From Candidatus Altiarchaeota archaeon (lineage in GTDB: Archaea; Altiarchaeota; Altiarchaeia; IMC4; SCGC-AAA252-I15): DNA of 55,841 nucleotides. The translations under genes were made by a program, and so were the position numbers. Below the pieces are notes generated by a model. That model was not told where the DNA came from. It saw nothing but the letters and a program-made list of their open reading frames with translations, and did no database searches. Numbering within the stretch: the stretch's first letter is position 1; each line of letters starts with the position of its first letter. This document shows, in pieces, positions 1-55,841 of the stretch. The stretch covers positions 1 through 55,841 of the forward strand of contig JAZDIN010000020.1 in assembly GCA_043804895.1 (NCBI GenBank), given 5' to 3'.

Positions 1-980
1 ACACCCTCAACTTCTTGGATTTCCCTGAAGCCCACCATAGAGCCCATATCATCGCTTGATATTTTCCTGCCAGTTAAGTCGGAGGAATACGCAATCGCTT
101 CTCCAACTGAGTCGCATATCATCTCAGCACCGATGGAATCCCTGATTCGGTGTTCGTTTTTCTTCACTTCGACGGTCTCTTTCACCCACCCAACCATCTC
201 CTGGACGGGTGGTGTGGGTTCGCCTTCCGGTATTTTCCTCATCCTCAGGCCTACATAATGCCTGACAACCTCCGAAACCTCGTGAAGTGTCACATTCCTT
301 ATGCCCAGCACCTCATGATTTTTTGAGACAAAAGACTGATAGAACGGCACCAGGTCCACAAACTCCCCCCTGGTACTTTCATCAATGTCTGGGGGCGCCC
401 GATCCAGTAGGTGGTGGTGGAATCCAACCGCGTCGACAAATCCGTTAAAAATCGCAAAAGAACCACGATTGTTTATCGTGTTCTGGTGAGAATAATGTTC
501 CCCTATTTTCCGGATTTTCATCTCCACACTAATTTCCTTGAGATGCACTTCCTGTTTACCCGGTCCTCCTTGCCCCTTCAATAACCCAAGACGTTCAAGT
601 GCGGAACGTTTATCATCAGCTTCGAGTTTTGAGGCATCGCTACCACCGACGGAGAGTAATGATATTGAACCTTCATTCTCGGAGTTGATGTCATCAACTA
701 GCTTTCTGAAAAGTTTCGGGTGCATCGGCACCCACACACCATGTGGGTCAAGTACCTCGGCGAAGAATTTCTCGTCAGTCAAGCTGCCAGGTAGCGAAAG
801 TGTTTTTTTACCTATCTGATATTCCACGCCAGTGTTGTCTTTTAGTCGTACCGTATCTTTTGAGTAGGTTGGCTCGCCTAAACCCCTCGCAGCCAAAACT
901 GCCGGCAGGGGGTGGAGGTCCTCCCCGGAAAGCTTCCGTATAGGGCCTTCCCCTTCTTCCGGTACCTTGGAGGCGATCAT
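1..980 (-). CDS. Orphan protein, 3'-truncated by the window edge (MIASKVPEEGEGPIRKLSGEDLHPLP...)
   Basis: ATG at 980 on the minus strand. Hand translation stays open for 326 codons to the window start. It is absent from the ORF track because there is no stop. TATA-like TATATA lies about 28 nt upstream, and the N-terminus is homologous to that of 1051..2517. Confidence 0.85.
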   Translation of the reverse strand, partial: MIASKVPEEGEGPIRKLSGEDLHPLPAVLAARGLGEPTYSKDTVRLKDNTGVEYQIGKKTLSLPGSLTDEKFFAEVLDPHGVWVPMHPKLFRKLVDDINSENEGSISLLSVGGSDASKLEADDKRSALERLGLLKGQGGPGKQEVHLKEISVEMKIRKIGEHYSHQNTINNRGSFAIFNGFVDAVGFHHHLLDRAPPDIDESTRGEFVDLVPFYQSFVSKNHEVLGIRNVTLHEVSEVVRHYVGLRMRKIPEGEPTPPVQEMVGWVKETVEVKKNEHRIRDSIGAEMICDSVGEAIAYSSDLTGRKISSDDMGSMVGFREIQEVEG

Positions 981-1008
981 GGTAATCTACGGGCGAGTTT
1001 CGGATATA
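921..1008 (-). repeat. 88-bp cassette copy 1 (TATA box, 5' spacer and first 20 codons)
   Basis: Ungapped match to 2458..2545 with about 13 mismatches by hand count. Confidence 0.92.
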
Positions 1009-1050
1009 TACGTATGTAGCCACGTGAGGGGGGATAACATTTTAATATTA

Positions 1051-2517
1051 TTATACCTCTTCGATGCTGATTATCTCGTTATGTTTGTAGAGGTTGGAGA
1101 AGGCATCAGGCCACTCTCGGCGTTGTATCGCGTCTTTTGGGGCTTTGAAACCGATTACCTTCTGTGGTTTTTGGGCTGTTAGGTTAGACATCATATCATA
1201 CTTTCGCATTCTCTCTACCAAGTCGAGGATAGCCTCCCGGCTTGCGGGGTAATACAGTCCTGATACCTCACATATGTTAGACTTGGGGCTGACGATGTCG
1301 TAGTATGGGCTTCTCTGTGGTATCGAAATGTAATATTCTGCAATGTCCCCCGGTGGCTTTGCTGCGAGCCTATTGTGTCTGTCTTCGAAGTCCCTGTCGA
1401 GCCTGTCTGCCATTATCTGCTTCCTTAGGTCTCCGAGCATATCCTTCATCTCCAGCATTAGGGGTATATTGCCAGTGTATTCTCTCCTGAAAGTCTCAAG
1501 ATCCTGCGGGTCTGAGAAGACGATGCCCATGATGTCATCTGTTTTGACTGTCGGTATTTTAACCTCCCATGTCGAGAAGAAAACGCCGCCAAGGTTATTT
1601 TTTTGTTCTAGCCTGCCTGTTAGAAATTCGTACATGAAGTCTTGGCCGCTGGAGTATACTTTACACGATCTCACAACTTCTTCGAAGAAGTATTCTCCGG
1701 ACGTCACCTCATTCAGATATTGCCCCAGCACCCGGTTCTCGTCTTCGTCGATTTTGCCTCCCTGCCTCTTTGCAACCAAGTCTTTGACGGTCCGCCACAT
1801 ATCAATGTCGGCTATGTCAGACAAGGTTGCGAACGCTCCGTCAGCCATAATGGCATGGGGGTGGATTAGGACCTGCACTTTGCCAAAATATTTGTCATCC
1901 GAAGCATTGGAGGGGACTCGCGCATAATGCGCGAACACGTAATTGTCCAACCCCACCTCCCTGTCGAGGCCGAACGTGTGCGTCTGCATGCTGTCAGCGC
2001 TCAGTGGATCGACCTTTCTTGCCTCTTCATACCTTTCCCTGTCAGTCTGGATATGCCCTGTTGAGATTATGCCCCTGAGGCCGTCTAATGTCGTGGTGTG
2101 TATGAGCGGCTGCGTCGCAGACAACGCGAAATCCTCGGCAGAGACGTTGTGCGGGCTGTGCGATAGTAGGCTGTAGTGGTTGTTGACAGCATAAAGGCGC
2201 AGAAGCGGAGTTTTTGAGTTTTTGATCCAAAGCCAATCATCTTCGCTGAAACGGCCCATGTAGTCTTCAAGATATTGGGGACATGATTCCGCATCCAGTC
2301 TTATCCCGTGCCTCTTGAGTTCCCCTTCTATCCTCCCTTTTTGCTCGTCTGATATTTTTCGCCTGACTCTCCTGCCGATTTCGTATTCGAAGTCTGCGTT
2401 CGTGCCGAAACGTCCGAACGTCTCGATAAAACTTTTCGTTGGAAGTTGTTTAGGAGGCTCCCCAGAAAGCTCCGGTATAGGGCCCTTGCCTTCTTCCGGT
2501 CCTTTGGGGACGATCAT
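1051..2517 (-). CDS. Orphan protein with a putative DarT/DUF4433-like ADP-ribosyltransferase domain
   Basis: 488-aa ORF. Motifs LIHTTTLDGLRGIISTGHIQT, GLDNYVFAHY and WEVKIPTVKTDDIMGIVF resemble the DarT pattern HxTxxxNLxxIxxxG / LxDYVxFY / E-xLV...I..I. The CDS is secure; the function is tentative. Confidence 0.6.
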   Translation of the reverse strand: MIVPKGPEEGKGPIPELSGEPPKQLPTKSFIETFGRFGTNADFEYEIGRRVRRKISDEQKGRIEGELKRHGIRLDAESCPQYLEDYMGRFSEDDWLWIKNSKTPLLRLYAVNNHYSLLSHSPHNVSAEDFALSATQPLIHTTTLDGLRGIISTGHIQTDRERYEEARKVDPLSADSMQTHTFGLDREVGLDNYVFAHYARVPSNASDDKYFGKVQVLIHPHAIMADGAFATLSDIADIDMWRTVKDLVAKRQGGKIDEDENRVLGQYLNEVTSGEYFFEEVVRSCKVYSSGQDFMYEFLTGRLEQKNNLGGVFFSTWEVKIPTVKTDDIMGIVFSDPQDLETFRREYTGNIPLMLEMKDMLGDLRKQIMADRLDRDFEDRHNRLAAKPPGDIAEYYISIPQRSPYYDIVSPKSNICEVSGLYYPASREAILDLVERMRKYDMMSNLTAQKPQKVIGFKAPKDAIQRREWPDAFSNLYKHNEIISIEEV

Positions 2518-2545
2518 AGTAATCTACGGGCAGGTTTCGGATATA
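2458..2545 (-). repeat. 88-bp cassette copy 2
   Basis: Matches 921..1008 and spans TTATAT, the spacer, the ATG at 2517 and codons MIVPKGPEEGKGPIPELSGE. Confidence 0.92.
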
Positions 2546-2547
2546 AG

Positions 2548-3237
2548 CTAGTATCCCCTGAACCGTTCCACAACTATGTTATCTGTTTTCACACCCAATC
2601 CTGCGAGCATCTCCTCCATCGCCTCAACCATCTTCGGCGGCCCGCAGAGGTAGAATGTCCTATCTTTATAGTCAGGTGTTTTGGCTAGTATGGTTTCTGT
2701 GTTGATGCGGCCTTTGAGTCCAGGCCATTCTTTTGACGGTTGTGAGAGGACGTGGACTACCTTCAGCTTCGGGTTTGACGTCATCATTTCCTCGAAATCT
2801 TTCCTGAATATGATGTCCTCCTCGGTCCGGTTGCCCCATATTAGGACGACGTCACAGTCGGCTTTAGTGTCTGTGAGGTACTTGCACATGCTCCTGAAGG
2901 GGGTTATCCCGATGCCGCCGGCGAGGAACGCTAGCTTCTTAAATGAGGGATTGTATGCGAAGGAGCCCATAGGACCGCTGAGAGTCACTTTGCCGCCGAC
3001 TGAGAGGCTGTTGAGGGCCTTCTTGTAGTCAGAGTCGGAAATCCGTGTAGTGAACTCTATGTAGCCTTCTTCGGTCGGCGAGCTTGAGAAGGAGAAGGGT
3101 TTCATTAGGGTGTTATCGAGCTTGAGTATGAAATAGTGGCCTGCCTGGTAGCTTAAATTTTTCGGCCTTGTGAGCCTGAAGCACTTCACGTCTTTTGCCA
3201 GCTCTGAGACGCTGACTAGGGTGAGTTCGTATTCCAT
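2548..3237 (-). CDS. FAD/NAD(P)-binding oxidoreductase (ferredoxin-NADP+ reductase family)
   Basis: Motifs PFSFSSSP, AGGIGITPF, YLCGPPKM and C-terminal ERF; TGATG overlap with the upstream gene. Confidence 0.88.
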   Translation of the reverse strand: MEYELTLVSVSELAKDVKCFRLTRPKNLSYQAGHYFILKLDNTLMKPFSFSSSPTEEGYIEFTTRISDSDYKKALNSLSVGGKVTLSGPMGSFAYNPSFKKLAFLAGGIGITPFRSMCKYLTDTKADCDVVLIWGNRTEEDIIFRKDFEEMMTSNPKLKVVHVLSQPSKEWPGLKGRINTETILAKTPDYKDRTFYLCGPPKMVEAMEEMLAGLGVKTDNIVVERFRGY

Positions 3238-4235
3238 CACAGCACCTTAAAGTCGACGCACAATCTGCTGATGCGTGGGCTGTAGCTTCCGCACAAGACC
3301 ACATCAAGTATCTCAGCCTTGACGCCCAGGCTGCCGACGGCCTCGGCAAGATGGCCGGTGGCTTCGAGGGTGTTTCTTGCGAACGTGTAGTAGTGTATTA
3401 CCCCGTCTTTTTTTAGGCAGGAGAACGCCACATCAAGGAAGGTATCAGCCTGTTTTGGAAGTGGCATGATTATCCTGTCGAACAACCCCAATGCTGGAAC
3501 TTTTTCCCTGACGTCACCCTCTATCACGTTCACATTCACCTTGTTCCTTAGGATGTTCCAGCGCATGTACTCGACTGCGATGGGATTCAACTCTATTGCT
3601 GTGACTTCCGCGCCACTCAACTTCGCAGCAAGTATCGCATAGGGGCCTACTCCTGCGAACATGACGAGGACGCGCTCGCCGTCGTGAATCTGGTTGACCA
3701 CGCGAAGCCTCTCAGAACCCAACCTCGGGCTGAAATAGGCCTTGGCTATGTCGAGCTTGTACACGCAGCCGTGTTCTCTGTGTATCGTTTCGGTTCTTTT
3801 CTCGCCTGCGATGACCTTGACTTGTGGGACGCGGTATTCACCTGAAACCTGCTCTACCTTCAACGCCACGACCTTAATGTTCCTGAACGTCCTGAGGAAT
3901 GCTTCTCCAACCAGCCTCATCTTATCAATAGGTATGCCTTCTGGCTCCAAGACTACGATGTCGCCGATGACGTTGAATGATGACGGCAGCGCCTCAAGCT
4001 CGTCAGCTGAGAGTATACCTGAGAGGGACTCCGCAAGGGAAGCTGGCCTCTTGGTCTTGATTCTGCCTTCGGCTTCGACGACTTCCGTTCCTGGAATCTT
4101 CACAGTTGAGAGTAGCGGGAACATGACGTATTCGCCGTCCCTCTCTACTGCCTTCGACTTGTCAAGAGAGGATTTTTCAAGTAGCTTCCTCCGAACTGAC
4201 TCTGCGTCCTCCCTTCTGACTTTGAGGTATTTCAC
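3237..4235 (-). CDS. trm5: Trm5/Taw2-family SAM-dependent tRNA methyltransferase
   Basis: Motifs YFSPRLGSER, MFAGVGPYA, ELNPIA and DRIIMPLP. GTG start at 4235 overlaps the VanZ stop, so the longer track ORF is over-extended. Confidence 0.85.
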   Translation of the reverse strand: MKYLKVRREDAESVRRKLLEKSSLDKSKAVERDGEYVMFPLLSTVKIPGTEVVEAEGRIKTKRPASLAESLSGILSADELEALPSSFNVIGDIVVLEPEGIPIDKMRLVGEAFLRTFRNIKVVALKVEQVSGEYRVPQVKVIAGEKRTETIHREHGCVYKLDIAKAYFSPRLGSERLRVVNQIHDGERVLVMFAGVGPYAILAAKLSGAEVTAIELNPIAVEYMRWNILRNKVNVNVIEGDVREKVPALGLFDRIIMPLPKQADTFLDVAFSCLKKDGVIHYYTFARNTLEATGHLAEAVGSLGVKAEILDVVLCGSYSPRISRLCVDFKVL

Positions 4236-4597
4236 AACCCACCCCACTTCTTGGAGATGAATGCGCCGACTGCTGAGCCGAGTGTATCGACTAGCACATC
4301 GTCGATTGTGCAGAATCTGCCTGGGACGAAAAGCTGGTGGAATTCGTCGGAGACGCCGTAAAGGAGCGCGAAGAGAACAGTAATGGAGAATGGATTTCGC
4401 CAGTGGCTGAAGTATGGCAGGATGAGGAAGCCAAGGACGATGTATTCGAGTAGGTGGACGAGCGTGGAGTAGGGTATCAACTGAGGGGGTATTCTGATGG
4501 CTGGAGTTGAGGAGAGTAGGAAGATGAATGCCATCCAAAGTAGCGCGAGCACGAGGTTGAACCTCGGCGTCGACCTGAGGAACAGGACGGGGTTCAT
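4232..4597 (-). CDS. VanZ-family membrane protein
   Basis: Motifs HLLEY, YGVSDEFHQLFVPGR and DVLVDTLG. Confidence 0.9.
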   Translation of the reverse strand: MNPVLFLRSTPRFNLVLALLWMAFIFLLSSTPAIRIPPQLIPYSTLVHLLEYIVLGFLILPYFSHWRNPFSITVLFALLYGVSDEFHQLFVPGRFCTIDDVLVDTLGSAVGAFISKKWGGL

Positions 4598-5007
4598 TGT
4601 CTCTTGATTAAATCCACTATTATCCTGCTGGAATGTAGGCCCGCATCCCAGTACCGCTTTATCTTCACGACGCGGGTGTTAAGCCCCCGCAAGGAAAGCT
4701 CGGATTGCACTTCACCCTCGTCGAAGTCCTGGTCTGGGCCGATGGTGAGTATGTCTGGATTCAGCTGCGCTATTGTGGCGTACATGTCATGCTCATCGCC
4801 CAATATCGCATCATCTACCGGTTTCAGGGCTTTCAGCATGTGGAGGCGTTGGCTCTCTGATATCACCGGCCGCCTCTTTCTCCTCTTGGCTGTCTCGTCC
4901 CTGGCTACGACTACAACCAGCCTGTCTCCGAGCTTCTTCGAGTCCTCAAGATACTGTATGTGGCCTGGGTGGAGTATCTCGAAGACTCCTGTAGCGACTA
5001 CGAGCAT
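4594..5007 (-). CDS. ribL: Archaeal FAD synthase (cytidylyltransferase superfamily)
   Basis: Motifs VVATGVFEILHPGH, LVVVVARD, GPDQ and SSRII. Start trimmed to ATG 5007. Confidence 0.8.
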   Translation of the reverse strand: MLVVATGVFEILHPGHIQYLEDSKKLGDRLVVVVARDETAKRRKRRPVISESQRLHMLKALKPVDDAILGDEHDMYATIAQLNPDILTIGPDQDFDEGEVQSELSLRGLNTRVVKIKRYWDAGLHSSRIIVDLIKRQ

Positions 5008-5043
5008 TTTTATACTGAGGATATATATGTATCCCTTTATATT

Positions 5044-5478
5044 ATGGCGATGAACTTCAACATAGTGTTCAAGAGCTTTGACGCGAGGAGGCTCAGCAAC
5101 GCTAAAGGGCATATTAACATAAACAACAACAGCACCATATCCTCAGTGACGAAGGAGGAGGGTAAGATGAACGTGGGCTTCATATTCAGCTGCAACTATG
5201 AGCCTAACGTCGGCATAGTCAGGATAGAGGGGGACCTCCTGGTAGAGGACGCTGCCGATGTCGTCGACAACGCAGTCAAGGAGTGGGAGGCGAGCGAAAG
5301 AAGCAACCTTCCGAAGGATATGGCTGAGAAGGTCCACAACGCGATACTCTCGAACTGTATTGTGGAGGCGAGCATACTCGCTCGCGACCTGAAGCTGCCG
5401 GTCCCTATGCCGCTGCCGCATGTGACATTGAACAAACCTGACGCAGTCAGTAAAACTGACACTAGCTACATAAGGTAA
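5044..5478 (+). CDS. Conserved archaeal hypothetical protein upstream of aIF6
   Basis: ATG at 5044 follows TATATA; ends ARDLKLPVPMPLP...YIR, 1 nt before aIF6. Confidence 0.75.
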   Translation: MAMNFNIVFKSFDARRLSNAKGHININNNSTISSVTKEEGKMNVGFIFSCNYEPNVGIVRIEGDLLVEDAADVVDNAVKEWEASERSNLPKDMAEKVHNAILSNCIVEASILARDLKLPVPMPLPHVTLNKPDAVSKTDTSYIR

Positions 5479-5479
5479 A

Positions 5480-6133
5480 ATGCACGCTGACCAGGTGACG
5501 GTACACGGTGAAGACTTCATTGGGCTTCTCGGTACGGCTTCAGACAGGTATGCTGTGATTTCCCCAGAGTTTGAGTTTTCTGAAATCCTGGATGTCCCAA
5601 CGCTTAAGACTAAGATTTACGGGACAAAGCTTGTCGGGATATTCTGCACAGGCAACTCCAACGGCGTTCTCGTGCCCTATTTCATCTCTGACACTGAGTT
5701 TGCTGCTATGGTAGCGTTCATGAAGCCCCTTGGCGTTGAGGTTATGAAAGTAAAGGATAAGTACACGGCTGTCGGCAACATGGTGGCAGCAAACGACAAG
5801 AAGGCGTTCATCTCAAACAGCCTCACAAGAGACTACAAGGAGATAGAGGATGCACTGGGTGTGGAGGCGGTGCTTGGGGACGTCGGAGGCCATATTGAGG
5901 TCGGCGCTTACATCTTCGCAACTAACAAGGGTTTTCTAGCCCACCCAGACGCTGAAAGCCAGCTGCCACAGCTTAAGGAGTTGTTCAAAGTAGGTGGCAT
6001 GGTGGGTACGGTGAATTGCGGGATACCGTACGTGAAATCTGGGTTGATAGCCAATAGTAACGGGTACATCACAGGAGGGAGGACGACGCCGATTGAGATG
6101 CAAAGGATAGAGGACGCGTTAGGGTTTTTTTAG
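5480..6133 (+). CDS. eif6: Translation initiation factor 6 (aIF6)
   Basis: Motifs LVGIFCTGNSNG, GTVNCGIPYVKSGLIANSNG and TTPIEMQRIEDALG. Confidence 0.95.
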   Translation: MHADQVTVHGEDFIGLLGTASDRYAVISPEFEFSEILDVPTLKTKIYGTKLVGIFCTGNSNGVLVPYFISDTEFAAMVAFMKPLGVEVMKVKDKYTAVGNMVAANDKKAFISNSLTRDYKEIEDALGVEAVLGDVGGHIEVGAYIFATNKGFLAHPDAESQLPQLKELFKVGGMVGTVNCGIPYVKSGLIANSNGYITGGRTTPIEMQRIEDALGFF

Positions 6134-6613
6134 ATTCGTTATACGGTTTATGCCGTCTGCTTCTTCGAATACTTTCATCGTCCCATCAGGGATGAGGGAC
6201 CTCCAGTCGCCACCTTCAATTATCCTCTTCCTGACTTCTGTTGAGGAGTATTCCTCCCGCCTGAAGAATGGTATGGGCAGGACCTTCAGTCCGGCGTCGG
6301 TGAATATCTCCCGCTCCTTCTGGCTGTTCGTGAGGAATGCGTCGAACCTTATGTTCTCCCTAATCCATCGTATCCAGCGGTTGTTGTCGCCGAAGTCCGG
6401 GATTCTCTTAAGCTCGTAGGGTATGGTCAGGGTGAGTGACTCCTTCAGCATCTCCTCGCGCTCCTCTGCTGTGAAGGGGTTTTCTATGTCAGGAGTCTTG
6501 TTGCAACTTCCTATCCCAATCGTCAGGTACTCGCACTGTGAAGCAGCATATTCTATCATACGGACGTGTCCGAGGTGCAGCGGCTGGAACCTCCCGAGGA
6601 CTAGGGCGCGCAT
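6119..6613 (-). CDS. nadM: Nicotinamide-nucleotide adenylyltransferase
   Basis: Motifs GRFQPLHLGH, NPFTAEER and SSTEVR. Confidence 0.9.
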   Translation of the reverse strand: MRALVLGRFQPLHLGHVRMIEYAASQCEYLTIGIGSCNKTPDIENPFTAEEREEMLKESLTLTIPYELKRIPDFGDNNRWIRWIRENIRFDAFLTNSQKEREIFTDAGLKVLPIPFFRREEYSSTEVRKRIIEGGDWRSLIPDGTMKVFEEADGINRITNLKKP

Positions 6614-6644
6614 GGTTAATTATGCCCGCGCCTAATATAATATC

Positions 6645-8162
6645 ATGGGCATAGGCCAGGTCATCGGCTCCACGACGCTGCGCGCCTTCAAGTTCGTCAT
6701 CAAGGAGGGTGAGGAGGAGAAGGCCAAGAGGGATGAGTTCGTTATAGTCGAGGAGGCCGTGTCAGGCAAGAGTGTCCTTGGAGTCATAAAGGATATAGTC
6801 ATATCGAACGAGCTGCTCCCTGAGGAGTTCGGCAGGGACTTGAGGCTGGCTGACATAATACTGAAGGAGGGTGAGTATCCAGTGCCTGTAGTCAAGGTCC
6901 TGGGAGTCGACACCGGCGACGGTTTGGAGATACCAAGGCATGGGATTAAGCCCGGAGCCACAGTCGATTTGGCATCTGACGAGCTTTTGGACAGGATGCT
7001 CAAGCAGGAGGATAGGAGGGCGGCTTATGTCGGGACTCTATCGACCCGCGACAGCGTGAAGGTCAAGTTGGACGTTAATGAACTGGTGTCAAGGCACTGC
7101 GCCATACTCGCGATGACAGGGGCTGGGAAGAGCTACACTGTGGGTGTTATTGTAGAGGAGCTGATGAAGAAGAGGGGATCTGTCGTGGTCTTCGACCTCC
7201 ACGGCGAGTTCAAGGGGATGGAGTTCAAGGACTCCGACGTCGTCATCTACACCGTCGACGGAGACAGGAAAATAAAAGTCGACGTCTCATCGCTCAACAC
7301 AGGAGACTTCATGAACCTTATGCCAGACCTGACGAGCACGCAAAGAGACCTCCTGGACGAGGTCATAGGCCTCGCAGACAGGTTCTACGACAGATACGAC
7401 CTCGGGACGATACACAAGATACTTGAGGTCATTTACGACATGAAGAAGGGGGATAAGGCAGAGGACGCTGAGATGTTCCCAAGCAACATACTGACAAGCA
7501 TCACAAAGAAGGTCGGAATCTCAACGGTCGGGGCCATAATGAGGAGGATCAAAAGGCTTGAGAGGATGGGCGTCTTCTCGCTTGAAGGCACGCCATTGAA
7601 TGAGATAGTGAAAGCAAACCAGCTTAGCGTCATAAACCTCTCAGAAGCTGATGAGAGGGTCAGCGACATAATAGTCGCAGCGATATGCAGGGGCGTGTTC
7701 GACGGCAGGAAGAAGTACATGAGAGGCGAGGACAGTTCAGGCGTTAAGGCTCCGACGCTCCTGGTGTTGGAGGAGGCTCACAACTTCGCACCAAGAGCAT
7801 CAGAGGGAGACTACTCCCCTTCAAGGGCGATAATCAGGAAGATTGCGCGGGAGGGTAGGAAATTCGGGGTCGGCTTGTGTGTAGTAAGCCAGAGGCCGAA
7901 CAAGCTCGACGCAGACGTCCTGAGCCAGTGCAATACGCAGGTTATTATGAGGATAGTTAACCCAGCAGACCAGGAGTATATTAGGCAGTCTGTTGAAACA
8001 GTAACGGAAGATATCGTCCGAGACCTGCCGAGCCTCGGGAGAGGTGAGGCGATAATAGTCGGTTCCGCTATCAGGATGCCGGTGCCTGTGAAGATAAGGC
8101 AGAGGACTACGAAGATTAGCGGAGAGGACGTTGACATAGTAGGCGAATGGAACAAGAGGTGA
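6645..8162 (+). CDS. HerA-family (DUF87) ATPase with an N-terminal HAS barrel
   Basis: Walker A AMTGAGKS, Walker B LEEAHNFAP, and AREGRKFG..SQRP. Confidence 0.9.
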   Translation: MGIGQVIGSTTLRAFKFVIKEGEEEKAKRDEFVIVEEAVSGKSVLGVIKDIVISNELLPEEFGRDLRLADIILKEGEYPVPVVKVLGVDTGDGLEIPRHGIKPGATVDLASDELLDRMLKQEDRRAAYVGTLSTRDSVKVKLDVNELVSRHCAILAMTGAGKSYTVGVIVEELMKKRGSVVVFDLHGEFKGMEFKDSDVVIYTVDGDRKIKVDVSSLNTGDFMNLMPDLTSTQRDLLDEVIGLADRFYDRYDLGTIHKILEVIYDMKKGDKAEDAEMFPSNILTSITKKVGISTVGAIMRRIKRLERMGVFSLEGTPLNEIVKANQLSVINLSEADERVSDIIVAAICRGVFDGRKKYMRGEDSSGVKAPTLLVLEEAHNFAPRASEGDYSPSRAIIRKIAREGRKFGVGLCVVSQRPNKLDADVLSQCNTQVIMRIVNPADQEYIRQSVETVTEDIVRDLPSLGRGEAIIVGSAIRMPVPVKIRQRTTKISGEDVDIVGEWNKR

Positions 8163-8163
8163 T

Positions 8164-8412
8164 ATGATGCCGATTGAACAGATGAGGGAGAAGGTAGACG
8201 CGATTGACGTGAGGATAGTAAGGCTCCTGGAGGAGAGGGTAGACCTTGCAAGGAAGATTGGCGAGGCGAAGCGGAAGAATAATCTGCCTATGAGGGACCT
8301 GCAGAGGGAGCAGGATGTGCTTATCAGGGTCACAGAGAAGACGAGGCTGAACAAGGGATTCGTGAAAAAACTATTTGAAGGCGTAATGGAGTACTGCAGG
8401 GAGAATGAGTGA
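8164..8412 (+). CDS. Chorismate mutase (AroQ type)
   Basis: REKVDAIDVRIVRLLEERV...IGEAK...RDLQRE; GAGGTGA RBS upstream. Confidence 0.9.
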   Translation: MMPIEQMREKVDAIDVRIVRLLEERVDLARKIGEAKRKNNLPMRDLQREQDVLIRVTEKTRLNKGFVKKLFEGVMEYCRENE

Positions 8413-9196
8413 GGGTGTAGCTGTACTTGGGCCGAAGGGAACGTTCACAGAGACGGCAGCGCTTAAGCTCTACCCTGAGGCGAAGATTGAATACGCCAAC
8501 GACGTGGACAGTGTGTTCAGGTTCGTTGACAGTGGAGGGGGGAAGGGTGTTGTGGCTATAGAGAATTCCCTTGAAGGTTCCGTTGGATACAATATGGAAT
8601 GCCTCATGAGGTACGACGTCAAGATAACCGCGGAGGTCGTCCTAGACATCGTACTGTGCCTAATCGCTAAAAACAGGGTCAGAAACGAGGAGATCAAAGT
8701 CATATTCTCCCACCCACATGCACTCGGCCAATGCAGGAGGTACCTTGACAAGAACTACCCTAACGCCATAAGGGAGGCGAGGGCAAGCACCGCTGAAGCC
8801 ATACTGGAGGCGTCAAAAAGAGATGATGCGACAGCCATCGGCTTCAAGGACACGGGATTGACATACGGACTGCGCATCGTAGCGGAAGGAATACAAGACG
8901 AGCAGAGTCAGACAAGGTTCATTGCACTCTCAAGACAAGCCTCATACGGCCCGAAGACGTCGATAATATTCGCTACAAAAAATGAGCCTGGGGCCCTGCA
9001 CAGCATACTCGGAATATTCGCCGAGAAAAACATAAACCTCACCAACATCGAATCAAGACCCTCCAGGCGAAAACTAGGGGAGTACGTCTTCTACGTGGAC
9101 TTTGAGAACAACAACATGAGCGCTGATGAGATGGACGCACTACACAGGAAGATAAGGGAGAAGACGACTTACCTCAAGAACCTGGGGAGCTACTGA
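8405..9196 (+). CDS. pheA: Prephenate dehydratase with ACT domain
   Basis: Motifs LGPKGTFT, IENSLEGSV, SHPHALGQC, TRF and NLTNIESRPS. Confidence 0.95.
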   Translation: MSEGVAVLGPKGTFTETAALKLYPEAKIEYANDVDSVFRFVDSGGGKGVVAIENSLEGSVGYNMECLMRYDVKITAEVVLDIVLCLIAKNRVRNEEIKVIFSHPHALGQCRRYLDKNYPNAIREARASTAEAILEASKRDDATAIGFKDTGLTYGLRIVAEGIQDEQSQTRFIALSRQASYGPKTSIIFATKNEPGALHSILGIFAEKNINLTNIESRPSRRKLGEYVFYVDFENNNMSADEMDALHRKIREKTTYLKNLGSY

Positions 9197-9224
9197 GTTA
9201 AATGTCGGCGCTAATATTATACTG

Positions 9225-11492
9225 ATGTTCGTGGAGCATCCTTTAGTGAGGGAGGGCAAGTTACAGTTGCGCCGCTACCAGGAGAGTATCGTAGCCAGGG
9301 CTGTGGAGGAGAGCACGCTTGTCGTCCTGCCGACCGGACTTGGCAAGACTGTTATCGCTGCAATGGTTGCCGCTCACCGCCTGCAGAAGTATCCAGGTAG
9401 CAGGGTATTGTTTCTTGCACCTACGAAGCCGCTTGTGGTGCAGCACATGAGGACTTTCCGGGAGCTTTTAAATGTTGAGGAGATGTGCGTTCTCACTGGA
9501 GAGGATGCTGTCGAAAAGAGGCGGGAGATGTGGGTCGGGAACAGGGTAATATTCGCGACACCCCAGACGATACAGAACGACGTCATCAGGGGGGTGAGTC
9601 TCCGCGACGTGTCGCTTGTGGTGTTCGACGAGGCTCATAGGGCTGTTGGGGATTACAGTTACGTGGCGATAGGTGCAGAGTATGTGAAATCTGCAGAGCA
9701 TCCGATGAGCCTTGGGTTGACTGCAAGCCCCTCAAGCGAGCGCGATAAGGTGGAGGAGATTTGCGCAAACCTTCGCACCAAGTACGTGGAGGCTAAGACA
9801 GACCTCGACTCTGACGTGAAGCCGTACATACAGGATGTTAAAGTCCACTGGGTGATGGTGGAGCTCCCTCAAGAATTCAAGCAGGTGCAGAAGCTATTGA
9901 AGGCAGTCCTTAAGGATGAGATTGAGAAGCTTAAGGAATTCGGTTACGTGCAGAGTTCTAACATGGGGCGAGTCAATAAGAGGGCGCTTTTAGAGGCTCA
10001 GCACAAGGTTAGGGGGGAGATAAGCTCTGGAGTTGAAGCGTATGCGGCGGCGTCGACAGTTGCGGCTGCAATCAAGGTGAACCACGGTATAGAGCTTCTG
10101 GAAACTCAAGGGATCGCAGCAGTAGATGAGTACTTCGAGAGGTTGAGGAAACAGGGCAGCAAGGCTGTGAAGGGGTTGATGAAGGACCTAGCCCTCATGA
10201 AGGCGATGACGGTGGTTGCGAAGATGCGGAAGGAGGGGGTGGAGCATCCAAAGATTGAGGAGCTTGTGAGAATAGTCTCAAGGTACAAGGGCAGGAAGGT
10301 GCTCGTGTTCACGCAGTATAGGGACTCAGTAGACATGATAATTAGGAGGCTGAACGAGGCTGACATACTCGCACACGAGTTCATAGGCCAGGCTGCGAGG
10401 GGCTTGAAGGAGGGGATGACGCAGAAGAGGCAGGTTGAGGTGTTAAATAAGTTCAGGGAGGGCGCGTACACCGCGCTTATCGCCACGTCCGTTGCTGAGG
10501 AGGGTTTGGACATACCGAAAGTGGATGCTGTCATTTTTTATGAGCCGGTTCCTTCAGAGATTAGGACTATACAGCGGAGGGGAAGGACTGGGAGGAGCGC
10601 AAGAGGGGAAGTCTACGTAATGATAGCGAAGGGCACGATGGATGAAGGCTACTACTGGGCGGCATTCCATAAGGAACGGAAGATGGGGGAAATGGTAAGG
10701 GACATGAGGAAGGGCTTGGTGAAGCAGAAGAGTATCGGAGAGTACGGAGTAGTTGAAGAGGAGCCAACTGCCGAAGATAACTCCAAGGGATTCGGGCAGC
10801 AAAGCCTATTCCAGTATGCCGTGGAGAAGGGGAGTAGAGTTAAGGTGATAGTCGACGTTAGGGAGCGCAACAGCAAGATACTATCAGTCCTGAAGGAGGT
10901 ATGCGACATCGAATTGAAGCAGCTTCCAGTCGGGGACTTCCTGCTATCCGACAGGGTCTGTGTCGAAAGAAAGACTGTCGGTGATTTCCTGCAGAGCATA
11001 GTGGACAAGAGACTTATGAGCCAGCTTTCTGAAATGAAGAGGAACTTCCAGATTCCTGTGCTCATACTAGAGGGGAGGGAGAGCATCTATTCGCAAAGGA
11101 ACATACACCCCAACGCTGCCAGGGGGGCGCTGGCTGCCATCGCCGTTGACTTCAACGTGCCGGTCATACCGACAGAAAACGAGGAGGACACGGCTCGTAT
11201 GCTTTATATGATAGCAAGGAGGGAGCAAGAGGAGAGCGGTCGTCCGGTCGCGTTGCGTGGCGAGAGGAAGCCGCAACTTTTGAAGGAGAAGCAACGGTTC
11301 ATCGTCGAGTCACTGCCTAACGTGTCGGCAGTCCTGGCTGATCGCCTCCTTGAGAGGTTCAACTCTGTCGAAGCGGTTATGACGACAGGCAGGAAGGAGT
11401 TACAAGCTATCGAAGGCATCGGCGAAAAGAAGGCTGAGGAGATAAGGAGGGTAGTGAAGAGCAGGTACGGTGAGGGGGACGAGAGTGGATGA
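9225..11492 (+). CDS. hef: Hef helicase/ERCC4 nuclease (FANCM/XPF homolog)
   Basis: Helicase motifs PTGLGKT, DEAH and QRRGRTGR; nuclease motif ERKTxxDF; C-terminal HhH pair. Confidence 0.95.
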   Translation: MFVEHPLVREGKLQLRRYQESIVARAVEESTLVVLPTGLGKTVIAAMVAAHRLQKYPGSRVLFLAPTKPLVVQHMRTFRELLNVEEMCVLTGEDAVEKRREMWVGNRVIFATPQTIQNDVIRGVSLRDVSLVVFDEAHRAVGDYSYVAIGAEYVKSAEHPMSLGLTASPSSERDKVEEICANLRTKYVEAKTDLDSDVKPYIQDVKVHWVMVELPQEFKQVQKLLKAVLKDEIEKLKEFGYVQSSNMGRVNKRALLEAQHKVRGEISSGVEAYAAASTVAAAIKVNHGIELLETQGIAAVDEYFERLRKQGSKAVKGLMKDLALMKAMTVVAKMRKEGVEHPKIEELVRIVSRYKGRKVLVFTQYRDSVDMIIRRLNEADILAHEFIGQAARGLKEGMTQKRQVEVLNKFREGAYTALIATSVAEEGLDIPKVDAVIFYEPVPSEIRTIQRRGRTGRSARGEVYVMIAKGTMDEGYYWAAFHKERKMGEMVRDMRKGLVKQKSIGEYGVVEEEPTAEDNSKGFGQQSLFQYAVEKGSRVKVIVDVRERNSKILSVLKEVCDIELKQLPVGDFLLSDRVCVERKTVGDFLQSIVDKRLMSQLSEMKRNFQIPVLILEGRESIYSQRNIHPNAARGALAAIAVDFNVPVIPTENEEDTARMLYMIARREQEESGRPVALRGERKPQLLKEKQRFIVESLPNVSAVLADRLLERFNSVEAVMTTGRKELQAIEGIGEKKAEEIRRVVKSRYGEGDESG

Positions 11493-11874
11493 GGTAGACG
11501 AGCGCAGGCGCGAATGGAAGGCCATCCATGAGCGCGAGGAGGAGAGGCGAATGAACATCCAGGAACTAAAAAAGTTAATGGAGTGCATGGGTGGGGGCAA
11601 GAAGACGGCGAAAAGCCTGTTAAAGCTTGTCGTCTACACTGGGGGGATCAAGGCCTCTGAGGCTGCGGATATAATAGGCGTTAGTAAGAACGTCATAGAC
11701 GGGTGGATTACGCTTTTAATATCTAAAGGCCTTGCTGAGGTGGAGAGCCGCAACAATCCTAACCCGAACATAAAGCCTACTAAGGGAGTTCTGATTAGGT
11801 TTAAGAGGTACCAGAAAAAAAGGCATATGATGGAGAGTAAGAGTGGGGGGAAGCGTTTAATAGGAGCGTTGTGA
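11485..11874 (+). CDS. Winged-helix domain hypothetical protein
   Basis: SLLKLV..GIKASEAADIIGVSKNVIDGWITLLISKGL; GTG start inferred from a G-rich RBS. Confidence 0.7.
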   Translation: MDEVDERRREWKAIHEREEERRMNIQELKKLMECMGGGKKTAKSLLKLVVYTGGIKASEAADIIGVSKNVIDGWITLLISKGLAEVESRNNPNPNIKPTKGVLIRFKRYQKKRHMMESKSGGKRLIGAL

Positions 11875-11885
11875 AGAATTAACTT

Positions 11886-12860
11886 ATGGAAGACGTCTGG
11901 GATGTTTTGATGGATGAGAAGAAGACCATCAAGAGCCTGCTCAACCTTGTGATAAGAGAGGAGGGGATAAGCCCGACAGACTCTGCTGAGATTCTAGGTG
12001 TTGAAAGGAGCATTATGGACAAGTGGGTGACTGTGCTTCTTGGTAAAAGATACGTTGAGGTCGACGCCAAAGGGCTTCTGAAACCGACGAAAGAGTTTTG
12101 GGAAAAGTATAGAAAGGTGAGGGAAAATAGTGAGGCCATTGGAGTGGAGGGGGACATTACCCCACAGGATGACTTACGCAGCGAATTAGAAGGGGAACAG
12201 CAAAAGATTAAAAAACTGGAGGCTGAACTTGAGGAGAAAACACGGATATTGGATAGTATAAAGGCTGACCTCATAGCAGAGAAGAAGAGTAAGGCCGAAC
12301 TTGAGGAGAGGCTTGAGGAGGTTCGAAGGCAAGGCAAGAGAGAAGTGCAGGAAAAGGTTGGTGAAGTGCATGTGAGATTAGATCGTGAATGCGCTGAGAG
12401 GGGGAAATTAGAAGAGCTACTAAGAAGGATAAGGGCGGGGGGGGAAATCCCCGAGGGTGAAGTTGAGGGCGTATATGTCGAGGAATCCAAACCTGAGGGG
12501 AAGGTAGAAGAGTTGACGCAGGTAAATGAAGTCAAGCCTGAAAGAGCAGAACCCAAGCCAGTTGAGAGAGTGGTTGGATCAGTTGAAGGGGAGGGGGATG
12601 TTAGGCTACTTTTGAGGATGTTGGAGGAGAAATCACCAGTAAGCCTGAAGGATGCTGCAAAAAAGTTGGGAGCTGACCCGGGTTTAGTGGGCGCATGGGT
12701 CAAGGAGCTGGATAGGATGGGGGCGGTCGATATCAAAAGAAGCATATTCGGCGGAGTTAACATAAGGTTGAGGAAGGATATAGAGTTGAGTAAGGTTATG
12801 CAGGAGGTTGAGGGAGAGAAGGTGAGGGATGAACTTGCTAGGATGAGGGGACGCAGGTAA
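11886..12860 (+). CDS. wHTH-coiled coil-wHTH hypothetical protein
   Basis: N- and C-terminal HTH-like segments resemble the upstream ORF; the centre is an E/K/R-rich heptad region. Confidence 0.75.
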   Translation: MEDVWDVLMDEKKTIKSLLNLVIREEGISPTDSAEILGVERSIMDKWVTVLLGKRYVEVDAKGLLKPTKEFWEKYRKVRENSEAIGVEGDITPQDDLRSELEGEQQKIKKLEAELEEKTRILDSIKADLIAEKKSKAELEERLEEVRRQGKREVQEKVGEVHVRLDRECAERGKLEELLRRIRAGGEIPEGEVEGVYVEESKPEGKVEELTQVNEVKPERAEPKPVERVVGSVEGEGDVRLLLRMLEEKSPVSLKDAAKKLGADPGLVGAWVKELDRMGAVDIKRSIFGGVNIRLRKDIELSKVMQEVEGEKVRDELARMRGRR

Positions 12861-14158
12861 TGGCAGTGCTGATACTTAATTCAGGAAGATGTAATCATGC
12901 CCGGTGCTTTTTCTGCGGCTACGGGAGGGTAAGGGGAATCCAACCGACAGCCGAGAACGTGAAGGAGTGCCTACGAAAATTCTTCAGCGGACTGGTTGAG
13001 GGGGAGGTGAAAGTCTTCGGCTCAGGAAGTTTCTTCGACGAGAAGCAGATACCATCAGAAGCCAGGAGATACTTTATTGACGAGTGCAAACGGAAGAATG
13101 TTGAAAAAATAACACTCGAGTCAAGGCCTGAGTTCGTGAAAACGGAATTTCTTGAGGAGTTCAAGGGTTTCCAGCTTACTGTCGCAATCGGCTTAGAGTC
13201 CTCTGATGACAATCTCCTGAAGAAGCTGAATAAAGGCTATGGTACGAAGGAATATGAGACAGCTGCGAGGGTAGTTCATGAGGGAGGATTTAAGGTCAGG
13301 ACCTACCTCCTCGTGAATCCACCGTTTATTAAGGATGGGAGGAAGAACCTGGACAAGGACGTGGAATACGCACTCAAACACTCTGATAGTATAGTGCTCA
13401 TAAACACCCTACCGCATGCGAATGCCCCATTATTTCGGATGTGGGTGAATGGAGAGTGGAATTTTCTATCTAAAAAGGAATTCGAGGATGCTAGTGGAAA
13501 ATGGAGAGGAAATCCGAAAGTGGAGTTCGATGCTGAGACATTTAAGTTCACTCCATCGTTCCCTGACGAATCCAAGGAGAACCTCGTTGGCGTCGGAGAA
13601 TGGTACCTGACCCACCCACACTACGAAGTCTGGCAGGACTATCTGATAAGATGGTACAGGCCACCTGAGGGGAGGGTGCTTTTATTCCTCCCATGTTCCA
13701 GGAGGAAACCCTACTCCCTTTCCAAGACTCATGAGAGGATAATCGGTGTCCTTGAGGAGGAGGGGAGGAACAACTTCCATGAAGTCATGTTGAGCAACGC
13801 CGGAGTAGTGCCGCGGGAGTTCGAGGACAGGTACCCCTTCGAAAGCTACGATTGGGATGAGAGCCTGGAGACGCCTGAGATTAAGGCAAGGTACGTGGAG
13901 GTGACGGCAGAAAGGATAAGACAGTACTTAACAGCCCACAGGCAATATTATAAGGGCGTGGTCTGCTTCCTCAAACACGACAGCGAATCCTACGAGGCCT
14001 TGAGGAGAGCATGTGGTGAACTTGACGTGGAAGTGAAGAACCTCCTCAGGAAGGAGACGTACGAGAGAATCAGAGGGCAGGACAGGCCGCTTCAGAGTGA
14101 TGAATCTGTTGTGGATTTGGCGGAGGGTGTGAGATGGTGTCTGCGAAATTTCACATAG
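12860..14158 (+). CDS. RaSEA-like radical SAM domain fused to a DUF5591 (ArcS-like) domain; likely archaeosine biosynthesis
   Basis: N-half has CNHARCFFCGY, GSGSFFD, ESRPEF, AIGLES and RTYLLVNPPF. C-half has LFLPCSRRKPYSLSKTH, GVVPREFE and YPFESYDWDE. Confidence 0.7.
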   Translation: MAVLILNSGRCNHARCFFCGYGRVRGIQPTAENVKECLRKFFSGLVEGEVKVFGSGSFFDEKQIPSEARRYFIDECKRKNVEKITLESRPEFVKTEFLEEFKGFQLTVAIGLESSDDNLLKKLNKGYGTKEYETAARVVHEGGFKVRTYLLVNPPFIKDGRKNLDKDVEYALKHSDSIVLINTLPHANAPLFRMWVNGEWNFLSKKEFEDASGKWRGNPKVEFDAETFKFTPSFPDESKENLVGVGEWYLTHPHYEVWQDYLIRWYRPPEGRVLLFLPCSRRKPYSLSKTHERIIGVLEEEGRNNFHEVMLSNAGVVPREFEDRYPFESYDWDESLETPEIKARYVEVTAERIRQYLTAHRQYYKGVVCFLKHDSESYEALRRACGELDVEVKNLLRKETYERIRGQDRPLQSDESVVDLAEGVRWCLRNFT

Positions 14159-14604
14159 TCGGCGAGGATGGGGAGTGGTTCAGGGTGAGGGTGCAGGAGG
14201 AGATCTACGCGCACGGCCTTGAGGGTAGCGTCCTTTTAGCAGCTACCAGGACGCTGGTCGTGGTGGTTGAGGGGGATAAGAGCAGGATAAAAAGACTGCA
14301 CAGCGACATGGTCGAAGTCTGCCCGAATGGCATAACATGCACTGGGCTGGTGTTCAGCATACAGAGGCCTCAGAGGGAGTTTAGGATAGGCCAGTACGGC
14401 AGCCACGGCAGCGTCCCGACTCTTGAGTATATCATGCAGATTCTCAGCGAGATGGAGAGGAGCATGATAAGGGTTAACCAGAAGCTTGACAGGCTGATTG
14501 CGTTGCGGGAGGGAGGGAGTAGCGGGGGGGTAGTAAGTGAGAGGAAGGACACGGCAATTGGTGAGGATGCTACAAGCGGGTTCGCGAGCATGTTCGGGGA
14601 CTAG
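14134..14604 (+). CDS. Acylphosphatase-like domain protein (degenerate) with C-terminal coiled segment
   Basis: FRVRVQEE...GLEGSV...VVVVEGDK follows the AcP pattern but lacks VQGVGFR. Confidence 0.6.
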   Translation: MVSAKFHIVGEDGEWFRVRVQEEIYAHGLEGSVLLAATRTLVVVVEGDKSRIKRLHSDMVEVCPNGITCTGLVFSIQRPQREFRIGQYGSHGSVPTLEYIMQILSEMERSMIRVNQKLDRLIALREGGSSGGVVSERKDTAIGEDATSGFASMFGD

Positions 14605-14805
14605 TTACTTTCCGAGCTTCTCCATCTGACTTTGTATTTCAAGTATCTTCTTGTGGTATTCCCTCTGCTTGTGGGTTTTCACAAGCGTGCTTTCGCTGGA
14701 GTTGCGCAACTCCCTGGCGAGAGTCTGATATTTTGAAAGTTCAGCCTCGAACTCCTGCCTCTTCTTTGCGTGGCGCGCATGCGCCGCGGCCGAACGCCTT
14801 GCCAT
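14605..14805 (-). CDS. Small basic helical hypothetical protein
   Basis: 66-aa ORF fills the gap between convergent and divergent genes; TTTAA about 25 nt upstream. Confidence 0.65.
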   Translation of the reverse strand: MARRSAAAHARHAKKRQEFEAELSKYQTLARELRNSSESTLVKTHKQREYHKKILEIQSQMEKLGK

Positions 14806-14840
14806 GACTAATATATGGTCCGGCGATTAAATAGTAGGTT

Positions 14841-15545
14841 ATGCAGGTCATCCCGGCCGTCGATTTGATGGGCGGCAGGTGCGTGCAATTGGTAGGCGGA
14901 AGGCCTGAGACTAGGATAGACTATGGCGACCCTGTTGAGAAGGCGCTTGAATGGGTTGGTGAGGGCGCTAGTATGCTCCACTTGGTCGACTTGGACGCTG
15001 CGCTCGGTTTCGGCAGCAACCTTGAGGTTATGCTTAAGGTCAAGAGAAGTTGCGCAGTTCCAGTCGAATTAGGTGGCGGAATACGCGACATTGATTCTGC
15101 AAGGATGCTACTTGAGGAGTTGGGGGAGGAGGATAGGATAATAATAGGGACCATGGCTGTGAAGGAGTACCCTGGATTCAAGACCCTGAAGGAACTTGAG
15201 GAGTATAGTGATAGGATTATCGTGTCAGTCGACTCTAAGGGTGGGAGGGTGGTAAGCGGAGGATGGGCCGCAGAGAGCAGGCTCACAGCTGCCCAGGTTA
15301 TGGAGGCCTGCGGAGACTTGGTGTGGGGTTTCCTGTACACTGACGTTGACGTCGAAGGTAGGATGGGGGGAGTCAACAATGAGCGGGTGAGGGAGGTTGT
15401 GAGGTCAACGCATAATCCTGTCATAGTTTCAGGTGGGGTGACAAGCAAGGTGGATGTCGATGCGTGTGAAGAGGTTGGAGCATGGGGGGTCGTACTCGGG
15501 AAGGCATTGTATGAAGGAAAGATGACATTGCGAGAGGTTGTTTGA
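14841..15545 (+). CDS. hisA: ProFAR isomerase (HisA)
   Basis: Motifs VIPAVDLMGGRCVQL, LHLVDLDAA, GGGIRD, SGGV and GKALYEG. Confidence 0.92.
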   Translation: MQVIPAVDLMGGRCVQLVGGRPETRIDYGDPVEKALEWVGEGASMLHLVDLDAALGFGSNLEVMLKVKRSCAVPVELGGGIRDIDSARMLLEELGEEDRIIIGTMAVKEYPGFKTLKELEEYSDRIIVSVDSKGGRVVSGGWAAESRLTAAQVMEACGDLVWGFLYTDVDVEGRMGGVNNERVREVVRSTHNPVIVSGGVTSKVDVDACEEVGAWGVVLGKALYEGKMTLREVV

Positions 15546-16786
15546 TGGAATTTTCTTCTGATAGGAGGGTCCTCATCTTCATCTTGTTTGTTTATGTTGC
15601 GTTCATGTTCTACAGCCCCCAGAACATCAGCCACCATAGAAAGGCAGAGTGGTGGGTTGGAGTGCCAACAAGTTTTTATGGTGATGGACAGCGATATTAC
15701 CAGCTTACAAGAGAGATAGCCGACAACGGCAGATTAAACGTTTTTGATGATGTTTCAGGGTTAAAAAATCCTATAAGCTTAAGCCGTGGTGTTGGGGGTA
15801 GGGTCTACATAACCCACTCACCCGGACTTTCCTTCCTGGGGGTCCCGTTTTATATTTTACTCCGTGAACCAGGGTTGTATCTGCTCAACGTTCTGCTCGG
15901 GTGGTTAACCTGTGTTTTCATCTACTACACATGCGAACTCTACGTTACAAAAGATTCCGCAGCAAAAACAACGATGTTCTTTGGCTTGGGGACTATGATG
16001 TTCACATACAGTGAAGTGTTCTATGCAGACATACTTTCGGCCGCCCTGGTTTCAGGTTCGTTCTACTTCATGCTGAGATATTCTAAGTTAGGGGGATTAA
16101 GGCATATGGTTTATTCCGGACTTCTGGCTGGCCTTATGCCCCTGAGTAAACCAACTCTTGTTTCCCTAGCCTTTGTGCTCGCCCTATATGCCGCATATAA
16201 GAGAGGGTTTAAGGCTGTGGGATTTTTTGCATTGGGTTTTATCCTCTTAGGCTGGGTCTTCATTGCGTATAATATGGTATGTTTTGGGATGCCATTCATG
16301 ACGGGCTATAATACGACCCTGCAATCTTTGAATGGTGAGCTTACGCTCATTGACCACACTAGCAGTTATTTTTGGAGTAACAATCTTATGAAAACAGTGC
16401 CGTTGATGGTGTTGATTCTGGTCATGACACAACCGATAGTCCTCGCTTCGGTAGTGGGTATATTGAAGGAGAAAAGGGATGAGAATAGTGTGGTGGCAAT
16501 CTCGGTGGTAATCCTCCTTTTGATTTATGGTCGTTTTTTCAGTCCACTGGGTACTTGGTGCTGGAGTGTAAGGTATCTTCTACCTGCCCTCCCACTTCTT
16601 GCCTTGCCTTTTTCTTTCTCGTACGAGAGAGAGCTCGTCCCGCACTACCTTGTGTGGGCATTATTTTATATATCGCTCCTGCTGACAATTCTAAGCCTTG
16701 CGCCGGCAGTCTGGCATGCCTTCAGTGGTATGTCCCTTGTCGAGATGGCTAACCTTAATCCGCTTATTAAGCCCAATATGGTTTGA
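15542..16786 (+). CDS. Multi-TM GT-C fold glycosyltransferase (PMT/ArnT-like)
   Basis: About 10 hydrophobic segments; GDG..YY loop, PGLSFLGVPFY and RYLLPALPLL. Confidence 0.65.
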   Translation: MMEFSSDRRVLIFILFVYVAFMFYSPQNISHHRKAEWWVGVPTSFYGDGQRYYQLTREIADNGRLNVFDDVSGLKNPISLSRGVGGRVYITHSPGLSFLGVPFYILLREPGLYLLNVLLGWLTCVFIYYTCELYVTKDSAAKTTMFFGLGTMMFTYSEVFYADILSAALVSGSFYFMLRYSKLGGLRHMVYSGLLAGLMPLSKPTLVSLAFVLALYAAYKRGFKAVGFFALGFILLGWVFIAYNMVCFGMPFMTGYNTTLQSLNGELTLIDHTSSYFWSNNLMKTVPLMVLILVMTQPIVLASVVGILKEKRDENSVVAISVVILLLIYGRFFSPLGTWCWSVRYLLPALPLLALPFSFSYERELVPHYLVWALFYISLLLTILSLAPAVWHAFSGMSLVEMANLNPLIKPNMV

Positions 16787-16794
16787 TAGTTAAG

Positions 16795-17559
16795 ATGGCA
16801 CAGTTGATTACTTTAACCACTGACTTTCACGGCAGCTACTATGTCGGCGAGATGAAGGGGGTTGTGAGGAAAGTCAACCCACTAGCCGACGTTATTGACA
16901 TCACCCATTCAGTCTCAAGACATAATATCATTGAGGGAGCGTTCATACTATCCAGGATTTGGAGGCATTTCCCGAAAAACACTGTACACGTAGCCGTTGT
17001 AGACCCCGGTGTCGGCTCACAGCGGAAGGCTGTAGCTGTTGAGACAGAGTACTGCATGTTAATCGGCCCTGATAACGGCGTGTTGAGGTGGGCTCTGAGG
17101 GGTCAGGAGGTGGTGAGGGTTGTGGAGTTGGACGGCAAGATTGTACAAGAGAGGGCTGGTTTGAGTGACCTGTCACTCACATTCCACGGCAGGGACGTCT
17201 TCGCCCCGGCTGCGGCATTGATTTCCAAAGGCGCCGACGTGGACGGATTAGGCAGGAGGGTTGATGACATCGGGAAGCTTGATGTGAAGGAGGACATGGT
17301 CGTATATGTGGATTCCTTCGGAAACATTGTGACTACTGTCGCTGTTGAGATGGTTGCGGGCAAGAAGGCAGTCGTCCGCCATGGAGGGAAAAATTACGAC
17401 GCCTCCACTGCCATAACTTACTCCGACCTTGTGGAGGGGGGTTTGGTCGTGTTGATTGGGAGCCACGGGCTGGTAGAGGTGGGGGTTAACAGGGGGAACG
17501 CTGCTGAGAGGCTTGGCGTCAAGGTCGGGGATGCCATAGGAGTCGAGTATGTTGATTGA
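16795..17559 (+). CDS. SAM hydroxide adenosyltransferase / chlorinase-fluorinase family (DUF62)
   Basis: Motifs ITLTTDF, VVDPGVGSQR, GPDNG, TFHGRDVFAP and DSFGN. Confidence 0.93.
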   Translation: MAQLITLTTDFHGSYYVGEMKGVVRKVNPLADVIDITHSVSRHNIIEGAFILSRIWRHFPKNTVHVAVVDPGVGSQRKAVAVETEYCMLIGPDNGVLRWALRGQEVVRVVELDGKIVQERAGLSDLSLTFHGRDVFAPAAALISKGADVDGLGRRVDDIGKLDVKEDMVVYVDSFGNIVTTVAVEMVAGKKAVVRHGGKNYDASTAITYSDLVEGGLVVLIGSHGLVEVGVNRGNAAERLGVKVGDAIGVEYVD

Positions 17560-18295
17560 CGTCCACTGCCACCTTGACTTCAAGGAGTTCGACGCCGATA
17601 GAGATGCAGTTGTAGAGAGGGCTAAGGACATTTTAGTAGTCAATTCCACAGTGGATGTGGGGTTAGTGGAAAAGGGACTTATGCTGGCTGAACGGTATAG
17701 GAACGTATACTGCATGCTCGGTTTTTCCGCAAGCGAACTTGACGAGGACAAATTCGCCAGGATGTGCAAGTTGATTAAAGGCAACCGAGATAAGATCATT
17801 GGATTAGGCGAAATCGGGCTCGATTACTATTGGGTGAAAGACGAAGCCGGCCGCCAAGTTGAGAGGGAGCACTTCACAACGCTCGTTAAGCTGAGTCGGG
17901 ATTTGAAGCTCCCGGCAGTTGTGCACTCTAGGGACGCGGAGTCTGAGTGCATTAATATACTCGCAGGGCATAAGGTTAGAGCTATAATGCACTGCTTCTC
18001 AGGGACTTTAGGGGAGGCTTTGGACGCCATCGATTTCGGTTGCCTGATATCTGTACCGACGAATGTCGTGTACGCCAAGAGCAAGCAGACCCTTGTTGGT
18101 GACCTGCCTCTTGAGTCTATAGTACTTGAGACTGACGCTCCTTTCCTGAGCCCCGTGAGGGGGCAGCGTAATGAGCCGGCGAACGTGAGGGCCGCAGCCC
18201 TTAAGGTTGCGGAAATCAGGGGAGTTGACGTCAGTACGGTTGAGGAGGTTACATCAAAGAATGCAATCAGTTTCCTTGGGATAAAATATGGTTAA
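17549..18295 (+). CDS. tatD: TatD-family hydrolase
   Basis: Motifs DVHCHL, GEIGLDY, VHSRDA, HCFSG and ETDAPFL. Confidence 0.93.
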   Translation: MLIDVHCHLDFKEFDADRDAVVERAKDILVVNSTVDVGLVEKGLMLAERYRNVYCMLGFSASELDEDKFARMCKLIKGNRDKIIGLGEIGLDYYWVKDEAGRQVEREHFTTLVKLSRDLKLPAVVHSRDAESECINILAGHKVRAIMHCFSGTLGEALDAIDFGCLISVPTNVVYAKSKQTLVGDLPLESIVLETDAPFLSPVRGQRNEPANVRAAALKVAEIRGVDVSTVEEVTSKNAISFLGIKYG

Positions 18296-18920
18296 GGCTG
18301 TTCTTTTAGACTGGGACGGTACGTTATGGGACGTCCTCGGATTCATGGTGGAGACGTACACCGAGATATTCGACCACTTCGACCTCAGGCCTTGGACGAG
18401 GCAGGAGTATCAGGAGAAGTTCAGGCATGACTGGCGCGACATGCTAGACGACATGGGCTTGAGCGAGCATGAGGAGTATGTCATCGACTACTGGGACCAT
18501 AAGATAAGCACCGAACGGCCGCTCGCATACGAGTGGGTGAGTGAATTCGAGGATGAGTTGAGCAGGGACTACCTTTTGGGTGTGGTCTCCTCTGCGCCGA
18601 GGAGGCCGCTCGTCAGGGAGCTTGAAAGGAACGACATACTCAAGAACATGGGTGTCGTGGTCTCAGGGGATGACTTTGAGGAGAGAAAACCCTCGCCTGT
18701 GCCGTTCTTGTACGCTACACGGAAGCTTGGAGTGAAACCATCTGAGTGTGCGTACGTCGGAGACATGGTCGAGGACATACAGGCATGTAGGGAGGCGGAC
18801 ATGGCGGTCGCGGCCGTGACCTGGGGCCTGCACAGCAGGGAGAGACTGGAGGCTGAGAAACCGGATTTTATCGCTGACACCCCAAAACAGGTTCTGGATT
18901 TTATAAGAGGACTACCATAA
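18288..18920 (+). CDS. HAD-superfamily hydrolase
   Basis: Motifs DWDGTL, KPSP and VGDMVEDI. Confidence 0.9.
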   Translation: MVKAVLLDWDGTLWDVLGFMVETYTEIFDHFDLRPWTRQEYQEKFRHDWRDMLDDMGLSEHEEYVIDYWDHKISTERPLAYEWVSEFEDELSRDYLLGVVSSAPRRPLVRELERNDILKNMGVVVSGDDFEERKPSPVPFLYATRKLGVKPSECAYVGDMVEDIQACREADMAVAAVTWGLHSRERLEAEKPDFIADTPKQVLDFIRGLP

Positions 18921-18929
18921 GGTAAGCCT

Positions 18930-19967
18930 ATGAAAAAGGGGCTGGACAAAAAGCCTGACACTTATGCTAAGGCTGGCGTTGACTTTAGGAAGGAGGATAG
19001 GGCTGTTAAGGGCATACAGGGCTGGGTCAGAAAGACGTTCAGCACCAGGAGGGGGAGGCTAGGCGATGTCATGCAGGATATCGGAGCCTACGCGAACCTC
19101 ATAGACATGGGCGAATACGCGCTCGCATTCTGCATGGACGGCGTCGGGAGCAAGGTGCTTGTCGCGCAGGAACTTCAGAAGTACGACACAATCGGTATAG
19201 ATTGCGTTGCTATGAACGTGAACGACGCGATATGCCTCGGCGCCGAGCCGATATCAATGGTGGACTACCTCGCAATGCAACATACTAACGGCGAGATGGC
19301 TAAGGAGATATCGAAAGGCCTTTACGAGGGTGCGAAGCAGTCGGACATAGCAATCGTCGGGGGGGAGACTGCATCTCTGCCGGACATAATAACGGGAGTT
19401 GGCGGCAAAGGCTTTGACATAGCGGCGGCAGTCATAGGAATTGTCAAGAAGGATAGGATAGTCACAGGTGAGAAGATAAGCGTCGGGGACGTGGTCCTCG
19501 GCTTCGGAAGCTCAGGCATACACAGCAACGGACTCACCCTCGCAAGGAGGGTGCTGCCGAGGAATATGTGGATGAACATACTCACGCCCACAAGGATATA
19601 TGTGAAGGAAGTCCTGGAACTCCTGAAGAACTATGACATACACGGCCTCGCTCATATAACCGGAGGGGGATTCCTGAACCTGTGCAGGCTGACGAAACAC
19701 GGCTTCAAGCTGGACGGGATGCCAGAGCCGCAGATGATATTCAAGAAGATACAGGAGCTGGGGAAGGTCTCGGATGAGGAGATGTACCGTACATTCAACA
19801 TGGGGGTGGGTTTCTGCATCATGGTCTCATCGAAGGACGCTGAGGAGATAGTCGCCAAATACGGCGAAAAATACGACCTGAGGAAGGTAGGTTCCGTGGT
19901 CGAGAAACCAGGAGTCACGATAATAAGAAAAGACGTTGAAATAAGATTGGAGAGAGTAATGTATTAG
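18930..19967 (+). CDS. purM: AIR synthase
   Basis: Motifs TYAKAGVD, DGVGSK, GGETA, SSGIHSNG, AHITGGG and TFNMGVG. Confidence 0.96.
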   Translation: MKKGLDKKPDTYAKAGVDFRKEDRAVKGIQGWVRKTFSTRRGRLGDVMQDIGAYANLIDMGEYALAFCMDGVGSKVLVAQELQKYDTIGIDCVAMNVNDAICLGAEPISMVDYLAMQHTNGEMAKEISKGLYEGAKQSDIAIVGGETASLPDIITGVGGKGFDIAAAVIGIVKKDRIVTGEKISVGDVVLGFGSSGIHSNGLTLARRVLPRNMWMNILTPTRIYVKEVLELLKNYDIHGLAHITGGGFLNLCRLTKHGFKLDGMPEPQMIFKKIQELGKVSDEEMYRTFNMGVGFCIMVSSKDAEEIVAKYGEKYDLRKVGSVVEKPGVTIIRKDVEIRLERVMY

Positions 19968-19978
19968 AGGTGAGCGAT

Positions 19979-20893
19979 ATGCCTATAACAAAAACAGACA
20001 AAATCTGGGTGAATGGGAACCTTGTGGGCTGGGACAGCGCCCAGACACACATACTGACGCACGCCCTACACTACGGCTCAGGCGTCTTCGAAGGCGTAAG
20101 ATGCTACAAGACTATTAAGGGGCCGGCGGTATTCCGTCTTAGGGAGCACGTCAAACGCCTCTTCGACTCGGCAAGGCTCTACTATATGAGCATACCCTAC
20201 ACACAAACAGAGGTTGAGGATGCAATAAAGAAGACGATAAAAGCAAACAAGCTAGACGCATGCTACATACGGCCGATAGTATACAGGGGCTACGGGGAGA
20301 TGGGATTGAACCCGCTCAAATGCCCAGTCGACGTTGCAATAGCAGTTTGGCCGTGGGGGAGCTACCTCGGCGAAGAGGGAATGAAGAACGGCATAAGAAC
20401 CATGATAGTGTCTATAGAGAGGTTCAACAGCAACGTGATACCGACGAGGGCGAAGGCCACCGGACAGTACATAAACAGCATACTCGCTAAACTACACGCT
20501 CTGAAGGCAGGATATGACGAGGCCATAATGCTCAACAACAGGGGCATGGTGTCTGAAGGCTCAGGTGAGAATATATTCATCGTAAAGGATGGAGGGGTGT
20601 ACACTCCGCCAGAGCATGCAAGCATACTGATGGGCATAACCAGGGACAGCGTGATGAGGATAGCGAAGGACATGAAAATCCAGGTAATCGAGAGGGATAT
20701 GGATAAGGGGACACTCTACACCGCCGACGAGGCGTTCCTCACTGGGACAGCGGCTGAGGTCACGCCGATACGCGAGGTAGACGGGCATATGATAGGTAAA
20801 CCAGGCCCAATCACGCTGAGGATACAGAGGAAGTTCTTCGACGTAGTGTCAGGCAAGGAAAGGAAATACGATAAGTGGCTTAGCTACGTGTGA
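19979..20893 (+). CDS. ilvE: Branched-chain amino acid aminotransferase
   Basis: Motifs HALHYGSGVFEG, AKATGQY, EGSGEN and GTAAEV; GAGGTGA RBS before ATG 19979. Confidence 0.95.
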   Translation: MPITKTDKIWVNGNLVGWDSAQTHILTHALHYGSGVFEGVRCYKTIKGPAVFRLREHVKRLFDSARLYYMSIPYTQTEVEDAIKKTIKANKLDACYIRPIVYRGYGEMGLNPLKCPVDVAIAVWPWGSYLGEEGMKNGIRTMIVSIERFNSNVIPTRAKATGQYINSILAKLHALKAGYDEAIMLNNRGMVSEGSGENIFIVKDGGVYTPPEHASILMGITRDSVMRIAKDMKIQVIERDMDKGTLYTADEAFLTGTAAEVTPIREVDGHMIGKPGPITLRIQRKFFDVVSGKERKYDKWLSYV

Positions 20894-20895
20894 TA

Positions 20896-21885
20896 ATGAA
20901 AGTATGCCTCTTCGGTGAACTGAGTAAGGTCCTTGTAGGCAGTGGGATAGGCAGCGCCATAGACCACCAGGAGGAGGCCCTAAGACTAAACGGCGTTGAG
21001 GTCACACGAGACCACAACGACAAATTCGACGTCATAGACATAAACACCATAGGCCTGCGTTCAGCCTATGTCGCACAGAAGATGAAGTGGGATGGCATAC
21101 CGGTCGTGATGCACACCCACACGACAGCCGAGGACTTCAAGGACAGCTTCAGGCTGACGACGAGACTAGCCCCCAGGCTTAAAACTTACCTAAGGTTCTT
21201 CTACGACCAGGCGGACATGCTCATATCGCCGACTGAATACACGAAGAACGTCATAAGAAGCTACGGCCTCAGGCGTGAGACGCATGTGGTAAGCAACGGC
21301 GTGAACATTGAGAGATTCAAGCCGGACAGGAAAGCCCGTGAATCCTACAGGACCAGATACAAGTTTGAAGGGATTGTACCGTACAGCGTAGGCCATGTGT
21401 TCAAGAGGAAGGGTATCCTGGATTTCATGGAACTTGCAAGGATGTTCCCCCAGAACAGATTCCTCTGGGTCGGGAGGGACTACGGGAACTTCGTGGACCG
21501 GGAAATCAAGACTGCTGTGAAGAACAAACCGGCCAACGTCATGATAACAGGGTTTGTTAAGGAAATTGTCGCGGCATACAATGCAGGCGACATATTCGTG
21601 TTCCCAAGCTATTGCGAAAACCAAGGCATCGCCATATTGGAGGCCGCAGCCTGCGGCAAGCCAATAATTGTGCGCGACATACCAACATACGACGGCTGGC
21701 TCAAGCACGGTGTGAACTGCCTTAAGGCGAAAGACCTTATGGAATTCCAGAGGCACCTCAGAGCGCTGATGTGCGACGAGAAACGTTGCGAGGAGCTAGC
21801 TGAAAACGCGCACATAATGTCACAGGAGCACAACCTAAAGATCGTTGGCGCGCAACTCAAGAGAGCGTACGAGTCACTAATGTAA
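20896..21885 (+). CDS. GT4 glycosyltransferase
   Basis: Motifs VSNGV, KRKG and FPSYCENQGIAILEA. Confidence 0.9.
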   Translation: MKVCLFGELSKVLVGSGIGSAIDHQEEALRLNGVEVTRDHNDKFDVIDINTIGLRSAYVAQKMKWDGIPVVMHTHTTAEDFKDSFRLTTRLAPRLKTYLRFFYDQADMLISPTEYTKNVIRSYGLRRETHVVSNGVNIERFKPDRKARESYRTRYKFEGIVPYSVGHVFKRKGILDFMELARMFPQNRFLWVGRDYGNFVDREIKTAVKNKPANVMITGFVKEIVAAYNAGDIFVFPSYCENQGIAILEAAACGKPIIVRDIPTYDGWLKHGVNCLKAKDLMEFQRHLRALMCDEKRCEELAENAHIMSQEHNLKIVGAQLKRAYESLM

Positions 21886-21886
21886 C

Positions 21887-23005
21887 ATGAACATCGGATT
21901 TTTCACTGACAGCTACTTCCCGCAGGTGAACGGGGTAACATACACCGTAGAGTTGTGGAGGAGGAAACTTGAGGAACGCGGCCATAATGTGTACATATAC
22001 TACCCTGGGGAGGGGAGCTACACACCAAAGGAGCGCGAATATCCCTTCAAGTCGGTTGGTCTCAACTTCTACAAAGGCTACCGCTTCGCGATGCCGCTTA
22101 ATATTAGTGATGAAACTAAGCACCTTGACATAATCCATGAGCACGGAGTCGTAGGAATGGCTGTCGCCGGACTGCTTGCAGCCAGGACGCATAAGATACC
22201 GAAGATTCTGACTTTCCACACGCCAATCGACGAGTACACGCAGTATCTCACCTCAAACAGGATTCTCATATGGGTCCTGAAGGGAATGTACAGACCATGG
22301 GAGCGGATTTTGCTAAACTCATTCGACTTGGTCACCACCGCATCCCAGGCTATTAGGGAGCGGTTGGAGGGAAACGGCGTCAGGGATGTGGAGGTCCTGA
22401 GCAACGGGATAGATTTGAGCCAGTTTTACAGAGTGGATGGGAGCGGATTCAGAAGAGAATATGGCATAGAGGACAGCAAAGTCATCGGATTCTGCGGGAG
22501 GTTAAGCTATGAGAAGCACGTTGAGGACTTGATAAACGCCGCGGACAGGTTCAACGGCACAATCCTGATTGCAGGGAAAGGCCCTGCAGAGGAGTACTAT
22601 AAGAAGCTGGCTGAAGGGAAGAGGAACGTTAAGGTCCTGGGTTTCCTTAACAGAAATACCCTCAGGGAATTCTACTCGACACTCGATGTCTTCGTGTTCC
22701 CGAGCGTTGCGGAAACGCAGGGGCTCGTCGCCCTAGAGTCCATGGCGGCTGGGGTGCCGGTGGTGGGGGTGCCAGTGCTTGCGCTAAAGAACACGATAAC
22801 GAACGGCGTCACAGGATACCACTACGCGAGGGGGAACATTGACGAGCTCCTACAGAAGATTGAGGAATGCTATAAGAACAAGAGCATACTATCTAAGAAC
22901 TGCCTGATGGAGGCTGAAAGGAATTCAGTTGAGAAGAGCATCGACCGCCTTGAGGAAATCTACTCCGGCCTGTCCACAAGGCGCATGACATTTAAGCCGA
23001 CGTGA
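21887..23005 (+). CDS. GT4 glycosyltransferase (monoglycosyl-lipid synthase-like)
   Basis: Motifs FTDSYFPQVNGV, GRLSYEK and ETQGLVALE. Confidence 0.9.
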   Translation: MNIGFFTDSYFPQVNGVTYTVELWRRKLEERGHNVYIYYPGEGSYTPKEREYPFKSVGLNFYKGYRFAMPLNISDETKHLDIIHEHGVVGMAVAGLLAARTHKIPKILTFHTPIDEYTQYLTSNRILIWVLKGMYRPWERILLNSFDLVTTASQAIRERLEGNGVRDVEVLSNGIDLSQFYRVDGSGFRREYGIEDSKVIGFCGRLSYEKHVEDLINAADRFNGTILIAGKGPAEEYYKKLAEGKRNVKVLGFLNRNTLREFYSTLDVFVFPSVAETQGLVALESMAAGVPVVGVPVLALKNTITNGVTGYHYARGNIDELLQKIEECYKNKSILSKNCLMEAERNSVEKSIDRLEEIYSGLSTRRMTFKPT

Positions 23006-23973
23006 AGAGACGCCAGGAAACCGGCGATAATCGGGGCCCAGAAGAATAGTATCCGGTCCAAAAACACTATGACCGCGGCGACCTCAAGGCTTATACCGAA
23101 CAGTGTGAAAAGTCCTGTGCCGACCCACTCCCACAACCCGATGGCGCCGGGCAGTAGTGGCAGTGCGCCGACCGTGACCATCACCGTGTAGACTATCAGT
23201 ATGACGTCGAAGTTCACAGAAACGCCCAAGAGCACGAATATGAGGTATATCCTCACTATGCTCAGGACCCATACGAGCGAGGATATGAGGAGTGCAACGG
23301 AGAGCGTCCACACATCCATCATATTGTCTTTTATCCCCCTGTGGAAGCTACTGAATAACTCGTCGACGCGACTCTCAACCCTGAGCACATGCCTCCTCAG
23401 GAAACTGATCCTTGCGAATATTGCCAGAAGCCTGTTGAAGAACTTCATCGACGGCTCCCTGTCAAGGAGTATGCTAAACGAAGCGGCAATCAATGCTATG
23501 AGGAAGAGGGATATGATGGCAAGAAGCCAGGCTATCCTCAGGTCGAAGGAGTAGTGGAATATAAGCATAATTGCCAGAAGGTCTAAAAGGAGGACTGGGA
23601 GGATTGTGACGAACAAGTCAACAAATACTGTGGCGAAGGCCTTCTCCATCTTTATCTTGTCAATCCTGCTCAGCACATACGCCTTGATGGGCTCGCCACC
23701 TGCGACGCCCGCGGGAGTCAGGTTGTTGACCATAGAACCTATGAGGGAGGTGGTGAATACGTTGACGAACGAAACCGCGTAGCGGCGCAGAAGGACATAC
23801 CACTTCAGGGAGTTAAGTAACATGATGACAGCCTGCAGTATCAAAAGCAACGCAACAGAGCCGAAGGTCAGCTTAGAGGCGGCGCGGAAGAACTCATCGT
23901 AGTCAAGGGAGTAGAGGAGCGTGGCAAGAAGAAGCACGCTTATAGTGAAAAGAATCGTGCGCTTCACGTACAT
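22960..23973 (-). CDS. UPF0104 / LPG-synthase-TM flippase-like membrane protein
   Basis: Motifs NNLTPAGVAGGEP, PGAIGLWE and DR. ATG 23973 has an AAGGTGA RBS; the track extension runs into a repeat. Confidence 0.88.
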   Translation of the reverse strand: MYVKRTILFTISVLLLATLLYSLDYDEFFRAASKLTFGSVALLLILQAVIMLLNSLKWYVLLRRYAVSFVNVFTTSLIGSMVNNLTPAGVAGGEPIKAYVLSRIDKIKMEKAFATVFVDLFVTILPVLLLDLLAIMLIFHYSFDLRIAWLLAIISLFLIALIAASFSILLDREPSMKFFNRLLAIFARISFLRRHVLRVESRVDELFSSFHRGIKDNMMDVWTLSVALLISSLVWVLSIVRIYLIFVLLGVSVNFDVILIVYTVMVTVGALPLLPGAIGLWEWVGTGLFTLFGISLEVAAVIVFLDRILFFWAPIIAGFLASLHVGLNVMRLVDRPE

Positions 23974-23996
23974 GAAGTAGATATCACCTTTGCAAG

Positions 23997-24102
23997 ATAA
24001 TAACCCCCATCCTTTAGGCTGTGGTTTTATCCTGATAGAGTAGAAGATGTACATGCGCATTCATCCACAACATAAAGGTTGTGGTCTCCTACTCTATCTT
24101 GG
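23997..24102. mobile_element. Miniature non-autonomous IS200/IS605-like element, copy A
   Basis: Two subterminal hairpins (ACCCCCATCCTTTAGGCTGTGGT and CCACAACATAAAGGTTGTGG), GCATTCATCC motif, homologous to 35075..35178, no transposase. Confidence 0.7.
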
Positions 24103-24109
24103 ATAAATC

Positions 24110-24787
24110 TTAGAACAAGAGTGTGGTGCCTTTGAAATGTCTGCCTTCTATCGCATCCTCCAAGTTCTTTAGGTTCCTGGCATCGAGGATTATGGTCTTT
24201 ATTTTGCTTCGTTCTACTATCCTCGCAGAGACTAAGTCGAGTAGTGGGTACTTCCCGGCTTCCATTGAGCCGCCGCCGACTATCCTCAGGAGGGTCGCTA
24301 TGTCCACCTCCTTGAACGGCTTCGCATCCTTATGCTCCTTCGGGTTCTTGTCATACACCGCGTCAACGTTAGAGGCGTTTATGAACAAGTCCGCCCTCAC
24401 CCACTCGGCAATCAACGCGGCGACCGCATCAGTCGAATGCCCAGGTTCGGTCCCGCCCATGACGAGGATTTTATTGCCGAACAAGACTACTGCCTCGGGT
24501 AGGGACGTTGGGATTTCCTGGTTGGACCGCCCAGCAAGAGCGCGGATTAACGCATTGGCATTATACCGTGTGGCAAGGACCCCGACATAGTCGCACTCAG
24601 CCCATGAAGCACCGCCCGCCCGCGCCTTAGAGATGGCCTTCCTCGCCGGTGCGCCGCCGCCGACGACAACAGCCAGCTTATGCTTCACTGAAAGCTTAAT
24701 CAGGAGGTCAGCAATGTTCTTGACGTACTCGAGGTCAACTCCATCCGGAGCCAACACACTGCCGCCTATCGACAGGACGATTTTCAT
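24110..24787 (-). CDS. pyrH: Uridylate kinase
   Basis: Motifs MKIVLSIGGS, VVGGG, GGTEPGHSTDAVA and VYDKNP; start trimmed. Confidence 0.95.
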   Translation of the reverse strand: MKIVLSIGGSVLAPDGVDLEYVKNIADLLIKLSVKHKLAVVVGGGAPARKAISKARAGGASWAECDYVGVLATRYNANALIRALAGRSNQEIPTSLPEAVVLFGNKILVMGGTEPGHSTDAVAALIAEWVRADLFINASNVDAVYDKNPKEHKDAKPFKEVDIATLLRIVGGGSMEAGKYPLLDLVSARIVERSKIKTIILDARNLKNLEDAIEGRHFKGTTLLF

Positions 24788-24790
24788 TGT

Positions 24791-24920
24791 AGTTATAGGT
24801 GATTGCAAATGTTCTCGTACTTTGGATTTTGGCATTTGCAATCAGATATATCGAATTGCACGAATTTAAGTCGAGTTCTAGTTAAGCAAAGTACGATGAC
24901 GTATGCAATTCGCTATAATT
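24791..24920. repeat. Structured ~130-nt intergenic element, copy A (two hairpins with complementary loops)
   Basis: Stems 24800-11/24833-44 (12/12) and 24847-60/24904-17 (13/14); loop TCGTACTTTG is complementary to CAAAGTACGA. Confidence 0.75.
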
Positions 24921-26471
24921 TCACTTGAGGGAAGATAAATTTGTATTAATCCTTCTTATTATTATCTCATCGTTGGTGAACACAGGCACAGAGTTCTCAC
25001 TCAGTTTATCGTTGACTGCCCTCACTTCCCTTAACCTCTCAGCCCTCCTTTGGGGTTGGATGAAAGGCATGTTCGAGTCAAGAAGGGCATAGACTTCACC
25101 AGTTAATTTAACAGGCTCCTTTTCAATGTAGTATGTGCCATTTAATGGCCTAAGAAGCATCCTGTCACTCAAGACGGTACCCCAGGACAGCATGAAGTCA
25201 TTGTAACCGAAGTATGCTACCAAGGACCGCCCACCAGTGTTTGTTTTAAGCCAGTTCAACGCCTCCATCTGCATTGGTGTTAGGCGAACGCCAACAGGGA
25301 ATAGATTCTCCCCGACATTGCACAGAGGGGGTAGTTGGGTCAATACTAAGATTGCTAGTAGTAGTAGGTAGGCTGCTTTTATCCCACGACCTTTCACAAG
25401 CTTCGTTGATAATGGCACTGAAAACGCTATTAAAAGGACATAAGGTTCTAGTGTTACAACCTTTAGAGCCCTCATATGGCTGAAATGGAGGGTGGAATGG
25501 AGTAGTATGTAGAAGACCGCCACCATAACAGCGGAAAGCCTTAATGGTATATGGGCTGCCTTTGCCTTGCACTTTAGGAGGAGAATCACTACTCCAATCA
25601 GAATAAGAACCAAGCCTGGAAGTGTGTAGACGAATATTGGAGCATACCATTCCTTTGGATACACTGGAATGCCTTTCATTTCTGGAGGGTACCAGGAGGT
25701 TAACCCCAACTGATTCCAATCCACACCACCTTCACTGACTGTGTGGTTGACCAACTGCCCCCAGCTTGAGTACATTGGGGAGACTGTGATGAGAAGTATC
25801 GTCAAGGACAGTAGAAGTTGTCGCAGACTCCAGGGTAGTTTCCCCTTAGTCTGGAAAAAAGCAAATAGGATGAAGGAGGCTAAGGGGAACACAGCGGTTG
25901 GGGGATATGTTAAGATGCACAATCCTGTTGAGAAGGCGAATAGATATAGATAAGTGTTTTTCTCCATGGACTTGATTCCGAAGTAGAGTATGAGCGGTAC
26001 GAAAGCTAGACTGTATGCTGTATGCCATTGGCCCCAGTGGAGGGAGGATATATCCCTTATGCTCAGCGCGATGAATAGAGAAGACGCCAAGGCAGGATAC
26101 TCGCCTAGAAGCTCCCTGATTAGCAGGTATGTTGTGAGGATTGCGAGTGAACTGAAGAGTGCATTCACTACATAGACTATGTGCTGGAAATCCCCTGTAA
26201 GCCTGGCAGAAAATGCCATCAGATAGTAGGATAGCGGCGGATAGTAGAATCTATCGTGGCGTAAGTTACTACCTAGGCCATTCCATAGGTAATCCAAGCT
26301 TTTGCCTTCGTACAGCGTCTTCCCGACCTGATAGTGGAATGCCGCATCTCCAAGGCCGTACGGTATGTTAGGCTCGTAGAGGTAAGGCTCCAGTCGTACA
26401 TAGAACCCAAGGAGGAATATTAAGGTAAGTGTTATGTAGGGTGTTACGTTTCTTTTTTGAACTTTCCGCAT
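24921..26471 (-). CDS. Multi-TM GT-C/STT3-like membrane protein
   Basis: GDAAFH loop, YYPPL motif, many TM helices and a C-terminal EALNWLKTNT extracellular domain. Confidence 0.65.
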   Translation of the reverse strand: MRKVQKRNVTPYITLTLIFLLGFYVRLEPYLYEPNIPYGLGDAAFHYQVGKTLYEGKSLDYLWNGLGSNLRHDRFYYPPLSYYLMAFSARLTGDFQHIVYVVNALFSSLAILTTYLLIRELLGEYPALASSLFIALSIRDISSLHWGQWHTAYSLAFVPLILYFGIKSMEKNTYLYLFAFSTGLCILTYPPTAVFPLASFILFAFFQTKGKLPWSLRQLLLSLTILLITVSPMYSSWGQLVNHTVSEGGVDWNQLGLTSWYPPEMKGIPVYPKEWYAPIFVYTLPGLVLILIGVVILLLKCKAKAAHIPLRLSAVMVAVFYILLHSTLHFSHMRALKVVTLEPYVLLIAFSVPLSTKLVKGRGIKAAYLLLLAILVLTQLPPLCNVGENLFPVGVRLTPMQMEALNWLKTNTGGRSLVAYFGYNDFMLSWGTVLSDRMLLRPLNGTYYIEKEPVKLTGEVYALLDSNMPFIQPQRRAERLREVRAVNDKLSENSVPVFTNDEIIIRRINTNLSSLK

Positions 26472-26611
26472 ATGAGCGACCGGCGGCTTCCGCCGCTTGT
26501 CTGATAAGCTGATATCTGCCAAACCATATCACGACTGATGCTGTTCCCTCGGGGGAACAGATATCTTGCTTTTGTATTTAATTAGACCAGGGTATTAATA
26601 ATGTGGTTGGC

Positions 26612-27505
26612 ATGGGACTCGACCTTCTAGTCTTCGGAGACACTGCGATAGACAACTTCTATGAAGTCAAAAAACTGCCTGAGGCGAACGAATCAGCTGA
26701 CATCCTGAAAGGCCACCGGTTCTATGGTGGGATGGGGGCGAACACCGCGATGGGGGCGAAGAAACTCGGACTCAAGGTAGGTCTCGTTAGCGTCATAGGA
26801 ACAGATGCTGAGGATTATAGGGAGTATATGGAGGACCATGGCATAAAGCTCTACCTGAAGGGCATATTCGGCGACACGACAAAGAGCATGTTCTACAAGA
26901 CCGGAGGGGAGCACATAAGCTTCTTCTTCCGAGGCGTCACCGAACAGCTCGACGACCTAAACCCTGAGAAGGAGTTCGGAAAACAGCTTCCGAAGGACGT
27001 GAAGGCCGTTTACATGGCAAGGACTTATCTTGAGATGCATCATAGGGTTGTCGAGTCGTATAGGAACTGCCTTAAGGTCTACAACCCAGGTTATGGGATT
27101 TTCAAGATGGATAGGGTCCCCAGGGCGTTCAAGACTGTTGTTGAGGGCAGCGACGTCATAGTGCTGAACCACCACGAACTGAAGCACCTTGAGAGATTAG
27201 GGTTCAAGATTAAGCCTGACAAAAACCAGACGCTGATAGTTACAAAAGGGGCTGAAGGTGCAAGCGTCTTCGCGAAGGACACGAGAGTCGACGTCCCAGC
27301 ATACAAGACAAAGGTCGTTGACGAGGCCGGAGCAGGCGACGCATTCAACGCAGGCCTCATAACCGGGAGGATGAAAGGTTACGATATATATGAGAGCGTG
27401 AAATTAGCTAACGCGACGGCATCCTACGTGGTTGAGGCGTGGGGATGCCAGACTAACCTCCCAACATGGGAGCAAGTATTGGAGAGGTATGAGAGGATAA
27501 GATGA
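26612..27505 (+). CDS. PfkB-family carbohydrate/nucleoside kinase
   Basis: Motifs GGMGANTA, NHHE, TKGAEG and DEAGAGDAFNAG. Confidence 0.92.
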   Translation: MGLDLLVFGDTAIDNFYEVKKLPEANESADILKGHRFYGGMGANTAMGAKKLGLKVGLVSVIGTDAEDYREYMEDHGIKLYLKGIFGDTTKSMFYKTGGEHISFFFRGVTEQLDDLNPEKEFGKQLPKDVKAVYMARTYLEMHHRVVESYRNCLKVYNPGYGIFKMDRVPRAFKTVVEGSDVIVLNHHELKHLERLGFKIKPDKNQTLIVTKGAEGASVFAKDTRVDVPAYKTKVVDEAGAGDAFNAGLITGRMKGYDIYESVKLANATASYVVEAWGCQTNLPTWEQVLERYERIR

Positions 27506-28518
27506 ACCGGTGGCATGCTGTTGACGCCTTAGACGAGACCGTTGAAAGGACGAAATATCTGCTTCTGCCGTTCAACCTCCGATTTTGGCTGAAACTCGCA
27601 CTCGTCGTCCTATTGGCTGGGGGATTAAGCGGCGGAAACTGGGGGAGGATGACAGACTTGGGCAAGGAGACGACACCAAGCCCTGGAGTGCTGGCGTTTG
27701 CGATGGTGTTCGTGGCCGCCATACTCTTCATAGCACTCATATTCTGGTACGTTTCAGCAGTCGCTAGATTCATCTTCGTGGAAGCGCTCGCCAAAAGGGA
27801 GTTCAACCTTGTGGAATGCTTCAAGCGGCAGGCCGGCAACGGCCTCAAACTGTTCCTGTTCGAGGTTGCCGTGGTGATATCCTTGATTGTATTAGTGGTT
27901 GCCGCCATCATCGCGGGCGTCACATTCTTCCAGACTATCAAGTCGACTATTGCGATGATAGCCATCGGCTTAGCCGCATTCTTGGCAGGGTTGGTTGTGC
28001 TGACTTGTGTCCTGTTGGTCATGTGGCTCGTGTCAGAGTTCACGGTCCCGATAATGTATGGGAGAGGCTGCGGCATCATAAGCGGGGTGAAGGAGGCGCT
28101 GACACTGGCTTCGAGAAACTTCTGGGAGTTCACGGTGTACTCAATAATCAAATTCGCGTTTAGCATCGCAGGCGCGATAATAACACTCCTTGTCGGCCTC
28201 CCATTCTACATCGCTGTCTTCCTGATCGCCTTAGCAGTCGGAGTTGGGGCGTACGTTATTGCGTTATTAGGGAATTTGACATTGACGCCGTTTGTCGCAG
28301 CACTCATTATTGCAGGTGTGGTTGCTCTCGTAATAGTCCAGCTTATCGTGTCCTATATCGTGACCGCCCTCACGCTCCCAATCAGCGTGTTCCTCAGATA
28401 CTACAGCCTCATCTTCCTAGGGAGGATAGCACCGACATTGAACCTCATGGGGCCAGCCAAAAAGAAGCCTGAGGGGGATGAAGCGATTAAAAAAGAAGAA
28501 AAGGTTAAGGTTTACTAG
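27502..28518 (+). CDS. Conserved archaeal multi-TM membrane protein
   Basis: WLKLALVVLL...FLRYYSL pattern; about 6 TM segments. Confidence 0.75.
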   Translation: MNRWHAVDALDETVERTKYLLLPFNLRFWLKLALVVLLAGGLSGGNWGRMTDLGKETTPSPGVLAFAMVFVAAILFIALIFWYVSAVARFIFVEALAKREFNLVECFKRQAGNGLKLFLFEVAVVISLIVLVVAAIIAGVTFFQTIKSTIAMIAIGLAAFLAGLVVLTCVLLVMWLVSEFTVPIMYGRGCGIISGVKEALTLASRNFWEFTVYSIIKFAFSIAGAIITLLVGLPFYIAVFLIALAVGVGAYVIALLGNLTLTPFVAALIIAGVVALVIVQLIVSYIVTALTLPISVFLRYYSLIFLGRIAPTLNLMGPAKKKPEGDEAIKKEEKVKVY

Positions 28519-29532
28519 ATGAAAGCCATAGTCGTCGGGGGGTCTGGTTACAGTGGAGGGGAACTCCTGAGGATACTTGTCGCGCACCCGAAGGTTGAGA
28601 AGGTGGAGACCACGTCTAGGACATACGCAGGCAAAGAAGTCTCGGACCTGCACACCAACCTCCGCGGACTGTATAATGGAAAGTTCAACGAATACGACGC
28701 CGGCAAGGTAGACGCAGACGTCGCCTTCCTAGCGGTCCCCCATGGTGAGGGGATGGAGCACGCGCCGAAACTCCTTGAGAGGGGGATTAAAGTAGTAGAC
28801 CTAAGCGCAGACTACAGGATATCAGACGTCAAAGTGTATGAGAGGTATTACCAAAAGCACAAGAACCCTGAACTCCTTAAGAAGGCAGCATACGGCCTGC
28901 CTGAACTGTTCCGCAACGAGATTAAAGGAGCCAGCCTAGTAGCCAACCCCGGATGTTACACAACGGCGGCCATACTCTCACTCGCGCCGCTTAAGAAGTT
29001 CAAGGAAAAGGTTGATTTGAAGAAAGTCGTGGTTGATGCCAAGAGCGGTACATCGGGGGCGGGAGCGAAGCCGACGGAGTTCATACACCACAGTGAAGTA
29101 TTCGACAACGTCAAAGCTTACAAGGTGACAGGCCACCGCCACCAGCCGGAGATTGAACACATACTCGACAGGCTGATGCCTGGCATTAGCGTGTCGTTCA
29201 CCCCAACCCTTGTGCCGGTGGTGAGGGGGATACTCTCCAACGCCCACGTCTTCGGGGAGTTGGATGGTGATGAGCTTAAGAAGCAATACGCCGACTTCTA
29301 CGCGAAGGAGAAGTTCGTGAGGATTGTCGAGAACGCGCACATGAAGAACGTGGCATACTCCAACTACTGCGACATAGCAGTCCACTACGACAGCGAGAAG
29401 AGGAGGGCAGTGCTGATTTCGGCGATAGATAATCTTGTGAAAGGAGCAGCAGGTCAGGCAGTGCAGAACATGAACATCATCATGGGCTACAAAGAATCAG
29501 AGGGGTTGGAGACTGTGCCGTACCATCCATGA
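28519..29532 (+). CDS. argC: N-acetyl-gamma-glutamyl-phosphate reductase
   Basis: Motifs GGSGYSGGEL, DLSADYR, ANPGCYTT, SGTSGAG and DNLVKGAAGQAVQNMN. Confidence 0.95.
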   Translation: MKAIVVGGSGYSGGELLRILVAHPKVEKVETTSRTYAGKEVSDLHTNLRGLYNGKFNEYDAGKVDADVAFLAVPHGEGMEHAPKLLERGIKVVDLSADYRISDVKVYERYYQKHKNPELLKKAAYGLPELFRNEIKGASLVANPGCYTTAAILSLAPLKKFKEKVDLKKVVVDAKSGTSGAGAKPTEFIHHSEVFDNVKAYKVTGHRHQPEIEHILDRLMPGISVSFTPTLVPVVRGILSNAHVFGELDGDELKKQYADFYAKEKFVRIVENAHMKNVAYSNYCDIAVHYDSEKRRAVLISAIDNLVKGAAGQAVQNMNIIMGYKESEGLETVPYHP

Positions 29533-29541
29533 GGCTGAAGT

Positions 29542-29862
29542 TCAAGCGTATTTTTCCTCGCCACTGTCCTCGTAGAAGTACTGGTCGCTGTCGTATGAAC
29601 GCGGATCCTCCCAGACTTCCTCGTCCTCTGAGGCGCCGGCCTTCTTGCGGGCTTTGCCCTTGGACTTGTCTTCAACTTCAAGTTCGTCTTCGAAGTCAAC
29701 CTTCCTCTTCCTTCGGAGTATCTCCTCCTCCTCTCGGGAGTATACCTTCTTCTCCGTCGTCTCTGGTTTCTCGCTCGGACGCTCAACAGCGTCAGCCTTC
29801 TTCTGGACCTTCTGCGAGGACTTCTTTAGTGAACTTTTGGCTTTTTTCTTCTTTGAGGCCAT
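29542..29862 (-). CDS. Small low-complexity charged protein (basic N-terminus, acidic C-terminus)
   Basis: 106-aa K/E-rich ORF; TTTTTATAT box upstream at about 29901-29909. Confidence 0.65.
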   Translation of the reverse strand: MASKKKKAKSSLKKSSQKVQKKADAVERPSEKPETTEKKVYSREEEEILRRKRKVDFEDELEVEDKSKGKARKKAGASEDEEVWEDPRSYDSDQYFYEDSGEEKYA

Positions 29863-29945
29863 CTGTGAACCTGGAATTTATAACTTATGACGGCAATCGC
29901 ATATAAAAATCTTTGGTTCTGGCTTTGGAGGCTCTTCGGCAGGCA

Positions 29946-30076
29946 AGTTATAGTCGATAGCAAATGTTTTGACGTTTATTGGATTAGCATTTGCTATCGA
30001 ATATGACGCAAATGACCATAAATACGGGATTTAGGAGTAGACGCATGTTCAATAACTTTTATCATTTGCTATAGCT
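29946..30076. repeat. Structured ~130-nt intergenic element, copy B
   Basis: Stems 29954-66/29988-30000 (13/13) and GCAAATGA/TCATTTGC; same AGTTATAG start, GCTATA end and 21-nt first loop as copy A. Confidence 0.72.
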
Positions 30077-30116
30077 GAGAAGAGAGGGGGGTTATAGGGG
30101 AAAACTGAGGCTTCGG

Positions 30117-30150
30117 GGGGGCTGGCGGAGTTTTTCGTCCGCCAGCTCCC
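30117..30150. other. GC-rich hairpin in the divergent intergenic region
   Basis: GGGGGCTGGCGGA-N8-TCCGCCAGCTCCC. Confidence 0.55.
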
Positions 30151-30277
30151 AATAGGGTTGGTTAAGAACCTAATTTCTTGTATGATAACAATAGGTAATG
30201 TGTTTTCAGGTATAAAACGCTGTCGTAGTGCCTAAGTCCGAGTGACTTTTCTTTTATTCTGACTCAGGTAAGTCTCT

Positions 30278-31048
30278 ATGATGAGGGTTTCGTTCGACTT
30301 GCGCCGGAGCGTGCCAGAGAATGCGAAGGTGTACTACGAGAAGTCAAAGAAATTGAAGGGTAAGATACCTGGGCTTGAGATTGCTATTGCCGATATGAGG
30401 AGAAAGTTGGAGTCTGTGAGTGTAATTGATGAGGAGAAGCCGCAGATGGTCAGGAAGGTTGAGCGGAAGTGGTTTGAGAAGTTCAGGTGGTTCGTAAGCA
30501 GCCAAAGCTACCTCGTCATCGGTGGCAGGGATGCATCTACTAATGACATCCTAGTGAAGAAGCATATGGAGGGAAGCGACATAGTGTTCCACGCTGACGT
30601 GAGCGGGGCCCCTTTTTTCATAGTAAAGAATCCAGAGAAGGGGACTGTGCCGGATGAGACGAGATCTGAGGCTGCGACTGCGGCCGCCTCATATAGTAAG
30701 GCGTGGAGTAGGGGCGCAGGTTCAGTTGACGTCTATGAGGTTGATCCTGAGCAGGTGAGCAAGACTCCGCCTGCAGGCGAGTACCTGACGAAGGGTGCGT
30801 TCATGGTGTATGGTCAGAAGAGGTGGCACAGGAACGTAGAGCTGAAGGTTGCGGTCGGAGTCTTGGAGGGGAAGATTATTGGGGGGCCGGTGGATTCGAT
30901 AAAGGCGCAGACCAGAAGATACGTTATTGTCGGTTTAGGTGATACCCCACAAGGCGCACTTGCCAGACAGGTTAAGGCCAAATTGGGGGATGTTGAATTG
31001 GATGATGTGCAACGTTTCCTCCCCGCTGGAGGAGGCAGGCTACTCTAG
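30278..31048 (+). CDS. Stand-alone NFACT-R/C domain protein (C-terminal half of Rqc2/NEMF)
   Basis: Motifs ENAKVYYEKSKK, WFEKFRWF, GGRDASTND, FHADVSGAP and QVSKTPPAGEYLTKGAFMVYG. Confidence 0.88.
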   Translation: MMRVSFDLRRSVPENAKVYYEKSKKLKGKIPGLEIAIADMRRKLESVSVIDEEKPQMVRKVERKWFEKFRWFVSSQSYLVIGGRDASTNDILVKKHMEGSDIVFHADVSGAPFFIVKNPEKGTVPDETRSEAATAAASYSKAWSRGAGSVDVYEVDPEQVSKTPPAGEYLTKGAFMVYGQKRWHRNVELKVAVGVLEGKIIGGPVDSIKAQTRRYVIVGLGDTPQGALARQVKAKLGDVELDDVQRFLPAGGGRLL

Positions 31049-32089
31049 CTTCGCCTTCTTTTCCTGAGACTTAGGTTTGGCGAAGAAGAGTAGTATTATG
31101 AGTGTTAGGAGAAACAGTGCAGCTACCGAAGGCAGGAGATATTCCACGCCATAATCCTCCTTCAGAAAGTAGAATGCTAGAAACGCTGAGGTGAAGGGTA
31201 TCGTCTTGGCTATGCCGTCTATGTCAAGGGCCTTGAAGGTGAAGTAGGTTGTTGGTAGCATGAACGCCAGCAGGGTTATGGATAAGAGGAGTATCATGGT
31301 TGTGAACTTCAATGCTGAGCCTATGGCCGACGCAACTCCCCCCTCGTATCCCCACATGTCCAATTGCTTCTGAGACATGAGCACCAAGGCTGTGACGAAT
31401 GCTATGAAGAATATTGAGCTGAATAAATGCTTCCAGAGAGAGGAGATCGCTCCCTTGATGTCGACGCTGCTTGGGACTGCGCCGACAGTGAAGCACAACT
31501 GCAGGTACACTAGGATTATTATCCCGGGCTTGGAGTAGTTCAGGTTAGTGAAGAAGCTTATCATTGCCGACGCCACGGATGATGTGAAGTCTGAGGCGCT
31601 GCTTAAGTCCGATATTGGAGCATCGCTAACGAGAGATAGGAGGCTACCCCCGTATAAAATGTTCAACGGGAGAAGCAGTAGGCCGCAGCCGAAGAAGGGA
31701 GCTAATCCTACGATGAACTCCCTGAACACGACCCATTTGTCATCTGGTTGGGTGTAGCTTACGAATCCGAGTACTCCGGTTGCGGGGTTGGGTTTGAATA
31801 GGGCGGCCTTGGTTATCGTGCACCCGGTTGCGAGGGCCGCCACCAGGTGGCACATTTCATGGAGGATGGTCCCGGGGGCGATGAGTAGTGTGAACCATCT
31901 TGTCCTGTATCCTGTGCGGGATGTGAGCATGTCCTCCATCGCGTCGCTCAGTGTTATCTGCAGTGCGAAGAGGAATGGGAGGGCAGCGAACATCATCCGA
32001 TATTTGAAGCCGTCAAGGATGTACCATAATCCTGCGGCAGCTAACAGGAACCCCACTACAATGAGTAGTCTGGACTTTGCCAAAGCCAT
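31040..32089 (-). CDS. M50B-like membrane metallopeptidase
   Basis: PGTILHEMCH (HExxH), LGFVSY, APFFG and PSSVD within a TM-rich protein. Confidence 0.75.
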   Translation of the reverse strand: MALAKSRLLIVVGFLLAAAGLWYILDGFKYRMMFAALPFLFALQITLSDAMEDMLTSRTGYRTRWFTLLIAPGTILHEMCHLVAALATGCTITKAALFKPNPATGVLGFVSYTQPDDKWVVFREFIVGLAPFFGCGLLLLPLNILYGGSLLSLVSDAPISDLSSASDFTSSVASAMISFFTNLNYSKPGIIILVYLQLCFTVGAVPSSVDIKGAISSLWKHLFSSIFFIAFVTALVLMSQKQLDMWGYEGGVASAIGSALKFTTMILLLSITLLAFMLPTTYFTFKALDIDGIAKTIPFTSAFLAFYFLKEDYGVEYLLPSVAALFLLTLIILLFFAKPKSQEKKAKLE

Positions 32090-32142
32090 AGTTTATTATT
32101 GTTAGCCCCCTTTTAAGGGACGCTATTTTATATTAGATTCGG

Positions 32143-33219
32143 ATGACGAACGAGGAGAGGATTAAGGCTCTTGAGGAGGAGATAGGGACCACAAAGTACA
32201 ACAAGGCCACTCAACTGCATATTGGGAAGCTGAAGGCGAAGATAGCAGCCCTAAAGGAGGAGGTTGAAGTAAGAAGGAGAAGCAAGGGGAAGGGTCTCGG
32301 CTTCGGGGTGAAGAAGACAGGCCATGCCACGGTCGTTCTGGTCGGCCTACCCTCGGTCGGCAAGTCCACCTTAATCAACCGGCTAACCAATGCTGCGAGC
32401 AAGGTCGGCGCATACGATTTCACAACACTTGACGTGATACCCGGGATGATGTCCTACGGAGGGGTTAACGTGCAGCTTCTCGACCTGCCTGGACTGATAA
32501 CGGGGGCCGCAGGAGGGAAAGGTCGAGGCCGCGAGGTGCTGTCGATGGTGCGCAACGCCGACATGGTGTTGATTGTCCTGGATATTAGGAGGATTAGGGC
32601 TGGGGAGGAGATCAAGGACGAGTTGGAGGGTGTTGGCGTAAGGTTGGATAAGACGCCGCCTGACGTCGTCATCAAAAGGAGGGATAAGGGGGGTATAAAG
32701 CTCGGGAAGGCTGTCAAGATGACCAAATTGGACGATGACACCGCCAAAGCGATTCTGATGGCTCAAGGCATACTCAGCGCAGACGTCATAATAAGGCAGG
32801 ATGTGAAGGCAGAGGAGCTGTTGGATGCAGCCGTCGGCAACAGGGTCTACATACCGTCCCTGGTTGTTGTGAACAAAATCGACCTAGACCAGGAGGTGAA
32901 ACTGCCGAAGGACTACCTGCCGATTTCAGCGACTAACCTAACGAACATAGACCGCCTGAGGGAGGCCATATTCCGCAAACTGAGCTTCATCAGGGTGTAC
33001 CTTAAGCCGCAGGGAGGTAAGGCAGACTACAACGACCCTATGATACTCAAAAAGGACTCGACCATTGAGGGGATGTGCCTGAGACTCCACAAGGAGTTCA
33101 TACAGAAGTTCAGGTACGCCATGGTATGGGGTTCAAGCGTGAAACACGAAGGACAACGCTGCGGCTTAACGCACGTACTTAAAGACAAAGATGTAGTAAC
33201 TATCGTGAGGGAGTTATGA
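32143..33219 (+). CDS. drg: DRG-family OBG GTPase with TGS domain
   Basis: Motifs YNKATQLHIGKLKAK, GLPSVGKS, YDFTT, DLPG and NKID; C-terminal TGS domain. Confidence 0.93.
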   Translation: MTNEERIKALEEEIGTTKYNKATQLHIGKLKAKIAALKEEVEVRRRSKGKGLGFGVKKTGHATVVLVGLPSVGKSTLINRLTNAASKVGAYDFTTLDVIPGMMSYGGVNVQLLDLPGLITGAAGGKGRGREVLSMVRNADMVLIVLDIRRIRAGEEIKDELEGVGVRLDKTPPDVVIKRRDKGGIKLGKAVKMTKLDDDTAKAILMAQGILSADVIIRQDVKAEELLDAAVGNRVYIPSLVVVNKIDLDQEVKLPKDYLPISATNLTNIDRLREAIFRKLSFIRVYLKPQGGKADYNDPMILKKDSTIEGMCLRLHKEFIQKFRYAMVWGSSVKHEGQRCGLTHVLKDKDVVTIVREL

Positions 33220-33893
33220 GAAGGCTCGTACTTGTTTTGGCTACGGTTCTTGTCATGAGCGGGTGCATATGCTGCGGTGGCGCTGACCCATCTAGCTTCC
33301 TTAGCGGCTTAGGCAGCGAGGAGAGTGAAGAGGAAGTCGCGTGCGATACCCCCTACATCCAAAACGGGCAAGACTGCTGCCTCGACCAAGACGAGAGCGG
33401 AATCTGCGACAGCGACGAAGGCGAAGAGACACCGGAGACCACTGAACCTGAAAGCGAGGAGGAAGTGACTGAGACGACTGAAACAACAGAGACGACGATT
33501 GTGTCGACCACACTTTCATCTCCGACAACAACAGTGGCTGCATCAACAAGCCCCACCTACGAGTGCGTGAGGAACGCTGGATACAATCCGGACACGTGGT
33601 TCTACCTTTACAGCAAGAGCGGCAGAGGCTGCGGCGACAATTTCGTGAGCACTGCAAGGACGGCGGCAAGCAGAAAGGGGGTTGACGTGACATTCGTGGA
33701 CATCACAATATTGGAGGACAACGAGATTAGAATGCTTGAATGCTTTTATGGAACATATTCCCAAAGCAACACCAAATTTCAAGACTGCCCAATGATGCTC
33801 TGCCCGAAGACTAATTCGCAGGAGAGTTTATCTGGTATAAGTTCTATGTCGGTCCTGTCGCAGATGACTGGCTTCACCAGCAGTTGCAGATAG
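33216..33893 (+). CDS. Cys-rich putative lipoprotein with E/T-rich linker
   Basis: Signal peptide ending SGCICCG, followed by CDTPYI..G..CCLD....ICD and a T/E-rich stalk. Confidence 0.7.
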   Translation: MRRLVLVLATVLVMSGCICCGGADPSSFLSGLGSEESEEEVACDTPYIQNGQDCCLDQDESGICDSDEGEETPETTEPESEEEVTETTETTETTIVSTTLSSPTTTVAASTSPTYECVRNAGYNPDTWFYLYSKSGRGCGDNFVSTARTAASRKGVDVTFVDITILEDNEIRMLECFYGTYSQSNTKFQDCPMMLCPKTNSQESLSGISSMSVLSQMTGFTSSCR

Positions 33894-33894
33894 A

Positions 33895-35073
33895 ATGCCG
33901 ACCGAAGAGCTGACTTTAGGGGACAAGAAAGTTATTCTAGTAGGCACCGCCCACGTCAGCGACGAGAGCGTTAAGGCGGTTGAGGAGGCCATTGAAACCT
34001 ACAAGCCCGACGCCGTCGCGGTCGAGCTTTGCGAGCAGAGGTGGGACGCCCTCAGGCAGGAGAAAGAGTGGGAGGAGACAGATATAATGCAGGTCATCTC
34101 GTCAGACAGGATGTACCTTTTCTTGCTTCAGATACTCCTCACCAACTTCCAGCGGAAGATAGGCGACGAAGTAGGCGTCAAACCAGGCTCTGAGATGATA
34201 AAGGCCATGGAAATCTCGCAATCCAAAGGCATAAAAGTCGTCCTCGCCGACAGGGACATCAAAGTGACCCTCAGGAGGGCCATGGACTTGATGACCCTAA
34301 AAGAGAAGGTGAAGCTACTCTACAGTTTCATTACTGGAATTATTGAAGGGGAGGAGATAGACAAAGAGTTGGTGGAGAGGCTTAAGGAGAAGGACGTCCT
34401 CACCGAGCTCATGGAGGAGCTTGCGGTCGAAACCCCGTCGATAAAGAGGGTGCTGGTTGATGAAAGGGACCTGTACATAGCACACAGGATATACATGGCT
34501 GACGCCAAATGCATAGTCGCGGTCGTTGGGGCAGGACATATGGAGGGCATAAAGAAGAGCCTCAGCGAGCTGGACGGTGGAGTCGTAGTCACATACACTA
34601 ACCAGGTCGACGGCGTCGACATACGCAGGGCAAAGGTTAGTAAGATAAAACTTGTCACATGGGCGTTCCCGGCCCTTCTCCTCCTGCTATTCGCCTGGAT
34701 GTTCATACAGTACGGCGGCAGTGTGACCTTCAAGATGATTATCAAACTATTCCTTTTGCAGGGCACGTTCGCAGCCCTCGGGGTTGCGCTCGCCCTTGGG
34801 CATCCCCTGTCCATATTGGCTGCGTTCTTGACTGCTCCCTTCGCGGCCCTGAACCCTGCCATTGCAGTAGGGTGGATTGCAGGGTATGTGGAGCTGAAGC
34901 TGAGGAAGCCGAGGGTAGTGGACTTCAAGAACCTCATGAAACTGAAGGGTATGTCAGACTACCTTAGCAACCGGGTCGTGCGGGTTATACTGATAGTCAC
35001 GTTCGCTAACATCGGTAGCATGTTTGGCTCCTTTGTCGGGGTGTTCGTCATAGGGCTTTCGAACATGATCTGA
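33895..35073 (+). CDS. TraB/PrgY/GumN-family protein
   Basis: Motifs LVGTAHVS, AVELC, PGSEM, ADRDI, LVDERD and VVGAGH; C-terminal TM helices. Confidence 0.92.
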   Translation: MPTEELTLGDKKVILVGTAHVSDESVKAVEEAIETYKPDAVAVELCEQRWDALRQEKEWEETDIMQVISSDRMYLFLLQILLTNFQRKIGDEVGVKPGSEMIKAMEISQSKGIKVVLADRDIKVTLRRAMDLMTLKEKVKLLYSFITGIIEGEEIDKELVERLKEKDVLTELMEELAVETPSIKRVLVDERDLYIAHRIYMADAKCIVAVVGAGHMEGIKKSLSELDGGVVVTYTNQVDGVDIRRAKVSKIKLVTWAFPALLLLLFAWMFIQYGGSVTFKMIIKLFLLQGTFAALGVALALGHPLSILAAFLTAPFAALNPAIAVGWIAGYVELKLRKPRVVDFKNLMKLKGMSDYLSNRVVRVILIVTFANIGSMFGSFVGVFVIGLSNMI

Positions 35074-35074
35074 A

Positions 35075-35178
35075 TCAACGACCACAGCCTAAAGGCTGTA
35101 GTATGATCCTGATAGAGCAGGAGGATTCCACAGCATTCCTCCCCACCTTAAAAGGTGGGGTCTCCTGCTCTATCTTGG
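35075..35178. mobile_element. Miniature non-autonomous IS200/IS605-like element, copy B
   Basis: TCAACGACCACAGCCTAAAGGCTGT at one end and GCATTCCTCCCCACCTTAAAAGGTGGGGTCTCCTGC at the other, typical of IS200/IS605 end palindromes. Confidence 0.75.
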
Positions 35179-35213
35179 ATGATACTTAAGCCACCTTAGT
35201 GGAATTATATACG

Positions 35214-36035
35214 ATGACTGACTTCGGCCTAATCGGCCATCCGGTGAAGCACAGCATGAGCAAGGTCATGCACGAGGCAGCCTTCAAGGAGCTAGGCCTT
35301 GACTACACGTACGGCCTCTTTGACGTTAATGTCGGGGAGCTGAAGCTGTTCATGGACAATGCAGTCTTCAAGGGCTTGAACGTCACGGTGCCTCTAAAGG
35401 TGGAGGCTGCAAAGTACATGGACGAGCTGAGCGATGATGCGACTTTAGTCGGGGCTGTGAACACTGTGGAGTTTCGGAAGGGGCGGATAGGACACAACAC
35501 AGACGTGACGGGTTTCATGGAGTCGATGAGGGAGGCCTACATCGACGTGGATGAGGGAACATTCCTTGTCATTGGAAGCGGCGGCGCAGGTAGGAGCATC
35601 GTCTTCAGGCTTGCGAAGGAGAAGGCTAGAGTTTACATCTTTGACAAGGATTATGACAAGGCGAGTAAACTTGCACAGGACGTATTGCAGAAGACTGGTG
35701 TGATGGTGGAGCCGGTTTACGGCGTAGTAGATGCCATCAGGGACGTTGACGTGCTAGTGAACGCAACGCCGGTTGGCATGCACCCGAACGTTGATGAAAG
35801 CCCGATACAATCTAACCTGCTCAACCCCATGCTCACTGTCGTTGACATAGTCTACAATCCAGTGGAGACGAAACTTATCATGGAGGCGAAAAAGGCAGGT
35901 TGCAGGACTGTCGACGGCGTCGGCATGCTAGTGCACCAGGGCGCGCAGGCCTTGAGAATCTGGCTTGATGTTGAGCCTCCGATAGAAGTTATGAGGCAGG
36001 CCGTACTGGATGAACTAAATAAGGGCGGGAATTGA
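35214..36035 (+). CDS. aroE: Shikimate dehydrogenase
   Basis: Motifs GHPVKHSMS, NVTVPLK, GAVNT, NTD, GSGGAG, NATPVGM and DIVYNP. Confidence 0.95.
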   Translation: MTDFGLIGHPVKHSMSKVMHEAAFKELGLDYTYGLFDVNVGELKLFMDNAVFKGLNVTVPLKVEAAKYMDELSDDATLVGAVNTVEFRKGRIGHNTDVTGFMESMREAYIDVDEGTFLVIGSGGAGRSIVFRLAKEKARVYIFDKDYDKASKLAQDVLQKTGVMVEPVYGVVDAIRDVDVLVNATPVGMHPNVDESPIQSNLLNPMLTVVDIVYNPVETKLIMEAKKAGCRTVDGVGMLVHQGAQALRIWLDVEPPIEVMRQAVLDELNKGGN

Positions 36036-37103
36036 TGTTGCAGCTTTCACTGTCGAATCCGTCCTCTCCCTAGCCTCCCTGAACGTTAACCCGTTCTTCC
36101 TGGCCGCGCTGGCAAGGTCGTCGAACTCCGGCTTATAGCCGAGGGGAGTGTATTTCACGCGTATCTTAGATGAGCCATTAGGGAACTTCACGCGAACGTT
36201 CCTCATCTTGCGGGAAAGCTCGAACCTCGACGAGACGGGGACAACGCGCACGCCCAAGGAACCAGTCTCCTCCATGATTATCTCGGCATGTTCCTTCGGC
36301 CTTTCAGTCAGCACTCTAACGAGGAACCCTATGCGACCCTTTTTCATGACACACGGTAGGACGTGGACGTCAAGAGCCCCGGCCCCCATAAGGGATGACA
36401 TCATGTAGGATATGTGCTCCGGGGTGCAGTCGTCCACGTTAGATTCTAGCACAACCTTGGAGTGAATTCTCGCGACACGCAAGACGTTAGGCCATGGCAA
36501 ATCCATAGTTCCGGCTCCTGAGCCGCACTCAATGTATTCCGCACTCTTGTACTCTGACACTACTGCCGCGATTATCGCCGCACCTGTGGGGGTTAGAAGC
36601 TCACGGTCTGAGACGAACTTCACTGGGATGCCATATTCCCTGATAATCTGCTTAGTCGCCTCAGCAAGGAACCCGCAGGAGACAGTAGATGATACGAAAA
36701 CCTCATCAAGCAAGTTGAGCTCGTCAAGAGCCAGTCCCGAGGCAACGGCATCCACAACGCAGTCAGCAGCCTCATGCAAGTGAACCCTGCTTAACGTGAT
36801 ACCATGGGCCTTGGACTCGGCCTGAGCGAGTATCCCCAGGATGCGCAAAACCAGCGACTCCACTCCACTTTTCAGCTTCAACTTCTTAACTGACCTGACT
36901 AAATCGGCGTACGCCCTTGATTTCGGGTTGAATTTCACGTCAAATTTAACTGCAGCTGCGCCACGCTTCCGGACCTTCCTTGAACTTACCTCCGCTATCG
37001 GCTTAAGGGCCTTCCTTATCTTCCGTATGTCAGCCCCCATGCCAAGGAGTGCGCCTGCGAACATGTCGCCGCTCACACCGGAAGAGCAGTCGAGATAGAT
37101 CAT
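36015..37103 (-). CDS. larC: Nickel insertion protein LarC
   Basis: Motifs YLDCSSGVSGDM, AESKAHG, VHLHE, ELLTPTGAA, ESNVDD, MKKGR, ETGSLGVR and KPEFDD. Confidence 0.92.
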   Translation of the reverse strand: MIYLDCSSGVSGDMFAGALLGMGADIRKIRKALKPIAEVSSRKVRKRGAAAVKFDVKFNPKSRAYADLVRSVKKLKLKSGVESLVLRILGILAQAESKAHGITLSRVHLHEAADCVVDAVASGLALDELNLLDEVFVSSTVSCGFLAEATKQIIREYGIPVKFVSDRELLTPTGAAIIAAVVSEYKSAEYIECGSGAGTMDLPWPNVLRVARIHSKVVLESNVDDCTPEHISYMMSSLMGAGALDVHVLPCVMKKGRIGFLVRVLTERPKEHAEIIMEETGSLGVRVVPVSSRFELSRKMRNVRVKFPNGSSKIRVKYTPLGYKPEFDDLASAARKNGLTFREARERTDSTVKAATSIPALI

Positions 37104-37576
37104 TTGGTTTTTTTCAGTTGCATGAGGAGGACGCCAAGTTCACGGAAGCGTACGTCATCTCCGATGGATGCGGTTATCTCCCCGTATTCCTTCTCAGCCT
37201 CCTCCACCCTACCTGTGAAGTAGTAGATGAGCGCGAGGTTGTATCTGGCCTCGTAGTGTTTCGGGTCTAATTTGATTGCCATCTTGTACGCGCGCTCAGC
37301 CTTCTCGACGTTGGACTTGTTTTCCTCAACCATTGGCGGCGTCGTGTACAGGACGCCGAGGTTGTAGTGGGTGGGAGCGTGGTCGAAGTTGAGCAGAAGC
37401 GACTTTTTCAGAATGACCTCGGCTATTAGGGGGTGGTTCGTCAAGTAGGTGAGGGCACCCGCGAATTCAGTCAGCTTGATAGCTAACTCCTTCTTGTCCT
37501 CAACCTTGTCAGCAGCCTCCAGCGCCTCCTCAACCTTAACATCCTTCAAACGTTGCATCACGTCTTCGGTTTTCAT
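37100..37576 (-). CDS. TPR-repeat protein
   Basis: HYNLGVLY and AYKMAIKLDPKHYEARYNLALIY; ATGA overlap with larB. Confidence 0.85.
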   Translation of the reverse strand: MKTEDVMQRLKDVKVEEALEAADKVEDKKELAIKLTEFAGALTYLTNHPLIAEVILKKSLLLNFDHAPTHYNLGVLYTTPPMVEENKSNVEKAERAYKMAIKLDPKHYEARYNLALIYYFTGRVEEAEKEYGEITASIGDDVRFRELGVLLMQLKKTK

Positions 37577-38223
37577 TTTGTCATCTGGTATGCCAATACT
37601 GCCGCACCGTATCCGTTGTCGATGTTCACGACAGCCACCGGAGCGCATGAGGTGAGCATCGAATTCAACGCCGCATGCCCGCCTCTCCCCACCCCGTAGC
37701 CGACCGACGTCGGCACACCAATCACAGGCACGTCGACGAGGCCGCCGACCACCGAAGGCAATGCGCCCTCCATGCCGGCCGCCACTATGATTACCTTAAC
37801 GTCTTCCATCCTTTTTAGCGCAGGATACACCCTGTGGACGCCTGCGACTCCGATGTCGTATGATGTGACCGTGCTTCTGCCAAGCTCTTCGAGTATTATC
37901 CTCGCCTCCTCAGCGACCGCTACGTCCGAGGTTCCTGCCGTGATTATCCCGATGGAGCCTCCTGACTTTTCAACCTTGAATGTTCTCTTCTTCAAGACCA
38001 GGACGCCTGACAGCTCATCATACGACGACTTCACACCCTTCGCCTTCGAAATCACCGCCTTCGCCTTCTCCTTGCTCACCTTCGTGGCGATGACCCTCCC
38101 GGAGTTTTTTAAAAGATGTAATGCTATCTCGGTCAGCTGCCGTTCAGTCTTACCCTCCCCGTAGACTATCTCAGGTATTCCGCATCGTGTCATCCTGTCA
38201 AAGTCGGGCTCAACGATTCTCAT
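37573..38223 (-). CDS. larB: Nickel-pincer cofactor biosynthesis protein LarB
   Basis: Motifs PEIVYGEGKT, TAGTSD, DIGVAGVHR, AGMEGALPSV, PTSVGYG and VNIDNGYGAA. Confidence 0.94.
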   Translation of the reverse strand: MRIVEPDFDRMTRCGIPEIVYGEGKTERQLTEIALHLLKNSGRVIATKVSKEKAKAVISKAKGVKSSYDELSGVLVLKKRTFKVEKSGGSIGIITAGTSDVAVAEEARIILEELGRSTVTSYDIGVAGVHRVYPALKRMEDVKVIIVAAGMEGALPSVVGGLVDVPVIGVPTSVGYGVGRGGHAALNSMLTSCAPVAVVNIDNGYGAAVLAYQMTK

Positions 38224-38887
38224 CCCAAAGTAACCTCCTAATCTCCTTCATGTCGTATATGCTGTACTGGCCGGCATCTGCCCTGCTCTTGCTGCTCGGG
38301 GCTGCGAATGTTAGGTAACCGCCCAACATCGGACCCACCACGCGGGTAATCCTGCCGAGCTCGCCCATGCTTAAGGCGATGATTGGTATCTTAAGCTCTG
38401 CCAAGAGTTGAGCCTCAAGGACTGCAAGAACGTCAATGTATTTTTTCGGTTTGAATGCGACCTTCACTATGTCAGCGCCGGCATCAGCCTCCTGGTAGAG
38501 TATCTCCAGCATATCCTCGACTTTAGGTGTCTTCTCGAAGTCGTGGTAGGATACTATGACCTTAACGCCCCTGCCATGAGCCTCATCAATCAACTCTTGG
38601 CGTAGGTCCTCCCTGGTCTTCAGCTCTATGGTAACGTAGTCAGCATAGTCTAACACTGACTTCAGAAGCTCAATCCTCTTCTCCTCGCTCAGGTTATACG
38701 CTCCGCCCTCCCACTTCGGCATGCAGGTGACCATCAGCGGCTTCCTTATGTCCTTAAGGCGCTGTAAAACTGACTTGTCCTTCAGGTGGTCGAGCCTTAC
38801 CTCGATTATGTCGCAGTCCAGCGAGTTGGCGAGCTTAACAGTCGAGTAAACGTCGGCCTCGGTGAGGGTGACGCAAACGTAAGGCAT
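38210..38887 (-). CDS. aroD: Type I 3-dehydroquinate dehydratase
   Basis: Motifs EVRLD, EGG, SYHDFEKTP, DIVKVA, SMGELG and AGQ. Confidence 0.92.
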   Translation of the reverse strand: MPYVCVTLTEADVYSTVKLANSLDCDIIEVRLDHLKDKSVLQRLKDIRKPLMVTCMPKWEGGAYNLSEEKRIELLKSVLDYADYVTIELKTREDLRQELIDEAHGRGVKVIVSYHDFEKTPKVEDMLEILYQEADAGADIVKVAFKPKKYIDVLAVLEAQLLAELKIPIIALSMGELGRITRVVGPMLGGYLTFAAPSSKSRADAGQYSIYDMKEIRRLLWDENR

Positions 38888-38917
38888 AAAATAAGAATAG
38901 AATACATAGTTAAAACG

Positions 38918-39265
38918 ATGGAAATATGGAACGAGAGCAAAAGCTTCAGGATAAGCGACAACGCAGAACTCAGGGCCTCATTCTGGGGCAGGTTCAGAGG
39001 CCTCATGCTCTCCAAGAGGAAGGATATCATACTAGCGGCCAAAAAGGACAGTGTAGTCGACTCCACAATACACATGATGTTCATGCTATACCCGATTGAC
39101 GTAATCTGGGCGGCGGATGACATGACCGTAGTCGACGTCAGAAAACAAATCAAACCCAGCCTGTGGAGGATGCACAAACCCAAAAACCCGGCGAAATACG
39201 TTGTGGAGATTGCAACAGGAGAGATTAAAGACACAGATATTGGAGACATGATTGCATTCAGATAG
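38918..39265 (+). CDS. DUF192-family protein
   Basis: Motifs RFRGLM, IHMMFMLYPIDVIW and AKYVVEI. Confidence 0.88.
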   Translation: MEIWNESKSFRISDNAELRASFWGRFRGLMLSKRKDIILAAKKDSVVDSTIHMMFMLYPIDVIWAADDMTVVDVRKQIKPSLWRMHKPKNPAKYVVEIATGEIKDTDIGDMIAFR

Positions 39266-39269
39266 AGGC

Positions 39270-39809
39270 TCACTCAGGAGTAGTCTTTTCTTCCTGGAGC
39301 TTTTTCCGTGTGGTCTCGGCTAAGTTGGTGATTTTTTTGAGTAATTGTTCACGGTTGTTTTTACGTTTGACAGCTTCGCTTTGGGTTATTGACTCTTCCA
39401 TGGCAGATTCGCCAAAGGATAGCATGTATACCTCCTTTTTTCCGAGGGTTAATTCAGCGCCAGGGTGTTTTCTTGCTAGAACCCTAAGGTCATGAATGAA
39501 CCCGTAACCTTCAGGACACTTGTCTATTTTGAAGAACATGTTGCCGGCGTGGAATCTAACCAATCCCTCCCGGCCGAGTATTGCCCCTCCTGAGGGCTCC
39601 CCCTCCAATTTAAAGAACGGTAGCTTCTTCAGTTCATCCACCATAGTCTGCGTAATATCGTCTACCGTTGGGGTAGAATGTTTAGGTCTTCCAAGGTAAG
39701 GTGGCGGGGGCAATTCCCGGATTGTATCAGGTTGCGGTTGAACCCCCTTTCTCCCAGATTCATCTTCTTGACGAGGCATGAAGATTTTTATACGCTTCTT
39801 CTCGACCAT
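39270..39809 (-). CDS. Orphan hypothetical protein
   Basis: 179-aa ORF filling the intergenic space; TATAAT about 28 nt upstream of the ATG. Confidence 0.7.
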   Translation of the reverse strand: MVEKKRIKIFMPRQEDESGRKGVQPQPDTIRELPPPPYLGRPKHSTPTVDDITQTMVDELKKLPFFKLEGEPSGGAILGREGLVRFHAGNMFFKIDKCPEGYGFIHDLRVLARKHPGAELTLGKKEVYMLSFGESAMEESITQSEAVKRKNNREQLLKKITNLAETTRKKLQEEKTTPE

Positions 39810-39834
39810 GAGAATATTATGGCAGTCGGGGATA

Positions 39835-40464
39835 TTATATCCTCTTCTTCATCAGGTATCCTATGCAGGCCCCGGCCGCTATCAAGGATGCTACCACCAG
39901 GGCCATCTCAAGCCAGGGTAGGGATGGTGTGACTGATTCCACTGCATTCTGGACCATTAAGGTCGTCGGTGCTGCAGCCTCCGCGGCCTTCTGCATCGTC
40001 TCGTTCGCTGCTGCCCCTGCTGCCATCATCAGCCTCGGTGCGGCTTCCGCGGCATTCATGCTAGCGTCTGCCATCTCCTCGGTGGCGACTCCTTGAAGGA
40101 TTGCTGAAGGCTGGGTGAGGAGAGTTGATAGCTTTTGTAGCATTGTGAAGGCGCTGCCTGCGAGGACGAGTAGTGTAGTGCCTAACATTATCCACACCTT
40201 AGTCTCCTGTGGGGTGAGGATGTTGCGGCCCTTAGAGGTTAAGTGGTAGTACTTCCACTTCATCCCTCGATCGTCCTGCTCGATGAGGCCGACTTCGACT
40301 AGGCGGTCTAGGTGCTCCTTAATCGTTGATGGACTCATGCTCATCTGCTCAGAAAGGTCGGTGAGGGTGAGTTTGTGGGCTTCGATTCTCTTCAGTATGT
40401 CGATTCTCGTGTCAGCCGCTAACGCCTTGAAGGTCTCCCTGTCTAAGGTGATTTTATCGCTCAT
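39835..40464 (-). CDS. ArsR-family HTH regulator with two TM segments
   Basis: FKALAADTRIDILK...HLDRLVEVGLI...KWKYYHLT, then TM, an Ala-rich loop and a second TM. Confidence 0.85.
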   Translation of the reverse strand: MSDKITLDRETFKALAADTRIDILKRIEAHKLTLTDLSEQMSMSPSTIKEHLDRLVEVGLIEQDDRGMKWKYYHLTSKGRNILTPQETKVWIMLGTTLLVLAGSAFTMLQKLSTLLTQPSAILQGVATEEMADASMNAAEAAPRLMMAAGAAANETMQKAAEAAAPTTLMVQNAVESVTPSLPWLEMALVVASLIAAGACIGYLMKKRI

Positions 40465-40550
40465 AGTGTGTGCTAAGGATTAAGAAGGGGAAGTATAAAG
40501 GCTTTCCTGTTTGTTTCGGTTGAGACCGAACTGTGAGATAACCAGCTGTT

Positions 40551-41858
40551 TTATAGGCCGAATTGTTTCATCATCCTCTGGATTTTCCTGCCGCCTCCTG
40601 AGCCTTTCATCATCTTCTTCATCCTCTTATAGTAGTTTAGGAGGTCTCTCACGTCCGAGGCGTCGCAGCCTGAGCCTTTCGCTATCCGCTCTATGCGTTC
40701 GTGCTTTATTGTGTCAGGGTCTTCCTTCTCCTCTGTCGTCATCGAATCTATCACGTACTTGAACTTCGTTATCTTCTCCTCTTGCATGCTCACAAGCTCC
40801 TTAGGGATTTTCGCTCCCATGGGGATCATCTCCATCAGCTTGTCCATGCTGCCCATACCCTGCATCTGTTGAATCTGCTGGTAGACGTCTGTGAGCGTGA
40901 ACTTCCCGGAGAGCATCCTCTTCGCGCTCTCCTCGTCGAATTCCATCTCCTTAGCCTTCTCCAGGAGGCCTTCCATGTCTCCGAATCCAAGGATTTTGGA
41001 GACGAACCTCCTCGGCTCAAACGGCTCCAAATCTTCGACGTGTTCGCCGAGCCCTATGAAGTATACCGGGCTTTTAGTCTCGGCGCATGCTGCTATTGAT
41101 CCTCCTCCTTTCGCTGAGCCGTCGAGTTTCGAGAGTATGAGGCCGTCTATCTTGCACTGCTCATTGAACGCCTTAGCCTGCTCGCCTGCGGTCTGGCCGA
41201 TTGTGCCATCCAGGACGAGTATCGTCCGCTCTGGCTTCACCTCCCTGTGGACTCTGTTTATGTCATCCATGAGGCTCTTGTCGAGCTTGTGTCTGCCTTC
41301 GCTGTCTATGATGATGAGACCTTGGTTCTTGAACTCCCGGAGACCATTTTGTATTATCTTTAGCGTGTCTTTCTGGGTGTTGTCGCCGTAGAACGGGACT
41401 TGTATCTCCTCAGCCAACTGTTTCAGCTGATCGTATGCGGCAGGCCGGAAGGTGTCGGCGCAGATGAGCTTCGGACTCTGCCCCTTCCGTTTAAAGTAGC
41501 GTGCGAGCTTAGCTGCGGCCGTAGTCTTCCCTGAACCTTGGACTCCAACTAAGAGAACCTTCATCCCGTCCTTGAGCTCGACTTCCCCCCCTTTGCCGAG
41601 TAGGTTCACAAGTTCGTCATAGGTTATCTTAATGAGGTTCTCCTTCCTTGATAGCATCCCTGGTGGCTTCTCTAGGAGGCATCGATCCTCAATCTTCTTG
41701 GAAAGCTCTGCCACAAGCTTCACATTCACATCCGCGAAGATGAGGCTCTTCTGCACTTCCTTAAGGTACTCCTTTATAGTCTTCCTGTCGACGACCACCG
41801 CCTTCTTCAGGGCATTAATCGCACCCTGGAGGCCGTCCTTCAACTTCTCGAACGCCAT
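40551..41858 (-). CDS. srp54: Signal recognition particle protein SRP54
   Basis: Motifs ADVNV, GVQGSGKTT, DTFRPAA and KLDGSAKGGG; Met-rich M domain with RIAKGSG. Confidence 0.96.
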   Translation of the reverse strand: MAFEKLKDGLQGAINALKKAVVVDRKTIKEYLKEVQKSLIFADVNVKLVAELSKKIEDRCLLEKPPGMLSRKENLIKITYDELVNLLGKGGEVELKDGMKVLLVGVQGSGKTTAAAKLARYFKRKGQSPKLICADTFRPAAYDQLKQLAEEIQVPFYGDNTQKDTLKIIQNGLREFKNQGLIIIDSEGRHKLDKSLMDDINRVHREVKPERTILVLDGTIGQTAGEQAKAFNEQCKIDGLILSKLDGSAKGGGSIAACAETKSPVYFIGLGEHVEDLEPFEPRRFVSKILGFGDMEGLLEKAKEMEFDEESAKRMLSGKFTLTDVYQQIQQMQGMGSMDKLMEMIPMGAKIPKELVSMQEEKITKFKYVIDSMTTEEKEDPDTIKHERIERIAKGSGCDASDVRDLLNYYKRMKKMMKGSGGGRKIQRMMKQFGL

Positions 41859-41897
41859 TTTGGGGTTAAATTTAGGGTGTTAGATAAATAAAGGGAA

Positions 41898-43259
41898 GTG
41901 AAACGATGCGGTGAGGTTTTCAGTGGGGGAGGCGTATTTTCCCTGTTTCTGCTGTCTAGCTTATTCTTTATATACCAACATTCGACTGGAATCTCATGGG
42001 ACTTCGCAGTTTATGTATTGAATGCGCAGTATATTTTCAATCATGGGTGGTACTTCGAGTGGGAGAGGGCACCATTGGCTTCGACGATGCTTTTTCTCTT
42101 CAGCTTCGGCGGATATAAGCTTGGTGAGTACCTCTATATACTACTCGTGTCTGGGCTCTTCGCCTATGCGTGCGTGGGATTCGCTGAAAAGACTGGTTTT
42201 AACAAGGAAGTGTTCTATGCGCTGATGCTAAGCTCCTTTGTCGTGAACTTTGCGTTCATCGCAGGAACAGAACTCCTCACGCTTACGCTTCTGATGTTTG
42301 TAGTCACATATCTGCAGGAGAGGAAGTCTGCGATAGTGGTTGGATTGAGTATCCTGTCAAGGTATGCCGCTATCCCGTACCTTGCCCTGTTGTTGTTCAG
42401 GAAGAGATTCAGGGAGGTACTTATTGGGCTCGCGTTGGTGTTTGTTCTGTTCATCCCCTGGTTCTGCTATAATTGGGTGGTTCGAGACCACCCATTCTAC
42501 TCGATGGTCGCATCGTATTTTCTTAACATGGTCTACAAGAGTGGGAGTTTTGCTGGACCAACCTTGGATAATGTCGCGCCATCACTGCTTGTTTATCTGC
42601 CATTAGTCGTACTTGGTATTTATCTAACTTGGCGGAGGGGAATCGGTGAATTGGATAAGGTCGTGTTCGCGTTCACGGCTTTGACCCTGCTCTCATATTC
42701 GACTATGCCGGTGAAAGAATTGCGCTACCTATATAACCTGGCGCTGCCAATCGGCTACTTCTCCTGTACAGGCATCCAGAACCTGATTGGGAACCCCAGC
42801 AAGGCGAAGGTATTGCTTTCTGTTGCTTTGTTCACTGCCTTGAACTACACTGCAACCGCCTCATACGTCTCCCTCACAATGCCTGTGGGATTCTATGAAA
42901 GTTTGGGTATGGTCGACGACGGTTGCATGGTGATGTCGAACGTATGGCCACAACTCAACTATGTGGGGGTGCCAGCCCAACCATACCCTGAGAGGGGGGA
43001 TGCCCAAAAGAGGATTGCGGAGGGGGGTAGGATAATTTTGTATAGGAGTGAAGATTTCCCTAAGCCAGATTACATGTATGATAGGGATTTCATTTTGACG
43101 ACGCCACTAATTGAGGAAAATGAGTACTTCATACTGTTAGGCAACAGGAGTCTGTGTGCGCCTCAGACAAATGTAGATAAGTCCTCAATAGACTACTACA
43201 ATGAACAGGGGCATACTGTCAGATTATGCCCCTTAATACCATTTATATGCGGTTGGTAG
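41898..43259 (+). CDS. Multi-TM GT-C glycosyltransferase (family 39-like)
   Basis: WDFAVY loop, ERAPL, TELL and KELRYL; about 10 TM helices. Confidence 0.65.
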   Translation: MKRCGEVFSGGGVFSLFLLSSLFFIYQHSTGISWDFAVYVLNAQYIFNHGWYFEWERAPLASTMLFLFSFGGYKLGEYLYILLVSGLFAYACVGFAEKTGFNKEVFYALMLSSFVVNFAFIAGTELLTLTLLMFVVTYLQERKSAIVVGLSILSRYAAIPYLALLLFRKRFREVLIGLALVFVLFIPWFCYNWVVRDHPFYSMVASYFLNMVYKSGSFAGPTLDNVAPSLLVYLPLVVLGIYLTWRRGIGELDKVVFAFTALTLLSYSTMPVKELRYLYNLALPIGYFSCTGIQNLIGNPSKAKVLLSVALFTALNYTATASYVSLTMPVGFYESLGMVDDGCMVMSNVWPQLNYVGVPAQPYPERGDAQKRIAEGGRIILYRSEDFPKPDYMYDRDFILTTPLIEENEYFILLGNRSLCAPQTNVDKSSIDYYNEQGHTVRLCPLIPFICGW

Positions 43260-44534
43260 TCATCTGTTCTTCTCCCATATGTTTATGTGCCCCCTCATCC
43301 TTGTTAGGGGGTTCAACTCCAGGATGAGCGGGAGGATGAAGAAGATGACTGTGAACATGTAGTATGGGAAGAAAAAGAAAAAAGCAGCGATAACTCGCAG
43401 GTCGAAGCCGGCCATCTTTCTTATAGCCAGGAGGGTGTACGCTATCAGCACCACATAAGATGCGAGGAAGAATGGGAATGATGGAGCCATCGGCCACACG
43501 CCGGTCAAGTCGTTATAGATGAACTCTATCGTCCCAAAGACTGACAGCCACCCAAGGAAGTACTTCAAAACTGATAGTGTGAGGTAATTCCCGCTCGACA
43601 CGAAATATTGTAGGTATCCATTCAACAGCTGGTAAAGATTTATTGGCACGATTATTGCACCCTGCACGAAGAAGTAGATGTTGTTAGGCAAGCCGTAGAG
43701 GCCTATGAGGCCGAATTTTGGGTTCAGTATCATGTCCGAATGCTTCCGGAGGACCTGTAAGGTCCCACGACCCCAACGTAGCCTTTGTCTGGCCACCCCC
43801 GGGAGGGTTTGGGGTACGTTGGTGTGCATGACCGCATCTGACATCTCAAGGTGCCATCCCCTCTTCCGCATCTTAAGTCCGACGTCGCAGTCTTCTGAGA
43901 GAGTGTCTGTGGAGAAACAGCCGGCGTCCATGAGAGCCTGCCTACGGAATGCAGCAAAACCGGGAAGTATGTATGTGCATTTGAGTTTGTTGAAGATGTA
44001 GCGCCACATGGAGCTGTAGACGTACTCGAGTTCCTGGTACCACACGAGGGGATTCCAATTCATCTCCACGCGTATTATCCCTGATACCGCACCCACCTTA
44101 GGGTCGCAGAATGGCTCTACAAGCTTGATGAGTGCATCTTCCGCAAGCTTTGAGTCGGCGTCTAAGAGCACGATCACATCCTTCTTGGACTTCACCACCC
44201 CCTTGTTTACGGCCATTGCCTTGCCGATGTGGTCTGTTTCCACCAACCGGATACGGGTGTCCTTTTCAGCCAGCACCGAAACAATCGCTCTTGTCTTGTC
44301 TGTGGAGCCGTCATTGACGACTATAACCTCCACTTCGCTGGGATAACTAGCACGGAGGACACTTCTAACAGTCGATTCTATGCACGACTCCTCGTTATGT
44401 GCCGGCATAACAACTGTCAGAGTAGGATAAGCGCCGCCCTTGAACCTCCTTTCCGGAAGTAAAGCTAAAATGCCCCATAGCGTGAATGTGACTGTCGACA
44501 CTATGAACGTGAATGTCAGTAGCGCGTCTATCAT
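43260..44534 (-). CDS. Processive GT2 glycosyltransferase (cellulose-synthase-like)
   Basis: Motifs PAHNEE, DDG-like NDGSTD, DAD, SED and QRLRW. Confidence 0.92.
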   Translation of the reverse strand: MIDALLTFTFIVSTVTFTLWGILALLPERRFKGGAYPTLTVVMPAHNEESCIESTVRSVLRASYPSEVEVIVVNDGSTDKTRAIVSVLAEKDTRIRLVETDHIGKAMAVNKGVVKSKKDVIVLLDADSKLAEDALIKLVEPFCDPKVGAVSGIIRVEMNWNPLVWYQELEYVYSSMWRYIFNKLKCTYILPGFAAFRRQALMDAGCFSTDTLSEDCDVGLKMRKRGWHLEMSDAVMHTNVPQTLPGVARQRLRWGRGTLQVLRKHSDMILNPKFGLIGLYGLPNNIYFFVQGAIIVPINLYQLLNGYLQYFVSSGNYLTLSVLKYFLGWLSVFGTIEFIYNDLTGVWPMAPSFPFFLASYVVLIAYTLLAIRKMAGFDLRVIAAFFFFFPYYMFTVIFFILPLILELNPLTRMRGHINIWEKNR

Positions 44535-44546
44535 GATCAGTATTAC

Positions 44547-45266
44547 TTAAGTCTGCGTGGTTTTATTAGCAGGCGATATCTGGCAAATCGAAAGGTGTGG
44601 GGAGTTTTTGCACAGTAGACCCTCGACCTCCTCCCTGTTCCACAAGCCGCAGTATGTGTTTCCTTCTATTACAAGGCATGGGAACGAAGTCACATTGTAG
44701 GCTTTCATTAGTGTGTTCACTACCTGGGTTTCCCTGTCGCCGTCGAAACTGAGTATTGCTATCTCAGGGTCTATTTTCTCGTTTATGTAGCTTAGTACAT
44801 ACCCCTGTTCGCCGCAATTTGGTGTTGTCCTACAATTTCCGTAGAAGTATAGTATCACCGTCTGGTTGTAGCTGCATGTGTTCTTTAGCCTACCCATGAA
44901 TGATAACTGTATTATCTCCCTGCGGTTGAGCCTCCTCTTCTCCTTGATATAAAAGTCCTCACCACCGAATTCCTCTTCGGCTTCGCGATATCTCTTTATT
45001 TTATCATCAAGCTTCCAAAGCCGCAACTCGAGGTAGTTGAGCTGTTCTATCAGCGACTCACATGAACCGTTCTTTGATTCGAGGTATTCTATGAGGTAGT
45101 ATGAAGCCTCAATGTCTTCTATGTCCTCCAACACCTCGTCCATGTTCTGTTGGAGTTTACCTTGGCGCTGCGAATCGAAGAATAGGTTGAGGGAATATAT
45201 ACTTAGGAATAGTAGTACGGTCATCACACCCGCAAGAAGGAATGTCCTCACATTCCCGCCCGCCAT
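44547..45266 (-). CDS. Membrane-anchored Cys-containing protein with thioredoxin-like C-terminus
   Basis: N-terminal TM and coiled segment, then ILYFYGNCRTTPNC and YNVTSFPCLVI. Confidence 0.65.
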   Translation of the reverse strand: MAGGNVRTFLLAGVMTVLLFLSIYSLNLFFDSQRQGKLQQNMDEVLEDIEDIEASYYLIEYLESKNGSCESLIEQLNYLELRLWKLDDKIKRYREAEEEFGGEDFYIKEKRRLNRREIIQLSFMGRLKNTCSYNQTVILYFYGNCRTTPNCGEQGYVLSYINEKIDPEIAILSFDGDRETQVVNTLMKAYNVTSFPCLVIEGNTYCGLWNREEVEGLLCKNSPHLSICQISPANKTTQT

Positions 45267-46513
45267 TTAACCTCCCTCTTGAATGCGGTAAAGTACATGC
45301 ACAGGACCCACATTATCTGGTAGGGTATGAAGAAGAACATGAATCCTATAAAGCCAATGACATTGTCCCTCAGGCGATTGCCCATAGTCTTTAACCCGAG
45401 ATATGAGGCAACCATGTGCAAAAACAGGGGGGTCAGTCCGAGGAGGTAGTACATGCTTATCTGCAGGGGGTCTATGTAGCCTTCTCTTATGGACAGGTTT
45501 ATCATCGGTAGTAAATCGAAGTTTATTAGATTCATGTTAGAGACTGTGACAATCGCGTTGTTGAAGAGTATAAACAACAGGGAAATGGAAAGTAACGTGG
45601 CTAATACTGTCCCGCCATAGTTGAACGGCACGAAATACATGCCAAAGGCCCCTAGTTTCGGGTTTAGGATTACATCCCTGTGCTGGAGTATAGTCTGTAT
45701 GGTGCCAGTATACCATCTCTTCCGCTGGTAGTAGAAGTCGCGGATAGTAGACGGAACAAGTGTATAGGCTTTCGCTGTGGTGCAACAGACTATCCTCATT
45801 TTCTTTTTGTGCATACGATAAGCTATCTCAGTGTCCTCGACGATGTTATTTTTATCGAATCCGCCGAGTTCAAGCACCATGTCCCTGCGGTAGATGCTGA
45901 ACTGCCCGGGGGTGACAAATAGGCAATTCAGGTACGAAAGTATCTTGTTATAGAAGCCATTCCCAAGCTCGTACTCGATTGCTATGACCTTCTGTATGAG
46001 GTTTTTAGCCCCCTTAACCTTTATCGCAACAGTTACTGCGGCTATGTCTGGTGAACTAAAGTATGGCAGGACTTTGTGTAATATATCCGGCTCAACCACG
46101 GTGTCAGCATCTATTGTGGCGACGTATTCCGTCGTCGCCATCTCAAAACCACGGTTTAAGGCAACACTCTTGCCCTTGTTAGGATTATTCTCTAGGTACA
46201 GTATTTTGCCTGCATCAGCGTATTTCCTGCAAATCTCGCCTGTCCTGTCCTTCGAACCGTCATTAACCACTATGATGTCAAGTTTCCCCCCAGGGTAGTT
46301 CAGAGACGAACAGGAATCTATTGTACTTGCGATACATCTCTCCTCGTTGTAAGCTGGAATCACTATCGAAACCCTCGGCAGAACCGTTATTGGAGCTTGG
46401 GGGGCGACATGGAACTCCTTCCTCTTCTGGAATAAAGTTATTAGAGTCAGCATGAAAAAATACGTTAAGATAAACCATACCGTGTAGAGTAATGTAAGGT
46501 GGATGGAAGCCAT
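45248..46513 (-). CDS. Processive GT2 glycosyltransferase
   Basis: Motifs PAYNEE, NDGSKD, DAD, VED and QRKRW. Confidence 0.92.
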   Translation of the reverse strand: MASIHLTLLYTVWFILTYFFMLTLITLFQKRKEFHVAPQAPITVLPRVSIVIPAYNEERCIASTIDSCSSLNYPGGKLDIIVVNDGSKDRTGEICRKYADAGKILYLENNPNKGKSVALNRGFEMATTEYVATIDADTVVEPDILHKVLPYFSSPDIAAVTVAIKVKGAKNLIQKVIAIEYELGNGFYNKILSYLNCLFVTPGQFSIYRRDMVLELGGFDKNNIVEDTEIAYRMHKKKMRIVCCTTAKAYTLVPSTIRDFYYQRKRWYTGTIQTILQHRDVILNPKLGAFGMYFVPFNYGGTVLATLLSISLLFILFNNAIVTVSNMNLINFDLLPMINLSIREGYIDPLQISMYYLLGLTPLFLHMVASYLGLKTMGNRLRDNVIGFIGFMFFFIPYQIMWVLCMYFTAFKREVKWRAGM

Positions 46514-46598
46514 TTTATGCCGTTAAAAGGGGTTAAAGCCCGGTATATTGATTGGGGGTATTATAATAAATAGACGGTTAATATTGTCTGGTGGTTTT

Positions 46599-47171
46599 TT
46601 GGACAATTCTGACAGGCTTGAGTTGAAACGGCAGGCATTCCACCTTTTTAACGGTTTAGCCATTGCAACGGCCGTGTACGTCCTTAAACCGGTTATCAGC
46701 CTTTGGATTCTGGCGCCGCTTCTAGCTGCCTTATTGATCATGTATTATGTCCCGAATGTTAAGCCTGGCCTGAAGCTGGCAAACCACCTCTTATACCATT
46801 TCGAGCGGAGGGAGGACATAAAAGCTTTCCCATTCAAGGGCGCCATATACTATGGAATCGGACTGATATTCCCTATCCTCCTCTTGGATGTCAGGTACGG
46901 GTGCGCTGTGATATTGATATTCAGCGTCGGGGACTGCTTCTCAACGCTCTTCGGCAGGAAGTATGGTAGGAAGAGGATAGGAGGTAAGAGTCTAGAGGGC
47001 GCTGTCGCATTCCTTCTGACATCCTGGCCTAGCGCGTCAGTGTTGGTTAACCCGACACATGCGCTTGTGTTGGCTCTTGTTGGGAGCGTAGTTGAGCTGT
47101 CTGACTTCATCGACGACAACATCACAGTGCCTGCAGTACTCTCCCTGCTTGCCTTACTCCTGCAACAGTGA
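46599..47171 (+). CDS. SEC59/DGK1/VTE5-family polyprenol kinase
   Basis: Motifs RQAFH, ERRED, GDCFSTLFG, KSLEG and DDNITVP. Confidence 0.85.
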   Translation: MDNSDRLELKRQAFHLFNGLAIATAVYVLKPVISLWILAPLLAALLIMYYVPNVKPGLKLANHLLYHFERREDIKAFPFKGAIYYGIGLIFPILLLDVRYGCAVILIFSVGDCFSTLFGRKYGRKRIGGKSLEGAVAFLLTSWPSASVLVNPTHALVLALVGSVVELSDFIDDNITVPAVLSLLALLLQQ

Positions 47172-47763
47172 CTCGTCTGCCTTTGACTTTAAGCTTCCCT
47201 TCAACAAACCATTTCACGGCGTGTGAGTAGATTATGTGCTCTTGTTCGAGTATCCTTTTGGAGAGGGTCTCTTCTGTGTCGCCTTCAAGGACTGGTACCG
47301 CGGATTGTAGGATTATGGGACCGTGGTCGACTTCTGAGTCTACGAAGTGTACCGTGCATCCAGACAATTTGGCTCCGTGGTCGAGTGCCTGTTTTTGCGC
47401 GTGCAACCCTGGGAAGCTTGGCAGGAGCGCGGGGTGTATGTTCATCATCCTGTTCTTGAATTCGTTAACTAGCTTCGGCGACAGTATGCGCATGTATCCT
47501 GCGAGGAGTACGAGCCCGACATTCCTCTCCTTCAACTCCTTGAGTATCCTCATGTCATATTCCTCCCGGCTCTTGTAATCCTTCGGGTTTATGAAGAGGG
47601 CTTCGATATTGTGTTTTCTCGCGCGCTCCAACGCGTAGGCATCCTTCTTGTCTGAGATTACAGTGACTATCCTGGACTTCGGTATGAACCCTGACTCGAC
47701 GGAGTCTATTATTGACTGGAGGTTGCTGCCTCGGCCTGAGGCCAGGACTGCGATATCCACCAT
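47122..47763 (-). CDS. purN: Phosphoribosylglycinamide formyltransferase
   Basis: Motifs ASGRGSNL, LAGYMRIL, NIHPALLP, GCTVHFV and DHGPII. Confidence 0.96.
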   Translation of the reverse strand: MVDIAVLASGRGSNLQSIIDSVESGFIPKSRIVTVISDKKDAYALERARKHNIEALFINPKDYKSREEYDMRILKELKERNVGLVLLAGYMRILSPKLVNEFKNRMMNIHPALLPSFPGLHAQKQALDHGAKLSGCTVHFVDSEVDHGPIILQSAVPVLEGDTEETLSKRILEQEHIIYSHAVKWFVEGKLKVKGRRVTVAGVRQAGRVLQAL

Positions 47764-47800
47764 ATGAGATTATTAATCTTGGCTTATATTATGTGTACGT

Positions 47801-48220
47801 ATGAGGGTTCTGGCGACAATCTTGGCAGTGGCCTTGGTTTTAGGCTGCATTATAGGAGGGGGGGAGGATATTGTGGAATCGACCACGATGACCACTAGTG
47901 TTGCAACTACATCAACCCTAGCTCCTACGACAACCATTGAGACAACGACCACGACGACGGAGTCCACAACCACGACAATGAAGGTGGTGATAGTAGTCGC
48001 TCCAAGGCCGACGACCACCACAACTACGACGACGACTGAGAGTACGACAACTACTACGAGTACTACGACTACGACGATAGCCTGCACAGAGGAATGCTAT
48101 GACGTAAAGTATCCGAACCGGGCGAACTGCGCAAGGGGCTGCTGCATCAGCGCTGACACGAGATGCCAGTACGTGCCAGGGAACATGGCAGGCGCCGGCC
48201 CGAGCTGCCGGTGCAGATAA
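47801..48220 (+). CDS. Thr-rich putative lipoprotein with a Cys-rich tip
   Basis: Signal peptide ending LGC, a poly-Thr stalk and 8 Cys in the last 46 aa. Confidence 0.75.
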   Translation: MRVLATILAVALVLGCIIGGGEDIVESTTMTTSVATTSTLAPTTTIETTTTTTESTTTTMKVVIVVAPRPTTTTTTTTTESTTTTTSTTTTTIACTEECYDVKYPNRANCARGCCISADTRCQYVPGNMAGAGPSCRCR

Positions 48221-48221
48221 G

Positions 48222-49466
48222 TCAGAAGTCTATCCTCTTCTTCCAAATTAGCATGGCCACCCCTATTACGTATATGGATCCGGCTACGAAGATGATATCG
48301 CCCTTCCCTGCCACTTTAAGTGCTTGCTTTACAGCTTCTTTGGCGCTGGACGAGGGCACTCCTTTGACGTGCCTGAGTATCTCAGCTGCCTTGAGTGAGC
48401 GTTCGCCCTGATACTCTGTGGCGATGAAGAGGTCAGCATCCAAGAGCGTCTCTATCATCTTCGAATAGTCCTTGTCTTTTGAGAATCCGGCGACGACGAT
48501 AAGATGGTTGTGCGGCGTTCTCTTAATGAAACTGTGGCTCTCTGCAATTCCCGCAGGATTGTGAGCGCAGTCAAGGATTACCATGGGATTTTTTTGCACG
48601 ACATCAAGCCTCCCCGGCCAGGTGGCGTCTGACACGCCGGAGACGATGTCCTTTTTTCGTACCCCCAACTTCTCGGCAGCCGCGGCAGCGCATGAGATGT
48701 TAAGTGCCTGATACTTTCCGCGCATCGGAGAGTGGAGGAAGTATGAGTTTTGTGGAGTTTTGAGTTTGAATGATGTGCCGCGTAGAGAGGTCGAGGTATC
48801 AGAGACCTTTAACTCAGAGCCTATCCTGAGGATGGACGCGGCCTTAAGCTTACACTCCTTCTCAAGAACATGCAGCGCTCCTCCCTCAGCGCCTGTCACC
48901 ACAGTCGAACCTTCCCTTATTATGCCAGCTTTCTCATGCGCTATTGCCTCGACGGTGTTGCCGAGGTATTGCATGTGGTCTAGTTGGACGTTGGTGATGA
49001 TGGAAAGCTTAGAGGGTATTGCGTTGGTTGAATCGAGGCGGCCTCCCATCCCAACCTCCAGTACCATCGTATCGACTTCGGAGTCTGCGAAGTGTTTGAG
49101 AGCAAGCGCTGTTGTGGCTTCGAAGAAGGTAGGCTTATCCTCCATGGAGTCGATGAGTGGCTTCAGTTCTGCTGTGCGTCTGGCAAACTCCCGCTTTTTT
49201 ATCTGCCTGCCGTTGACCCTGATTCTTTCAGTGAAGTCAATCAGCTCCGGTGAGGTGTAGAGCCCGACCCTACGGCCCGACTTCTGGAGTATGACACTTA
49301 GGGCTGCTGCGCATGAGCCCTTCCCGTTTGTGCCGGCAACATGGACGACGTCGCCGGCAAAGTCGAAACCAAGAGATTCAAGGAGTTCACGGGTATTCTC
49401 AAGACGGAACCTGTAGCCTAACTTCTCAAACCCCTTCAGGTAGGACAATGCGCCATCGTAGTCCAT
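48222..49466 (-). CDS. folC: Folylpolyglutamate/dihydrofolate synthase
   Basis: Motifs HVAGTNGKGS, YTSP, EVGMGGRLDSTN, WPGR and DCAHNP. Confidence 0.95.
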   Translation of the reverse strand: MDYDGALSYLKGFEKLGYRFRLENTRELLESLGFDFAGDVVHVAGTNGKGSCAAALSVILQKSGRRVGLYTSPELIDFTERIRVNGRQIKKREFARRTAELKPLIDSMEDKPTFFEATTALALKHFADSEVDTMVLEVGMGGRLDSTNAIPSKLSIITNVQLDHMQYLGNTVEAIAHEKAGIIREGSTVVTGAEGGALHVLEKECKLKAASILRIGSELKVSDTSTSLRGTSFKLKTPQNSYFLHSPMRGKYQALNISCAAAAAEKLGVRKKDIVSGVSDATWPGRLDVVQKNPMVILDCAHNPAGIAESHSFIKRTPHNHLIVVAGFSKDKDYSKMIETLLDADLFIATEYQGERSLKAAEILRHVKGVPSSSAKEAVKQALKVAGKGDIIFVAGSIYVIGVAMLIWKKRIDF

Positions 49467-51010
49467 TAGTGTAGGAAGCACCTGATTCCTGTGAATGCCA
49501 TCGCCATGTTGTGCTCGTCGGCGGCCTTTATTACTTCCTCGTCGCGTATGGAGCCGCCTGGGTGTATTACCGCGGCTACTCCGGCCTTTGCTGCCTCGTC
49601 TATGCCGTCACGGAAGGGGAAGAACGCGTCGGAAGCCATTGAAGTGCCTTCAGCTAGCTTCCCTGCCTTCATGGCCGCTATCTTCACCGAGTCGACGCGA
49701 CTCATCTGGCCTGCGCCTATCCCTACCGTGTGGTCCTCCTTTGCGAGTATTATAGAGTTCGATTTGGTGTGCCTGCACACCTTCCATGCGAATAGCATCG
49801 CCTTCACCTCGGCTTCGGTTGGCTTCCTCTTGCTGACTACCTTAAGGTCGGCTCTTGTCACCTCCCTTAGGTCTGGGGTTTGGACGAGCATGCCGCCGAT
49901 GACCCTCCGGTAGTCCAATGATTTTTCAGTTGTATTCCTCACCTCCCCGACGGACAAGACACGCATCTTCTCCTTCTTTGAGAGGATTTTCACGACCTTT
50001 CCAGTGTATGAGGGGGCGACGACAGCCTCGACGAAAGTTGATATTACCTCTTCCGCGGTCTTTTCGTCAGGCTCCCTGTTGAAGGCAATGACGCAACCGT
50101 ACGCGCTCATAGGGTCCGCCTTATGGGCGAGCTCGTATGCATCGAAGATGTTGTCAGCAACCCCGACACCAGATGGACTCAAATGCTTCACAATCACCGC
50201 AGCTGGCTTGTCGAATTCCTTCACAAGATCCAATGCTGAGTTGAGGTCGAGTATGTTGTTGAAGGACAGCTGCTTGCCCTCGAACACGACCTTCGCCGAT
50301 GCAATCGAGCATTCATCTGAGCCATCAACGTAGAACGCAGCCTCCTGGTGCGGGTTCTCACCGTACCTCATGTCATAGGCTTTCTCAAGGAGGATTGTGA
50401 AGTGTTTGGGGAATTTTTCGCCACCGTATTGTCCTGAGAGATAGCGGGTAATTGCGCTGTCGTATTCGGCAGTGTGGGTGAACGCCTTAACAGCAAGGCT
50501 CTTAAGCGTTTTATCTGAGACGGATTTATCGGACCTTAACTCACCAAGAACCATGGCGTAGTCAGCTGGGTCGACTATCACTGCGACGTCCCTGTGGTTC
50601 TTCGCTGCAGCCCTCAGGAGGGCAGGGCCCCCGACGTCAATGTTCTCTATCGCCTCATCGAGTTTTACGCCCTTCCTCGCAACAGTCTCCTGGAACGGGT
50701 AAAGGTTCACGGCAACGACGTCAATCCCCTCTATTCCATGCTCCTTCAGCTTTCCCATGTGCTCCCTGTCGGAGCGGACGGCGAGTATGCCAGCATGAAC
50801 CTTCGGGTGTAAGGTCTTGACCCTGCCGCCGAGCATCTCAGGGAAGCCAGTATAGTCTGAGACTGCAGTGACTGGTATGCCGGCATCAGAGAGGGCCTTG
50901 GCAGTGCCGCCTGAAGAAAGAATTTTCACACCCAGTTTATGGAGGCCCCTGCCGAAGTCAACTACACCGGTCTTGTCTGAGACGCTGATTAGGGCGCAAG
51001 AGGCCTTCAA
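49466..51010 (-). CDS. purH: Bifunctional AICAR formyltransferase/IMP cyclohydrolase
   Basis: Motifs ALISVSDKTG, GRVKTLHP, RYGENPHQ, SDAFFPF and PGGSIRD. Confidence 0.97.
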   Translation of the reverse strand: MKASCALISVSDKTGVVDFGRGLHKLGVKILSSGGTAKALSDAGIPVTAVSDYTGFPEMLGGRVKTLHPKVHAGILAVRSDREHMGKLKEHGIEGIDVVAVNLYPFQETVARKGVKLDEAIENIDVGGPALLRAAAKNHRDVAVIVDPADYAMVLGELRSDKSVSDKTLKSLAVKAFTHTAEYDSAITRYLSGQYGGEKFPKHFTILLEKAYDMRYGENPHQEAAFYVDGSDECSIASAKVVFEGKQLSFNNILDLNSALDLVKEFDKPAAVIVKHLSPSGVGVADNIFDAYELAHKADPMSAYGCVIAFNREPDEKTAEEVISTFVEAVVAPSYTGKVVKILSKKEKMRVLSVGEVRNTTEKSLDYRRVIGGMLVQTPDLREVTRADLKVVSKRKPTEAEVKAMLFAWKVCRHTKSNSIILAKEDHTVGIGAGQMSRVDSVKIAAMKAGKLAEGTSMASDAFFPFRDGIDEAAKAGVAAVIHPGGSIRDEEVIKAADEHNMAMAFTGIRCFLH

Positions 51011-51045
51011 ATCAAAACACCAGTAAGAGACTAAGGACGTGCTGG

Positions 51046-51882
51046 TTAAAAACGACTGTTTTCTGCGGCGATGAGTGTGTTCTCCAAAAGCATCGCGATA
51101 GTCATGGGGCCGATGCCCCCGGGGACTGGAGTTATGTGGGATGCCTTCTTTTTCACACCCTCAAAATCCACGTCACCTGACAGTTTCCCATCCTTCTTTG
51201 ACGTGCCGACGTCGATTACTACAGCATCTTTTTTCACCATATCAGCTTTTATGAAACCAGGTACTCCTACTGCTGAGACCAGTATATCCGCTCTCTTAGT
51301 GTGGAACATCATGTCCCTTGTTTTCGTGTGGCAGAGCGTGACGGTGGCGTGGCGGTTGAGGAATAACATGGCAAGCGGTTTGCCGACAACTATACTGCGG
51401 TTCACTATCACCACCTCCGCGCCTTTGATTGGAATCTCATACTCTTCAAGCAGCCTTATCACGCCCTTCGGAGTCGATGCGACAAGATACTCCACCCCAG
51501 TTATGAGCCTCCCCAGATTATACGGGTGGAAGCCGTCAACGTCCTTATCCTTAGAAACGGAGGCTAAGACCTTGTTGGTGTTCATGTGTTTCGGCAGAGG
51601 AAGCTGAACCAGTATCCCGTGTATCCTATCATCAGCGTTCAGCTTCTCCAACTCCACCAAAAGCTCATGCTCTTGGATGCTTGAGGGGAATTCGCGCCTC
51701 AGGGAGAAGAACCCGACCTCACTGCATGCCTTCTCCTTCATGTCAACATACAACTTAGATGCCGGGTCATCCCCGACCAAAACAGTTGCTAAACCAGGTT
51801 TAAGGCCGAGGCTAGCGGCGCGCAGCTTCACATCAGCCTTTATCTTAGCTGAAACCGCCCTACCATCCAAGACTACGCCCAT
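51046..51882 (-). CDS. folD: Methylene-THF dehydrogenase/cyclohydrolase
   Basis: Motifs GILVQLPLP, KDVDGFHP, RSIVVGKP and TPVPGGIGPMT. Confidence 0.97.
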   Translation of the reverse strand: MGVVLDGRAVSAKIKADVKLRAASLGLKPGLATVLVGDDPASKLYVDMKEKACSEVGFFSLRREFPSSIQEHELLVELEKLNADDRIHGILVQLPLPKHMNTNKVLASVSKDKDVDGFHPYNLGRLITGVEYLVASTPKGVIRLLEEYEIPIKGAEVVIVNRSIVVGKPLAMLFLNRHATVTLCHTKTRDMMFHTKRADILVSAVGVPGFIKADMVKKDAVVIDVGTSKKDGKLSGDVDFEGVKKKASHITPVPGGIGPMTIAMLLENTLIAAENSRF

Positions 51883-51941
51883 CTCCAGATAATATTGGCC
51901 GAGAGGGGTATTTAATTTGCTTAGACTGCGCGATAGAATAT

Positions 51942-53384
51942 ATGGGTGGTAGAATCAACGATGCGAACCGAGGATTCATCCATAAGCCTCAGGAGAGGTT
52001 GACGCCTGAGCAAAAGGCGATGGTGGATGATTTTGGTATGATGTTGACGGCATTGGACAAAGCCTTGGGTTTGAACAACGGGCACGATGCCTTGCGTATG
52101 CACGCCTTCATGCGAGGAAGTGGAATAACCACTATCCCGGTTGGTTTGGAGGGTATGCTCCCTGAGGATATTAAATTCCACAAGCCAAGATACGCGTTCA
52201 AATTAGGTACCTGGATGGAGTTGCCTGAGGTGGACTTCGCCTTCAAGAGGGTGCTTCACATAATCAATTTATGGCCTGAGAAGCAGAAGGAGAACCAGTA
52301 TAGTGTGACATCCGTCCAAGCTGTTGAGGGTGAAAATGATTCATGGAAAGTGACTGCGAACAAATCTAGCGGAGAAGACCCCCGGACATGGACTATGAAA
52401 CGTGAGGGGGAGATTTTAAAAGTGTCTGGGATGGGGGCGTATAAGGAATTGATGGTAGAAGACGACCCAGACGGATGCGTGATATACGGGAAAGGTGACC
52501 CGCTCAAAGACTTGGAACTCCACTCGTATGCGAAGATTATGGGGATAAAAACTGAGATTACAGAACGCGAGAAAGCGCTTTGGATTAGAACGTTGGACGA
52601 GTATAGGTCCGCTAAAGACGGATATAATGTGGCGAAGATGAGCTACCACCTGAAAAACCTTGAACTTCCTATAGACCCTAAAAAAGATGAGAAACTCATA
52701 CACGACCAACTTGTGCGATGCATCAGGGGAAAGGACTACGAGAAGGTTGCTGGACTACTCCTCTTCATGCAGGGGTTAGGTATTACGGTCACTGGCGAAA
52801 AAAAGAAGGAGGGTGAGGAGCTCATACGAAAAGGCTTGAAGTTCAATAGGGAGGGGAACTCGAAAAACGAAGCTCCGAGGGATGGTGAGTCAGCTGCATG
52901 GTTGCACTATACACTAGTGGAAGTGTATGGGGGGGTTAGTCTGGGAGAGCAAATGAAACAAATTCCACCAGAATTCATGCAACAAGCTGTAGGTGACCCC
53001 CTACCACAGACCCTTAGTTTAAGTGGAGAGAAAGCCACCGTTGAAACGGAGTCTTGGGGAATTGAGTATGATATGCAAACTCCAACAGGTGTGGTTCGAG
53101 TTGAAGAAGCTATCCCTTTAAGAAGGGGGTATCATGATATGTTGAAGAGATTCCACAGTCAACAACCATATACTGAATTTGAACCAGTACAGCCTCTTTA
53201 TAAAGTACGGGGGGGTAATTCCATACATTTGCTTGACCCTGAAGACTACCTTAAAGAAGACGCTGCGATGGTGCTGCCATTAGAGCGAAAGGAATTAAAG
53301 GACGCTAAGCTACTAGCTGATGGAAAACACCCAATAGTATTAATCGCGCCCGATGGGACAAGATACAAACGCGGGGAGTTCTAG
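51942..53384 (+). CDS. Orphan protein with about three internal helical repeats
   Basis: 480-aa ORF with no recognised family; degenerate ~35-40 aa repeats at about 52560-52920. Confidence 0.8.
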   Translation: MGGRINDANRGFIHKPQERLTPEQKAMVDDFGMMLTALDKALGLNNGHDALRMHAFMRGSGITTIPVGLEGMLPEDIKFHKPRYAFKLGTWMELPEVDFAFKRVLHIINLWPEKQKENQYSVTSVQAVEGENDSWKVTANKSSGEDPRTWTMKREGEILKVSGMGAYKELMVEDDPDGCVIYGKGDPLKDLELHSYAKIMGIKTEITEREKALWIRTLDEYRSAKDGYNVAKMSYHLKNLELPIDPKKDEKLIHDQLVRCIRGKDYEKVAGLLLFMQGLGITVTGEKKKEGEELIRKGLKFNREGNSKNEAPRDGESAAWLHYTLVEVYGGVSLGEQMKQIPPEFMQQAVGDPLPQTLSLSGEKATVETESWGIEYDMQTPTGVVRVEEAIPLRRGYHDMLKRFHSQQPYTEFEPVQPLYKVRGGNSIHLLDPEDYLKEDAAMVLPLERKELKDAKLLADGKHPIVLIAPDGTRYKRGEF

Positions 53385-53422
53385 TTTAACGATTCAGATA
53401 AACCTTCCAGGGACATGATTGC

Positions 53423-54679
53423 TTAGGGGTATATCGGGAATTTTTTGCAGAGTCGATTGGCTTCTGTTTTTACTTTCTCCTTAAGTTTAGCGTCTGTTGG
53501 AGTGGAGACGACTTCGCTAATCCATCCACCGATTTGCCGCATCTCGGCCTCCCTCATGCCGCGTATTGTGACTGAGGGTGAGCCGATTCTAATGCCTGAT
53601 GCGATGAACGGCTTTTGGGTGTCGTAGGGTACTGTGTTCTTGTTCAAGGTTATTCCAGCCTCACCTAATGCGGCCTCAGCATCCTTTCCAGTAACCCCTT
53701 TATTGGAGAGGTCTGCGAGCATGAGGTGGTTGTCTGTGCCGCCTGAGACTAGATTCAACCCCTTCTCCAGGAGAGTTGATGCAAGGGCCTTGGAGTTTAG
53801 CACAATCTGCTTCTGGAGTCTCCTACGCTCTTCAGTGAGGTTCTCCTTGAAGCACACTGCCTTCGCAGCAATCAGGTGCATGAACGGGCCACCCTGGACT
53901 CCTGGGAATACCGCCTTATCCAGGATTTCAGCGTATTGCTGCTTGCACATGACAATCGCGCCCCTTGGGCCCATAAGGGTCTTGTGGGTGGTCGTCGTCA
54001 CATAGTCTGCGTACTTTACAGGGGACGGGTGTTCTCCAGCGGCGACAAGCCCTGCGATGTGTGCGATGTCAGCCAAAAGGACTGCTCCGACTTCATCAGC
54101 AATCTCACGGAACTCTTTGAATGGGACCGTCCTCGAGTAGGCGCTGTATCCGCAGACGATAATCTGCGGCTTAACCTCCCTGGCACGAGCCAACACCTGA
54201 GAAGGGTCTATCATCCCAGTCTCCCTGCTGACGGTGTAAAACTCTCCCTTGTAGATTTTCCCTGAGAAGTTGACTTTGTAGCCGTGGCTTAAGTGGCCGC
54301 CATGGCTTAACTCCATCGACAGGATAGTATCCCCTGGTTTGAGGGCAGCCAGATAGACTGCCATGTTAGCCTGTGTTCCGCAATGGGGTTGAACGTTAAC
54401 GTGGTCGGCGCCAAACAGCTTCTTAGCGCGCTCTATTGCCATGTCCTCGGCAACGTCGACGAACTCACACCCACCATAATATCTCTTATGCGGGTAGCCT
54501 TCAGCGTACTTGTTAGTCATCACAGATGCGCAAGCTTCCCGAACCGCAGCGGAGGTGAGACTCTCAGATGCAATCAGATTAACGCCCTCCTGACGCAATT
54601 CTTCAGCGTGAATAGCATCAGCAACCTCAACATCGACCTCCCTCAAAGACTTGTAAAAAGACTCCTCCATCAAAACCAC
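53423..54679 (-). CDS. glyA: Serine hydroxymethyltransferase (bacterial/THF type)
   Basis: Motifs [27 protein letters not shown] and GGTDNHL. Confidence 0.97.
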
Positions 54680-54791
54680 TAGGAATAGATATTAGAAGGG
54701 CGTATAATAAGGTTTGTTTATCATTCAATGTCCTGCTGGTAGATTATTATGATATTTTGGATTTTTCAGAACAATGTTTGATTGGTTTTGA

Positions 54792-54835
54792 TTTATATGT
54801 GTGTGGATACATTGTACTGAAGCATACATTGTACT
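54792..54835 (+). promoter_or_regulatory. TATA box followed by two direct repeats ATACATTGTACT (putative operators)
   Basis: TTTATAT at 54792-98; identical 12-mers at 54807-18 and 54824-35, each containing the palindrome TACA-T-TGTA. Confidence 0.6.
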
Positions 54836-54841
54836 TATGAA

Positions 54842-55222
54842 ATGAGGACAATGTATCTTGAGGTGAAAAAATTGGATAAAAAAATAGTGGTTGGTATGTT
54901 GTTCATGTTGGTGTTGTCAAGCACAGTAGCAGCAAACTCAACATACGTACAACAAGCAGAAGACAAGATATGTAACGTACTGCAAAACATATATGAACTA
55001 ATAGTGTACATTGCAGGAGGAATAGGAGCCCTAGTCATAGTAATACAAGGTGTGACTTGGGTTGCCTCAGCAGACGACGCCAACGCAAGGAAAAATGCGA
55101 AAACAGCAGTAATCCATGTGATTATTGGACTGATAATAATATCACTGGCATTAGTACTAGTTGCGATGGTTCTGCCAGAAGGCGCAGACTGCGTGACAGG
55201 CTGGCCAGGCTGGCCGAGTTAG
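54842..55222 (+). CDS. TrbC/VirB2-like pilin-type membrane protein
   Basis: Signal-like N-terminus then two TM helices joined by G..W..S.DD...R..AK....IIGLII. Confidence 0.65.
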   Translation: MRTMYLEVKKLDKKIVVGMLFMLVLSSTVAANSTYVQQAEDKICNVLQNIYELIVYIAGGIGALVIVIQGVTWVASADDANARKNAKTAVIHVIIGLIIISLALVLVAMVLPEGADCVTGWPGWPS

Positions 55223-55240
55223 GCTACGGTAATTGAACAC

Positions 55241-55264
55241 TAGGGTGCGGGCACCCGCACCCTA
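55241..55264. terminator. Perfect hairpin after the pilin-like gene
   Basis: TAGGGTGCGG-GCAC-CCGCACCCTA, followed by A-rich and then T-rich tracts. Confidence 0.55.
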
Positions 55265-55315
55265 AAAACTTATTTTATTATAACACTCGTATGACATAAC
55301 CTAGAGGTTTACCAT

Positions 55316-55684
55316 ATGAACATGTTAGTATTCATGGCGTTCATCTTCATTCTCTCATTCCTTGACATCGCATACACCTACACCAACGTCAAAATACTCA
55401 AAAAACACAAAACAAACTGGGGCGACACGGAATACAACCCGCTAGTACGGGCTTCATGGCATCACTTCGGCCTATTCGGAGGCACATTATTCGCCGCAGC
55501 ACTGACCCTGATGGGCGTATTAGGCCTGGCATACCTGATAGGGAAAAACGAATTCTTCCAAGGCATGCTACTCGGCATGTTCCTCATGCTACACCACCTA
55601 CACTACGTCAACTACGCATACATCAGCAAGAAATACCTCAAGAAAGAACTGCCAATAATCAGCAGAATACTGATGGAATGGTAG
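55316..55684 (+). CDS. DUF5658-like small membrane protein
   Basis: LSFLDIAYT...EYNPLV motif; 3 TM segments. Confidence 0.65.
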   Translation: MNMLVFMAFIFILSFLDIAYTYTNVKILKKHKTNWGDTEYNPLVRASWHHFGLFGGTLFAAALTLMGVLGLAYLIGKNEFFQGMLLGMFLMLHHLHYVNYAYISKKYLKKELPIISRILMEW

Positions 55685-55725
55685 AACCCCCCCCCCAGCT
55701 ACGTACGCCACCACCCGGGACAGTT

Positions 55726-55841
55726 CGGGCCTGACGGGATTCGAACCCGTGATCTACAGCTTCCTTCGAGGAACCCCTTTTCTTTACGAAAGAAAAGGTG
55801 TTTCATCCCCAAAAGAAAAACCTTATCCTCTTTTGGAGCCT
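55726..55841 (-). tRNA. Intron-containing tRNA-Arg, partial (3' exon 55726-55761; intron from 55762 beyond the window end)
   Basis: Minus strand reads A-GCTGT-AGATC-ACGGG-TTCGAAT-CCCGT-CAGGCCC-G, i.e. positions 38-73. The preceding GAAG-GA fits a bulge-helix-bulge at 37/38. CCA is not encoded. Confidence 0.8.

Follow-up and report, generated by a model that had tools for sequence, protein, structure and literature searches.

In the vlp/vsp surface lipoprotein genes of Mycoplasma and in polymorphic toxin systems, the genes share a similar front end, comprising promoter and N-terminal peptide, but differ beyond it. Such families have many members, bear a signal peptide or trafficking domain that can be recognised as such, and come with switching or recombination machinery. 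The concept of chimeric genes and promoter capture (PMC3449122, PMC13626634) comes mostly from eukaryotes and laboratory-evolved bacteria. For the ADP-ribosyltransferase (ART) superfamily, PMC8883491 gives a triad, H-Y-E or R-S-E, in which the Glu is catalytic. PMC9239266 lists H137, F183, and E325 as the triad residues of CopC and describes OspC/CopC as having an ART-like domain at the N terminus, ankyrin repeats at the C terminus, and E-x-H as the catalytic motif.

Here, we describe two adjacent, co-oriented genes, A and B, at the start of a 55,841-nt stretch of DNA from a Candidatus Altiarchaeota archaeon (the window). They share one module made up of a promoter and 20 codons, an arrangement which an earlier note on this DNA had proposed and which our analysis supports. 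On balance, we lean toward the view that partial duplication of a 5' end gave a second acquired or new gene a working expression module. The features concerned are collected in Table 1.

Table 1. Features of the gene A/gene B locus (window positions)
Feature	Position	Strand	Remarks
Gene A, first 326 codons	3..980	-	Cut by contig start
Gene A internal repeat 1 of 3 (~115 aa; residues ~210-326)	3..353	-	Repeats 2 and 3 on contig C46
Module copy 1	921..1008	-	Core promoter 981-1008 + codons 1-20 of gene A (921-980)
Gene A TATA box, TATATAT in gene sense	1004..1010	-	30 to 24 nt before ATG 980-978
Spacer, 42 nt, gene B stop to gene A TATA box	1009..1050	.	Not repeated elsewhere in genome
Gene B, 488 aa + stop	1051..2517	-	Unnamed ~500-aa family
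Gene B ADP-ribosyltransferase-fold core, residues 127-357	1447..2139	-	Candidates H140, Y193/F195, E318
Module copy 2	2458..2545	-	Core promoter 2518-2545 + codons 1-20 of gene B (2458-2517)
Gene B TATA box, TTATAT in gene sense	2541..2546	-	29 to 24 nt before ATG 2517-2515
FNR-like oxidoreductase gene (FAD_binding_6 + NAD_binding_1)	2548..3240	-	Conserved right flank of insertion

The two module copies form an ungapped direct repeat of 88 nt with 75 of 88 positions identical (85%), and BLAST of the module against its own 1.58-Mb genome pairs them at E 4e-23. Read in gene sense, the similarity runs from the TATA box through codon 20 and both edges are sharp, identity in 20-nt windows being 80-85% within the repeat and 5-40% beyond it. 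The hand count in the earlier note is thus borne out, as are its description of each copy (TATA box, ATG, and 20 codons) and both peptides as it wrote them. RNA structure in the shared 5' region was considered and rejected (z-scores -0.19 and -0.56, with the two copies folding differently). Several shorter repeats (D2-D4 and I1; 22-28 nt, 73-77%) are off register with the coding frames and were treated as chance.

Both promoters look ordinary for this organism. Upstream of ATG-started ORFs of at least 200 aa in the same genome (n=1036), TATA-like 5-mers peak at -34..-27, where the 2-nt bins hold 45, 62, 99, and 68 of them as against 6-25 in other bins. The TATA boxes of the module, at -29 and -30, fall on this genome-wide peak, and we therefore read them as ordinary leaderless promoters; in both genes the box stands where a leaderless archaeal promoter has it, about 25-30 nt ahead of a transcription start that falls on the ATG. 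From these positions, transcription should start at or next to both start codons, and both promoters are predicted to be active. A single nucleotide separates the gene B TATA box from the stop codon (2548-2550) of the upstream FNR-like gene.

How often the module occurs is central to its interpretation. BLAST found no third copy in the genome itself (71 contigs, 88.7% complete), although more could sit in what the assembly lacks. From 60 further genomes of the phylum came just 14-27 nt matches at E of at least 0.06, and the promoter pattern did not turn up in viral contigs. One exact-pattern scan of metagenome contigs (20-base exact match, and so blind to copies as diverged as these two) returned no further copy. 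A single pattern match there, L029, was set aside as chance, since it falls within other genes, on an unrelated contig, and has flanks unlike the module. The earlier note had proposed a polymorphic effector system or cargo swapping, and had named as results that would tell against it the existence of only two copies combined with bodies that structure prediction shows to be diverged full-length paralogs, or an assembly artefact seen by read mapping. Of that combination the first half holds: two carriers are all that was found across the genome itself, the 60 genomes, the metagenome scan, and the viral contigs, searches with low sensitivity to diverged copies, and the conserved housekeeping flanks hold neither a recombinase nor a secretion gene. 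There is no new kind of system here; the effector-array reading fails on the copy number found.

The two sets of 20 codons differ by 4 synonymous and 6 non-synonymous changes (dS 0.34, dN 0.145, ratio 0.42), and the 28-nt promoter part differs at 3 sites (3/28), compared with 10/60 in the coding part. Because dS is far from saturation and the bodies of the two genes cannot be aligned, the two 88-bp copies go back to a far more recent ancestor than the bodies. Past codon 20, blastn and tblastx find no similarity between A and B in DNA or in any reading frame, and a profile of the gene B family does not recognise gene A (hhalign probability 0.2%, hmmsearch E 0.55). The best local body-to-body score, 50, is at noise level: 34 of 2000 shuffles reach it, and among 18 unrelated window proteins used as controls one scores 51. 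That the bodies are unrelated, as the earlier note had held, is supported as far as sequence tests can see.

It is worth asking whether A and B might nonetheless be old tandem paralogs, with bodies that have diverged past recognition and 5' ends recently matched by gene conversion. Judged from sequence and gene layout, we consider this highly unlikely. The genes do lie in tandem, in the same orientation, and are of similar length (~510 and 488 aa), and a weak similarity continues right after the leader (RLKDNTGVEYQIGKK vs RFGTNADFEYEIGRR; 49 of 1000 shuffles reach it). Against this stand the blindness of the gene B profile to gene A and a body score no better than that of a control protein. 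Moreover, the three internal repeats of A are missing in B, the relatives of B that we found have no tandem second copy, and conversion needs flanking homology, of which none remains here.

The shared 20-residue leader is itself well matched, with 14 of 20 residues identical and an alignment score of 69, compared with 21.7 +/- 4.7 for shuffles (0/1000 reach 69). It is hydrophilic, acidic, and Pro/Gly-rich, with no hydrophobic stretch; neither protein has a hydrophobic 19-mer above 1.43 (Kyte-Doolittle). No secretion or trafficking signal was matched in Pfam, NCBIfam, PADLOC, or PHROG. In the gene B model the leader is disordered (residues 1-27), with a mean pLDDT of 50, 62, and 68 over the first three tens of residues and 88 over the whole model, and both family conservation and modelled structure begin near residue 28. 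None of the 77 representative relatives of gene B carries it. The common export leader of the earlier note finds no support in these observations, and we regard the leader as probably a passenger rather than an export signal.

A functional, selected tag would make a different case, in which A and B are co-addressed through non-Sec export, a common compartment or partner, or regulated proteolysis. The tag has kept its identity while nothing else aligns, it was fused in frame both times, its dN/dS is under 1, and the fold of gene B is that of toxins and injected effectors. A ratio of 0.42, taken over 10 differences, leaves room for a degree of constraint on the peptide. We still judge a selected tag unlikely: with dS just 0.34 its identity needs no selection, and the conservation of the promoter, which is no lower than that of the coding part, is better explained by common descent of the DNA than by selection on a peptide. 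Only two carriers are known from the genome and 60 others of the phylum, and the tag has no signal-like character, is missing from the gene B relatives, and is disordered in the model.

The genomic context shows where the two genes sit. The end of contig C46 overlaps the window start by an identical 141 nt, and gene A, which had been absent from the ORF track (it runs off the contig start), goes on in C46 (2465-3157, minus strand) to a total of ~510 aa. There it ends against a convergent MiaB-like gene (UPF0004 + Radical_SAM + TRAM), with no third module copy, so the array does not continue to the left as had been suggested. In other genomes the MiaB-like gene abuts or overlaps the FNR-like gene (G001, G006, and G004) or lies ~555 nt from it (G003). 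Since the two are direct or near neighbours in these four relatives, A and B together represent a ~3.1-kb lineage-specific insertion, lodged where two housekeeping genes converge, between their 3' ends. Neither recombinase nor secretion genes were found in these conserved flanks. In G003, the same junction holds a different insert, a TPR gene.

Could the repeat, or the whole locus, be an assembly artefact? The window begins at a contig end and the assembly is in 71 contigs, but we find the idea scarcely credible. The copies lie 1537 nt apart inside one contig and differ at 13 positions, whereas a collapsed or duplicated read path would yield identical copies. Gene order in the four relatives supports the C46-C20 join. 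In addition, another public DNA run yielded a 166-nt contig identical to window 1837-2002, a part of gene B that reaches neither the repeat copies nor the contig join, the rest being short, unlike pieces.

The 88-mer might also be viewed as a recombination site flanking mobile cassettes of one gene each, at which cargo is swapped. Within an inserted island, both single-gene units have it at their head, and the insertion of a TPR gene at the same junction in G003 would suit such a site. This is very improbable all the same: the 88-mer occurs nowhere else in the genome or its 60 relatives, it holds a start codon and 20 in-frame codons, unlike attC-type sites, and there is neither a recombinase in the flanks nor a third copy to close off the array on the left.

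Gene A encodes a soluble, acidic product with no family match in Pfam, NCBIfam, PADLOC, or PHROG, no macrodomain, and no usable match in the ESM Atlas. Its internal repeats match each other at 42% identity over 65 aa (E 3e-14) and at 23% over 47 aa (E 2e-4). A match in G006 (E 0.003) was dismissed as chance, being an alternative frame of a membrane-protein gene. Judged from its sequence, gene A, with its three internal repeats, is a genuine orphan. Folding of the 326-aa part without an alignment gave a pLDDT of 34 and a pTM of 0.19, which is unusable for a fold comparison with B. A predicted complex of B (with alignment) and A scored 0.00, which is uninformative either way.

Gene B is more tractable. 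Its model (pLDDT 88, pTM 0.87) shows, after the disordered leader, an N-terminal helical domain, an ADP-ribosyltransferase-fold core, and a C-terminal alpha/beta domain. Foldseek places DarT, CopC, and OspC3 at E 4e-5 to 2e-3 with probability 1.00, and ART-fold matches as a whole at E 4e-5 to 6e-3. VIA-align gives Z of 11.7 for CopC, 11.3 for OspC3, 11.2-10.0 for DarT, and 9.1 for SopF. Sixteen PDB entries, Tpt1 included, reach Z >= 5, and the next match stands at Z 4.4. The part superposed on CopC, OspC3, and DarT extends from residue ~41/127 to 357. The ADP-ribosyltransferase fold of gene B, the split beta-sheet with which this superfamily binds NAD+, therefore comes from a confident model, and the product is predicted to be an NAD+-using enzyme. 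Structural rows for gene B in the ESM Atlas are weak (DarT, TM 0.29-0.32, under the bar) and serve as a lead only. A sorting nexin at E 0.15 in a PDB sequence-profile search with the family was taken as chance.

Sequence conservation within the family singles out the motifs PLVHGTS, GLDxYVF, and FSTWEVK. In an alignment of 63 sequences, from which conservation was read, E318 and F195 are nearly invariant and the first triad position is H or Y (Tyr in many members). By order, spacing, and strand positions in the model, H140, Y193/F195, and E318 are candidates for an H-F/Y-E triad. H140, F195 (or Y193), and E318 are spaced much like H137, F183, and E325 of CopC as given in PMC9239266. The same paper describes ankyrin repeats and E-x-H for OspC/CopC, whereas gene B has an alpha/beta C-terminal domain, no ankyrin match, and E318-V-K320. 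DarT also differs, being ~200 aa and paired with a macrodomain antitoxin, where gene B has 488 aa and no such partner. The DarT profile PF14487 finds no match anywhere in the genome, gene B included, up to E 10, and picks out 1 of the 63 family members at E 0.006; no Pfam family matches gene B at E up to 1.

Relatives of gene B make up an unnamed ~500-aa family of 77 representative clusters with no Pfam, NCBIfam, or PADLOC model. The orphan status claimed for both genes consequently holds for gene A, with no family match, and not for gene B, with its relatives and known fold. A 12-sequence alignment located nine genome loci encoding relatives, eight of them titled with a Patescibacteria lineage and the ninth titled "uncultured bacterium". 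These labelled loci are scattered over the whole family tree (FastTree, midpoint-rooted), one of them in the clade holding gene B, which itself sits on a long branch with P0002, a sequence whose host is unlabelled. The family is sporadic, in 3 of 301 sampled Patescibacteria genomes with the centre genome counted. No match to gene B was found in 60 other genomes of the archaeal phylum, no relative in viral contigs, and no fixed neighbour or tandem second copy beside the nine relatives. From this distribution, gene B was probably acquired across domains. A literature search, limited to one library and one set of terms, returned no paper on the gene B family or on such a module in archaea.

Given these properties, a functional pairing of the two genes deserves consideration. 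Gene B would be an ADP-ribosylating, toxin-like enzyme and gene A its immunity protein, regulator, or substrate adaptor, the two forming a DarTG-like or effector-immunity-like island synchronised by their promoters. The genes are adjacent, co-oriented, and inserted together under near-identical promoters, the fold of B matches DarT toxins and ART effectors, and its family is sporadic in the manner of conflict genes. We nevertheless consider the pairing doubtful. The absence of a constant neighbour at the nine relatives implies that the family travels without a fixed partner, and PADLOC detects neither gene. Gene A has no macrodomain or other family match, and the Macro family PF01661 was not found in the genome at E up to 1 (genome 88.7% complete). 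The usual antitoxin is also much smaller than the ~510-aa gene A.

A bolder version combines several of these ideas. In it, the 88 bp would be more than a passive scar, a reusable "installation kit" that this archaeal lineage pastes onto incoming foreign genes, the tag would give its carriers one fate, and the island would hold an ADP-ribosylating effector derived from Patescibacteria together with an orphan partner or immunity gene. That shared fate, if the kit existed, would be co-assembly, non-classical export to neighbouring cells or episymbionts, or timed degradation. We rate the combination as distinctly unlikely.

Under the partial duplication that we favour, everything from the promoter through codon 20 of one gene, transcription start and ATG included, would have been copied in frame onto the head of the neighbouring gene. 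We infer this mechanism, and a direction from one gene to its neighbour, although two copies do not show which way the copying went. The copied module would provide a working archaeal expression unit for a second acquired or newly formed reading frame, and, as a by-product of the copying, both genes would come under the same control.

If so, the locus offers a clean and datable archaeal case of an acquired gene becoming expressed through a copied, complete leaderless module, and it bears on the way in which genes of bacterial origin are made usable once transferred into archaea. With gene B comes an unnamed ~500-aa family with a modelled ADP-ribosyltransferase fold, structurally closest to CopC/OspC3 and DarT, that is sporadic among Patescibacteria and has a single archaeal occurrence, in an organism sharing their groundwater-type habitats. 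The convergent FNR-like/MiaB-like junction, for its part, takes different inserts in different genomes.

Set beside the described systems, the locus is unlike the vlp/vsp genes and polymorphic toxins in that its members number two, its tag is hydrophilic and disordered, and we could find no switching or recombination machinery. Chimeric genes arising by partial duplication or illegitimate recombination are nearer: there, too, a short segment of promoter and first codons heads an unrelated body, and they show the same sharp homology edges and young shared part. The locus departs from them in that the copied unit is a complete leaderless archaeal module and both of its carriers lie in an inserted island.

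The direct repeat described in the earlier note is real. Its two ungapped copies agree at 75 of 88 bases and, read in the sense of the genes that they head, are alike from the TATA box to the end of codon 20, with 20-nt-window identity of 80-85% within the repeat versus 5-40% outside it. The two leader peptides align with a score of 69, which none of 1000 shuffles reached (21.7 +/- 4.7). A BLAST search of the whole genome (1.58 Mb in 71 contigs, 88.7% complete) returned the second copy at E 4e-23 and no third, the remainder being no better than a 20-nt chance match. Further afield, 60 other genomes of the phylum gave just 14-27-nt matches (E at least 0.06), an exact-pattern scan across metagenome contigs turned up one match, with flanks unlike the module, and viral contigs gave none; copies as diverged as the known pair would escape these scans. 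The module thus appears private to the locus, and the proposed effector array is not borne out. The 88-mer might instead be a cassette site, as two unlike genes follow it, but with just two copies found we consider this less probable.

Coordinates of the two genes and of the repeat copies that head them
Feature	Position	Strand	Remarks
Gene A	3..980	minus	326 codons, open at contig start
Gene B	1051..2517	minus	488 codons
88-nt repeat, first copy	921-1008		
88-nt repeat, second copy	2458-2545		

Past codon 20, neither blastn nor tblastx finds anything in common between A and B, and the gene B family profile meets A at an hhalign probability of 0.2% and an hmmsearch E of 0.55. Among 2000 shuffles, 34 equal or exceed the best body-to-body local score, 50, and a control set of 18 unrelated window proteins includes one that scores 51; a short match directly after the leader is equaled by 49 of 1000 shuffles. 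By these sequence comparisons the bodies look unrelated past the leader, as had been proposed, and the 88 bp are therefore much younger in ancestry than the remainder of either gene. The 20 shared codons differ by 4 synonymous and 6 non-synonymous changes (dS 0.34, dN 0.145, ratio 0.42), leaving synonymous sites far below saturation, and the 28-nt promoter part differs at 3 positions, so that conservation of the non-coding stretch equals or exceeds that of the codons. The sequence points to partial duplication as the origin of the shared 88 bp. A young 5' end could also reflect gene conversion between A and B as old paralogs, a less likely course.

In an upstream survey of 1036 ORFs from the source genome that start with ATG and encode 200 aa or more, TATA-like 5-mers are concentrated at -34 to -27 (45, 62, 99, and 68 per 2-nt bin vs 6-25 elsewhere), from which we take leaderless transcripts to be the norm. 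The module places its TATA boxes at -30 in gene A and -29 in gene B, the latter 1 nt off the stop codon of the flanking FNR-like gene. Both transcripts probably lack a 5' leader RNA, and what the earlier note called a "spacer" is nothing more than the interval between TATA box and start site. Over their first 82 nt, the two presumed mRNAs show no more folding than shuffled sequences do (z -0.19 and -0.56), and their foldings are unlike one another. A second, smaller signal in this genome is a Shine-Dalgarno-like peak at -12 to -9 before ATG starts; together the two peaks suggest that leaderless and Shine-Dalgarno-type initiation of translation coexist in the organism.

The window begins where its contig begins, and its positions 1-141 are identical to the terminal 141 nt (3018-3158, locus L011) of another contig of the same genome, C46 (3158 nt), probably as an assembler k-mer overlap. 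Across this join gene A gains 184 codons, for a total of about 510 aa, and a MiaB-like gene with UPF0004, Radical_SAM, and TRAM domains converges on it, the 3' end of that gene overlapping the stop codon of A, so the array does not continue leftward as had been suggested. The MiaB-like and FNR-like 3' ends abut or overlap in three relatives (G001, G006, and G004) and lie about 555 nt apart in a fourth (G003), with a TPR gene in between. This gene order confirms the join and shows the contigs to be true neighbors, so the assembly gap can be closed. An assembly artefact at the repeat or locus, which a contig break might invite, has lower odds. As the flanking genes are neighbors in the relatives, A and B form a roughly 3.1-kb insertion present only in the source genome, amid ordinary flanks (TRM5/TYW2, a cytidylyltransferase-like gene, and eIF-6). 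Of these, eIF-6 identifies the host as archaeal.

The insert in the same-genus G003 encodes a 168-aa TPR protein (L015, 6240-6746; TPR_2 E 3.6e-32), and accessory genes seem to have landed repeatedly at this convergent junction. Separately, a 166-nt contig from a public subsurface-metagenome DNA run (X1) is identical to window 1837-2002, inside gene B, so the gene or organism is present at low coverage either in a separate data set or in the source sample itself.

Gene A has no relatives in two protein searches, Atlas, or 60 genomes of the phylum, and no match in any family library used. Its protein is acidic, without a hydrophobic segment, and contains a tandem array of three repeats, each about 115 aa long; the first resembles the second (42% identity, 65 aa, E 3e-14) and the third (23% over 47 aa, E 2e-4), which is shortened where the ORF meets the end of the MiaB-like gene.

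Gene B is not the orphan that it was taken for. A word-indexed search across 5.8 billion proteins yielded a single relative (P0002, 35% identity, without the leader), and an exhaustive profile search gave 77 representatives at E <= 1e-3 (65 at E <= 1e-10), mostly about 500 aa, none with the leader at its N-terminus. The start of P0002 seems to be annotated too far upstream, with 26 residues ahead of a second Met; from that Met only about 7 residues precede the point aligned with B residue 21, so the 20-aa leader is extra even against the closest relative. An AlphaFold2 model of B from a 63-sequence alignment (pLDDT 88, pTM 0.87) has no secondary structure over residues 1-27, mean pLDDT being 50, 62, and 68 by tens over residues 1-30. 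A functional 20-residue tag, as its presence on both proteins might suggest, is for us the less probable reading of a leader so unstructured and found only on this pair.

Nine genome loci encode B relatives, eight titled as Patescibacteria lineages and one as "uncultured bacterium." They are scattered across the whole FastTree tree, one within the clade of B and P0002, the tree being rooted at midpoint only and these two on long branches. Of 301 Patescibacteria genomes sampled, 3 carry the family (the center genome included, the other two matches weak and partial); a search of 60 further genomes from the archaeal phylum gave none, as did viral contigs. The simplest reading would be a transfer from Patescibacteria-like bacteria into the archaeon. 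A and B, adjacent and alike at their starts, could be a toxin-partner pair, to which we give lower odds; the nine loci have no conserved neighbor except a ychF-like gene common to three Saccharibacteria-like loci. We read the locus as a private two-copy partial duplication, to which the sequence points, of a leaderless expression module within a small acquired island, and as a clear illustration of how archaeal promoter and start sequences can be supplied to an incoming gene.

Two relatives' loci have repeats of their own. On the small bacterial chromosome OY969420.1 (L021), 60-nt upstream regions at 4700-4759 and 10303-10362 are 82% identical; one ends in the B relative's ATG and the other heads a gene 5.6 kb off whose protein is apparently unrelated. 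This could be a second reused promoter before a B-family member, or just a strong promoter in common use in that genome. On a Saccharimonadales contig (L024), identical 53-nt tRNA-like stretches near the B relative (1377-1429 and 1560-1612, 183 nt apart) are probably a tandem tRNA gene pair.

B is unmatched in PADLOC, NCBIfam, and PHROGs. Its family alignment shows the motifs PLVHGTS, DRxLGLDxYVF, FxTExD, and FSTWEVK, with E318, K320, and F195 nearly invariant. Foldseek matched the model to DarT, CopC, OspC3, and SopF in the PDB (E 4e-5 to 6e-3), and VIA-align gave Z 11.7 for CopC (rmsd 4.8, 210 aligned), 11.2 for DarT (rmsd 3.2, 168 aligned), 11.3 for OspC3, 9.1 for SopF, and 6.6 for Tpt1; the top match beyond these NAD-using enzymes and effectors has Z 4.4. 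The model thus suggests an undescribed ART-fold family linking Patescibacteria and an archaeon. CopC uses H137, F183, and E325 (PMC9239266); H140, F195 (or Y193), and E318 of B stand in the same order at similar spacing and are candidate equivalents on that basis. By sequence, B does not belong to DarT, and it differs from OspC in lacking both the ankyrin repeats and the E-x-H motif.
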